From Vicugna vicugna (taxonomy: Eukaryota): a DNA stretch of 64,000 nucleotides. Below the pieces are notes generated by a model, which was not told where the DNA came from, searched no databases, and worked only from the letters and a program-made list of their open reading frames with translations. This document shows positions 1 to 64,000 of the stretch, piece by piece (position 1 is the stretch's first letter; each line of letters opens with the position of its first letter). Location: positions 1,116,001-1,180,000 of the forward strand of contig MU057701.1 of NCBI GenBank assembly GCA_013265495.1. The letters are read 5' to 3'. The translations under genes were made by a program, and so were the position numbers.

Positions 1-715
1 GTCTAGATGCAGGGGGTATATACGGTGGAGAATAAACTAGGCAGATTCTCTTCTTTCAACAGATATTCTAGATAGACAAAAATATAGGTACAAATAAGAA
101 AAACATCAGAAATAATTGCTATGCTGAGAAAGTATTGTGATGTACAATCAAATGCCTTTGTGACTACTTTAGATTTGAAGGTCAGGAAGGACCTCTTAGA
201 GTTGACATTTAAGCTTAAACTATGATTTGAATGACAACAAGAAGTCTGGCCTAGGGAAAATAGGAGGGAAAAAATCATTCTAGGTGGAAGGAAGAGTTAC
301 TCTCCAGCATGAAAGGTAGAGTGCCTATGGAAAGCTCAAGGAGCAGGAAGATTGTCGGTGTGACAGAGACAGAGTGGGAGAAGGGTGAGAACACAGGTCT
401 GAGGTAGACTGTAGCTAAGTCAGGTGGGGCTTTGTCAGCTAGTATTCATATCTACAAATATATGTGGATTTCATATAAAATAATTAAAGTCAATACAAAA
501 TGATTTGAATACATAATCGACAACCTGCTTATCACCTGGGTTTCTTTGGGGCTTCGAGGCTTTAGGCTTGCCTTTATTCAGAGTTCTTGAAGTCATTATA
601 TTTGTATTAATCATTCCGTTTTCTTACAAGTGATTATTATTGCAGTACATATATTGTCTAGAGAACTCTACTTTTGATACCTGAGTTAACTTTCTTCCTT
701 GTTACTTTTCAATAG

Positions 716-918
716 ACCGGCATCTGAATATTCTAGTCCTGGCAGACCTCTTAGCTGCTTTGTTGATGAGAACACTCCAGTTAGTGGAACAAATGGTGCA
801 ACATGTGGACAGTCTTCAGATCCCAGACTGGCAGAGAGGAGAGTCAGGTCACAACGACATAGGAATTACATGAGCAGGACACATTTACATACTCCTCCAG
901 ATCTACCGGAAGGCTATG
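716..918 (+). CDS. SMURF2: SMURF2 coding exon (~exon 8), linker into WW2
   Basis: aatag|A CCG GCA...TAT G|gtacg, 203 nt; encodes (R)PASEYSSPGRPLSCFVDENTPVSGTNGATCGQSSDPRLAERRVRSQRHRNYMSRTHLHTPPDLPEGY, recognised as SMURF2. Confidence 0.97.
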
Positions 919-1070
919 GTACGATAACTAGCAGAGGGAAAATAAAATGTGGTTTATGGGTTTAAGCTTGCTAATAAGAAAGCCAGAAAATAACCTTTTA
1001 AATAAGTTATTAATCTGGGTTTAGAGATTCAGCATGAAAATAAAAGTAAATGTAAAACCCCCCAACTTTG

Positions 1071-1377
1071 TTTTTTTAATTTAAATTTTTATTTTTTTAA
1101 TTGAAGTATATAATCAGTTACAGTGTGTCAGTTTCTGGTGTATAGCATAATGTCCCAGCCATACATGCACATAAATACATTTGTTTTCATATTCTTTTCC
1201 ATTAAAGGTTATATTACAGGATACTGAATATAGTTCCCTGTGCTATACAGAATTTGTTTTTTTAATCCATTTTTATATATAGTAGTTAATATTTGCAAGT
1301 CTCAAGCTCCTAAATTTATCCCTTCCCACCTCAATTCCCCCCAGTAACCATAAGATTGTTTAAAATGTCTGTGAGTC
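1071..1377 (-). mobile_element. 5'-truncated L1 3' end with target-site duplication
   Basis: T-rich tail, then ttgaagtata...gttccctgtgctatacag; flanked by tgtaaaaccccccaactttg / tgtaaaacctcccaattttg. Confidence 0.8.
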
Positions 1378-2194
1378 TGTAAAACCTCCCAATTTTGAAG
1401 TCTCTGAAGTGGTAGAAGACTACCTAACAACAGATAGACCTTGACTTAGTCGCTTAACCTCAACCTTTTTTTGCTCAGTTATAATGAAATGAGATAAATG
1501 ATACCTCTCCTTATCTCAAAGGTATTGAGCATAGGAAACAATTTGAGACTACTTTGTAAACAGGCACTGTACAAAGGTGAAATGGTATTGTTCTTGATAA
1601 TGGCAATCTGTAGTCTGACCTCTACTGTAATTTTCTAGGCATACATATTTAGAGATGATTTTGAAAGCATATTTCTGATGGTATTTATATATTTGTATTG
1701 TCTATAATTAATGGGTTATCTGAGTAATTGTAATAGTTGTAAATGGTTTAGTTATTTCTGTGTATGAAATTATTATGATCTTATATAATTTCCTAAATGA
1801 TGGAATTTCTTGTGGAAGATGACATGAATCTTCTTATAGTTGAATACAGAACTTTCTCAGTTAATCACATCTTGTGAACTCTTCTTGTAGATACGATAAA
1901 CTTAGGTGTTCTCTCCTTTTTTCCTGGAAGCTTAACCAAGTTACTAACTTCCTTACCCTCTCCCAGCCTATAGATAAACTATCCTGGGCTGATGATGACA
2001 CCTAGTGACCAACATTGGGAATTGCCTGATCTAACTTGTAGTTTATTTTTACTCTAGAGTGTTTTTTAAACTGTACCACAAATGCCTGATTCTGACTTTT
2101 TTTTTTAATATTTTAATCTTTTAATTTAAAAAACCGAGTTTTTCCATTAATTGTACTAGGCTACACAAGTTAACTTACAGCACAGTAATTAGAC

Positions 2195-2400
2195 CATGGG
2201 CTTGGGAGACAAGAGAGACCTGGATTCATATTCTGGCTTTGGCACTTGTTATCTGTGTGACGCTGGTGGGGCACATTATTTACCCTTTCTGAGCCTCAGT
2301 TTTATCTTCTGAAAAATGCGGAAAATAATAGTACCAGCCATGTAGATTTGTTGCAAGAAATGATTGAAATGTCTTATGAAGCTTAAATTAGTAAAAATTT
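2195..2400 (+). mobile_element. MIR SINE
   Basis: core motif gacctggattc...tctgagcctcagtttt...aaaatg...ataatagtacc. Confidence 0.75.
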
Positions 2401-3645
2401 AGCTGTTATTAATAATGTTTAGACCTTAGAATAGAGTATCTCCTGCCATTTCTTTTTAATTAAGATGATAAGGCAAGTGGTTTCGAGTAGGGGTGGTTCC
2501 ACTTCTACAGTATTTGTATGATTTGGATTAAAAATGTTTTTTGTACAACCAAAGCATAAGAATAAAATGATTAGTTACCGAGGCTGAAATCATTACAGCT
2601 GTCATCTGGAATCAGTTTTAAACATTTTTATATTTATAATTTCAAAGTTTAAATTGACTTGACTTTATTATAGGTTTATAAACAAATTTATGTAAATAAA
2701 TATTAGCAATAATTTTATCATTTCGTATATTGGAATTTTTTGTTAGATTTTGTTAAAAAAAAAAAGTGGTTCTGTTGCTTGAAAACATAAATAAAGATGA
2801 AAAACCACCATTGAAGAAACCCTTTCACAGATTCCTTCCCTTTGCCCGGGCTTCCTCACTTTCATCCAAGGGCTTTGGCTTAATTTTACCTTTGACTTTT
2901 TTTCTTCCCAGTAGACACATTTGCTCTCCTTCTAACTTGGTTATTTTTCCGTCTTTGCCTATTTTTGACTGTAGTGTGTGTCTCCTGTATTCCATCTTTT
3001 TTTTTTTTTTTGCCTCTGTTTGAGTCCGGGTATAGTCTTGAGAATATACCTCTCTCAAGAAAAAAAAAAAACCCTTAAGTTTTGATATAAAATTAGGCAT
3101 AATTTAAAAAGCATTACCAGCCTGCAAACTCTTTGAAAGTTTCTGCAAATCCCCAGAGAATCTCCCCAAAGTTGGCTAGCCTCTTTCTCTGAGCCTTTTT
3201 GTTCCCCTCAGGCTCCACATTTAAGACAAATAAAAGATAATTTCTTCATGTTTGTTTTGTTTAATTATTAGTACTGTGACAGTCTTGTTTTCTGTTATCC
3301 ATTGCAACATGTTTAATATTTGATCCACATTATAAATGTAGTTGGCTTTTAGATAGCTGGCTTGTGACCCTCATCACTATTTATAAGATCGTTTCCAGGA
3401 GAAAATGTATTCTGAGTTTAGAACAAATGATTTGTAAAGCAGGTTTTGTTGGTAATAAAATAGGTTGGTAATTTGGCGAATTTGTGTATTTTTTTAAACA
3501 TTTTTTTATTGAGTTATAGTCATTTTACAATGTATCAAATTCCAGTGTAGAATTTACCTATTAATATAATATCCTAGGGTTTGTAGCTGTTTTTGACTTG
3601 GACATTCTGAATATGCTTTATTATGAGTGTTTCTTAATTTTACAG

Positions 3646-3730
3646 AACAGAGGACAACACAACAAGGTCAGGTGTATTTCTTACATACTCAGACTGGTGT
3701 GAGCACATGGCATGATCCAAGAGTGCCCAG
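3646..3730 (+). CDS. SMURF2: SMURF2 coding exon (~exon 9), WW2 domain
   Basis: tacag|AA CAG AGG...CCC AG|gtaag, 85 nt; EQRTTQQGQVYFLHTQTGVSTWHDPRVP; phases match both neighbours; not in the ORF track. Confidence 0.97.
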
Positions 3731-4951
3731 GTAAGAACATATTCCAAATACCCTCAGACCATTGAATATTAACATTTTGCCTAGCATTTATTTGATAATT
3801 TAACCTTTAACTTCTTTTTTAAAAAGTTGATATAAAAGTTTGGCTCTTTCTGATCATTTTTTTCAGTTTGACATTTAGTAGACAGTCCTAACTTACTTCT
3901 CTGCAATCCTACACCAGTGCCGTACCCTCTAGCCAGTCCCTAGTTGCTCTCTTTTCTCACCCTCAAAAAATTTGAGGTAAAAACATGAATCTTTTAGGAG
4001 TGAAAATTAACCTCAGAAAAACAGCAAACCTTACAAATACATACATATCTTTTTTTAAAGGGTAGTAAATTGATATTTTTATGTCTGGTTAGGCTTTTTT
4101 TTTTTTTAAGTTTTGTTTAACTTTATATGAGTATATTCAATATCTCTTTATGTGCTCTTTAGTAAAATTTCATTTTAATGTAGAAAAGAAATAATCTAAT
4201 TAAAATAGATAAAATTTCTTCGTCTATTTGTGTCCAAAATTTGTATATTTGAACTGCAGGCATTGTTGAGTGCATTTATTAACGAGAATATCAGCTATCT
4301 TTTACCTTCAAGAAGATGGAATGACACAAAATCAATTTAGTAATTTAACATAATTTCTGATATATTTTAGTATCAAATAATAAATTTTTCAACCACTATT
4401 TAGCTATTTTGAATTATTTTCTAATGAACACATGGAGAGTCCAAGTAGTCCAGTTGAAGCTACCCCTCCAAAAAAAGATTTCTAAGTAAAATTCTAAATC
4501 AACTTTGTAAACTGCACATGTGCCTTTTTAAGATAAGGATATTTTATATTGAAGTGCAACATTCTTCTCCCAAAAAGAAAAAATGTTCCATGGAGGGTCA
4601 AGAGATCTTCTGCCTAAAGCTTATACTCAGAGCTCTGCTTGTCAAGAATCATGTGTTTGAATGAAAAACAGATGTGACTAGCTGATCTTGGATTACTTTG
4701 ATACTCTATTTATAAATAAAGCTATTTTAGTGAAAATGTTTTACTTTGTGATAGAGCTTAATTAGACTCTTTTGAAGATGGCAGCCAAGGAAATAAATGT
4801 GTTATCATTAATTATTGCCATTTTTGTGTCTTGATGATATAAGCTGTTACTTTAAAAAAAAAAAAGTAATGGGGAGAAAGTCTTTGTTTTATTAATAAAC
4901 ACACTAAAAAAAAAAAAATCCAAGGGTCTGAGTTTTAAAAACAAGAGTTTT

Positions 4952-5090
4952 GTGGGGAGAGTATAGCTCAAGTGGTAGAGTGCATGCTCAGCATGCACAA
5001 GTTCCTGGGTTCAGTCCCCAGTGCCTCCTCTATAATAGAATAAAATAAATAAACCTAATTTATCCCCCCCTCCCCCAGAAAAAAAGAAAT
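4952..5090 (+). mobile_element. tRNA-Ala-derived SINE, Vic-1-like
   Basis: A box tagctcaagtgg, B box ggttcagtcc, aaataaacctaatt-C-rich/A tail; TSD aagagtttt on both sides. Confidence 0.88.
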
Positions 5091-7411
5091 AAGAGTTTTA
5101 TCATGTAAATTATGAAAAGCAGTGTTTTGGAAACTGTTTATGAAATTGAAGGTCAATAATGAACTTTTCTATAAAATAATTTAAAATCATTAGAAGGAAA
5201 TGTATAGAATAAAAATGATTTTTTAAAAACTAAATGATTTTACAATAGTGTGAAAGTTGATCTTGAGTTACCTGTTGAAAGAATAGTATGTAAACTGGCT
5301 TTGGAAGTTGAAATTGAGATTTTGGCACCACTCTTGGCAATATGCCCAATTATTCCTAAGGAAACAAACGTCAGTTTTTCGTTAATGAATAAGGGATTTC
5401 TATAAAGATTTAAGAATATTTCACGTTGAATATTGAATAATGACTTTATGAACTAATGCTCTGTATTACAGATTTTTCTTTAATCTCTATGCCCCACAAA
5501 GTGTTATCTTAAAAATATGTATCTTTTGTTTTAGAGGATCCTTTAGTAAATACATCTTTTATATCAAGGATCTTTTTATCAAAGCAGACTCTAAATATTT
5601 AGATTCTATTAAAATATCACTATTCAAAGACATTTATAAAACAGTATAACTCAGACACTTTAAAACTAACTTTATTTCAAGGTATCCAGTAAATTTAGAT
5701 TTATCTGCGACGTTCCATTTCAGAACGTTTTTTATTTCTTGTTAAAATAATGATAAATGCCTTGTTATTCATTATATTGCATACTGTGTAGTCTTGAAAT
5801 ACAGATCTATATTACTTTTTATGGCTGTATAACATTCCATTTCTTTTAATCATTTCCCAATTTGACATAAAGAGTGTTTTTTCCAGTGTTCTGCTTCTTA
5901 ACGATTCTTTAGAGCCCTCCAGTGTATGACTATAAATTTATAAAATTCTAAATAAAACGATATCAAATCAAATTCTTCACTATATCAAAAGAATTATTCA
6001 TTCTTTGATTATAATAATTGCTTTTCTAGAAGTTCTATTTAAAAAAATCCATCTGTGCATTCTTAATAATATTGCATTGGTAGTTATTATGTAATGGCTC
6101 CCTTTTATTATTTTTTAAAATGTTGCATATCATAGCTGTTCTTTTTGATATCTGACAGTACTTGGAGATCTAATTCTGTGGTTATTTTTTCTACTGACTC
6201 TCAGTAATTGTGACTTCCTTTCTGAAGTGTTGGGTGACCTCTGATTTTGAGTTTGATTTTCATTGGTTGGAGTTCTGTGGACCTAAAGTGGAAATTTAGG
6301 CAGTTTTCCTGGAATCACTTCATCTTCCCTTTGAGTTCTCAAGCTTAGTGGGGAAGTTCCAGATTTCCTTTTCCAACTTAGCTGTACCAGCTCCAACTCA
6401 ATTCACTTAAAAATTTTTTTTGTGGAGGATTCTTGAAACTTTTCCCCTTCCCTCTTTTGAGAATAGCAATGTCTCAAATGGTGTGTTCTCTCCAAACTTA
6501 GTTCTGTAGCAGAAGAGTCTCTGGCACATTTATGAGCAGAAGTCAAAAATCATTGTTTCAACAAATCTGAGTACTTACATGTGCCATCATTGTGTTCTCA
6601 CTATGACCAAGAAGAGGCTATTTCAGGAAAAATCTTTTTCTAGTTTAACTTCTGAAACATGATTTTGATGAGATTTGTCATTATAATTATTGGTTACAGT
6701 TTAAATTTACATTAGACTTGCTGCTTTTATTTCATTCTTTAAGGTCCTGTAAATCTTTGTCATATATGATAGTATTTTAAGAGTGTGTGATACAATAACA
6801 ATGGTCTTTGCTCTATTAAAAGTCTTTTTGTTTCTTTTCATTGTAGTAACAAGTCTAAGAGCATTCTTCCTAAGGTGTCTTAAATAGGTTCTTCATTCAC
6901 TAGCTTTACAGCTTTCAAAATTCAAAACGGATTAATTATCCTTTGAAATACAAACTGTGGTTATTTTAGGATCATAATTTAAATAACATTTCCAGTTTTG
7001 CTTTGGTGAAGAGTTTAAAGTTAATCACGGAGTGGACATTTACCCAAATTTTATGGTATAATAAAGAAATAATTGAAGGGAAATTTTAGAAAACACTTAA
7101 TTTTTTATGTTTATGTTGGCAAATGTTGTGATTGCTTTTATATTAATTTAAAACCTGAATTACATTAAAGCCCAGGAATGAACTTACTAAGAATGTAGGC
7201 TATGTGATAAGTTTCTGAGTCATTTATGAATTGGGTTTTGAATATGCAAGTTTGTTAAACCATTGGGAATTAAAGATTCCAGCTGAACATCTCAAGTTTC
7301 TGAAACAATACATTTTCTCAGACTTCATGGAATTGTTCTGTGTCATTTACAGTTGCTTGGCTCACCAGGCCCAGCAGTGAGGTATTTTTTATTCTATATT
7401 TGTTTTTGCAG

Positions 7412-7570
7412 GGATCTTAGCAACATCAATTGTGAAGAGCTTGGTCCGTTGCCTCCTGGATGGGAGATCCGGAATACAGCAACAGGCAGAGTTTATTTCG
7501 TTGACCATAACAACAGAACAACACAGTTTACAGATCCTCGGCTCTCTGCTAACCTGCATTTAGTTTTAAA
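7412..7570 (+). CDS. SMURF2: SMURF2 coding exon (~exon 10), WW3 domain
   Basis: tgcag|G GAT CTT...TTA AA|gtaag, 159 nt; [52 protein letters not shown]. Confidence 0.98.
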
Positions 7571-8025
7571 GTAAGTTTTTGAAACGGTGCATGTTAAAAT
7601 GCAACTCTGAAAAAGATGAATAGATGCTTTTTTTGTAATCAATGTGATAGACTGCTCTCTTCAATTATAAATTACTTTTGTTGAACATTATTTTATACAA
7701 GAGTAGGACAAGTTTTACTGTGATATATGAGTATTTTAATCCCACTGTGCTTAAGTAGAAATCTGTCTTGAGATGTTAGGAAAAGGGTATGTATCACAGG
7801 TGCACCCTAGCATACCTGTAGAGACAGGCTGTTCTGTGGGGTAGATGGATTTTTTTCCCCCTCAGTGCATTAAAGATAGCTCCAAGAGAGCTGTATCCAT
7901 CCCAGGGGATTTTCTGCTGTGTCAGTTTTGTCCTCCAGTTTTGTCCTCCAGCTTTAAGCCACCTTTCTCATTTGCAGGACTTAGTTTTTCTCACATGTCT
8001 TTGTGAATGGGCTTGATGTACTCTG

Positions 8026-8459
8026 CATTTTGTTTTGTTTGTTTTAATTGAAGTATAGTTGATTTACAGTATTAAGTCGGTTTCAAAGTGATTGTTATAT
8101 ATATTTTTTTCAGATTATTTTCCATTATAGGTTATTACGAGATATTGAATGTAGTTCCTTGTGTTATACAGTAAATTCTTGTTGTTTATCTTTTATGTAT
8201 GGTAGTTTGTATCCATTAATTTCATACTCCTAACTTAATCTCTTCCCACCCCCTCTTCTCCTTTGGTAACTGTTTTCTGTGCTTGAATCTGTTTCTGTTT
8301 TGTATAGAGATTCATTTGCATTATTTTTTAGATTCTGCATATAAATGATATATTTGTCCTTCTCTGTCTGACTTATTGCACTTAGTATGATATTCTCTAG
8401 GTACATCCATGTTGCTGCAAATGGGAATATTTTATTTTTTATGGCTGAGTAATGTTCCA

Positions 8460-8502
<43 letters not shown>

Positions 8503-8830
8503 TGTCCCGCGTGTGCGTGCACTGCATCTTCTTAAACCAATCATCTGTTGATGGGCACATGGGTTGTTTCCATGTCTTGACTATTGTAAATAGTGCTGCT
8601 ATGAACATTGGAGTGCATGTATCTTTTCAAACTAGAATTTTCTATTTTCCTGATATATGGCCAGGAGTGGGATTGCTGGATCATTTGGTATCTCCGTTTT
8701 TAATTTTTAGGGAACCGCTCTACTGTTTTCCATTGTGGCTGCACCACCTTACATTCCCACCAATGGTGTAGGAGGATTCCCTTTTCTCCACAAGCTCTTT
8801 AGCATTTATTATTTGTAGACTTTTTGATGA
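8026..8830 (-). mobile_element. L1 3' end with an embedded (TG)n microsatellite (~8462-8498)
   Basis: antisense L1 3'UTR/ORF2 end (catccatgttgctgcaaatgg; gtaaatagtgctgctatgaacattgg). Confidence 0.88.
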
Positions 8831-9029
8831 ACCCTGGGGTTTTTTTAATCAGCTTTATTGAAATGTAATTGACACACAAATTGTACATATATAAAGTGTA
8901 CAATTTAAATTTTGACATATACCTGTGAAACCGTCACCACAGTGGAGATAGTGAGGAACATGTTTGACACCCCCCAGAGTTTCCTCATGCCTCCATGTAG
9001 CCTCTTGGTAGCACCTCCACCTGTCCCTT

Positions 9030-10352
9030 CTCTCGTTTTCTAAGGCTACCTTAGACCACACTGTGGGTGGTTTAAAGCAATAGAAATCTATTCTCTTACA
9101 GTTCTGGAGGCTAAACTTCAGACTCAAGTTGTCAGCAGACTTGGTTCCTTCTGGAGGCTCTGAAGGGGAATCTGTCCATGCCTCTCTCCTAGCTTCTGGT
9201 GGTTGCCAGAAGCCTTGCTGTTCCTTGGCTTGTGGACACATTATCTGAGTCTTTGCTTTTGTCTTCACATGACCTTCTGTGATCTTTTTTACCTACAAAG
9301 CTTCTGACACCAAATTCGTGGGTTTTTTCCTTCAAACATACCAGTTCTCCAAGTCTGCGGACACCAACTAGGAGACTAGCACTGAATTCAGTCTGACCCC
9401 ACCTGCAGTTAGCATTAGACCCCACAGGTTAAGGGCTCAGTCTCACAAGACTGTCCTCACTTCTGATGTCAATCCCAAGTCCTAGGCTTCTTGTACTTCT
9501 TACCAACTGGCTATAAACTGAGGATTTCTCATGACTCCCTCCTTAGTTTCAATAATTTGCTACAATGGCTCACAGAACTCAGGGAGATTATTTCTTCACT
9601 ATTACCAATTTATTATTAAAGATGCAACTTGGAAACAGCCAAATGGAAGAGGACAAGGTATGGGGCTGGGGGAGGGTGATGCACAGAGCTTCCATGCCCT
9701 CTCCAGGTCTTTCAGTGTGTTTGTTCACCAACCCAGAGGCTTTCTGAACACCATCATTTAGGGGTTTTTAGGGAGGTGTTATCACATAGGCATGATCGAT
9801 TAGATTATTAACTCAATCTCCAACAACCACCGCCCCCATCCTGGTCCCCAGAGGTCGAGGGGATGGGGCTGAAAGTTCTAGGTTTCTAATCAAGCCTTGG
9901 TCCTGGTGACCAGTCCTCATCCTGAAACTATATAGGGGCCCAGCAAGTCACCTCATTAAACAAAAAGTGCTTCTATACCTAGGAAATCCTAAGGCATTTA
10001 GGAGCTCTGTGTCTTATACTGGGGACAAACAGCAAACATTAGAACAGAAGACACTATCACTTGTCACTCAGGAAACGTCAAGCATGTTAGGGGTTCTGTG
10101 TCAGGAACCAGGGACAAAGGCCAAAGTATATTTCTTAATATGCTACACCTCTCTCCTGTATGTCTGGATCCAAATTTACCTCTTCTTAGAAGAATGCCAA
10201 TTTATTTGTTTTAGGGCCACCTTAATCCACATTGTTTGACCACATTTAACTTGATTACATCTGCAAAGACCGTATTTCCAAATAAGATCACATTCACAGG
10301 TAATCAAGGGTTAGGACTTCAACATATCTTTTTGAACAGTTTAGTTCACACC
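9030..10352 (-). mobile_element. MLT1 (MaLR) solo LTR, split by a second LTR
   Basis: cagttctggaggc...ggttccttctggaggctctga in the first half; gattacatctgcaaagac...gggttaggacttcaacatatc in the second half. Confidence 0.8.
9278..10147. mobile_element. MER21-like solo LTR nested in MLT1
   Basis: TG...CA termini; motifs cccacaggttaagggctcagtc and ggctcacagaactcaggg; flanks ccttc / cctct. Confidence 0.7.
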
Positions 10353-12476
10353 GAATCTTCGGCCAACCACTGATATGCTTTCTGTCAGTAAACATTTGTA
10401 ATTTTTAGAATTTTAGATAAGTGAATTCATACAGTACTTTTTTTGGTTTGTTTGGTTTCTTTTACCCAGCATAGTTATTTGAGAGTCATCCCTGTTGTTG
10501 CGCGTATATAGTTCTTTTCATTCCAGAGTGGTATTCTATTGTATGGATATACTTCAATTTATTTATCTGTTTACTTGTTGATACACATTTGGATTGTTTC
10601 AGTTTTGGCTATGACAAAACTGTTATGAGTATTTATGTTTAACTTTAAAAAATAATTGCCAGATTGTACTGTTTGACATTCCCACTAGCAGTATATGAGG
10701 TTGTAATTGCTCCACATTCTTGCAGACACATGGTATAGTTAATCTTAGTAATGTTAGACATTCTGATAGGTGTATAGTGGTATCTCATTATAGTCGTAAT
10801 TGGTGTTTCTCTAATGACTAATGACATTTATCATCTTTTCATGTGCTTATTTTCATCTGTATATCTTCTTGGGTGAAATTTTTTTGCCTCCTTTTTAAAA
10901 AAAATTGAGTTTTAAAAAAATTGTTTAATTTTGAGAATTCTTTGAAATACGAATTCTGTATCAGATATACGCTTTAGAAAGATTTTCTACTAGAGCTTCA
11001 CTTGTCTTTTCATTTTTTTAAGTGTCTTTTGAAGAGCAGAAGGTTCCTTTGAAATTTTGATGAAGTTCATCTTATCCATTTGTTCTTTTATGGATTGTGC
11101 TTAGGGGATCATATGTGAGAAATCCTTGCCTAACACAAGTCATAAAAATTTTCTACTGTGTTTCAGAAGTTTTATGGCTGTAGGTTTTAGAGTGATGTCT
11201 GATTCATTCTGAGTTAAATTTTTCTATCTGGTGTAAGGTATACACAAGTTTTTTTTTTTTATGTAGGATTAATACAGTTGTTCAAGGGGTGTTTTTTAAT
11301 GCAGTATTCTATTTTGATTTATATATGTGTGTGTGTGTATAAAAACACCTTTATTATAATGTCTGCAAGAGTAGTAAATGGTGATTTGTAATTTTCATCA
11401 AAGCTGCATTTTCTCTGGATAGTTGTATGTTTTAGGTATAAAATTTGGCCTGGTACATAAGACTCACTCTATGTAAAATAGGTTTTGGTGATTTGTTAGA
11501 GAACTGAAAGTTATTTTTGTTTATTTTCTGATAACTACCATTGCCCTTTACCTTTAGGTTAGGAGACTGTACTCTTTTGTCTGTTGTGTGTAAAATTAAA
11601 TTCCAGCTGAGTCACTCAGTGTTTGCATAGACATCAATAGTGGATTATCTGACTTTTTATTCCTTGACAGTTTATTGGAATTAACTAGTTGATTATATGC
11701 AACCTACAATATTTTTGCTAGGAGAATAAAGATCTCTCTAGGCAATGTGGCTTTTTAAAATTATTATTTTTCTACTATGCTTGGGAGATTATTTACATGT
11801 CTTTGAGGTAAAACACGTGCGTGCAGTTAGAAGCCTGTGACAAGCCTGACAAGCCTGACACAACTGTAGCACAAAAGACTGTGAATGTACTTAATGCCAC
11901 TGACTGTAATACTTTAAAATGGTTAAAATGGTAAATTTTATGTTATGTGTACTTTGTCACAATAAAAAGAAAAGTAGTCACTTATAAAGCATTTAGACTT
12001 GTTTGTAAAGTGCTCATTTCTCTGTGCCAGTAACTGACACATGGTCTCTCTCATTCCTGTGGTCTAGACTGTAGCGTGCATAGGAGAAGAGGTCCCTGCC
12101 AAGCTGCCTGTTCAAACTGTTTTGTCTCTTCTGGAGAGACAGACTCTAGATAACAGACACAGGATTTGACATCTGCCTGAATTTTAAAATGAGTGATGGT
12201 AAACTATGCAGAAAATGGAAACTGTATTTGAGAAATTTATTCTCAGCAGCTGTATAAAGCTTTATGGGTAAAACTCCATTATCCAGTTCCATAAATTTGT
12301 ATAGATTCTGAGAAATAAACTCAGGAGCTAGTTTATTGTCAAAAATGTCAAGCTAAGAATATAATAAGGCCTAGAAATGATATAGCTAGACTTGATTTAT
12401 AGTATAATGCTATTTTAAGTATGTAATTGCAATCTCTTTGATTTAAAGTACTTTAATAATATTTGTTTACTTTCAG

Positions 12477-12672
12477 TCGGCAGAACCAATTGAAAGACCA
12501 GCAGCAGCAGCAGGTGGTATCGCTATGCCCTGATGACACGGAGTGTCTGACAGTCCCACGGTACAAGCGAGACCTGGTTCAGAAACTAAAGATTTTGCGG
12601 CAGGAACTTTCCCAGCAACAGCCTCAGGCTGGTCATTGCCGCATTGAGGTTTCTAGGGAAGAGATTTTTGAG
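12477..12672 (+). CDS. SMURF2: SMURF2 coding exon (~exon 11)
   Basis: ttcag|T CGG CAG...TTT GAG|gtaaa, 196 nt; RQNQLKDQQQQQVVSLCPDDTECLTVPRYKRDLVQKLKILRQELSQQQPQAGHCRIEVSREEIFE. Confidence 0.98.
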
Positions 12673-13726
12673 GTAAACTTGCAAGTCTTATTTTAAAATA
12701 GAGAAAAATTAAATTTCAGTGATTTACTCTCTTTTCCAATAATATTTTGGGGGGACTCATATATCTTTAGCATGGGAGAATTTTCATTAATTTCTTTTCT
12801 AATTGTGGGGAATAAAGGCTATCTAACGTTAGAGAGATTTCATGCATAAGACAAACATTTAAGTGGGCTGAAGTGTGAGATGTTCCATCTGGTGCAGCTT
12901 GGTCCCGGCACTGCAAATACTTATTTGTAAAGGAATTTTAAAAGACCACAAATAGTATCCATCCTATATTTTCTAATTCTTCCAAAAAGTAAAGGACCCA
13001 TAAATCAAAATCTTTTTTTGTTTAAATTACTGTTCAACTACTTTCTTAATTCAAAATCTTCCTCTCTAGTATATCCTTCTATCTTTGGATTTTATAGCTC
13101 TAATATCAGCGTTAAAGTTCTTATATAATAAGTGGCACAGGTCCAAGGCAGGGGCTTCCTACTCTTTAGAGGGTTCCTGGGCAAGAGATGCTTGGGGACT
13201 TGGCAGTCCTTCTCCCAAAGGATAAACTTTCTTTCTCTCAGAACACTTCTGACCTTGTTTGTAGTCAGTCATTTGTATTTTTAAAATAATACAAAGTTTT
13301 CATTAGTGAAAATCACATTAATGATTACTTAAGTTCTTTGAAACTCCTTTTCTTACTCTTAATTTCTACTGGTGTCTGTGACCTAGAATTAGGTCAGTTA
13401 ACTAAAAAAAATTTAATATTTCTATCAAACTTTGTTTTTAATGTGAGTATAGAATCATTGCTATGGTTCATAGGATTTAAATATGGAGGTTTGCTCCTAG
13501 TAGGCTTTTTATATAATGTTTATCAAATGAATTGGTTTCAGTAGGATTAAACTATACCCATTTTGTTTTTAAAAGTTCCATGAGGTTTCAAACACTCGGA
13601 GTTTATCCATTGATTGGATTGTTGAACAAATTCCACCTTATTTAAATAGTGTATGTTTCATAGGTGGAATGGGAGAGAGAGTTTTAAAATGCCTAGGAAT
13701 AACAGTATATTAAAAATGTTTTTCAG

Positions 13727-13830
13727 GAATCATATCGGCAGGTCATGAAAATGAGACCAAAAGATCTCTGGAAGCGATTAATGATAAAATTTCGTGGAGA
13801 AGAAGGCCTTGACTATGGAGGGGTTGCCAG
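13727..13830 (+). CDS. SMURF2: SMURF2 coding exon (~exon 12), HECT N-lobe
   Basis: ttcag|GAA TCA...GCC AG|gtaaa, 104 nt; ESYRQVMKMRPKDLWKRLMIKFRGEEGLDYGGVA, the HECT signature. Confidence 0.98.
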
Positions 13831-15905
13831 GTAAAGACTCGCTCACCAGTAAATGACATATGGATCCTTATATTTACAAATTTAAGATGCTGCCTGTGAT
13901 GAAACCTTCTCATTGATACTTCTTTTCTAGCATAATAGTCCCTAACGTTTGCAATACAGAGGATATCCTAATAGATGTATTTGTAGTGAGGTTAGGACAG
14001 TACTGCTGCTGGAAGAGTATTTGAGAACTCCCTCACGGATCACGCAGCCCAGTGAGACTTTCTCTGAATACCGGCTGCAGTCCAGCGCAGACTGTCAGTA
14101 GGGCCTGCGGGCACGAAATTTTCTCCATCTCTCTCCTTCAGTACATGTTATTCCCTTTACTTTACGCTGTCAGGAACAATCTTGAGATTTTAATGACATG
14201 TATTCTAAACTGAATACTGTTTTCCTTTGCTTCCATTGCCATGCTTTTAACCTTGCTGAATTAATGTGTGTGTGTATCTGTAAGTATGTGTGTGTATATG
14301 TATATATCATACAGTCCTTAGAATATTTCGATATGGAAGCTCTAATGTTTCTGCTACATTCATAAATCAAGTATTTTATTCCCCAGGCATGCCTATTCAC
14401 TTTATGTGAATGTAGCAGAAACATCATAGCTTCTGTATCGAAACATTCTAAAGACCATCATGATAATTCTACTTCCCCTAATCTAAATCTAGCCTAAAGT
14501 AAATTTGGTTTTCATCAAGACCCATATTATTATTTAGCATTACTTGCTTTTACCTGTAGACTTACCTTCATTCTGTGACCTTTTTACCTGCAAATGGACA
14601 GTCTCTTTAGTTTGGAGTTTTAGAATCAACCACTCATACATCATACTTCAGCCTCGATAGTTTCTATAGAATGTTTATTATGATTTCCTCGTAACTAGAT
14701 TTTGAATTCTTCTTGGAAAAATTTGTTAATTATCTGCTGGTGGATTCTAAATGCTGTAATTATATGTATAGGCCAAATAAGCAGTTAGTTTCTGTTGTTT
14801 GTTTTTTTAACCTCACTACTCCCAGGGTTTGGGTTTGGGCACACTAAATGGGATGTGGTAGTGCTTATTCTGATCTTTACCCAATTGTAGAACCCAAAAG
14901 TAGTTCATGCATGTTCTAAACCCTTGGTAAAACAAAACAAAAATTCAGATTTTCTTTTAAAGAACACATATATGCATTATAAGCATACAAGACACATCAG
15001 GTGTTACGTGTGTTGGGAAGATTGCTCGTGTGGAGACCTCACTTATTCTTTTTAATCTCTAGGGTTTTCAGGTATTAAGTGGTATTGATTTGATTTAGAC
15101 TCCATCAAATGATAGAACTTTGAAATGATTTCCTTTAACTATTTGTTAAGAGTATTTCACTGCATTTCCTAAAAACACATTATTCCACCTGTCTAATCCA
15201 TAATATCAAAACATAAATCCCTTTCCTACCTGAGGAATGTCAGGAATTGAGACTAGAACTGTATCTCCTTAAGTCCTAGACTAGTGGTTTTATTTCAGTT
15301 TCACCAAGATGACTAAGAAGTTGTCTTTCATACTTTGAAACATATAAATGATTTCACAAGTTCAAGGGGATAGTACTATTTTCTGTGAGGTTTAATTTAA
15401 AAACACTGATGTATTCTTGAAACCAGGAAGTGGTGTGGAACGTACCCAGAAAGTGCAGGCTTGCCCTTGTGCTCCCCTCTGTCAGATGCCTTGCTGTTTC
15501 TGACTGCTTACATTTTTATCACAGTATATTTTATGGTTTACACAAAAAAGATAGTGGAAATGGGTAACAAAATTTTCTTACTAAAACAATGCCAACAGTA
15601 AAATATACCTTTGTCCAAAAGTGAGAATTAATGTTATATGTCTGTATAAATTATTATAAATCTGCCATGATAGGAGTGGACCAGGATGGTATAGATTACA
15701 TGGAAATTTTGAAATAAAACCATATTCTTCCCTTCATTTTGTATTTATCATGGATTACAAATTTATTTAGCAATTCAAAGTAACAGCACCTAATGAGTAG
15801 CTGGTACTTCTGGATAAGATCCTTGTACTCTCTGATGTTAAAATATCATAGAATTGCCCTAAACTGAGTGAGAAGTGACTTCAGCATAACAAAATAAGAG
15901 TTTTT

Positions 15906-16026
15906 GGTGGGTAGGGTATAGCTCAAGTGGTAGAGTGCATGCTTAGCTTGCACGAAGTCCTGGGTTCAATCCCCAGTACCTCCTCCAAAAATAAATAAAC
16001 CAAATACCCGCCCCGTTTAAAAAAAA
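15906..16026 (+). mobile_element. tRNA-Ala-derived SINE, Vic-1-like
   Basis: gggtatagctcaagtggtagagtgcatgcttagc...ggttcaatccccagtacctcc followed by an A-rich tail. Confidence 0.87.
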
Positions 16027-16129
16027 TTCTCATTTGCTTTTTGAGTGTGGTCGACTTTTCTAATGTAATCTGATATAACTAGTAGTGCTTTCTTTTATTA
16101 AAAAAATTATTTGCTAACATGATTAATAA

Positions 16130-16297
<168 letters not shown>

Positions 16298-17184
16298 TGA
16301 TTAGTGGTTATAATGATACGAATTAATTTATGACCTACAGTGCTTTCATTTTTAAATGTCAATGTAGCTTATGACATAGGATTACTGTCCTTGTCCAAGT
16401 CACATCCTTGGGCTTGGCCAAGTCCCCTTTTAGAAAATTTTCTCAAGTAAATGATTATGGATATGTGCAACAGTTTGGGCACAGGGAAGTTTACTACATC
16501 ATTGTTTATAGTAGCCCCAATCGGAAACAGCATTGAGGGGTTGATTTAATCAAACACCATAAGAGGGGGTTGATTAAATTATGGCACAAAGCAGAATGGC
16601 ATTAGTTCATATCGTATTATTAAGTGTTTGAAAAGTTACTAAGAAGTTATTAATATTATTAATTCATATTATTAAGCACTAAGAAAAGTTAGTAGCTGTT
16701 ATTAGTTTGTTATTTTTATATTATTTCTGTTACCTTTCCTTACAAAGGCATACTATACAGCCGCTGAAATGATGTTGTGGAATAACAGACATGTAAAGAT
16801 GGTAGTTGTGATATATTAAGTGAAAAGAAAGTTACAAGATAGTATGATGAAATTTTGGTAAACGTGTATGTGCAAAAATTGAAAGGCTCTACCTTATAAT
16901 GCTGATGGTGTTTATCTCTGGATATTAGGTTATGGGTTTTTTTTTTCTTTCTTCTTAAAAAGAAAGAAAAGCTATTTTTTTAATGATAAAAGGGAAGCTT
17001 AAAGGTTACTTATTAAATAAAGAAGTAAAAGAAGTTAAAAGTGCAATATCCAGCTAATAAAACAGTGTATCATGAAAGACCAAATCTATCTAAACGGTAG
17101 ACCGTATTAAACTCATTGGAGGGTATCCTTTATAAAGGGAAAATTTTGGGGTAAAGGTTCTGCTTGGGGAGCCCATCCCTGCTG

Positions 17185-17420
17185 CTGTAATAATGATAGC
17201 TCACGTTTGCTGAGCATTTACCATAAGCCAGATCCAGTGTCATCGGCTTCTTCAGCTCAGTTTACTCCCACAGAGACCCTTTTTAGATAACTATTATTAT
17301 CCTCATTTTCCAGATATACTCAACAGGAATTGAGTAGTTTGCCCAAGAATACATAGCTAGTAACTGGCAGAATCAAGAGTCTAGTCCAAGTTAGATGTGA
17401 AATCTCTGCTCTTAAATAAC
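17185..17420 (-). mobile_element. MIR SINE
   Basis: atagctcacgtttgctgagcattta...ctattattatcctcattttccagat...gcccaag...agctagtaa. Confidence 0.7.
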
Positions 17421-17887
17421 AGAGATATTTTGAAGTTCAGCTCTGGTTAGGTCAAGGGAAGAGGGAGGTCGAATTGAAAACTTTTTTCCATGACAGAGCC
17501 AGGATTGTCAAGGGCTCAGCGGGAGGTGTGAGGAGAGGAAGAGAGCAGGGTCTGCTGGTTGTTAAGTGAAGTTGCAGAGGGAGCATAGTTTGGACTTAAT
17601 TTCTAAAGATAAACTTTACAAAGTGACCCTGCCCTTTGAGAGAAGCATTGATTGACTCTGGTGTAATATTTTAGAGCAACGCATAGTCTCTTGAACGTCA
17701 AACTCTCAAGAAACTGTCCCTGATGAGCTTTGATGATAGCTTACGACATTTAAATGGTTGTAAATTAGAGTGTAAGTTTGATACTTGTTATAAGGAAAAC
17801 TACTGTTACTTGAATATTTAATTTTTATTAAAAATTCCCTGGAGAGTGTCTACCTCGAGTATTTATATAAACTCTTTTCAATTTCAG

Positions 17888-18066
17888 GAACATTTATCTT
17901 ACTTCCACTTTGTTGGACGAATAATGGGAATGGCTGTGTTTCATGGACATTATATTGATGGTGGTTTCACGTTGCCTTTTTATAAACAGTTGCTTGGGAA
18001 GTCCATTACTTTGGATGACATGGAGTTAGTTGATCCAGATCTTCATAACAGTTTAGTGTGGATACT
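17888..18066 (+). CDS. SMURF2: SMURF2 coding exon (~exon 14), HECT
   Basis: ttcag|GAA CAT...ATA CT|gtatg, 179 nt; [59 protein letters not shown]. Confidence 0.98.
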
Positions 18067-18853
18067 GTATGTATTGAGTTTGGTATTTGTTCATTATAGT
18101 TAGAATCTGACCTTTTAAAAAAGATGCATGTTTCAAAATGGATGTACTTTTTTTTGAAATTTAAAAAATGATACACAGACCACATAATACTTTTCTCCTT
18201 TCTGCTGCTTTTGTGCATATTCCAAATTCCTAAAAGTTAGCAAGTGTTACTACTTTAAAAAGGAAAATCCAGTATACTCTTAAGCACTTGCTATACATAT
18301 ATAATGATTTCCTCAACATGATGCAAATTCTCTTCCCATCTTGCATGTGTTAGAGTAACAAATTCCTGCTGAAGTGGTGATTGTTGAAACCATACTTTAA
18401 AAAGGTTATTTGTGAGAATCAGTTCTGTTTTTCAGGAGTTCATTTTCTTATGAAGATACATTGGCTGTACTTACGTTTACCAAGTACACGAGCAGCTTTC
18501 TCAGTCGGGCTACTCAGGCATTTGGTCACTTGGGTTACGCAGATTCAAGTAGGGCCTCTTACCTGAAAGCCAAACATAACAGAGGCTTCTCTGTTTAAAG
18601 CCCAGCTTTCCAGGGCTTTCTCATTACTCAGGAAGTAAAATGTTTCCTGTGTTTATAAAGGTTAAAGCTCTTTGACTCTCCTGCCCAAGAACTCGGAGGT
18701 ACAGTAGCGCAACAGCTAGTGAAAGGAATCCGACCCCGTATTTGTCATGTCATAAAACTATCTTAGTTTTATTTGTCTCACCAATTAATACAACTGTAAG
18801 ATCTGTATTTTAAAATTTCCAGTGAAGTATCTTTCCCTTTCTTTGCTTTCCAG

Positions 18854-18991
18854 TGAGAATGATATTACAGGTGTTTTGGACCATACCTTCTGTGTTGAAC
18901 ATAATGCATATGGTGAAATTATTCAGCATGAACTTAAGCCAAATGGCAAGAGTATCCCTGTTACTGAAGAAAATAAAAAAGAGTATGTCAG
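18854..18991 (+). CDS. SMURF2: SMURF2 coding exon (~exon 15), HECT
   Basis: tccag|T GAG AAT...GTC AG|gtaaa, 138 nt; ENDITGVLDHTFCVEHNAYGEIIQHELKPNGKSIPVTEENKKEYV. Confidence 0.98.
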
Positions 18992-19005
18992 GTAAACACT
19001 TCTGT

Positions 19006-19139
19006 GTTTTTTGTTCGTTTGTTATTTTTGGTAGGGAGGAGGTAATTGGGTTTATTTATTTTTAACGGAGGTCCTGGGGATTGAACCCAGGACCTCATGT
19101 GGCTCACATGCACTCTACCACTGAGCTGTATCCTCCCCC
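19006..19139 (-). mobile_element. tRNA-Ala-derived SINE, Vic-1-like
   Basis: ggggattgaacccaggacctc...ctctaccactgagctgta; perfect 11-bp TSD aacacttctgt. Confidence 0.9.
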
Positions 19140-19206
19140 AACACTTCTGTCCTTAAGCCTGGAAATTGTTTTACTGTTCTAGAATGGCAGTGTGAAAAAA
19201 CATTTA

Positions 19207-19795
19207 TGTATTTAGGTTATGTTACTTATTGCTACAAAATAGGCTTCTGCAGAATTTAGTGAGTTAAAGGCAACCACCATTCTATTAGTTCTCACAGTCC
19301 CATGCATGGGTCAGTAATTTGGCTGGAGGACAACAGGGAGAGCATGCGCTCCTCTGCATGGTGTCAGCTGGGACTGAAATATTAAAATGGCCTCAAGTCA
19401 CATTTCTGATGCCTCAGCCAGGATAGCTCAAACGGCTGGGAGCTAGGTGGAATGCCACTGGGTCACCATCTGGGGCTTCGTTCTCACTGTTGGCTGGATT
19501 CCTTGGTTACCCCATGTGGTATCAGAGGCCTCTCACTCTCCTCATGGCCTCTCCCCCTAGCAAGGTAGCTAGACTTTTTATGGGGTGGCTGCTTTCCCAG
19601 GGCACACAAGCAGAAGCTGTCGGATCTTTTTAAGGCCTAAGCCTGAAACTGGCCAGCATCACCTCTGGTATATTCTTTTGGTTAAACCGAGTCACGTGCC
19701 AGACCAGGTTCAGGGCGGAACAGAGGCTGTACAAAGACACAGGCAACAGGAGGCGTGGTGCGCGGGGTGGCGGGTGGCGCAGCTGCCGCAGCTGG
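19207..19795 (-). mobile_element. Old MLT1-family LTR
   Basis: tgtatttaggttat...gggtcagtaatttggctgg...ttaaggcctaagcctgaaactggc...gtcac motifs. Confidence 0.65.
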
Positions 19796-21828
19796 CTGTA
19801 CAGAAGCGCTTCTGTGCTCTTTTACTATATTACTGGCACTCATCCTATTTATAAATAAGCACATTGTGAGTTTGTATAAGAAAGATACTTCATATATATT
19901 TCTTATAAAAGTTAAGAAAATGTCCTTTAAGTTTTATAAAATCATCTGTTGATTGAGGAATTCAGAAGTAGTGGGTTAGATGATTTGGCTCATGGCATCT
20001 AAAGTTCTGAATAATAAACTATGGTAATCAAATGCGGGAGTTCGAACTTCACAGTATATTCACAGAAACATGCATGCTATACTTTTTTGTGTATTAATGT
20101 CCCCAAGTTGTATTGGCTAAAATTTTCTAGTTCACAGATGAGGCCTGTCAGTCTTAAACCATTGTTGGGAGTGAACATTGGTATAATTTTTTTGGAAAGC
20201 AATTTGGTAACAGCTACCAAAATGAAAACGCATATGCTTTTTAACTAGCAGCTCCAGTTTTAGGTACCTATTCTGTGGAAACACATATGTTGTTAAAGAA
20301 ACATGAGTAAGGATTTTCAATTAAATATTACTTGTAAAAAAATTAAAAACTTCTAAAATGTTTTTTAGAGAAGAATGGCATGCATTAAGCAGAATACTGT
20401 GTAGATAGTTAAAGAATATGAAAAAGAATATGTATGTATATATGCATAATTGAATCACTGTGCTGTATACTGGAAGCTAACACTACATTGTAAATCAACT
20501 GTGCGTCAATAAAAAATTTTTTTTAATTAAAAAAAAAAGACTGTATAAGCTGTCATTTAAAAAGCAAGTCTTAAAAGGAACAAAGTCTGTGTTGTTTTAT
20601 AATTACACAGAAAATGTTCAGGAAGGCTACATACCAAATAAAGTGTTTGCCTAGGAGAGGGAGCAGGGGTGGTGGGCCTGGAAGTAGAAAGGGAGAAGAG
20701 GATAAAAGAATGGATTTTCAGGTTTTGCTCTGTCTCCACATTTAATGTTTGATTTTTCCTCATATATTTTTCTCCAGTAATATGCATGACATTTCTAATT
20801 AAAAAAAAATGAATAAATGGGAAACTTCCTGAATTTCGGGAGCGTGCCACCTCCCAGATCGAGTGTAGATTGCTCAGTTCTTAGAGCTCACTTTCTAGGA
20901 GTCAGTCACGTGTGTAAGCACACAGTAATCAGCCCTTACCAGATACAGTTTTGAAATTTGAAAAATTACAAAGAAAACCTTTTTACAGATTGTGCAGTTT
21001 TGCTGTCCCCTTGAACAAATCAAAAGGAGGTCCCCCGAAGGATATAATATTAAATAACTTATTAAAGTCGAGAACTGTTTTTCCAAGTTTGGAAAAGGAA
21101 ATGCTGACAGGTTGGTAATATGAATAACTGACATTTGTGAGATGGAGAGGTTTTCCTGGGAAGATAAATTTTTTAAAAAAGCAAGTCTCTTATAAATTAG
21201 AAGTCCCAATCAAAAGCATAATTAGAACTACACATGAGATATGGTTTAGTGTGCTTTTTGTTACTAAAATAAGCCTGAAGGGGAAAATGAATCTTTAATC
21301 AAAAAGTGCTTGCTGTTGGCTTTCACTCTTTCTTCTCATTTTGGATAGAAGAATTCTCTTTGCCTCCTCTTTCCCCATATACCTCCCACAAAAGTAAAGA
21401 AAACACCCAACACATTCAGATTATATTTTCAAGTTCAGAAAAACAGCCATGTCTGGTTGAATGGGCTTTTTGCTGGTTATTGCCACGTGTGCTGGAAGTT
21501 GAGAAAGAAGTTTCGTTCAGATTTTAACTTCAGACTCACCTACACTCTAGCTGACTTCCAATTTACTACGGGCTTTCCTGATGTGCAGAGTTGCTGTATT
21601 GATCCTGCTTGTGTTAGTAGAAGGTTGCACCACTTTTTAATTTACAGTGAACTTCCTCACAGCTCAGGATTCATCTACCCTCAGTAATCTGAGATTCTGT
21701 TAGATTTTAGACTCAATTCTTAATACTAGATGCTTGTAAAGTGCAGTGTTGCTCAAGTGCTAGGATTCATAATAATTACCAAATCTGAATATATTCAGTC
21801 CTGTGAACCCCCTGCCTAATGTTTCCAG

Positions 21829-21949
21829 GCTCTATGTGAACTGGAGATTTTTACGAGGCATTGAGGCGCAGTTCCTGGCTCTGCAGAAAGGATTTAATGA
21901 AGTAATTCCACAGCATCTGCTGAAGACATTTGATGAGAAGGAGTTAGAG
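21829..21949 (+). CDS. SMURF2: SMURF2 coding exon (~exon 16), HECT
   Basis: tccag|G CTC TAT...TTA GAG|gtcag, 121 nt; LYVNWRFLRGIEAQFLALQKGFNEVIPQHLLKTFDEKELE. Confidence 0.98.
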
Positions 21950-23689
21950 GTCAGTGTATTAATGTCATGATGTCATCTAGTGTAACAAAGAAGGATTGGG
22001 CATTTTCTGTTACTTAGTTTTAGAGGCGAGTTGTATTTCTAGTGCTTTTGAAGTTTTATGGTGCGTGCTGCGAGAATTCTTATTCACAGGAAAAGTCTTT
22101 CGTGCTTTGGAAAAGCCTTTCATGCTTTGGAATGTCTACAAGTAAGCAATCTCTCTTATATTGTGAATATTCTTAATTTATTTTTCCAAATTATCCTTCC
22201 CTGTGTTCAACAGATTTTATGTTTTCTGTGTACATTCTTCTAGTGTTGTCTATTCCCTAATTAAGTAGTTACTGATTTAGTTAAAAACTTCATTAATTGG
22301 TTTCCAGCATATTATTTATTTGGAATAAAAGCCTAGGCTCAGTTGGATTACGTTAAGCTTTGCAAGAAAGCATTTGGTAGACAAAAACATAGAGGAAATA
22401 ATTAAAACACTTAGGATAAACTCTATCCATGTCTCCTTGGAAACATTCATTAACTAATAACAGCTGTAATAAAGAGTTACCTGTTTTTTGTTTTAAATCT
22501 CATCCTTAAAGCACGTTAGGTCTGGTTTTATAATTAAGACCTTTAACAAATAGATCTGAATTTCTACTGAACTGTTTTGAGAAGACAGTGAGGTTTTATT
22601 CCACCTGGGGTCCCAGATTTAATTAGTGGCTAGGGATAGCATAAATATTCGAACTCTTAACAAAGAATTTGAAACATGATTTTATTCATTAACTTCAGTG
22701 TCCTTTCTAACTAAATCTGTTAACAGACTTGTTGGCCAACAAATCTAAAAAGATTGGTTTGCCTCAGCACCATCACCATTGCTTTTGTGACTGAACTATT
22801 CAGTGGTGAAATGGCCAGGAGGTAGTCAGGAGGAGGAGGAACAGTTCCATAGCAGGAATGGCGGTAGTATTGAAATATGATGCATTTTCATCTGTTCATA
22901 CTATGAATAAGGAATTTGGCCTTAAAATTACCCAGTCCTCTAAAGAAAGTAATTTAGGAGGTATTTTTGTGTGTTATAAGTAGTTCTGTAATCCTACTTG
23001 GATAAGCACACACCTGTTAGTGTGGCTGTGATTCAGTAATTTTTCTCAGAACCCTTTAGAAGCTTCATTGGAGATTTTATTCAGTAGGGTTAGGGTTTAA
23101 TATATGGTTTCTATTGCTAATGAAATTAAACTTTTTATTAAAATATATGTATATGATTTATTTTAGTGTTATACTGGGTTAACATAATTGTAAGATACAA
23201 GATTTGCAAGTTACTTTGTTAATGCTACACACTATCATAATTCACTGGTTAGTGAGACGAGTCAGTCTTGGACTCAGGGTGCTGTATTAATAGTATCAAA
23301 ATGATTTTTATCTATACTAACTGACCCTGCATCAGGATACCAAGCAGAGCTCTATGTCAGTGCATTCATGGATTTCGTACTTTGATACAACTTTAAGCAG
23401 ACTGTATCACTTACTCAACACAGTTTCCTGAGTTCCTATGCTCTGTTGGTTGCTGTCACAGGATGTAATGAAACACATATTACTGTCATATTACAGCAGA
23501 GGAAACTGCTGGCCAAGGGAGGTGAACTGAATTGCCCAGAATCCCAAAGCTAGTAAGTGTTAAAACCAGAATAAAAGATGCAGATCTTAAGAAAGACACA
23601 TATAAACTGTTTTTACTCTTTGAGTCTAGCTTCTGTCCGTTACATTTTTTTTTTAGAATTCTATTATGAAATTATGGAACTTTTCATCA

Positions 23690-23862
23690 GATCCTGGGTA
23701 GGGGACCTGCAGTGAGTAGGTACTCACAGAGCTTTAAAAAGTACAGATCCTTAGTGTCACCCCAGATTCACAGAATTAAAATCTCTGAGCACTGGACCTC
23801 AAGTATATATTTTGAAAACTTTCCAGATGATTCTGATGTGTGCCCTCAATTAAGAATACCCT
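23690..23862. mobile_element. MER5-like hAT non-autonomous DNA transposon
   Basis: cccagattcacagaattaaaatctctg...ttccagatgattctgatgtg...ttaagaatac. Confidence 0.65.
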
Positions 23863-23962
23863 ATGAAAGCCAACACTACAAAGAAACCTAAAGTTGTATT
23901 TCGAGGAATTTTTGGCCTAACTTGGGTTTCCATTGGCTTATTATTGTGCAATATTTTAACAG

Positions 23963-24164
23963 CTCATTATTTGTGGACTTGGAAAGATAGATGTTAATGA
24001 CTGGAAGGTAAACACCCGGTTAAAACACTGTACACCAGACAGCAATGTTGTCAAGTGGTTCTGGAAAGCTGTGGAGTTTTTTGACGAGGAACGCCGAGCA
24101 CGGCTCCTTCAGTTCGTGACAGGCTCATCCCGAGTGCCTCTGCAGGGCTTCAAAGCTTTACAAG
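23963..24164 (+). CDS. SMURF2: SMURF2 coding exon (~exon 17), HECT C-lobe
   Basis: aacag|CTC ATT...CAA G|gtaag, 202 nt; LIICGLGKIDVNDWKVNTRLKHCTPDSNVVKWFWKAVEFFDEERRARLLQFVTGSSRVPLQGFKALQ. Confidence 0.98.
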
Positions 24165-25427
24165 GTAAGGAAGCAGAGGGACAGCTGACGAGACATCATC
24201 AGATTATTGGGGGTAGGGGCTCAATGTTGGGTTTATACAGATGGTTTACAGATACGTGCTTATAAACAGATTCTCTTTTCGCTCTATTTCTTATCTCTCT
24301 CATGTCTTGATACCTTCTTCTCCTTCCTTTCCTTTGTTCCCCTCCCAAGAGCCTTTTCTGCTGGGTTCTCTGTAATTGTAGTGAGTGCTGCATGTTAGAG
24401 ACCGTATATGGTGATGCTCTGCCTTTTTTCTGGTCACCTTGCTTTTAAATTCTGTTGCCCATTCCTATAGGGGAATTCTGTCTACTTCTGTGTTCACATC
24501 TCAACCTGGCAAACTTACCCACTTGGGATGCCTCTCCCCTATACTTTTTTATTCTTTTAATATAAAGAGGCTGCATGAGTTGTGGAAGCCATTTGTCTTG
24601 GTCAGAGCACTGTAATTAATGCATGACATCAGACCATTTTACAGCCATATTCCATTTTTAAGAATTGTTTTCCATGGAGTAGCTCTTTAATTTTGGGATG
24701 AGTTGGTGATACTGCTAGTGATTGTGGTTCTTCACTGGGTGGCAGTTGCTTCCTTTACCTTTGAAGCTCTTCATTTTCAAAGCTGCTGCTGCTGGTAATG
24801 ACTGAGGGTATACAAAGCAAGACTGGTACATAATTCGACAGTGTTGCCCACAGTACGTATGTTGAAAGTCCATGGAGAAAGCACATGGACTTTGAGTTGT
24901 GCGTGCTTTCCCTCTTGGTAGAACGCATCAACATTGGACTGCCCAGAAGCATAAAGTGCAGCTGTGTTTCTACATATATTTGTGTGGAGTGTCATATGTT
25001 AATTGAAATTTATTCAATAGACTGTTAATCTTTTGCTCTCAACAAAGTTTGAGTTGTGAAACCTAAATTTGCACTAGGTTGTCATCTTTTTGTGCATATA
25101 TGTACTTAATCTTCAATTTGCCCCTTTACTTCTCTTTGCTTACTTTTGGGACACTGCTTTCCTGTAAGAGAAGTTGGCGCAAAGGATTCCAGCCCTGAGC
25201 TTTTTCTCAAATTGAAATGCTAGCAGGTTAAGGAATCCAGCTTTAGTGAAGGTCAGTTACATCTTTCAAAACCCAGACTCTTCCTGCTGCCCTTTGGTGG
25301 CTTTTGTGGAGTCACCAGTACTCCCCTGTCCTTAGACCCTGTGGTTTATGTACCAGTTTTATTCTGAGACATCGGAGACTAATACACTCACCTGCAGCGA
25401 TCTGACCCACATTTACTTCCTCTGCAG

Positions 25428-25503
25428 GTGCTGCAGGCCCACGACTCTTCACCATACACCAGATTGATGCCTGCACTAATAACCTGCCAAAAGCCCACAC
25501 TTG
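25428..25503 (+). CDS. SMURF2: SMURF2 coding exon (~exon 18); the catalytic Cys codon is split by the next intron
   Basis: tgcag|GT GCT GCA...ACT TG|gtaag, 76 nt; GAAGPRLFTIHQIDACTNNLPKAHT(C). Confidence 0.98.
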
Positions 25504-25794
25504 GTAAGCTGTTTCTGTAGCTTTTTCCCGTCATTCCATGTATGTAGGTGTTAGTTTCAAATAGACTTGACATTTTGTTTATTGTTCTTATTACTAAATG
25601 GACCCTTAAAAGGAATGATAAGCAGCTCTTTTGAGTGAATTATTATTATTATGCAGAAATTGATAGGAAAACCCAAAAGCAGTGATCTCTACTTTAGAGA
25701 AATATAATCTTTTTCTTTTATTTTTCTGTGTGAAACAGAGTAGTGTGGCTGTATTAGTGTGAACTGATTAGCTAGGCCAGTGTACCAGTTTTGA

Positions 25795-25929
<135 letters not shown>

Positions 25930-26374
25930 CAACTTCAAGGATTTACCCAGGACTTTATTTATACCCCTGACTGACAGCCTCTTTCAGCAGAGTTTCAAGG
26001 AATGCTGAAATACAGGAAAATGCTCCCTCCCCCTTTAAAAAAAATTTTAGGACACTGTGAGGGGAAAGGACAATTTTGAAATTCCTTTTCAAGGAAAAAA
26101 AGAGGTCTTTATGCTTTGCCATGAGGCCACATTCAGCTGCTATTTAAAATTAATATCTTGAACCTAAAGAATGCTGACTTTTCCTACATTTCCAGAGTTA
26201 GGCAGTATTCTACACTTAAAGACTACTACTATTTTTATAAAAGGTAATCTATCAGATCGCTTCACAGATTTCAAGTCTATCAAACATCAAGACAACTTCA
26301 GCAGTCGGTACAAGTCACATTTCATTTTAATTGAATACATGATTTTGAACAGCTCCTGTACTTGCTCTTTGTAA

Positions 26375-26389
26375 AATAAATTAAATAAA
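26375..26389 (+). terminator. Proximal tandem polyadenylation signals of SMURF2
   Basis: AATAAA at 26375-26380 and 26384-26389, with TGTA upstream and T-rich sequence downstream. Confidence 0.55.
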
Positions 26390-29102
26390 ATTATTTTGAA
26401 TTATTCTGCCTTTGTAAACAATTGGCTATAAAAGAATCATTATCTTTAAAAAATTAAGCCACTTACAGGTTTACTTACATTTTTTCTAGAGCAAAGCATT
26501 ATATTTTAAAAGCATTATATGTTTCAATCTAGCCTAAGTGAGTCTTTTTTATATTTTTCAAGCATGAATTCCCTGGAATACAGCTATATAATTTTGGTTG
26601 TCAAATTCCTAATGCTGCAAGTCTAAACTTAGTAGCTTATTTGCTACAATAAGATGCATTCAGGGGCTCCCTGTTTTTAAGAGACTTAAAAAAAGATCTT
26701 AATTTTTTATCTTGACTCAATATGATCAGGTATTTTGGATTTACTTTTCATCTTAAATGGAAATACTGCATTTTTATAGCTACTCAGATCATGTGGATAT
26801 GGGATGGGCTTTTCATTCTTTTGCTAGGTCAGCTTATCTTTAATATATATACTATTTCTGTAAACCAAAGTCTTCTATGACAAGTGCACCTAATTTATAT
26901 TACGTTTTAATTATGGTGTAAGTTTCTATCAAGTAAACCATCCTGAATCTCTGTTTAGCTGTTCATATTTAATCAGCTAAAATTATGAAAAAGGAAAAAT
27001 TTTGCTCTAAAGATTATTTAGCAAGCTTAGAAAACCCTGCTTTACCTAACAAAATGAAGTGGGGGTGGTGGCAGGGGATGTGATTACTAAAAAAACCAGT
27101 GAGTCTAATAACTCTATCGTATACATTATTTTAAGCCTGAATAATTTTGGAGGTAAGGGAATTTCAGTTCCCTTGGTGTTGAAGATCAGCATTTGATTTT
27201 GAAATATCCAGATTCAGTTTTCAGGGTGTGTGGCATGTTGCATGATCCAGAAGGCAACCAAAATTCTGGAGTGAGAGACTGGAAAAATCTGAAATCGTGG
27301 GTGGATTTTTAAATTCGACCATCAGAAATCTGCACTATTCTTTTTTCTTTTTAACATTAATGGGAAATCAAGAATAGCGAATTTTGATGAGATAGCTTTG
27401 TTTAAATTTTGCAGCTTAATTATCTAGTGAATAAGCCCTTTGTGTTCTCTCATTTGATGGACTGGTTTTCAGTCTGTGTTCTTGGAGCCAAGGGGTTCCT
27501 CAGAGGTGCCTCAGAAGTAATGGTTGAGAGGAGGGACAGAGAGGGAGAGGAAAGGCCTTGTTGGTATTTGAGCCTCCCCCCCCTTTACCCAGAGCAGCTC
27601 CACTTTTTCTCTTTTATATATATTGGAAGTCCACGTAATTTCATGGGGGGCAGAGGTGGAATAAAAGAGGTGGAAATTTCGCTGCTTAAAAAGAAGTTGA
27701 GAACTACTTGTGTAGTTTCTACATGTTTAAATTTACTTCATTCAGCCAAATTTGACCGATACATGCAAGCTGGTTATAGTCGTAACTGTAGTGCTGATGT
27801 GCTCATGCTGATCTTTCCTTCCCACTTGGTTTTCCTACTGCATTTGTAGGAGTACCGAAGAACATCTTGAAATATACAGAAAAGGTTTCTCTACTGTTTG
27901 AGAGTGGTTTTCATGTTTCACAATAACTTACTGGTTGCAGGTCTATCTCTTTTGTATTAAAGCACTAGCTCAGTGTAATTGTGCCTATTATAATCATTCA
28001 GTAAAAAGTACACGATGAACACTTTACAGCAATCATAACTGCAGTAATAATGAAATGCTACTCATCATAATGTATAATATAAAGCAGGCAAATACCATCG
28101 CTTTTTGAGTGCCTTTTTAACTTTAATGACTTAATAGAGCTTTAAAAGAAAGAAATTACCCTCCCTTACAGTGTATGATATCACCAATATAATTTATAAA
28201 AACATGATTGATTTAATTTCATTTTTGAAATTATGTTACCTGATTACTTCCAAATAGGTGCTAAGCAAACAAAACCCCCCCAATGTGTCATTGAACTTTG
28301 GACTTGCACCTCATGTTTAATGTGAATATTTATTTCCACATGTCCCTCTTAGCTGGGTTTTTTCTAATCCTTCCTCTAGTTGTGTTATTTCAGATATGTG
28401 ATGTCACATTTCCATCCATTGCCTTTCCATCATGAATGCTTAATTATGAACAGGGGTTACTTTGTAGAGCTCATATGCAGTACAGAGGTGAGGGTCTTGT
28501 TTCAGAGGGTCTTATTTTTTGGTGTAAAGAGTTTTTAAATAGTGCTGTGTATAGTGTACATTTTGTTTTGCACATAGTTTGTTGCCCTGAATGGGTTTTA
28601 TTTTTACCAAGTCTTTTACTTTTTTCCTTGTATTTACAGTCCAGAGCACAAGTTTCCTTTCTTTTAAATGCAGTGTAACTTGCTTTATTTTACAACACTA
28701 AGTCCGCTTGCACTTCTCGTGCATTGAGCTGAGTGCATTGATGGGAGTTAGAATGTTCCAGACATCTTTACGCAGCTCCTTCTGCTTCTGTTTTCAGCTG
28801 CAGCGCAATCAGTGGTGCCATTTGTGGTATTTAATGTACTTACGTTTAGGATGATGGTTGTACCAAGTGCTGAGTTGTTGTTTCTAGATGTAATTAGTTC
28901 ACGTAATGTAATATTCTTCCTTCTCTCAAACTGACTTTAAAACAAAGTTTTATCATTTTCATTGTATTTGTATTTATTACAGAGTGTTTTAGCTTTGATA
29001 TTCTTTGTATTTTCACTCAGTTGTTACATGAACTTTATCAATAACATCTGTATAAATGGTTTTTAAAAATTAACTATGTATGTGCCCATGCCGAAGTTGA
29101 GC

Positions 29103-29108
29103 AATAAA
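29103..29108 (+). terminator. Distal polyadenylation signal of SMURF2
   Basis: AATAAA preceded by several TGTA motifs and followed by T/GT-rich tracts; sequence becomes GC-richer soon after. Confidence 0.6.
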
Positions 29109-30767
29109 ATGAATGCTGTTTGCACTGTCACAGCATCAAAGTTTTTAAAGAATATTGAGTTTATAATGATTTGTTTTGAATATATTTGATTGGCTCTGTG
29201 AAGAGTGACAGCATATGAGCCATAAAATGAGAAGTTTAAGATTCACGGGCCTCCCTTAGCTGATGCCTTTGCCACATCGCAGAGCCTGAGAGCTCAGGAC
29301 CCTTTCTGTCTCCAGGTGGAGCCAGGAAGGTGCTTGTTGCCTGCAGCCGTGGTGCATCGGTAGGCTGGGAGTGTGGCCTGGAACAGTTGTCCGTCCAGGC
29401 GCGGGGGGGAGGGGGGCAGAGCTATGGCAGGGGCCTCATTTGCTACGTTGGTGTTGAGCAGTAAAACCCTCAGAATGAAAAGCAGAGATCAATTGCATTC
29501 TTCCAGGAAGCCATGACTTTAAGGGTCGTGATTCACAACTTTGTAAGTGTAGTGGATTAAAGTCCAGCTAAATACATGAGTGGAAAAAGGAATGGATACG
29601 ATCATGTTTTCAGCCAGGAGAGTCTGTGTCAGTCTCTCCGCGGCACAGGCTATACTGAAAGGAATGTCTGGGAAATGCACTGGACGTGGTGGTGTATGAA
29701 AGCTCAGAGTGGTGTCCATTTTTATATCCTTCTGAAATGTATTTTTTTCCTTGTCTCATATTGCCAGTTTATTGGTAGTTATCTAACATTTATTAATTTT
29801 AGTACATTAAGGATCTCAGTATTATAATCTGTAATTTACCGGTAAGTTTGATTTGACTAATACGTGATGCTTCTCTACTCTCTGGTGACCTGAGAGGTTT
29901 GTGCTATCATTATAATGAAGGTTAACCTGGGCACCCACCTGCATTTGTTTGCACTTTATATCCCAAGTGCTTACAGCAGGATATACACAACAGAACAAGA
30001 GCCTAGTAACAGGGCAGAGGTAATTATACAGAAAGAGGGTTAAATCCCTGTTAATATTCTTAGCAAACAAGACAAATCAGATTTAAAGTTACATATTAAA
30101 AGGGATTTGCCCTAAATGTGACTCACTCTTTGTTCATTCAGCAGATGTCTGCTGTGCTCCTGCTGTGTGTCAGGGTCTGTACCAGCTGCTAGAGCTGTTG
30201 CTGTGGATGGTTGTTAAAAAACTGAAACTTCCAAATTACTGCTTCTAGTTAGTGTATGTCTCGGTAGAAGCTGAAGTTCAAACTTAGGCACTCAAAACTC
30301 AGTCTGTGTACACCAGGGAGGTCAGTCATGACAAGAGCACAGGATTAAATACCTCGCCTCAGCAAGACTTCAAATTCCAGACTTGGTCTTTAAAACAGGT
30401 GGTTTTGTTCCCCCTTTCCCCTTTCCCCATGGCACCTCAGATCCTAGCATAATCTTCTGTGGATATTTAGGCTGGGATTTATCTAGGTTATCAAAACAAA
30501 GCTGTAAACTTCACTGCTGTCTCCCTTACAGTGTTTTATAAGGAAAGGAAGGGGAGAAGCAGCTGTAGCAGCCCATGGGGTGAGCAACGGACCCTTCCAA
30601 GATATTTCTCCTGTGACTTAAGTGTTCATGAAGTCTTCTGTTTTTCAGCCCAGGAACTGGGAGTAAAGATGAAGAGCACATCAAACTCAACCTTTGAGAC
30701 CACTCACTTCTCCAAAGATGATGCTGGCCTGGCAAGAACGTGGAGAACCATTGAGACCAGAAGGACA

Positions 30768-32255
30768 GTTTTTTTTTTAATTAAGGTAAAACCGACATAC
30801 CACATTATATCAGTCTTAGGTGTACCACATAATGACTGGGTATTTGTATATACGGTAAAATGATCAGCCCAGTTAGTCTAGTTAACATCCATCACCATAC
30901 ACAATTACAAAATTTTTCCTTGTGGCTTTTAAGATCCCTTTTAGCAACTTTCAAATATGCAATACATTATTAACTATTTTATAACTAAACCTTTGTACCT
31001 TTTGGCCCCCCTTCACCCATTTTGCCGACTCCCCACCTCTTGCAACCACCAGTCTGTTCTCTGTATCTACAAGCTCAGTATTGTGGGGTTTTTTCTTTAC
31101 GTTGTACATATATGAGACCATATGGTATTTATCTTTCTCTGACATATTTTGTTTAGCATAATGCCCTCAAGTTCCATCATGTATGTTGTTGCAAATGACA
31201 AGATTTCCCTTTTTTTAAATAGCTGAATAATATTCCTTTGTGTATATATACATCACATTTTCTTCCATCCATCCATCCATGGACACAGGTTGTTTTTGTA
31301 TCTTGACTGTTGTAAGTAATGCTTCAGTGAACATGGGGTGCAGATGCCTTTTCCAGTTAGTGTTTTCATTTTCTTCAGATAAACACCCAGAAGTGAAACT
31401 GCTGAGTCATATGGTAGTTCTATTTTTAAATTTTTGAGGAGCCTCCATAGTGGTTGTACCAATTTATATTCCCATCAACAGTGCACAGAGTCCCCTTTTC
31501 TCCACATATGCGTCAGTGCTCATTTCTTGTCTCTTTGGTAACAGCCAGTCAAACAGTTATGAGATGGTATCTCATGGTTCTGATTTGCATTTCCCTGATT
31601 ACTGATGTTGAGCACCTTTTCATGTACCTGTTGACATTTCGTGTATCTGGGAAAAAAGTCTCTTCAGTTCCTCTGCCCATTTTATAATTGGATTGTTTGC
31701 TATTGAGTTGTAGGAGTGCTTTATGTATTTTGGATATTAACCTCTTATCAACTGTTTCATAAATATTTTCTCCCATTTAGTGGCTGCCTTTTCATTTTGT
31801 TGATGTTTCCTTTGCTGTACAGAAACTTTTTGGTTTGATGTAGTACTACTTACAGATTTTTGCTTTGGTATCAGATCCCCCCCCAGAAAAATCATCACCA
31901 AGACTGATGTCACTGAGCGTAACTACTTTTGTTTTTCTTCTAGTTTTATGGTTCCAGGTCTTCAAGTCTTAAATCCATTCTGAGTTATTTGTGTATGGTG
32001 TAAGACAGTGGTCCAGCATCATTCTTTTACCTGTGACTGTTCAATTTTCCCAAAACTATTTATTGAAGAGACTGTCCTTTCCCTATTGTATATTCTTGGC
32101 TCACTTGTAAGTTAATTGATCACACATCATGGGTTTATTTTGGGCTCTCTGTTCTGTTCCATTGATCTGTGCGTCTGTATGCCAAGACCATACTACAGAG
32201 CTTTGTAATATAGTTTGAAACCAAGGAGCCTCATGCCTCCAGCTTTGTTCTTCAG
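30768..32255 (-). mobile_element. Intergenic L1, ~1.5 kb 3' portion
   Basis: poly-T followed by antisense L1 3'UTR and degenerate ORF2 C-terminus (ORF-track fragments such as MVQPLWR...IELPYDSA). Confidence 0.9.
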
Positions 32256-33912
32256 GGGCAAAGTTTTAAAGGCAGTTCAAGTTTAATGGTTTTTAAGACA
32301 AGAAGAAACTGGTCAAATCTATCAAATTCTCTGGGTAATGGTTCAAATAACTTGAAAATGCCAGATAAAACATGTTTTCAGCATGTCTAGATTTGGGATC
32401 TAACAGATCCCTCTATAAGCTGCAGCTTAAGCCCCAATTTTGGATTCCTTCTTTTGTTTATACCATTTCTCTTAATGATACCATCTTCTGCCCTGCCTTC
32501 TTTTTCTCCTCTGCCCTTAGCCATTTTTCAATGCGATTCCTCTTTCCATTGCAAATAAATTTCCCCTACATCCTTTGTTCCTTCACTGAAGGCTCTATTT
32601 TCCTGCATTACCTCAACTCTGGTTCTTCCTTTTCCTTCCTGTGTGTTGCAGAAGCAGCAGCTAATTCTCCAGTGCTCCATGTAATGCATACATTAATATA
32701 GGTAATATGTACATATACAGTATATGTTACAGTAATGCATATACACAGCTAAACATAATAGTTAAAAAAAAATCACTTAGAGGCTTTAAAAAACCCCAAA
32801 CTTTAGTATCTTAAAAGTTCTCATTACAAGGGAAAAAATCTGACTGTAAGGTAATGGATGTTAACTAAACTTATGGTAATCATTTTGCAATACATGCATT
32901 TATCAAGTCACTGATATATAAAATTGTGTAAGTTTAAGGTGCATGTCATTGGTTATATCTCATTAAAATGGGGGGGGGTGGCTGTTCATAACCCTTTTTC
33001 TCATCCCTAGGTCTTGCTTTCCAGAGGCCACTACTCCCAAATCTTCCGTCAGCGCTTCTAATATTTATTCCCACATTTCTAAATTATATAGTGACAGCGC
33101 TCTTCAGTAATTCTGGACATAGCCCCCCAACCTCCCCAGAACAGACTATTTAAAAATTGAGCTCACACCAACCACCTTATTCTGTCACCCTTCCACCCCA
33201 GCCCCCTGATACAGTTATAGTTCTGAACTTTTCAAATGTGTGATTATGATGAGTTTTTCCTGTGTTCCTCTGGGCAGACTGGCTTCACATATGATTCCCT
33301 CTCTACAGGCAGTTGCCACAACATCCCCCATTTGCTGAGTTACCACTTCATTTGCTTTCTATTTTCTGAAAATATGTTGCATCTTTTATTTTTGTCTCCT
33401 CTCCTATTCTTTGATCTCTGCTTAGCAATCCCATCCCTTTCCTAGTAAATTCCTTCACCCATTCTTTTTGGTTATTCCTAGTTACTTAGTTTGGTAAAGA
33501 GCTGGCAGAATTAGCAACTTCAGAGTCCTTTTAAAACATTTTTAAGAAATTAAATAAGCATAATGATGCCTTTATAACAAATTCAAATAGTGGATTATAT
33601 TAAGCAGAGTGAATGTTTATGTAATTTACCAGAGTCACACCTACTATTAATTGGGGGACTTTTTCAAGACCTTTTCTATATTGTATTGATTATGTTGCAT
33701 TATATATGATACCCAGTCATACCACAGCTATTAAAATAAAATAGCATCACACTGTATAGTTAAGACTTGCTAGTTTAACTCAAGGATATATTGTATGTAT
33801 CTTTCTATCTAGATGTTATCATTTTTGTAACATTTTAGAACTTATGTTCTAGCTCATGCATATCTAGCCTTATTTATCTTGTGCATTTTTCCTGTCCTTT
33901 CCATTGAGTTGT

Positions 33913-33947
33913 ACACACACACACACACACTTTCTCTCTCTCTCTCT
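33913..33947. repeat. Compound (AC)n / (TC)n microsatellite
   Basis: acacacacacacacacac tt tctctctctctctct. Confidence 0.9.
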
Positions 33948-34838
33948 GCATATGTATGTATTGCAGCGTGTCTCTCCTCACGATTCTCTGAATTTCACTG
34001 ATCCAACTCTTTAACCCAGGGAAGCCCGTGTGTGCGCAGAGGCCCTACACTGTCAGCTGCCATTCCAAGAGGGCAGCAGTTGGGACCACAGCACTGGACC
34101 ACTCAGTTGCCTGCTCTTTTCTCCAGGATAATCAGATCCCACCCCATCATGCCTCCTGACCTCTGTCATTGTTCAGACATGCCACTCTGTACATGCCCTA
34201 GTGTAGAGCACTACACTTCCAAACCTTTCCTGGTGCCTTCTGCCATTCTGTGGCTTTGATCAGTAAAGTTCCTGTATCTTCAACTGCTCTGACGCCCTCC
34301 TCCAGCTCCTGGCCTTAACCAAAGCCCTCCACTCCAGAAATGCCACCACCCCTGAGTGGGTCTTTTTCTTCATCTGCCCCAACACCAGAAAGAGGGTTGG
34401 TGTACTCTCGCCCACTTCAAGTCCACTGTGCTTCCTCCCACCTGGAATCACTAATACTCTTTTGCATACACACACTGCCTGGCCTTGAACCTGCTGCCTC
34501 TCCCAACTGACAGAAGCCATAATGCACAAATTCTCATCTTCCAGCTTCCATGTGAAAGAGCTACACAGGTTTACCACCGTATCTTTAACTCTAATTAATT
34601 CTAACCCTAATGACAAGCCTACACGTTAGCCCTTTTCTGAATTAGAGATTTTTTCTTTCTTTTTTTTCTTTTTTTGGTCCTCAACTGCTGTGTTTTACTG
34701 TCTTCTGTTCACCTAGAGCAAAAGGCTTCAGGAGCTGGTTGCTCAATCAAAGCTTGTTAATTGCACTTTTAGTCGACTCCTTTTAAACTTTTAGGTCATA
34801 AATTCAAAAGCAGTATACTTTAAAAAAAAAACCCAATT

Positions 34839-34844
34839 TTTATT
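34839..34844 (-). terminator. CEP95 polyadenylation signal
   Basis: AATAAA on the - strand ~140 nt after the stop codon, followed by a T-rich tract. Confidence 0.7.
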
Positions 34845-34980
34845 TAAAAAGTTATTTCATAAAAAGTATTGGAATGAATATATAGGTAAGTCATTTAGAA
34901 ATGATTCTTCTGGTTTAGACTGTTTACTGGCTCGATTTCTAGCTCTGCCCTGGTGAAGCCCTCACTTTCTAAGTCTGGCC

Positions 34981-35157
34981 TCACAGGAAGGGATTTATAC
35001 TGTACTGAAAGGAAGCCAGATGAAGCCGAGATTTAAAACGTTCGGCTTCCAGTTCCCGGAAGAAAGCATCGTCGTCACTCTGCGTGATCATGTACTGCAG
35101 TTGCTGAATCTCCTTCTCCATCTTAGATCTCAGCTCCCTCTTCACCTTATGTAACAT
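34981..35157 (-). CDS. CEP95: CEP95 last coding exon (~exon 20)
   Basis: tag|ATG TTA CAT...CTG TGA, 177 nt; [58 protein letters not shown], recognised as the CEP95 C-terminus. Confidence 0.95.
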
Positions 35158-35437
35158 CTAAAAGAGAATTCATGTCATCCTGCTATTCACAACACTGATC
35201 CCTCATCTATTTTTATTCCCTCTCCACTTTCCTGCTCATCAAGCTTCTGCAATAATTTTAATAATTTAGCAGCAGCTCTTCCAGAGACCCAAACAGGTAA
35301 AGTAAAAATCACAGAACAAATGTTCTGAATTGTAAGTGGATCTTAGTCTCCTCTCCATTCCCCTTGCAAAGTGTAATACAGTTGTTTTCTATTTCTTCAA
35401 AATGTAAATAAATTATTTCTAGCCTGTTAATTATTAC

Positions 35438-35509
35438 CTGGGCCTGGGATTTCTCTCTGGCTTTGAGTTCTTGACGTTCCTGTGATATGGCTTCTGCCAG
35501 CAATGAAAA
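35438..35509 (-). CDS. CEP95: CEP95 coding exon (~exon 19)
   Basis: aacag|TTT TCA...GCC CAG|gtaat, 72 nt; FSLLAEAISQERQELKAREKSQAQ. Confidence 0.95.
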
Positions 35510-35829
35510 CTGTTACAGGGAAGGAAAAAAACCAAATCTTAAACATTTGTCTATAGTCCAAATATAACAATTCTTAGACCTAATTAGTTCACAGGCTTAA
35601 AAATCTTTTATTTCAAAGGAAACAGGGCAATATAGATTCTCTACTATGGTCAAGCACTAGCCTATTTTATTTTAAATTTCAGTCTTGAAAATGGGGTCAG
35701 TCCAATCTGTATAGTGACAAGTTCTGAGTTAGTATGTGGAGGTTATTGTTCAACAGACTAAGTTGACGTTTGACACAGGGAGGTCAGGACTAAGCACATC
35801 AGAATGTACACTAGCAGCAGTGAGCCCAC

Positions 35830-35976
35830 CTGGTCTTTATAGTAGTTCTCCATTGAGTCCAGTTCATTCTGGTGCTGCCTCTTTTGTTCATCTCGCTTTT
35901 CTTTGGCATAGTTTCTTAGATCTCGTAATCTTTGCTTTTGAATCTGTAAACCTTCTTCAAAAAGTTTCTTAAATAT
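35830..35976 (-). CDS. CEP95: CEP95 coding exon (~exon 18), coiled coil
   Basis: cag|ATA TTT...GAC CAG|gtggg, 147 nt; [49 protein letters not shown]. Confidence 0.95.
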
Positions 35977-36084
35977 CTGTCAATTATTTAGTCAGAAAAA
36001 TAAAGTTATGCTGAACTTCATGGAGGAATATAATTTTGCTCAGGTGGAGGTATATATACTGATTGTTATTTCAGAGAGATTTTT

Positions 36085-36765
36085 TAAAGTAACAGCTTTA
36101 TTGAGATATAATTCACATACCATAAAATTCACCCTTTTAAGATGTATAAATTAGATTTTAGTATATGCAGAGTTGTCCAACAACCGCCACTAATTCTGGA
36201 ACATTTTCTTCATTCCGAAAAGAAACCCCATAACCATTAGCGAATACTCCCCACTCCCCCCGCCAGCAACCACTCACCTACCGTCTATGCCCACGGGGTC
36301 GCCTGTTCTGGACATTTCATGTAAATCGTTATCACATAGTATGTGGCCTTTTGTATCTGGCTTCTTTCACTTGGCATAACGTTTTCAAAGTTCATCTATA
36401 TGGTAGCCTGAATCAATACTAAAGTACTTTCTATTGCCAAATAATACTCTATTATATGGATGTATCACATTTTGTTTATCCATTCATCAACTGGTGGACA
36501 TTTTATAAATATGGCTATTATGAATACGCTGCTCTGAACATCTGAGTGATACTGCTGAGTCACATGTTTAACCTTGAGGAACTGCCAGCTTGTGTTCCAA
36601 AGTGGCTGCACCATTTTACAACCCTACCAGCCCTGCATAAGGGTTCCAGCTTCTCCATATCCCCACCGACACTTGTCTTTATTTTAGCCACCCTAGTGGG
36701 TGAGAATTTCATTGTGGTTCTGATTTGTATTTCGCTACTGACTAATGGTGTTCAGCATCTTTTCC
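36085..36765 (-). mobile_element. Old L1M 3' fragment
   Basis: cagctttattgagatataattcacataccat...ccaaagtggctgcaccatttta. Confidence 0.8.
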
Positions 36766-37612
36766 TCTATCCCAAAGATTCTTTACTGCTTTTAGAAAAG
36801 AATTCTCAAGCACCCACGTATTCAGGACAAGAACCCCAAAGTAGAAACAAATGCTGCACCTACACGTGTGCATGACTGAGGGCGATGTGGTAACTAGGCC
36901 ACAGGAAAACAAATTATTCAAAGGATTTGGATATGCTCACTTGTCCTGCATTGACTAGTAAGGCTTCTTGATCAAAGTACAGCTATGCATTTATCAGCCA
37001 GCCAGCTGTGTTACCTTAGTGTCAGGTTACTTAACCTCTCAAAGTCTTGGCAGTATCCTCCAGAAACAAGGATAACAGTACGACCCACCTCAGAGTATTT
37101 AGTCCAGTTGTAAGTATAATCACCTCAATGTTTTACTCTAGAGATGAAATTTATTGCCAGTCTGGAATCCCAAAGGACTAAGTATTTGAGCTTGATCAGG
37201 ATGAGACAGCAAATACCTTGTGGAAAGATCTCACAGTACATCAGTCCTACATTATTTTCCTGATTTTATGTGGAATCCTAGGTCATCTAATCACATTTTA
37301 AATTCCTGTCTCTTATAACATGCTCCCAAACCCCTAAAGCAGTTGTCCTGGAAAAATACGTACATTCAGGAAGTCAGAGGGAATTAAGGTCTCACATTAA
37401 GACAAGAGCAGCAGAGATGGAGAACAGACTAGCATGTACTGTGGGGCTAGTAAAATGAGGTATGGACAAGTCAGAGTTCAGCCAGCATTTAGGACTTGCA
37501 TTTGGATTTTGGATTCAAACTGGGACAAGAGTCACAACAAAGAAGGTGGTCCTAAAAGGTAACAGATAAATTTTACCTTCTTAACAGGGCTGGAAAGAAA
37601 AGCCATAGTTAC

Positions 37613-37765
37613 CATTTCTTCTCGGGTCCTCATTCGCATCATTTTTGAACGCAGCTGAACTCTATAATCATCATAATATTTTCGGGCACGAACAATCTGC
37701 TGCCGATTTTCTTTTATCTTTGACTGGGTCAACTTCTGTCTATGAATGCGATCCTTGAAGTCTTG
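37613..37765 (-). CDS. CEP95: CEP95 coding exon (~exon 17)
   Basis: cttag|CAA GAC...GAA ATG|gtaac, 153 nt; [51 protein letters not shown]. Confidence 0.94.
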
Positions 37766-38826
37766 CTAAGAAAGGGGAAAAGAGGTAAGGACAAGAAGAA
37801 GACAGACTCTAGTGTTATCTGTCCCCACTCCCCCCATGATGTCTTCAGGCAGTAAGCTAGGCACAGAGGGCCACTGGCCTGCTGCCTGGGCACTGGGTGT
37901 ATAAACAGGACTGTCAGCCCCCAGAAGCCAGTGTTTGGTAGATTCGTTACCTCAGTCACAAGAGCTGCCCCAATGAACCCCCACTGCTGCAGAAAGCAGC
38001 AGTGATCCTTGTGGAACTGAGAATCTCATCTCCCAGTTACACCAGGGGTTGCCTAAGCCACGCCCAGGTGCTAGCTTAAAAGGAGTAGCAAACTGGCACT
38101 CTACAAGACTTTCAAGCAAAGCTTGGGTTAACAAGGGCATTTATGTCAAAACTAAGGAAATGAAACACTATCTTAAGGGAGTGAGGATGAAATGAAGTCC
38201 TGTACATGAAGCCTTCAAACTAGGTGTTTTCCTTTCCCCCACACCAAAGTCCCACATGCAGTTCCTCAGATGGCTTCCCCTTCTTTCTCTGGAACTTTCT
38301 CTTTGCTTATCTCTATACTTAATCTTTTCCTCAGGCTCATTGTCTTTGACCTCTGTCCTCTCCATGATTCTCAGAGGATAATATACTATGTAGGATTCTC
38401 AATCCAAATTTTAGTGGAGCCATAAACCACCTCAGCTCTCTATTTGGGATCTAAGAAAGATGGGAGAGAACAAAAAAGCACTAAGTTATAACCACCTGGT
38501 ACCTCAAAGAGGCCATAGAGATAGACCTAAATTAAAATCTCAACCCTGCCTTTGCTGATTACAGTGGGACCCAGGGCAAATTAACATCTCAAGACCTCAG
38601 GTTTTCATTTCATAGAAAAATCTGTTACTATAAAGACCAAATGAAACTGTGGATACAAAACACCGGGCACCTTCCCCCTTCATCAATATTGGTTAAAGAC
38701 AGATGCTTCCACAGATCAGTGTTAGAGGTAAGAGTCGGTAGGATTATTGCCGAGCTGGTACAAATAAAAGTTAATGATATAACTTACAAATTCAAAATTA
38801 CAATACCCAACTTGCTCTTGACCTAC

Positions 38827-38901
38827 CAGTCTCCTGTTATGTTCACATTCTTTCTTGACAAGTGCAGTGAGGAGGTCATGCCTCCTCAAGGCGTCTTCTA
38901 T
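38827..38901 (-). CDS. CEP95: CEP95 coding exon (~exon 16)
   Basis: tacag|ATA GAA...AGA CTG|gtagg, 75 nt; [25 protein letters not shown]. Confidence 0.93.
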
Positions 38902-39014
38902 CTGTAGGTGGGACAGAAGAGAAGGAGACTAATAATGCTATTCACTAGATTCTCAAGGATCAGCTCTGCCCCTTCCTGGTTTATATTCCTAGGCTTAATT
39001 GACAGTTAACTTAC

Positions 39015-39184
39015 TTCATCCTGGAGTTTCTTCTTTGATTGATTTTCTCTATGTGCATCTCTTTTGAGCTGTTCAATCTGTGCAATTTGCTGTTTCCACA
39101 TTTTGCTTAGTGTTTGGCCAGAAACAGAGAGAAATGGAAACTGCTCCAACATCAGGGGCAGGAGACTGTGTTCATTCACTTTCA
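39015..39184 (-). CDS. CEP95: CEP95 coding exon (~exon 15)
   Basis: tgcag|TG AAA GTG...GAT GAA|gtaag, 170 nt; (M)[56 protein letters not shown]. Confidence 0.95.
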
Positions 39185-39951
39185 CTGCAAGGTAAAAAAA
39201 AAAGATGCTCTTAATCCAAGAAACTTGCTGACAGTTTTTAAGAAGAAATACCATCTCACCATCCTGGTAGATCAAAACTTATCTAACTGATGTGGCTTTG
39301 AGCCTGAAAAGAACAATTCTAGAAGTATGTTACTACTTTTGCATTCCTTCTTTGATTGGAATAAGCCAACTCCTAGTAAGAATGAAAACAAGCTCCACAG
39401 TTCTGACTGATGACATGCTGGCCTTGTGAAGTCCGTCCTGACTGCTCAGCTGACTCAGTGCCTGGGGTAGATGCTCTGTGTGTGGTCAGACTCCTCAGCC
39501 CTCCTGGGAGGTAAAGTCTCTGTCTGATGGGATGTAGTTAGAAGGCCAGGAGTCTTTTAAACTGCACCCTGGTGCCAACTGTCAATATACCAAGAGCTGG
39601 ACAGGCTTTCTGCTTCCTTTGGAGCATCCCTTTGGTTCTACCAATCTCCCAGAAACAAAGAAAAGGCAACCAGCATGAGTGAGCAGAGAGAAGCTAAAGC
39701 TGGAGCAGCAGGTCACAGCCCTAGCATTCCTCTGATGCCAATATATTGGTGCATATTTAAGAGTTTTAAATAAATGCCTTATTTAAGAGTTTTAACTCTC
39801 TTTACAGAAATCTAGCATATGGCAGTGATAAAAGCAAGAACTTTCTCCAGCTAACTGGTGGATGTTAGTTTTCAGTGCTGTGTCCTTGGAATGCAGCACA
39901 CACTTTCAAAGGATGCCAGTTTTCCATAAAGTACAATTTTGTGGTTCTTAC

Positions 39952-40081
39952 TTGGAACTGCTTTATTTGGCTTTGGCAAGCCACCTCTTGGACTTGGAGT
40001 TGTGGTTTTTTTAGAGTAAATCTTCCAGGGCTGACTACGTTTTGGAGTTCCTTTATGAACAGTTTCTCTGTATATTTTTTC
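39952..40081 (-). CDS. CEP95: CEP95 coding exon (~exon 14), with an AAG acceptor
   Basis: ctaag|GAA AAA...CCA A|gtaag, 130 nt; [43 protein letters not shown]. Confidence 0.9.
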
Positions 40082-40916
40082 CTTAGAAGCAGATATAAAA
40101 CAGAATAGAAATGAGAGAAGTCTAATAACTCTTCCATGCATCATCTTAAACATTACATACTGACAAAAATAGCTAACATAATCCCCAGCCAAACCACCGC
40201 ACTTCGAACTTCTAAAATCTGGTTAGTATTTACCTACTCTAAGTTAAATGCATCTTTTGGTTTCTGGCATCCCTTGGAATTTGAAAAAGCACTGAATCTT
40301 TTTCCTGTTTCATAGTTAGCATAGTCCCACACCCTAAATACAGCTTCTAATAATGTTTTGATGTACTTGCTTCTTTGACAACTTTCTTCATGTAGATTTT
40401 AAAAGTTCTTAAACAATGTTTAGTAATACCCATACTGTATTTTATATCCTGTTTTGCTTATGAACATTTTAGCGTAAGCATTTTCCCCATACTTTCATTT
40501 AGTTTTTGTAAGTATTCTTTAAAAGGTAATGAAAACTTATGCTCTGGGTTTCTTCCAACCAGGCACAGAACTGGGATTTCCTGTCTTCTTACTTCTCCCC
40601 ATTAACTTTTGAGCCTAGACTATCTTTTAAAAGCCTTGGTGAACTGTGAAGCAATAGAACCTCTTAAAAACTGATGGAAGTTTCTGGCAGGAACAAAAAA
40701 TGCTAGTATTCCTTGGTACCATGTCTTGCTACATTTTAGCAACTTGGCTACCCTGTGAATAAAAGAAAATCCCACATCGTGAAATGAAATTCTGCCTTTT
40801 TCTAAGGGGCTAATGATTATTAAGGCCCTGTTGTTTTTTCCTTTTAAAAAGATTATTTCTATACTTTCCAGTGGTCTGATCAAATGGCATTTATTACAGT
40901 AGAGACTTTTACCCAC

Positions 40917-41006
40917 TGTTTCCTCCTCCTCATTTATTCTTGGAGGTCCAATATTCTCTTGAACTCTATTTCTTCTTAGTTCCTTTTCAAATGCTTCAGT
41001 TATGGC
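40917..41006 (-). CDS. CEP95: CEP95 coding exon (~exon 13)
   Basis: tctag|GCC ATA...GAA ACA|gtggg, 90 nt; AITEAFEKELRRNRVQENIGPPRINEEEET; donor chosen to keep the frame. Confidence 0.88.
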
Positions 41007-41183
41007 CTAGAGGAGAAAAGGCCATGTGATATTATAGTTATTAAAAACATACAAATGAAAATGAAGGAAAAAAAATTCACCCAAGATTATGCTATTCTAC
41101 TTTTTTTAAAGTTCTTTTCAGGCTATATATCATAAATATATATTACTTAGCAGATATGTAATTGGGACATAAAACTATATAAT

Positions 41184-41257
41184 TTTTTTTTAATGGGGGG
41201 AAGTAATTTAGGTTTATTTGTTTATTTAGACAGAGGTCCTGGGAATTGAACCCAGGA
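41184..41257 (-). mobile_element. 5'-truncated Vic-1-like SINE
   Basis: tail and B box only (gaggtcctgggaattgaacccagg). Confidence 0.7.
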
Positions 41258-41874
41258 AATGTTTGAAATGTTTTGCTATCCCCCTGAGTGGAAGGTGCAA
41301 GCTGAGTTACATACTGAGTATGAAACATGTTAGTATAAGATACCTGAATTGGTTTCAGTTTTTTACCAATTTCACCAATGTTGTAAAACATACTATAGCA
41401 AACAACTTAGGTGTTCTAAATTCATGCTGCATTTTAGGATCCCTATTTTCAAGCAGAAAGTCTTCCTCAGTAATCATACATTTCCTTGAATCCTAACTCC
41501 CTCTCATTTTTGTCTTGGGCACTTGCATCCTATCTGGATCTCAACTGGTGAGTCACATGTAATTCACCTCAAATTCTCCTCATTTCTAAAGTTCTCTCTG
41601 AAAATACCAGCCTACTTTGATCTACTTCTTAATCCACTGGAGTACTAGGCTATCTCTGACAAGATTACTCTTCTTAGAGCTTCACGAGTGTAAGTTTTAT
41701 GTTCCCTAATGGGGGACATACAAGTGTCACGTAATTTTATCATCCACTCAGCTCAAGAATGTGAAATGCATTTTAAGCCTTTAATCAACATGCTGCAGCA
41801 TGTTCACTGTAGCATTTGGCTGAAGGTAAATGGTAACGCCTGCTGCCCAGTGGCAGTCACGAGATGGGACGTAC

Positions 41875-42014
41875 CTTTGCTTGGAACCGGCGGGTATCTG
41901 TTTCTTTTGGCTTTCGCTGCCTTTTCCTCTCCATTTGGAACTGTTTGTTTTTGTTAACTGGAGATGGAGAGAGTGAATGAGACCTGGAGGGTGGCTTTCT
42001 ACGTATGGCAAGTC
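41875..42014 (-). CDS. CEP95: CEP95 coding exon (~exon 12)
   Basis: tgtag|GA CTT GCC...GCA AAG|gtacg, 140 nt; (G)[46 protein letters not shown]. Confidence 0.92.
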
Positions 42015-43711
42015 CTACAACACAAAAGAGACACGTACCATTAGGTCTGAGAGCCAGAAATGTTAAGTTGGCAACCAAATAGTTGGTTTTTACCAAATCC
42101 TAAGAGACTGTGAATGTGCTAAATGTACTCTGTTCTGTAACTAATTTCTGTTTGTCTGTATGTTTAGTCATACTAAGCAAACAGACAAATGCACACAGTT
42201 ATACTCAAAAATGTCTCAGAGAAGTACTATGGTTCTATATTAAACTTTGGGTTGAAAAACGGAGCAACATGTGGAATGCCTGCTGCACACAAAGGCGTTT
42301 TTTATATATATATTATATATATAGTTTACGTGTATATACACACACACACACACTAAGTACCCCTGTTGGTGGAGGCAGAGACAAACGTTAACCCATCTGA
42401 GCTACGTCTGCTATGCCTTTACCTATCTAGGTCCCAGGGAGGGGATGTAAGCATGTAACATACCTTATTCTTACAGAGCAGCATGCTTATAAGCAAAAGT
42501 TAATGTAGTTCAGCATTTTTAGGCAGTTCCGTTCTTTCCTACTTAGTGATCTAGCTTACTTCCACACTGCCTAAGATACCTGACAAATTACTTCTCTCCA
42601 CAAACCTTTTTATGTTCCATTGTCTATAGATATGCTTGGGTATCTGCTAGTTGTGAAGAGGGGAACTCCATGCCTTTTTGAAAAAGTGAATAATTCAATA
42701 TAAGTCAAGGAAATTAACCTTTCTATATAAATTTTCCCAGGGAATTCAAATGTCTGATTTTAATCTTCCTTTTCACTCTTTTAATTCAAATCTTTCAAAT
42801 TAATTTAGAATTCTAACATGTTAAAGAAAACTGACTTGCACAATCTATTTTAAATGATATTTTTATAACATTTTACTATGTCCACAATGTACTCTTCTTC
42901 AGAAACTGAAGACCCAATTTAAATAACATTTTACCTTACAATGTGTTTTCAAAATGTGGTACCACATACATGTGTATAGTAAAGGAAACATGTAGGTTAC
43001 TGGCTGAGGGTTCCTAGAAATTACCTGAGTCAGATTTGAGGGACGAGAGGTGAAATAATCAAGAGAAGGAAAGAGTATTCTTGGAGTTAAAAAAATGAAG
43101 TTAAGGGAGTTTTGGATGAGAAATGAACTGTTGCATTTCCAGCGAAACAAGGGATGACCAAAGGAGATAAAACTGAATAGAAAATACTCAAATTTTAGTC
43201 GGTGGAAGACAGAATAATTATTTGAGCAAAGAGCAAGAAGCATCTGCAAGGATGTGGCAAACCAGAAACTGTCAAGCGTTGCTGATATGATTAGAAACGC
43301 TTTGGAGAGGAATTTGCAATGGTGAAAAAGTCTGAAAACTCTGACCCAGCAATTCTAGTAGATGTAGACCCTAGAGAAACTTTTGCACATGTTACAGGTT
43401 GTTCATTGCATTGCAGAGTTATTTGTAGCTATGAAAACTGGAAACAATCCGTATGGCCTGCAATAGGGGAAATATGTGTATGTATATATAAACACACACT
43501 CATACAAATGGGGTACACTGTATGAACTTAGTTACACAGTAGTTAAAATGAATGAACTGGAAGAATCAACATAGACTTCTATAAAATAACGTTAACAGAA
43601 AAAAAGTTGCAGAACACTGTATACAGTATCTATGTAAATTAAAAAAAAAACATAAAATGGCACATTTAGACAAGTAACACACAAGCTGGTAAAGCATAAA
43701 GAGGGATGAGA

Positions 43712-46380
43712 GGGCTCCAGGTCAAGATGGCACCACAGAGGCCCCGGACTCACCTCCTCCCATGGACACTGATGTCTATACTACATACTGAACAATTCCC
43801 TCCAAGAGGAATCCAGACACTATCTGAGTGACTTACACACGTCAGGTAAATGAGAAAAAACACACATCAAAATGGGGTGTGGCATACCCTCATCTACTAG
43901 GAGCCATTAGGAATGAAGAAAGTGGCTTAGACAATCAAAGATTTGAGAGACAACCAAGAGTTAGGGATGGGCTGAATGCTAAGATTCATCTCCTGTGCAA
44001 GACTACGCCTTCAAGACTGAAAGAATGGCTTTTTACATAATGCTTTTTAATATACACGGAATCAAGAGAAATGAAGAAACAGAAGAGTATGTTCCAAATA
44101 AAAGAACAAGATAAAACTAAAGAAACAGATCTTGATGAAATGGATGAAGGATTTACTTGATAAAGAGTTCAAACTGATGGTCATTAAAGTGCTGTGAGAT
44201 CAGGAGAACAGTGCATGAACAAAGTTGAGAATTTCAATAAACAGAAAATATAAGAAAGTACCAAACAAAACAATTTTTAAATAAAAAATTTGGAAAACTT
44301 TTAAAAAACAAATCATAGAGCTCAAGAGTATAATAACTGAACTGAAAAATACAATAATGGGGTTTAACAACAGACTAGATGAAGCAAGAAAAAGAATCAG
44401 CCAACTTAGGACAGTGGAATTCACCCAAACATAAGAGAAAAAAGAAAAAAAGAATGAGAAAGGTGAAGATGACTTACAAAACACCATCAAGTGGACCAGT
44501 ATTCACTTTATAGGGGTCCCAGAAGAAGGGAGAGAGAAAAGGGAAGAAAGCTTATTCAAAGAAATAATGGCTGGAAACATCCCTAATCTAGGGAAAGAAA
44601 CAAGACATTCAGATCCAGGAAGACCAGAAACTTTAAAATAAAATATATTTAAAGAGACCCTCACTGAGACACATTATAATTAAACTATCAAATTTGAGAG
44701 ACTCTTGAAAGCAGTAAGAGAAAAGCAACTTGTTACATACAAGGGAGCCTCCATAAGACTATCAACAGATTTTTCAGCACAAACTTCGCAGGTCAGAAGG
44801 GAATGGCAGGATATATTAAAATTGTTGGAATAAAAACTGCCAACCAAAAATACTGCTACAGGAATGGCAGGATATATTAAAATTGTTGGAATAAAAACTG
44901 CCAACCAAAAATACTCTACCCAGCAAAGCTGTCCTTCAGAATTAAAGGAGAGAGAAAGAGCTTTCCAGACAGCAAAAAGCTGAATGAAGAAGTTCATCAA
45001 TATTAGAACAGCTTTACATCAAATACTAAAGGGACTTCTTCACACTACACTGAAAAGGTGCTAATTAGTAACAGGAAAACATATGGAAGTATAAATCTCA
45101 TTGGTAAAGATGAACAGTTGAATTCAGAATACTACTGTAATGATGGTGGGTATATAACATACGAAGTCTAGTACGAAAGTTAAAAGTAGTCAAACTATAG
45201 GTATAATAATTTGTTAATGGATACACTAGGGAAAAATGTAAACTGTGACATCAAAAACAAAATGTGATGGGAGAGTAAAAATGTAGAACATCAGTATGCA
45301 TTAGAACTTAAGTTATTAGCTTAAAACAGACTGTTATAAACGTTTTATATAAGCCTTATGGGTAACCACTTAGCAAAAACCTGTAACAGATACACAAAAC
45401 ATAAAGAGAAAGGAATCCAAGCGTACCTTAAGAGAAAATCATCAAATCACAAAGGAAAAGAGCAAGAGAAGAAGAAAGGAACAAAGGAATTACAAAACAG
45501 CCAGAAAACAACAAAATGGCAACACTAAGTCCATACCTATCAGTAAATAAATGGGCCAAAGACACAGTAGCCGACTGGATTAAAAAAAAAAAAAGACCCA
45601 ATTATATGCTGCCTGTAAGAGACTCACTTTACCTTTAAAGACACAAACTGAAAGTGAAGGGGTGGAAAAAGATATTCTATGCAAATGGAAACCAAAAGAA
45701 AGTTGGGTAGCTATACTTCTGTCAGACAAAGCAGATTTTAAGACCAGGACCGTAACAAGAGACAAAGGTCATTACATAATGATAAAAGGGTCAATTCATA
45801 AATAGAATATAATGTTTGTAAGTTTTTGTACCCAACATAAGAACACCTAAATGTATAAAGCAAATATTAACAGACCTAAAGGGAGAAATAACAGTACAAT
45901 AAAGGTAGGGGACTTCAGTACCTCACTTTCAACAGTGGACAGATCATCCGGACAAGAGATCAATAAGGAAATACTGGACTTAAATTACATGTCAGTCCAG
46001 GTAACAGACATTTAAAGAACACTGTATCCCAAAGCAGCAGAATATACATCCTTCTCAAACACACACAAAATATTCTCTGGGACAGATCATATGTTAGGCC
46101 ACAAAACAAGTCTTTGAAAATTTAAAATGACTAAAATCGTATCAAGCATCTTTTCTGTCCACGATGGTAAGAAACTAGAAATCAATCACAAGAAGAAACT
46201 GGGAAATTCACAACTATATAGAGATTAAGCAGTATCCTACTGACCAACCAGTGGGTCAAAGAAGAAATTTTTTAAATCTTGAGAAAAATGAAAATGGAAA
46301 TACAATACCAAAACTTATGGGATGCAGCAAAAACAGTTCTAAGAGGGACGTTCATAGCAATAAATGCCTGTATTAAAAAA
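43712..46380 (+). mobile_element. Degenerate L1: 5'UTR, ORF1 and ORF2 endonuclease region; 3' part missing
   Basis: caagatggc start motif, ORF1-like sequence from ~44070, ORF2 EN motifs from ~45517 (ggggacttcagtacc, cagatcatatgttaggcc); many stops and frameshifts. Confidence 0.88.
44800..44915. repeat. Perfect 55-bp tandem duplication with a 6-bp spacer
   Basis: ggaatggcagg...caaaaatact at 44800-44854 and 44861-44915; spacer gctaca. Confidence 0.95.
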
Positions 46381-46391
46381 TAAGGATATGA

Positions 46392-46519
46392 GGGGGAAGG
46401 GTACAGCTCAGCGGTAGAGCATATGCTTAGCATGCTCTGGATTCAATCCCCAGTACCTCTATTTAAATAAATTAATAAATAAACCTAATTATCCCCCCAA
46501 ACCAAAACAAACAAAAGAC
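46392..46519 (+). mobile_element. tRNA-Ala-derived SINE, Vic-1-like, internally deleted
   Basis: gggtacagctcagcggtagagc...ttcaatccccagtacc; 17-bp TSD aaaaaataagga(t/a)atga. Confidence 0.88.
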
Positions 46520-46764
46520 AAAAAATAAGGAAATGATACCCAAAGTCAAGCAACAAAATAAGCATATGGAACTATATCAAACAAAAGGTATAAAGCAAAC
46601 ATAACATCTGCTACCTCTAGATGGTAACAGTACCAGTATTCGATATTATTTCTGATGCTTTCTTGTATTTCTGAAATACTTAAAATGAGAAAGCCACTCA
46701 TTAGATCAAAGTGGCTAAGTAAGTGGTTCCCAGGGACCTCCTCATCGTGGCCTGAGACAGGTAC

Positions 46765-46918
46765 CTGGCCTCCGCTTCTTCGGCCCACACTCCATGATGC
46801 TGTCACTATGCTGAGAAAGCGTCTCATCGTCTCCACTCTCCACCTCTTCATTTACAGTATTCTCCTCTTCATAGCCAGCCTTTTCTTTAATTTGATCACC
46901 CAGGGCACTTTTTAACAT
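46765..46918 (-). CDS. CEP95: CEP95 coding exon (~exon 11)
   Basis: aatag|ATG TTA AAA...CCA G|gtacc, 154 nt; [51 protein letters not shown]. Confidence 0.92.
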
Positions 46919-47542
46919 CTATTGAGAAAATTATTTTTATCAACTTTCATTGATTTCAGCAGAATGCATATTGGAAGTAGACCGATAAAAACTTTTAAAA
47001 GCTTTCTCTGATAATTAGGCATACGTTTAGGTACAAGTTTTTAGATGCTTATGCACAGTTTTAAGAAGATGATATATATCAGTGCCACGAACTATTCAGA
47101 GTAATAAACTTAAGAGTAAGTCACATAGGGATTTAATACATTTTTTCAATGATATCCCCCAAACTATGGTATTGTACTTTGTGAAAGTCAGCCAGCCATC
47201 TAATTTTATACCAAATCTGTCTTTAGTGACAAAGGGAAACTATACAGATATTATCTAAATAGAAATGATTTGATGTAATCATTTATATTAAATGATTCAG
47301 TTTTCATCAGAATTCTATAAAAACTTGGATAAATCTGTACCAAATTTGGTCATATCATAAAAGGCTAGGAGATCATTTCTCATCCTATGTTCTACCTGCT
47401 TGACTTACAGAAGACTTTCACAGTAACTAAGACACAATTAACTTTCTAGTACCTTAGCTTAGCTTTTACCTTCAAATGAAAATCACTTAAATGCTCACCA
47501 ACTATGGCAATCTCAGTACAGATTTAAAAAAACAAGACTTGC

Positions 47543-47672
47543 CCAATCTAGTTCAGAGAGGCGCTGAGATAGTTTCTCTGATACAGCATGTAATTCTTGT
47601 TCTGTTAACCTTTCTCCTGCCCTCTGGGAGAAAGGTAAATCCCAGGATGAGACTGCAGCTCTGTTTTCATAT
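47543..47672 (-). CDS. CEP95: CEP95 coding exon (~exon 10), ending at a GC donor
   Basis: tacag|A TAT GAA...GAT TGG|gcaagt, 130 nt; [43 protein letters not shown]. Confidence 0.9.
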
Positions 47673-47859
47673 CTGTAATAAAAGTGACCATGTGACATTT
47701 AAGTAGACAAGAGTACATTACTAAGTTCAAAACAACTATAATATGTGCTTTACCAAATATTTCATACTATTCTCATAGCTAAATTTGGAGAGTATATCCT
47801 TAACTCTTCAAATCTCTTTGCAAACAGATTATAAACATTGAAGCCTACAGTAATGTTAC

Positions 47860-47972
47860 CTTTTTCCTTTGGGAAGCTTCCTTGTCCTAGGGCCTTGGAC
47901 CTGGGCTGGACATATTTCCTGCTTGCTATCTTTAGGCAACTTGGAAGTTAAGCAAGCTCTATTATCTGGTTC
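47860..47972 (-). CDS. CEP95: CEP95 coding exon (~exon 9)
   Basis: aacag|GAA CCA...AAA AG|gtaac, 113 nt; [37 protein letters not shown]. Confidence 0.9.
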
Positions 47973-47981
47973 CTGTTAAAA

Positions 47982-48372
47982 AGAGAACAGAGTTGATTTG
48001 AAAAAATGACACAAAAATAGTAAGATTTGGGGTGCAAGGGGAAGGGAGGACCTATGGCACACAGCAAAGTCCCTTTGTTCTCCATGGTTTTTTTTTTGGA
48101 GGGAGTAGGTAATTAGGTTTACTTATTATTATTTTTTTTTAATGGAGGTACTGGGGATTGAACCCAGGACATCCTGCAGAGAACAGAGTTGATTTGAAAA
48201 ATGACACAAAAATAGTAAGATTTGGGGTGCAAGGGGAAGGGAGGACCTATGGCACACAGCAAAGTCCCTTTGTTCTCCATGGTTTTTTTTTTGGAGGGAG
48301 TAGGTAATTAGGTTTACTTATTATTATTTTTTTTTAATGGAGGTACTGGGGATTGAACCCAGGACATCCTGC
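47982..48372. repeat. 196/195-bp near-perfect tandem duplication
   Basis: 47982-48177 and 48178-48372 differ only in an A6 versus A5 run. Confidence 0.95.
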
Positions 48373-48412
48373 ATGCTAGTCATGCACTCTGCCACTGAGC
48401 TATACCCTCCCC
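48283..48412 (-). mobile_element. tRNA-Ala-derived SINE, Vic-1-like; its 3' half is duplicated at 48088-48177
   Basis: ggggattgaacccagg...cactgagctataccctcccc; degenerate TSD tgttctccatg / tattctccgtg. Confidence 0.88.
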
Positions 48413-49424
48413 CTATTCTCCGTGTTTTGCTTTTTTAAAAAAAAACATTTGTCAAAGCACTCTATTGATCCCCAATGCAAAAGGAATGGAATAATGTCTA
48501 CAAACTTGCACTCAGAAAAAAAATGTGGCTCGGGATACCATTCAAATATAAAGGCAGGTAAAGTACGTGTTCTCAAATATGAAAATTTACACATTACAGC
48601 TATACCTGGACAATGAAAAAAATGATCAAATGACAAGTAGAGAGCATTAAAATCATTATCTTTCATATCAAAAAGTCAATAGAAACGGTCTAAAACTGAA
48701 ACAGTTAAAGATAAAACTTCCAAAATATGAAAATAAATTCAACATTTTAACAGTTTATTTCTCAACCTTAGAAGGAATCTTATAAAAAATATTTCTTATG
48801 GTAAAGAAACACCCGATGTTTAACCTCTTCAGTTTCACTTCAGTAATTTTTTCTTTTATTTAAATTTAATAGTTTTTAGTAAATAACAAGTATAATCACA
48901 TTAAAAATTTTTTTTAATTGAAGTTAGTGTCCTGCTTGAGAATTATTTCAAAGCGAGTATTCCCACTTAACTGCTACTCAGGTCACAAAACAGAGTATTA
49001 CCAGCAGCTCGGAAGCCCCTCACCATCCCCCAAGCCTCCTCCAAATATAACCATTACTCTATAATCCCTTCTTTGTCTTTATCCATCTACCCTCCTGGCT
49101 AAACAGATGCACAAAAATGTTTAGAATGATGGTCATCTAATGCTAACTGAAATTTTTCTGAATTGTCTGAATTTTTAATAATGAGAACGTATCATTGTTT
49201 ATAAACTTACCCTTGGTATATACCTGAGTGTTCTTGTTTCTAGGAAGATAGGGACAGGATGACATATAAGAAAGGATTCTATTTTCAAAGAATAGACGAG
49301 TGGAATCAAATAGGCCAAAATATTAACAGCAGTTCATGCTAGATAACAGGAATATGTATGAAAAATTATTTTTCACACTTTCTTATAACTTTGAAAATTG
49401 TTAATTATTTAATTAGACCTACAA

Positions 49425-49650
49425 TATGGTTCTGAAGCTAGAATGCCTGAGTTCACATCCTGACTCTACAATTGCTGTGTGACCTCAGAAAAGATACTTA
49501 ACCTCTCTAGTTCAGCTTCCCCATGTGAAATTACAAATAGTACCTACTCCAGAGCTGCGCTGCAAAAAGTAACTTATTCAATACCTGTAAAGTACTTAGA
49601 ACTGTGCCTGGCACAAAACAAACACTCAGTATGTGTTGACTCTTACTGTT
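49425..49650 (+). mobile_element. MIR SINE
   Basis: gcctgagttcacatcctgactct...gtgacctc...cttaacctctct...gtaaagtacttagaac...cctggcaca. Confidence 0.8.
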
Positions 49651-49860
49651 TCCCCTTTTATACATCCATCCCGTCCGTCTTCCTAAGTTAAAAACATCAC
49701 GTGCCCACAGAGGTAAGTTTTAAGTACAGTGCTCTGATTAGTGCAGTTACCCTTACTACCGTTCTAGCAAAGAAATTTTATTTATTTTATTTTTATTTTT
49801 TTAGCAGAGACATTTTAATGTATAGTCTCTGTCCAATTGAAAGCAAGCTTTTCCACTTAC

Positions 49861-50054
49861 CAGAGAAAATGCTGTGCCCTGTCCAGTAGAATTCATTGTA
49901 GGGGAGCAGTGACTTGAACGCAAGTATTCTTTTCCTATGGGGCAGGGAGCCCGAGGCTCTGAAGGGTGGTAAGGCGGATGTAAAGGAATAGCTGATCGGA
50001 TAGGCTCCCCTAACTTCCTAGCACTTGGAATCATATCCACAGAAGGAACTTCTG
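49861..50054 (-). CDS. CEP95: CEP95 coding exon (~exon 8)
   Basis: tctag|CA GAA GTT...TCT CTG|gtaag, 194 nt; (T)[64 protein letters not shown]. Confidence 0.93.
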
Positions 50055-50802
50055 CTAGACAAATTAAAATGGACATTAAGATGAAACTAAGAAATAAATC
50101 ACGTCATGTATACACATACCTATAGAAACATGTTCACACACACTACTTAGAAATGTATTTTCAACTTGATTTTTAAAAAAGCACACAAAAAACAAACAAA
50201 AAAAGCATACCAAAAAACCAATTAAATTAGGGACGCATCCTCAGTAAACAAGTAGGAATCTAATTAAATCAGGAAGAAAGTAATTTTAATGTTATTGTTA
50301 TAAAAATGTTCCCTAAAAAGTTATTTTAAAATATGAAAAATTACTAAGAACCTAAATGGCTTGAAGAATAGCTATATAAATTATGGTTCATCCACATATG
50401 ATAAAAACAGTTAGCCAATAACAATAATTTTGTATAATACTAACCATATGAAAATCCCAGAGATAGTAAGAAATGAGAATATTTTTCAAGGTATTATAAT
50501 ACGAAGACCACCAACTGATATATTAATTTTTCAGAGACTCTTACTGTCCTAAAGTCTTTCTTTGAAAGGATTTATATAATAAAACAGTGGATGCAAAACA
50601 TGTGACCAAAGACCAGCTTAAGAAGAAACCCAAGCTCATAATTAATAGTGAACATTTATAAATGAGGTCATGTAAAACCAAAGAATTACATTAAGCGTAG
50701 AGCAACGAAAGTAAAAACCCTAATAGCAACAGAACTGTCTCAGGAACTCTGTCTCCAACTCACAGCAACAGTCTCAAGAATTCATAATGCATTACTACTT
50801 AC

Positions 50803-50934
50803 TGTCTTCAACAAAGGATGTCCTGCTCTTGGACAAAAAACTAGAGGAGGGAGGGTTCAACATTTCTTTATGTGAGTTAGAACATGGTAGGGTTGAAGCT
50901 TTTTTAGAGTGCATTTCGTTAGGGCCCTGGGCTC
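50803..50934 (-). CDS. CEP95: CEP95 coding exon (~exon 7)
   Basis: tccag|GA GCC CAG...GAC A|gtaag, 132 nt; (G)[43 protein letters not shown]. Confidence 0.92.
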
Positions 50935-52199
50935 CTGGAAAAGAAAATATTAAGGACAAAAATTTTTTGCTACTGAATGTTATAGTAAAAGCCAAGAGTT
51001 TCGTAAAAGAGGATAAAAATCTGAAGAACGACATAATCATAGAAATATGTTGGTCTGATTGCTTGAAATACCAATTACTTGTAATAACTATCAGATAGCA
51101 AGGTGTAGTTCTGTAGCCCAGAATCATTCATACAGTTTAAAGGCAGTTTTACACAATGTTGCGCACCTTTGCTTTAAAAGTAGGTGCCAGAGTTGTAGAA
51201 ATGCTGACTATTGCACAGGTGTATCTCTGAGCTAGAGGTCCTGGCTGGTACCATAGTCAAAAATTTATAGGTCAAACAAATTGTTTTGTTTGTCTAATTT
51301 TTGAAAGCTTAATATTTTGAATCAGCTTTATAATGTTATTAACATAGAGAGCTATATTAAAATAGCTCTGAAACTGAGGTTACTGTCCACTTTGCTCCCT
51401 TGGAAATCTACAATACACAAACTCCTCATAAACAAAATGGATTCTTGACTTCCCCTCTCTAACCTTCTTCAATGTAACGAAAGACGTCACCATAAACTAA
51501 TTCCTCACTTTGAAGGTATGAGAATGTACCCTGAAAACTCACTGTTACAAATATGGTCAACTGATAAAATCACTAAATACAGAAAAACTTACCTTGTACA
51601 GATCCCCAAATCCACACAATTTATTCCAAGACACTGTACTTTCAAATTTTTGACATTCATCTGATGTCTTTTAAAAATCAGCAGATACGTTTTTTGTGCT
51701 CCTTTACCACAACGCAGTACAACATGACCATTTTTTCACATCAAAAAGTTTTAAATACATGAATTTCTCTCCATAACACCATATTTTACAAGAATATCAT
51801 CTAAGACATAATGTTCAAAATTCACAAGTTGGTCCACAGTTTCTCTACTACCTGACACTGAATTTGTCATCAGTTTGACCCCAGGCTAATTAATTTTTAT
51901 CGGGTCCATTTTCCCTTCAGTTCCTTGAATGACCATTTCACATGCTCTTTCTTTTTGATGGAAATTGCTCCTAAAATCTCATGCTTAGTTATCATCTTGA
52001 ACTTTTAATTTGTCATACTGAAAGTTACACACTCAAGTATCTCTCCATAACCTTCAGATTGCTTTAGAATGTACTGGTTTATCACTGAAGAGATTGTGAA
52101 CTTCTCTACTATAAGCATTAATAAAACTTCAACTTACAAGTATCTACACAGTAAATACGAAATACCTCATTTACCCCCCCAAAAAAGGGGGTGAGGTGG

Positions 52200-55100
52200 T
52201 CCTCGGTAGAACAAATGGGTGTAAGTGGTTAAAAGGTACAAACTTCCAGTTACAAACGTATTAAAATAAATAAGTATGGGGATGTAATGTACAGTATGGT
52301 GACTGTAATTAGTTAATACTGCAGTGGGAGTGCCCCGGGCGCTGAAGGCCTCTCAGACTCCTCCTCACGGAGGAGTCTAGCTCACGCCACCTATAGAGCA
52401 AGCCCCCTCATTACCCCCCCCCCACTCAGAGTAGTAGAGTGGCAGTGCTTCCCCCCAGGGGCTGGCCAGATTTGCATCATGATGAGAACCTGCTGTGCAT
52501 CCTGTTTTCAAGGTGTTTACAGAGGAATTTCTCCTCCCCTTATATAAAAGGTTTAAGGAAGGGAGATCAGCCAAGACGGCAGAAGAGAAAGACCCTGCCT
52601 GAGCTCACCTCCTCTCACGGGCACACCAAAGTCACAACTATCTGCAGAACAACCATTGATGAAAAAGCCCAGAACCTACTGAAAAAGATTTTCTACAACT
52701 AAAGACACAAGGAATCACAATGACGTGGGTACAAGGGGCAAACTCGCGATATCATCAAGTCCCACACCCCTGTGGGTGGCGACCCACAAACTGAAGAATA
52801 ATTACACTGCAGAGGTCCTCCGGAAAGAGTGAGAGGTCGGGCTCCCCAGCCTGGGGGCCTGCATCAGGAAGATGAGCCCCCAGAGCACCTGGCTTTGAAG
52901 GCCAGCAGGGCTTACTTCTGGGACTCCCAGAGGGCTGGAAGAAATAAGAGATTTCACTCTTAAAGGATGGAAACAAAATCTCACACATTCTGGGAAAGCA
53001 GCAAAGGAAAAGCAATAAATAACATACAAGGGAACTCCCAAAAGGTTTTCAGCAGAAACTCTGCAGGCCAGAAGGGAGTGGCATGACATACTTAAAGCGA
53101 TAAAAGGGGAAAATCTACAACCAGTAATATTCTACCCAGCAAGTTTCTCATTCAGATTTGATGGAGAGATCACAAGCTTTTACAGATAAGCAAAGCTAAA
53201 AGAATTCAGCACCACCAAACCAGCTTTACAAGAAATGTTAAAAGAAATTCTCTAAGCAAAAAAGAAAAGGCCACAACAAGAAACATGAAAATTACAATAT
53301 GAAGAAAGCTCATCAGTAAAGGCATCATACAGTAAAGGTAGGAAACCATCCACACACAAAGCTAGAAGGAAGGTTAAAAGACAAAAGCAGTGAGATCATC
53401 GATATCCACAATAAGTAGCTAAGGGATACACAAAACAATTTTATGTGAAATATGACGTCAAAAACAGTAATCATGAGGGGAGGACAGCACAAATGCAGGG
53501 TTGTTAAAATACATTTGAAAGAGATCAGCAACTTAAAAGAATCACATATATATAGACTGTTATATAAAAACCTTATGGCAACCACAAACGACAGATCTGT
53601 AATAGATACACACAGAAAAAAGAAAAAGAGATCCAAACATAACACTAGAAACAGCCATCAAATCACAAGAGAAAAGGGAAGGAAAAAAAAAACGTATGAA
53701 AACAACCCTAAAACAATGAACAAAATGGCAATAAGAACATACATATCAATAATTACCATAAATGTAAATGATCTAAATGCTCCAATCAAAAGACAGAGTG
53801 GCTATATGGGTATGAAGACAAAACCCATATATGTTGCCTACAAGAAATTCACTTTAGATCTAGGGACATACACAGATGGAAAGTGAAGGGATAGAAAAAG
53901 GTAGTCCATGCAAGTGGAAATCAAAAGAAAATCAGGGTAGCAATATTTACAGCAGACAAAAGAGACTTTAAAGACTGCTACAAGAGACAAAGAAGAACAT
54001 TATATAATGATCAAGAGATCAACCCCAAAAGAAAACATAATTATAAATACATACGCACCCAACACATGAACACTTAAAATAAATATTAACAGACATAAAG
54101 GGAGAAATTGACAGTACTCCAATAACAAACAGTAGGGGGCATTAACACCCCACTTACATCAATGGACAGATCATCCAGACAGAAAATCAATCAGTAACAC
54201 TGACCTTAAATGACACATTAGACCAGATGGGCTTAATAAATAAACAGAAAACATTCAAACCAAAAGCAGCAGAATACACATTCTTTTCAAGTGCACATGG
54301 AACATTTTCCAGGACAGATCACATGCTAGGGCCACAAAACAGCCTGGGTAAATTTATCAAGCATCTTTTCCCACAACAACGGTATGAGATTAGAAATCAA
54401 CTACAAGAAGAAAAATGCAGGATTTCCAGTCAAGATGGCGGAATAGTAGGACCATGAGCTCTCCTCACCTCACAACTGCAGCAAAGCCACAAATGACCAC
54501 TAAACAACAATCGGGGGAAAAAAAAGACGAACCTAGCAAAAAAGATCTTCTTCAACCGTAAAAATAAAGAGGGAACCACAGCAGGATGGTAGGAGGGATG
54601 TGCTTGTGATATAATAGGGCCCCATACCCCCGTGGTGGGCAACACACAAGCTGAAGAATGATTAAGTCACAGAGGCCCTCCCATAGGAATGAGAGTTCTG
54701 AGCCCCACATCAGGCTCCCCAGCCTGGGGCTCCGGCATTGGCAGGAGGAGGAGACCCCAAGACATCTGGGTTTGAAGGCCAGTGGAGCTTAACTCCAGGA
54801 GCCCCACAGGACTGGGGGAAACAGAGTCTTCACTCTCTTGGGAAGTGTACACAGACTCTCACGTGCGCTGGGTCCAAGGGCAGAGGCAGTTATTTCACAG
54901 GAACCTGGGCCAGGACCACCTGCTGGTTTTGGAGGATCTCCTGGGGAGGTAGGGGATGGCTGCAGCTCACCCAGAGGACATAAAACCTGGTGGCAGACAT
55001 TATGGGAGTGTTCATCTACATGAGCTTTTCTGGAGGCTGACACCATGACTGGATCTTTGGCACTAAGACCTAGCCCCACCCAATAGTGTGAAGGCTTAAG

Positions 55101-57305
55101 GGCTAACAAGCCTCAGGCCAAACAACAGACTGGGTGGGAACACAGCCCCACCCATCAGCAGACTTCCTGAGCCACAGATGCATCTACACATGGCCCTACC
55201 CACCAGACGTCCAGGACCAAGCTTCACCCAGCAGTGGGCAGGCACCAACTCCTCCTCCTGCCAGGAAACCTGCTTAAGCCTCTAGTCGAGCCTCATCTAC
55301 CAGGGGGGCAGATACTAGAAATAAGAAAACAATAATCCCAAAGCCTGTGGAAGGAATCCACAAACACGGGCCAGACTCTACACTGGGACCAGCTGGACCC
55401 TGACCCTTGGGTGACAAGAGAGGAGTGTACTTCTGGGACACATAGGACATCTCCCACAGAGGCCACTTCTCCAAGGTCAAGAAACATTACTAACCTACCT
55501 AAAAATACAAATAGAAAGATAGACAATATGAGCTGGCAGACGAGTATCTTCCAGGCCAAGGCACAAGATAAAATCCCAGAAGAAATAAGTGATGAGGAGG
55601 AAAATATAATTTGAAAAGACACATGCACCCCAGTGTTCACAGCAGCACTATTTACAATAGGCAAGACATAGAAACAACCCAAATGTCTATCAACAGATGA
55701 ACAGATAAGATGTAGGGGTGTGTGTGTGTGTGTGTATGTATATATATACACACAATGGAATATAACTCAGCCATAAGAGAGAGTGAAATAATGCCATTAG
55801 CAGCTACATGGATGGACCTAGAGATTATCATATTAAGTAAATTAAGACAGAGGAAGACAAATATCATATGATACCATTTATATGTGGAATCTTACATAAA
55901 AATACAAATTATATTTACAAACCAGAAACAGATTCACAGATACAGAAAACAAACTGCGGTTACCAAAGGGGGAAAGGGGCAGGAGAATAAATTAGGAGTT
56001 TGAGATTAATAGATACACATTACTATATATAAAATAGATAAACAACAGGGTCCTACTGTATAGCACAGGGAACTATGTTCAATTTCCCATAAGCTATAAT
56101 GGAAAGAATCTGAAAAAAATGTATATTGAATCACTAACACTGTAAATCAACTACACTTCAATAAAAAATAAAATTAAACAAACAACTCAATTAAAAAATG
56201 GGCAGAAGACCTGAATAGACATTTTCCCCAAGAAGATATACAGATGTCCAACAGGCACATGAACAGATGCTCAACATTGCTAATCATGAGAGAAATGAAA
56301 ATTAAAACCACAGTGAGATATTACCTCACACCTGTCAGAATGGCTATCATCAAAAAGAACACAAATAAATATTGGCAAGGATATGGAGAAAAGGGAACCC
56401 TTGTACACTGTTGGTGGGAATGTAAATTGGTGCAGCCACTGGAAAATAGTACAGTGGTTTTTCAAAAAACTAAAAGAACCACCATATGACCCAGCAATTA
56501 CACTCCTGCTACATACATATCCAAAAAAAATGAGAACACTAATTGAAAAGATAAATGCACCCCAATGTTCATAGCAGCATTATTTACAATTGCCAAAATA
56601 TGGAAATCACCTAAGCGTCCATCAACAGATGAATGGATAAAGATGTATATGTATATACATATATAATGGAATACTACTCAGCCATAAAAAGAATGAAAAT
56701 ATTGCCATCTGCAACATGATGGACTTGAAGAGTTATTATGGTTAGTGAAGTAAGTCAGAGAAAGACAAATACTGTATGGTATCACTTATATGTGGAATCT
56801 AAAAAATAAAACACACTAGTGAATATAACAAAAAGGAAACAGACTCACAGATACACAGAACAAAATAGTGGTTAACAGCAGGGAGAGAAGCAAAAAAACA
56901 AAAAAACAGTAGGGAGAGGGGCAAGACAGGTATAGGGGGATAAGGGGTACAAACAATTATGTAGAAAATAAATAAGCTATGAAGACATATTACATAGCAC
57001 AGGTAATACAGCCAGTATCTATAATAACTATAAAGGAGTGTAACCTACAACTTATATAATACTGTACATCAACTATAGCTCAATAAAAAAATTTTTAAGA
57101 AAAAATACTGTATTGTATATTTGAAAGTTACTAAGACAGTACATTTTAAAAGTTCTCATCAGAAGAAAAAAATTTCTTTGTGATGACAGATGTTAATGAG
57201 ACATATTGTGGTGATCTTTTCACAATACATATCAATATAAAATCATTGTATCATACACCTGTAAAACTAATACAATACTATATGTTACCTATATTACAGT
57301 AAAAA
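52200..57305 (+). mobile_element. Composite L1 cluster: an old L1M 3' end interrupted by ~4.8 kb of younger, internally deleted L1s
   Basis: old element breaks at aatactg (~52321) and resumes at aatactg (~57105); two L1 5' starts (caagacggc ~52572, caagatggcg ~54431); ORF2 EN start MAIRTYISIITINVNDLNAPIKR (~53726); two 3' ends with poly(A) (~56170, ~57090). Confidence 0.88.
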
Positions 57306-58039
57306 AGAAAGATTTATAATCCTGGAATTAAAGCCTAAATGAAATGTCTATAAATGTGTATGATGACACTTATCTGATGACTTAAATTCAACTATAAAAG
57401 GAAGTTACCATAGAACATCAAACCCAAACACCTTAGCCTAGCTTTACTCTCAACTTTTCCTCCTTTGCTTTAATTGCATTACAATCTGAATAGTTAAAAT
57501 CTGAAAACAACTAATTCACTTTTTACAGGTGGAACCTCTGTACATGGCACTTGCTATCACAGAACACCATTTTTAAAATCCCCATTCCCTTCCATCTGAC
57601 TCTCTGCCTTCAAGAAACATTCCTGCATTACCTACAGTCTGGTCATTCCACTACTTCGCCCATCCCTGTGGCAAGTTCATGTCTTTGGTCAACTCTCTGA
57701 ACTTCCAGACTTAGGTTCAAACGTAATTCTTTGGAATGGAGTGTCTATTTCTTGGAATCAGAGTATTAATGCTGAAAGGGATTTCAGAGTTGGTTTAATT
57801 GAACTCTTTAAATTCATACTTGAAGAAACAGGAGTTCAGAAAAGGATCATATCCAAAGTCACACAGCCAGTAGCAGGGTCTTGATGACAGTGTTGCCCAC
57901 CTGATTGGCAAAATTTAATGTACTTCATTCTACTCTAGCATTCTTGTTCAAACATTCAAAAAAATACTTACTGTGGGCCTGATGTTTTGCTAATTTCAAT
58001 TATGATGAATAAGAAAATTCAGCTGAATAATTTTATCAT

Positions 58040-58190
58040 ATATTTCGTTATTTGTCTTGTTTATTGACTGTCTCCACAGCTAGAATGTAAGCTCTATGAC
58101 AGAAGGGATTTGTGTCTGTTTTGTTTACCACCGTATCACCACTGACTGGCATAGGGAAGACACTAAGTAAGTATTTGCTGAACCAATATG
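58040..58190. mobile_element. L2 3' fragment
   Basis: ctagaatgtaagctctatga...gtctgttttgtttaccac...tggcatag...tatttgctgaa. Confidence 0.75.
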
Positions 58191-59065
58191 AGGTGGCTAC
58201 TGTCCCTGGAACTCACAGTTTACATAATAGACAAACTCAAAGTTACTGTGCAATGTGAGAATGATGGTACTGAAATAAGGTGAAAAGGCCACACTATATG
58301 AATACAGAGACTCAGAAGCCGGGCTATGTATAGAGGGGATTTTCCAAGAACAGAAAGAAAGAGAATCCCAACAAAAGAAACAACAAGAAGACAAGAGAAA
58401 AGCAAGGCAATCAAGGTGGGAAGAGCAGGGAGTGCGACTGGTTGGAGTAGGGAAAGGTGAGAGGCTCAAAACGGGCCTGAAAGATATTCAGGCTTATTGT
58501 GCATAAGCAGGAGACTGGGATATGGCCTGAAGCCTGGAAGGAAAACTGCCACTGGATGTACAGACTCGGCTGAAACCATAAAAAAAGTGAGTCACCCAGC
58601 TCAGGGAACTGCACTTCAGGGGTATCCTGAGTATAATCAGGCTGTTAAGCTGCATCCAGAATTTTCTTCCCAAAGTATCAAGTCCTGCATGTTACATGAC
58701 AAATTTGCATCCACCTATTTGCCCATGTGCCTGGGCCTCCACTTGACTCACTTTGGACAATTGTTCCTATTTAGTAGGTAATAGTGGTATTGTAGAACTT
58801 CAACTCTGATGTCCAGTTAGGACCCTTTCTTCTCAACTTTAAACACTCCTACCAATATATGTACATACATGCATGACTGGGATGTTGTGCTGTATACCAG
58901 AAACTGACACATTATAACTGACTGTACTTCAATAAAAAAAATAAAGAAGAATATGAAAACAAAACAAACAAATGAAAACTTTAAACACGCCTAAGTATAA
59001 CTATTTACATTTTCATAGCTGTACACTGAGTAACAATAAATGATATTTAAAGTTTAATTACTCAC

Positions 59066-59181
59066 CATTACTTCTTAGAGAAAACGTGTGTGCTGTGTCT
59101 CCAAGTCTAATTATTTCACCAGCAGATTCTGCTTCATCTCCATCCCAAGAAGGGCCCAAGGCTTCAGAGGACAAGGAGCAC
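59066..59181 (-). CDS. CEP95: CEP95 coding exon (~exon 6)
   Basis: ttcag|G TGC TCC...AAT G|gtgag, 116 nt; [38 protein letters not shown]. Confidence 0.94.
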
Positions 59182-60591
59182 CTGAAAGAGTTCCCTCACT
59201 TACTCAGGGCCTGGCCTGACCACAGACGGCCCTTTCTGTGAGGACCCCGAGAGCAGCTTTAAGCAGCCTGCCTGTGGGTATTCAGAGTGCTCACTGCTGT
59301 GTGCAGAAAAGAGACTTTCCCTTCTGCTGCTTATCACCTTGTTGCTGTTTATCTGTTTTGTTCTGACTGACATATGTACGGTGGAAAAAGCTGTGTATAA
59401 AGTGTCAAAAATTAAATGTATACGAGAATACACACAGAGAACAACAAACACTGGTTACTTTAAGAGTGTGGAAGTGAAGGGAACTGAGTAGGGTATTAAT
59501 TCATTAAATATCCCTGTAGTTTCATTTTTGCACTTTTTAAAAAATCTAATAATGAAAAATAAAGACAATTCATCTTACGATGGTCTCCCTTTAAGACACA
59601 CTTTCCACAATGTACTATTTCTAAACAAGGCTTCACCTGTGCTTTTCAAACCACGACAAACTCCATTAAAAAACTGATAATCAGATATTTAAAAGAAAGT
59701 CATAGCATCATGTTCAACCTCTGCTTATCAGAAATACAATCAAACCTCTAAGGACACTTTATTTTGCCTATGAAAGTAGCACAAATTTTATAACTCTGAT
59801 ATTGGTCATTGATACTGGTTCATGAGGGCACAGTAACCTAGCACTTTTATACCGCTGGTGGGTGTATAAATAGTCACAGCCTTTTTGGAAAGCAATTTGG
59901 TGACTTTTAATAGCCTTATAATATTCAAGTCTTTGAATGTAACTTAAAGATATGGGTGGGAGGAGGGTGGAGAAAGAACAAAGGTATGTACCACATTAAA
60001 AAAATAATATAAAAACACAAAAACACCTACAGGAGTGGTTTAGTAAACTATAACGCACCCATATGAATGGTATGTTATACAGGGATTAAAAATGATTTCA
60101 GAGTTTATCAACTTAGGGAAACGGTTTGTGTGTTAAATTTTTAAATGCAAGAAATAAAATTATATAAACAGTATGATTAAATCCAAAAAAGAAAAACACA
60201 GTAAAAAGACTAAAGGACAACAAAATGTTAACAAGCAGCTATTTACTTCTGAATGAGAGTTCATCTTTTCTTTTCTTTTTTTTTTTGCTTCTTTTTTACT
60301 TCTCTGCACTTTCCAAGTTTTCTGCAAGGAACATAAACTACTTTGATGATCAAGGGAAAAATTTTAAATTAAGTAGGCGGTTAGTGCTGAGAATGAAGTA
60401 TTATACACAGCTCGAGGGTCTTAAAACCCCCTTAGGGAGGTCTAAAATACGAGAAGTTAGTAAAATTTTCACATTAGCTTTGTTTTTTGTTTTGTTTTGC
60501 TGTCATTCTGATACATGGTGTGCAATTTTAATTCTTAGTAGAAGGAAAAGCATAACTTGTTTTGATTAAATTCATTGACATTGAGTGCTAC

Positions 60592-60697
60592 CTCTCAAAA
60601 GAAACTCTTTTCCATGATGATCTGGATTCTTTAGTACTTTCTGGCTCTTCCAAAGGTTCTCCTTGATAGGTTTCTTTAAAACTCTGTCCAGTTTCAC
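60592..60697 (-). CDS. CEP95: CEP95 coding exon (~exon 5)
   Basis: aacag|GT GAA ACT...GAG AG|gtagc, 106 nt; (S)[34 protein letters not shown]. Confidence 0.91.
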
Positions 60698-63384
60698 CTG
60701 TTCAGAACAGATTAAAAACAACACAAAGGAAACCTCAAGTTAATGCAACTGTTTCTCTACAGGGGGTGGCCAGAGGGAAGGACAGTAAAGTACCCTCAAC
60801 CTTTTCCTGGTAAACTGGGCTCTTGTGAAAGTAAAATTAAGAACCAAATCATTACCTGCAATGAGCATGTACTAGCTGGATAACAAAGAAGCAACATAAG
60901 TATTGCTTTAAAAGCAGCGTCTACAGTTGTATTAGTAGTGTTTTATTTTTTTAAGCTAGGTGATAGGTTCATTTATTACTTTTTAAACCTCTTTACCTGT
61001 AAGGGATGTTTGAGGCAAGATGACTAGGGCGTGGCTTAGAAAAACATGACTGTGTTAGCCTACCTCAAGCTCCAAGACAATCTTGCCCTAGCCTCAGAGT
61101 GAGACCACATCAAGACGTGGATGAAATTTTCCTTAAGACTATCACTCTACTTTCTACCCTAATATACTTGAGAAATACACTTTCACAGCGTCTGTAATGC
61201 ACTAGGGGAGTGATATGTGGGTGAAACCTCCTACAATTCAGATCGATCCACTGGATTTCCATCCCACTTCTAGGGATTTCCTGTTTAAGCATCCACCTTC
61301 ACTTTTTTCTATTTCTATATTCACCAAGCAATATTTTAACATTAATCAATATTCACTGTGTATTTACTCTGGGCTAGGCTCAGTACTAAACTATTTATAT
61401 GTATCTACTTACTCAACCTTCATTACAACCGTGAGAAAATTTCAGAGGAGAAAACTGAGGCTTAGAGAGCTTCAGCCATACAGTGAGGGACAAAACTCGG
61501 TTACACAGTGAGGGGCAGCAACTGGCCCACAGTCGGCCTTCTAATCCCTTGCTCTTAAGTGGTAAATGATAATGCTAGCTCAGGTACCAGGAAGAAACTG
61601 CATACCTGACATGACTAGTGGTAATAAAGATTTATTTCCCATTACTAACTGGCATTTTGAAGATTCTGGTCAACTCTAGGTAAATACTGCTATAGAAACC
61701 TGGACCTGCAAAGGTGAATATCAGATTTTAGAAAACATTATCCACTATGGTACTACCACATAGGGAGCCCCCATCTGGGCAACTCCCTACAAGCAGCACT
61801 AAGCTTAGCACATACTACTGACCTCCCCCTGCGAAGGTCCCCTCCCTGAGCATTTCATCATCCCCAGCTCACTTGTAAATACCTCTCAGGTCTGTCCTCC
61901 TCCCTCCATTTCCATTGCCCATCATCCCTCCCTACCTGAGGTCAACCACTACACTGTAAAAACCGCCTCTGTCATTAGAGCACTTCAAATTAATCTCTTA
62001 CAGGTGGTTTTCTTCCTCCTACTCTTGGCTGCTAAAATGATTAAAAAGTCACAGCGCATCGAAATATCTACTGGAAGCCTTGAATTAGGTGAGTTTTACA
62101 TGTCATTCCCCGCCCTCCTTTTCCTACAATGTTTTTATTCTATTTACTTATGGCAGTCTCCCTGACTTGAGTTTAGATTCCTTTAAGAGCCATAAACATG
62201 GCATGCAGCTTTGACTCTTCCCAGAGTACCTATGTTGGTATTTAATATATATTAAACACTCAAAACTCAAAAAGTTTTTGAAACAGAAAAAGAAATATCC
62301 AGTGTGGCAAGCCTTTCAATCTTTCCTTCCAGGACTTACCTCTGTAAGCTTTTAAATCTTTTCAGCAACAAAGATAAAAGTTAGAAAACTATCTCTGACT
62401 AAAAAGTTTAAGATTAATTTCAGACATTATAATCACAGCATAGATCTCACCATCAACAATACAAGAATTAGGAATGACAAGCCTAGCCCAATTTTTTTTT
62501 TGTCTTCATTTGTATTAGAATTTATATTAACTGCTATTGCTACTGAAAACTTGTTTTGGATAATTTTACAATAATAGCAAACCAATTCTCAAATGGGTCA
62601 TATATTATTCCAACCATGATATACAGTGTTATTTACCTGACCAATCAAAAATTAAGACATATAGGATTTTTAAAATTTTTGCAATACGATAAATAGCATT
62701 GCATGAAGACCTTCAAGCATCTAACTTTTTTTGGTATTACTTCCTTTGAACAAATCCCTAGAAATTGGATTAATGGAGCCAAAGATTATGAATAGCTCTG
62801 ATACACTGCTGATCCAGTTTAAATACCACAACTCTTTTGGAAAATAATACGGCCATAATAATCGTTAAATTATCATAAAAAACATAAACTCAAAATTTCA
62901 CACAATAAACTATTACAACCTGGGGAACTGAGTTACTTAAGGAGTAAAATAAAAAATATCCAGGATGTCACAAACCTAAGTGTAGGCTGAAGACAGAAAC
63001 AAACCAACTCTTCTTGCTGATGCCTCTGTACTATTCAAATTTGTAACAGAAATGGCAGTTCTAATATAGGAAATTCTGAAGTAAGTAATTTCATGTAATA
63101 GGACAACAAGCAATTTTAGCCAGAATTTAGCTTTCTATTATAGATTAGCTTTAAAGTAATTTACAAGCAACTTCCAAATTGACATAGGACATGATGACAG
63201 TCTAGGAGAGAGTTTTCAAGCACATGGAACATGGAGAACTGAAATTTACTTTACAATAAAATGTATTAGATATACTGTATTAGTGATGCTAATTCTTATG
63301 AATAAAAATAGTCAAAAGGATAAAAGGCAAAAAGGGACATAACATAGACTATAAACCAAACCAAATTTTTATTCTTAAACTTAC

Positions 63385-63495
63385 TTTTCTCGTGAGATGT
63401 TTCACTGATGTGTTCTGTAAGATACTCCAGCAACCCATCAAATATTTCTAGAAGATTCTTAATAGATTCTTTATCTCCTTTCACTATATTTTCTC
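63385..63495 (-). CDS. CEP95: CEP95 coding exon (~exon 4); earlier exons lie outside the window
   Basis: ttcag|GA GAA AAT...AAA A|gtaag, 111 nt; (G)[36 protein letters not shown]. Confidence 0.95.
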
Positions 63496-64000
63496 CTGAA
63501 CACAGAATACAGAGCTATTAAAAAAATTAACCAAGAAATTGAAAGCCTCATGTTTTTGAAATGGATATAGCACTGTGAAAATATTGTTCAAAATACGATG
63601 ATTATAAACTAATCCAGGAGAAACAATGATATTATAAATATTAAAAACATTATTGATTATTTGAAGCTTAATTATATCTGAAGAAACAAAGGGGATAATC
63701 TTGAATAGTATGTTTGATAATTCACTGGCATAGTCCTTCACCTCTCAAGAAGCAAAATATGTGGCCTTAAGAAAAGATTCTCTAAGATCTATACCAAAAT
63801 ACAAAGCAACTAAGCACAACTTTATTAGGCTGGTTAAAAAAAAAACAAAAAACTGCAGTTGGGAACACAGTTTCAGATTACGGGATCCTACTTCTAGACA
63901 GTGGTTTGACCTGAAGACAACAGCAGTAGAGAAATACAAAACAAAACCAAAAACCTTGCTGGGGTACTTTCATCCACAATTCCTAATTTTTTTAATTTGT

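Follow-up and report, generated by a model that had tools for sequence, protein, structure and literature searches.

A probable cryptic, microexon-like 18-nt site in intron 4 of vicuña CEP95

Introduction

Microexons that depend on SRRM3/4 are 3-27 nt long, mostly in multiples of three and free of stops. Among them, 74-79% carry a UGC between the branch point and the AG, and a bipartite UCU_CUC enhancer has been described upstream of that UGC (10.1101/2024.09.17.613571, in the portions of that source covered here). The same portions describe a class of cryptic microexons in VastDB, with or without the UGC, whose PSI is below 10 in more than 90% of samples. Retina microexons (RetMICs) are enriched in cilia genes and for downstream UAG (Musashi) motifs, and 84% of the human ones are conserved in mouse, according to the parts of PMC9303857 available to us. 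Short exons are easily missed by standard aligners, as noted in the covered part of PMC7821500.

The original prediction, made from the letters of a 64,000-nt stretch of the vicuña (Vicugna vicugna) genome (the window), proposed a neural or photoreceptor-type microexon of 18 nt in the intron between exons 4 and 5 of CEP95. Here we compare this locus with the described systems and weigh the readings that its sequence permits. The signals at the site are confirmed, and we consider it probable that they form a cryptic site which is mostly skipped.

Results

Host gene and splice signals

The window is mammalian DNA. An exon of 63 residues, at 50052-49864, matches alpaca and camel CEP95 with 100% identity. 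With alpaca CEP95 as the query, a tblastn search of the window plus the neighbouring 20 kb of contig placed the gene on the minus strand, with exons 1-3 past the end of the window. The identical exon and the tblastn placement show that the host gene and the exon numbers 4 and 5 had been assigned correctly. Intron 4 is 2,687 nt long and, as predicted, in phase 1; exon 4 ends in that phase. The features of the site and its flanks are as follows.

63385..63495, minus strand: CEP95 exon 4, 111 nt, upstream flank (tblastn, alpaca residues 112-150; splice sites)
62380..62386, minus strand: putative branch point, consensus-like TTCTAAC with its branch A at 62381 (-24) and CTAAC at -27 (sequence)
62368..62379, minus strand: short pyrimidine-rich tract, 10/12 pyrimidines (sequence)
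62365..62367, minus strand: UGC at -10..-8, the position class used by SRRM3/4; putative binding motif (sequence)
62358..62364, minus strand: weak purine-rich acceptor, last bases AAG (sequence)
62340..62357, minus strand: candidate microexon, 18 nt (frame test)
62340..62348, minus strand: candidate 9-nt form via an internal AAG (frame test)
62334..62339, minus strand: strong donor GTAAGT (GAG/GTAAGT) (sequence)
60592..60697, minus strand: CEP95 exon 5, 106 nt, downstream flank (tblastn, residues 151-185)

The branch point, tract, UGC, AAG acceptor, 18-nt length and donor all lie where the original prediction had put them, and the sequence signals at the site are real as described. Their likeness to SRRM3/4 microexons agrees with the description in the covered portions of 10.1101/2024.09.17.613571. 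Splice-site strength was judged by consensus matching; the candidate acceptor reads AAG, whereas the ten annotated CEP95 acceptors compared read CAG or TAG. No other AG occurs in the zone from -33 to -2, and further upstream there are AGs at -33, -37, -39 and -43. The 18-nt form would change the junction to HEK-NLKAYRG-ET. The internal AAG does yield the 9-nt in-frame variant that had been foreseen (HEK-TYRG-ET), and neither form contains a stop. An origin from a young repeat is unsupported: positions 62200-62600 were found once in the genome, in a search that passes over common words.

Gene models and other exons of intron 4

We next consider the 457 mammalian CEP95 proteins listed: the exon-4 anchor is present in 369 and missing from 88. 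The set consists of redundant gene models whose tissue support is unstated; it includes at most 15 members per cluster and no human protein. Exon 4 is joined directly to exon 5 in 347 of the 369 (4 assigned by eye). The rest comprise 14 proteins in which exon 5 is skipped, one with a late entry into exon 5, five from colugo with one added residue and two Nile rat isoforms with ten. A 6- or 3-residue insert at this junction was found in 0 of the 369 listed proteins; none of the 18 camelid proteins has it, and neither do the fetched models of pig, cattle, sheep, goat, deer and whale.

Other small additions to this junction or intron do appear in the models. In Nile rat isoforms X2 and X1 (P0581, P0583), 10 residues (30 nt) are inserted in frame between exons 4 and 5; the remaining rodents fetched lack this insert, and nothing in the camelid intron matches it significantly. 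Homology with the candidate was rejected, as the site shows 10/27 mismatches and the best match in shuffled introns averages 7.5; the insert may represent a separate small-exon birth in CEP95 intron 4. Camelid positions 61697-61638 (minus strand) are homologous to an exon in three big-cat isoforms (P0171, P0176, P0177), with 12/15 residues identical, and otter P0072 starts with the same six residues; the big-cat exon itself maps to 61697-61641. The camelid sequence has GG in place of the expected donor GT, so the big-cat exon looks carnivore-specific. Alternative N-termini of seal and otter proteins did not map to intron 4. In colugo (P0592-P0596) the one added residue at the junction probably comes from a tandem acceptor three bases upstream.

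Microexon catalogues, literature and read searches

A search for CEP95 or CCDC45 in all 18 supplement files of PMC9303857 gave 0 matches, while CEP290 and CC2D2A were found; these retina lists are from human, mouse, chicken and zebrafish, and camelids are not covered. Among the 2,987 mouse microexons in eight supplement files of PMC7821500, the part of that source covered, no plus-strand entry lies at chr11:106 Mb and control entries are present at 103, 105 and 107 Mb. The position and strand of mouse Cep95 were taken from a row of PMC8797185, the same assembly being assumed. That row, the sole one for Cep95 among the 3,642 mouse exons in the covered tables of PMC8797185, describes a 133-nt exon of the SRRM3/4-sensitive class (MmuEX0009784, chr11:106814604-106814736, table S2). 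There was no CEP95 match in 11 of 20 supplement files of PMC8355340, nor in the covered main text of 10.1101/2024.09.17.613571, whose tables could list a CEP95 event. Full-text searches of the published literature returned nothing joining CEP95 with a microexon, and none of the CEP95/CCDC45 literature on exon, splicing or centrosome was evidently about the candidate. The statement that the exon is not catalogued is valid for these sources; human catalogues were partly covered and VastDB lies outside them.

Among 24 public runs listed, most of them without a stated tissue, those of RNA type have 0.41-0.48 of their words in common with the 3.2-kb stretch as a whole, a figure that is uninformative on the junction. 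In the search for the orthologous intron, peptide patterns of exons 4 and 5 scanned against metagenomes returned 367 stretches with 0 confirmed, and a 17-base pattern returned 66 loci, none aligned past 38 bases, which we regard as chance matches. The stop-free frame on the opposite strand across the site, used in a protein search, yielded 0 of 9 candidates. These negatives are weak because the searched collections seldom contain mammalian DNA.

Rarity of the signal set

On both strands of 284 kb of the contig there are 145 in-frame pairs of an AG and a strong donor, 24 of them with an upstream UGC. The candidate is the sole site with a tract, a branch point and an AG-free zone as well, so that the full signal set occurs once against 0.125-0.25 expected from eight shuffles, at thresholds chosen after the candidate had been seen.

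Across the 2.03 Gb of the genome, matches to tract-UGC-(4 to 7 nt)-AG-(3 to 27 nt)-G/GTAAGT numbered 34, 44, 34 and 32 for spacings of 4, 5, 6 and 7 nt, a sum of 144, these counts possibly being lower bounds. Multiples of three make up 47 of the 144, against 36% by chance (P = 0.82); if 85% of real microexons keep the frame, real ones would account for at most ~8% of the matches. Replacing UGC by UGG at the candidate's spacing gave 48 matches compared with 44, hence no UGC excess. When the tract was relaxed and a CTRAC branch point required, there were 13 UGC and 19 UGG matches; three of the 13 are multiples of three (by eye), the candidate among them. When the strict tract and the CTRAC branch point were both required, 2 of the 44 UGC matches were left, versus 1 of the 48 in the UGG control. 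A reversed-pattern control (44 vs 12) was discarded as evidence because the reversed TGC makes CpG, which is depleted in mammals.

The looser architecture thus shows no sign of selection over its 144 matches, and with neither frame bias nor UGC excess genome-wide, the motif alone proves little. The genome-wide counts take in intergenic and antisense sites, while the candidate lies in an intron on the sense strand and keeps the frame without a stop. Because of these properties and the rarity of the strict set, we would put the candidate's chances from anatomy alone at roughly even or better, a figure that is estimated and not computed. The other matches among the 44 that look most like real microexons have long clean tracts and enclose 6 nt (G000:C3818:2583541-2583574 and C4763:23835-23868), 9 nt (C5010:726896-726932), 21 nt (C8532:578342-578390) and 15 nt (C9396:7271388-7271430).

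Candidate regulatory motifs

One further element lies downstream of the candidate donor:

62202..62207, minus strand: TGCATG, 133 nt downstream of the donor (sequence; presumed RBFOX-type role)

This is the sole sense-strand copy in the intron. The chance of at least one TGCATG within 200 nt is ~5.5%, and several motif types were looked for. We take the motif to be an RBFOX element, and such elements downstream of an exon enhance its inclusion. Upstream, a check for the bipartite enhancer found TCT at -28 and -17 and no CTC in 100 nt. Downstream, there is no UAG in the first 100 nt; the first TAG is at +108 and there are four in 300 nt, about the background rate.

Protein context

In an AlphaFold model (48 homologues), mean pLDDT is 66 and exceeds 90 over residues of about 31-140. 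The N-terminal domain is modelled as helical, with its last helix reaching residue 149 and followed by a low-confidence linker of more than 200 residues. Exon 4 codes the final helix (121-149 in the model) and exon 5 begins the linker, with pLDDT below 50 from residue 153. Foldseek relates the domain to the calponin-homology domains of spectrin, alpha-actinin, NAV2 and parvin (best E 2e-4), and Pfam assigns part of it to DUF5745; the N-terminus carrying this label (window 63495 and upstream contig, residues about 32-149) adopts a calponin-homology fold in the model. The 48 aligned homologues show no conservation of the linker. The insert would add six residues directly after the domain, at the modelled order-disorder boundary, a position that may fit a modulating microexon and a tolerated neutral one equally.

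Discussion

Taken together, these data suggest that the 18-nt site is probably a cryptic, mostly skipped microexon-like site, or pseudo-exon. Drift could have lined up the branch point, tract, UGC, AG and strong donor in an intron that is A/T-rich and weakly constrained. In ordinary cells, 18 nt and an AAG acceptor would be too short and too weak for exon definition, and exon 4 would be spliced straight onto exon 5. Where SRRM3/4 are abundant, inclusion may leak at a few percent, and such leakage would be tolerated because the frame is kept and the insert falls at the start of a disordered linker. Both the skipping in camelid neurons and the origin by drift are what we infer. In support of this, the insert is in none of the 369 listed proteins, the 18 camelid ones included, from gene models that do record other lineage-specific exons of intron 4 in Nile rat and big cats. 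Further, the mouse and retina catalogues searched gave no match where controls were found, the genome-wide look-alikes are biased neither in frame nor towards UGC, the linker is unconserved across the 48 homologues, and UGC-bearing cryptic microexons are a recognised class in the covered portions of 10.1101/2024.09.17.613571. Against a cryptic site stand the rarity of the full signal set (one in 284 kb; 2/44 with a CTRAC branch point), a sense-strand, in-frame, stop-free placement directly after the domain's final helix, and the intron's single TGCATG 133 nt downstream, where the chance of one within 200 nt is ~5.5%. Short exons also escape standard aligners, according to the covered part of PMC7821500, and the human protein is not in the set.

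It is possible, although we think it unlikely, that the site is instead a young SRRM3/4-dependent microexon restricted to camelids or ungulates. SRRM3/4 at the UGC between tract and AG would then promote early spliceosome assembly in neurons or endocrine cells, RBFOX on the downstream UGCAUG would assist inclusion, and NLKAYRG in place of S after the calponin-homology domain could tune cytoskeletal or partner contacts. Just as tentatively, such a recent SRRM3/4 and RBFOX exon would, in neurons or photoreceptors, extend the C-terminal edge of this CEP95 domain by a basic patch of six residues. The anatomy is complete (branch point, tract, UGC, weak AG, strong donor and a length of 3n) and rare, TGCATG follows downstream, the insert sits at the order-disorder boundary, and intron 4 has yielded new exons in other lineages. 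However, the insert is in none of the 18 camelid proteins, nor in the fetched models of pig, cattle, sheep, goat, deer and whale, the 100 nt upstream hold no CTC enhancer half, and the genome-wide look-alikes show neither frame nor UGC bias.

It is very unlikely that the site is a neural or photoreceptor microexon conserved among mammals and overlooked by annotation. Such an exon would have the same anatomy, retina microexons are enriched in cilia genes (PMC9303857, covered parts) and human catalogues were covered in part. However, mouse conserves 84% of the human retina microexons in that source, yet mouse Cep95 has no entry among the 2,987 microexons of the covered PMC7821500 files; no microexon for it appears in the covered mouse SRRM3/4 and neural tables of PMC8797185 or in the four-species retina lists, and 0 of the 369 listed mammalian proteins has the insert. 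The indirect evidence leans against a conserved exon of either tissue type. Photoreceptor inclusion is the weakest part of the tissue-specific prediction, because CEP95 is not in the four-species retina lists and no UAG lies within 100 nt downstream.

Splicing generally favours the first AG after the branch point in the choice of a 3' splice site. That the splice sites serve another event is hardly credible. Such an event could be the in-frame 9-nt form offered by the internal AAG, or a longer cryptic or poison exon that starts at one of the AGs at -33, -37, -39 and -43 and has its 3' end at the candidate donor. Frame-changing exons of intron 4 do exist in other species, but a 3-residue insert is in 0 of the 369 listed proteins, the upstream AGs lie above the branch point with no evident tract of their own, and the first AG after the branch point is at -2, so the internal AAG should lose out.

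If the site is silent, it is ordinary, one of well over a hundred look-alikes in a 2-Gb genome, and the genome-wide counts mean that such anatomy by itself cannot call a microexon. If it is included in neurons, it would be one addition to a much-studied class, in a centrosome protein that has received little study, and its value would be mainly evolutionary. Neural microexons are known to be deeply conserved. A young exon that mouse lacks, arising where exons have been born repeatedly, would thus be a test case for exon origin: the birth of a neural microexon caught in progress, beside independent exon births in rodents and cats in the same intron.

Compared with known systems, the candidate shares with the neural and endocrine SRRM3/4 microexons (3-27 nt; 10.1101/2024.09.17.613571 and PMC8797185, in the parts covered) its length, frame and strong 5' splice site, as well as a weak AG from which the branch point and tract are set apart, with a UGC between them. 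It differs in having no CTC enhancer half and, in the covered mouse tables, no Cep95 microexon. With the RetMICs described in the covered parts of PMC9303857, such as those in CEP290 and CC2D2A, it has in common a centrosome- or cilium-type host, an upstream UGC and a short in-frame insert, but CEP95 is not in those four-species lists and the first 100 nt downstream contain no UAG. The Nile rat exon shares the intron, the junction and the preserved frame, and the big-cat exon shares the intron, but both differ from the candidate in sequence. Like the cryptic microexons of VastDB, the candidate has microexon-like signals and is absent from standard gene models; those exons have been seen in RNA at a low level, whereas the candidate is known here from sequence alone. 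By its anatomy it appears to resemble an SRRM3/4 target, a likeness that does not assign it to that class, and under any of these readings it belongs to a known class of element.
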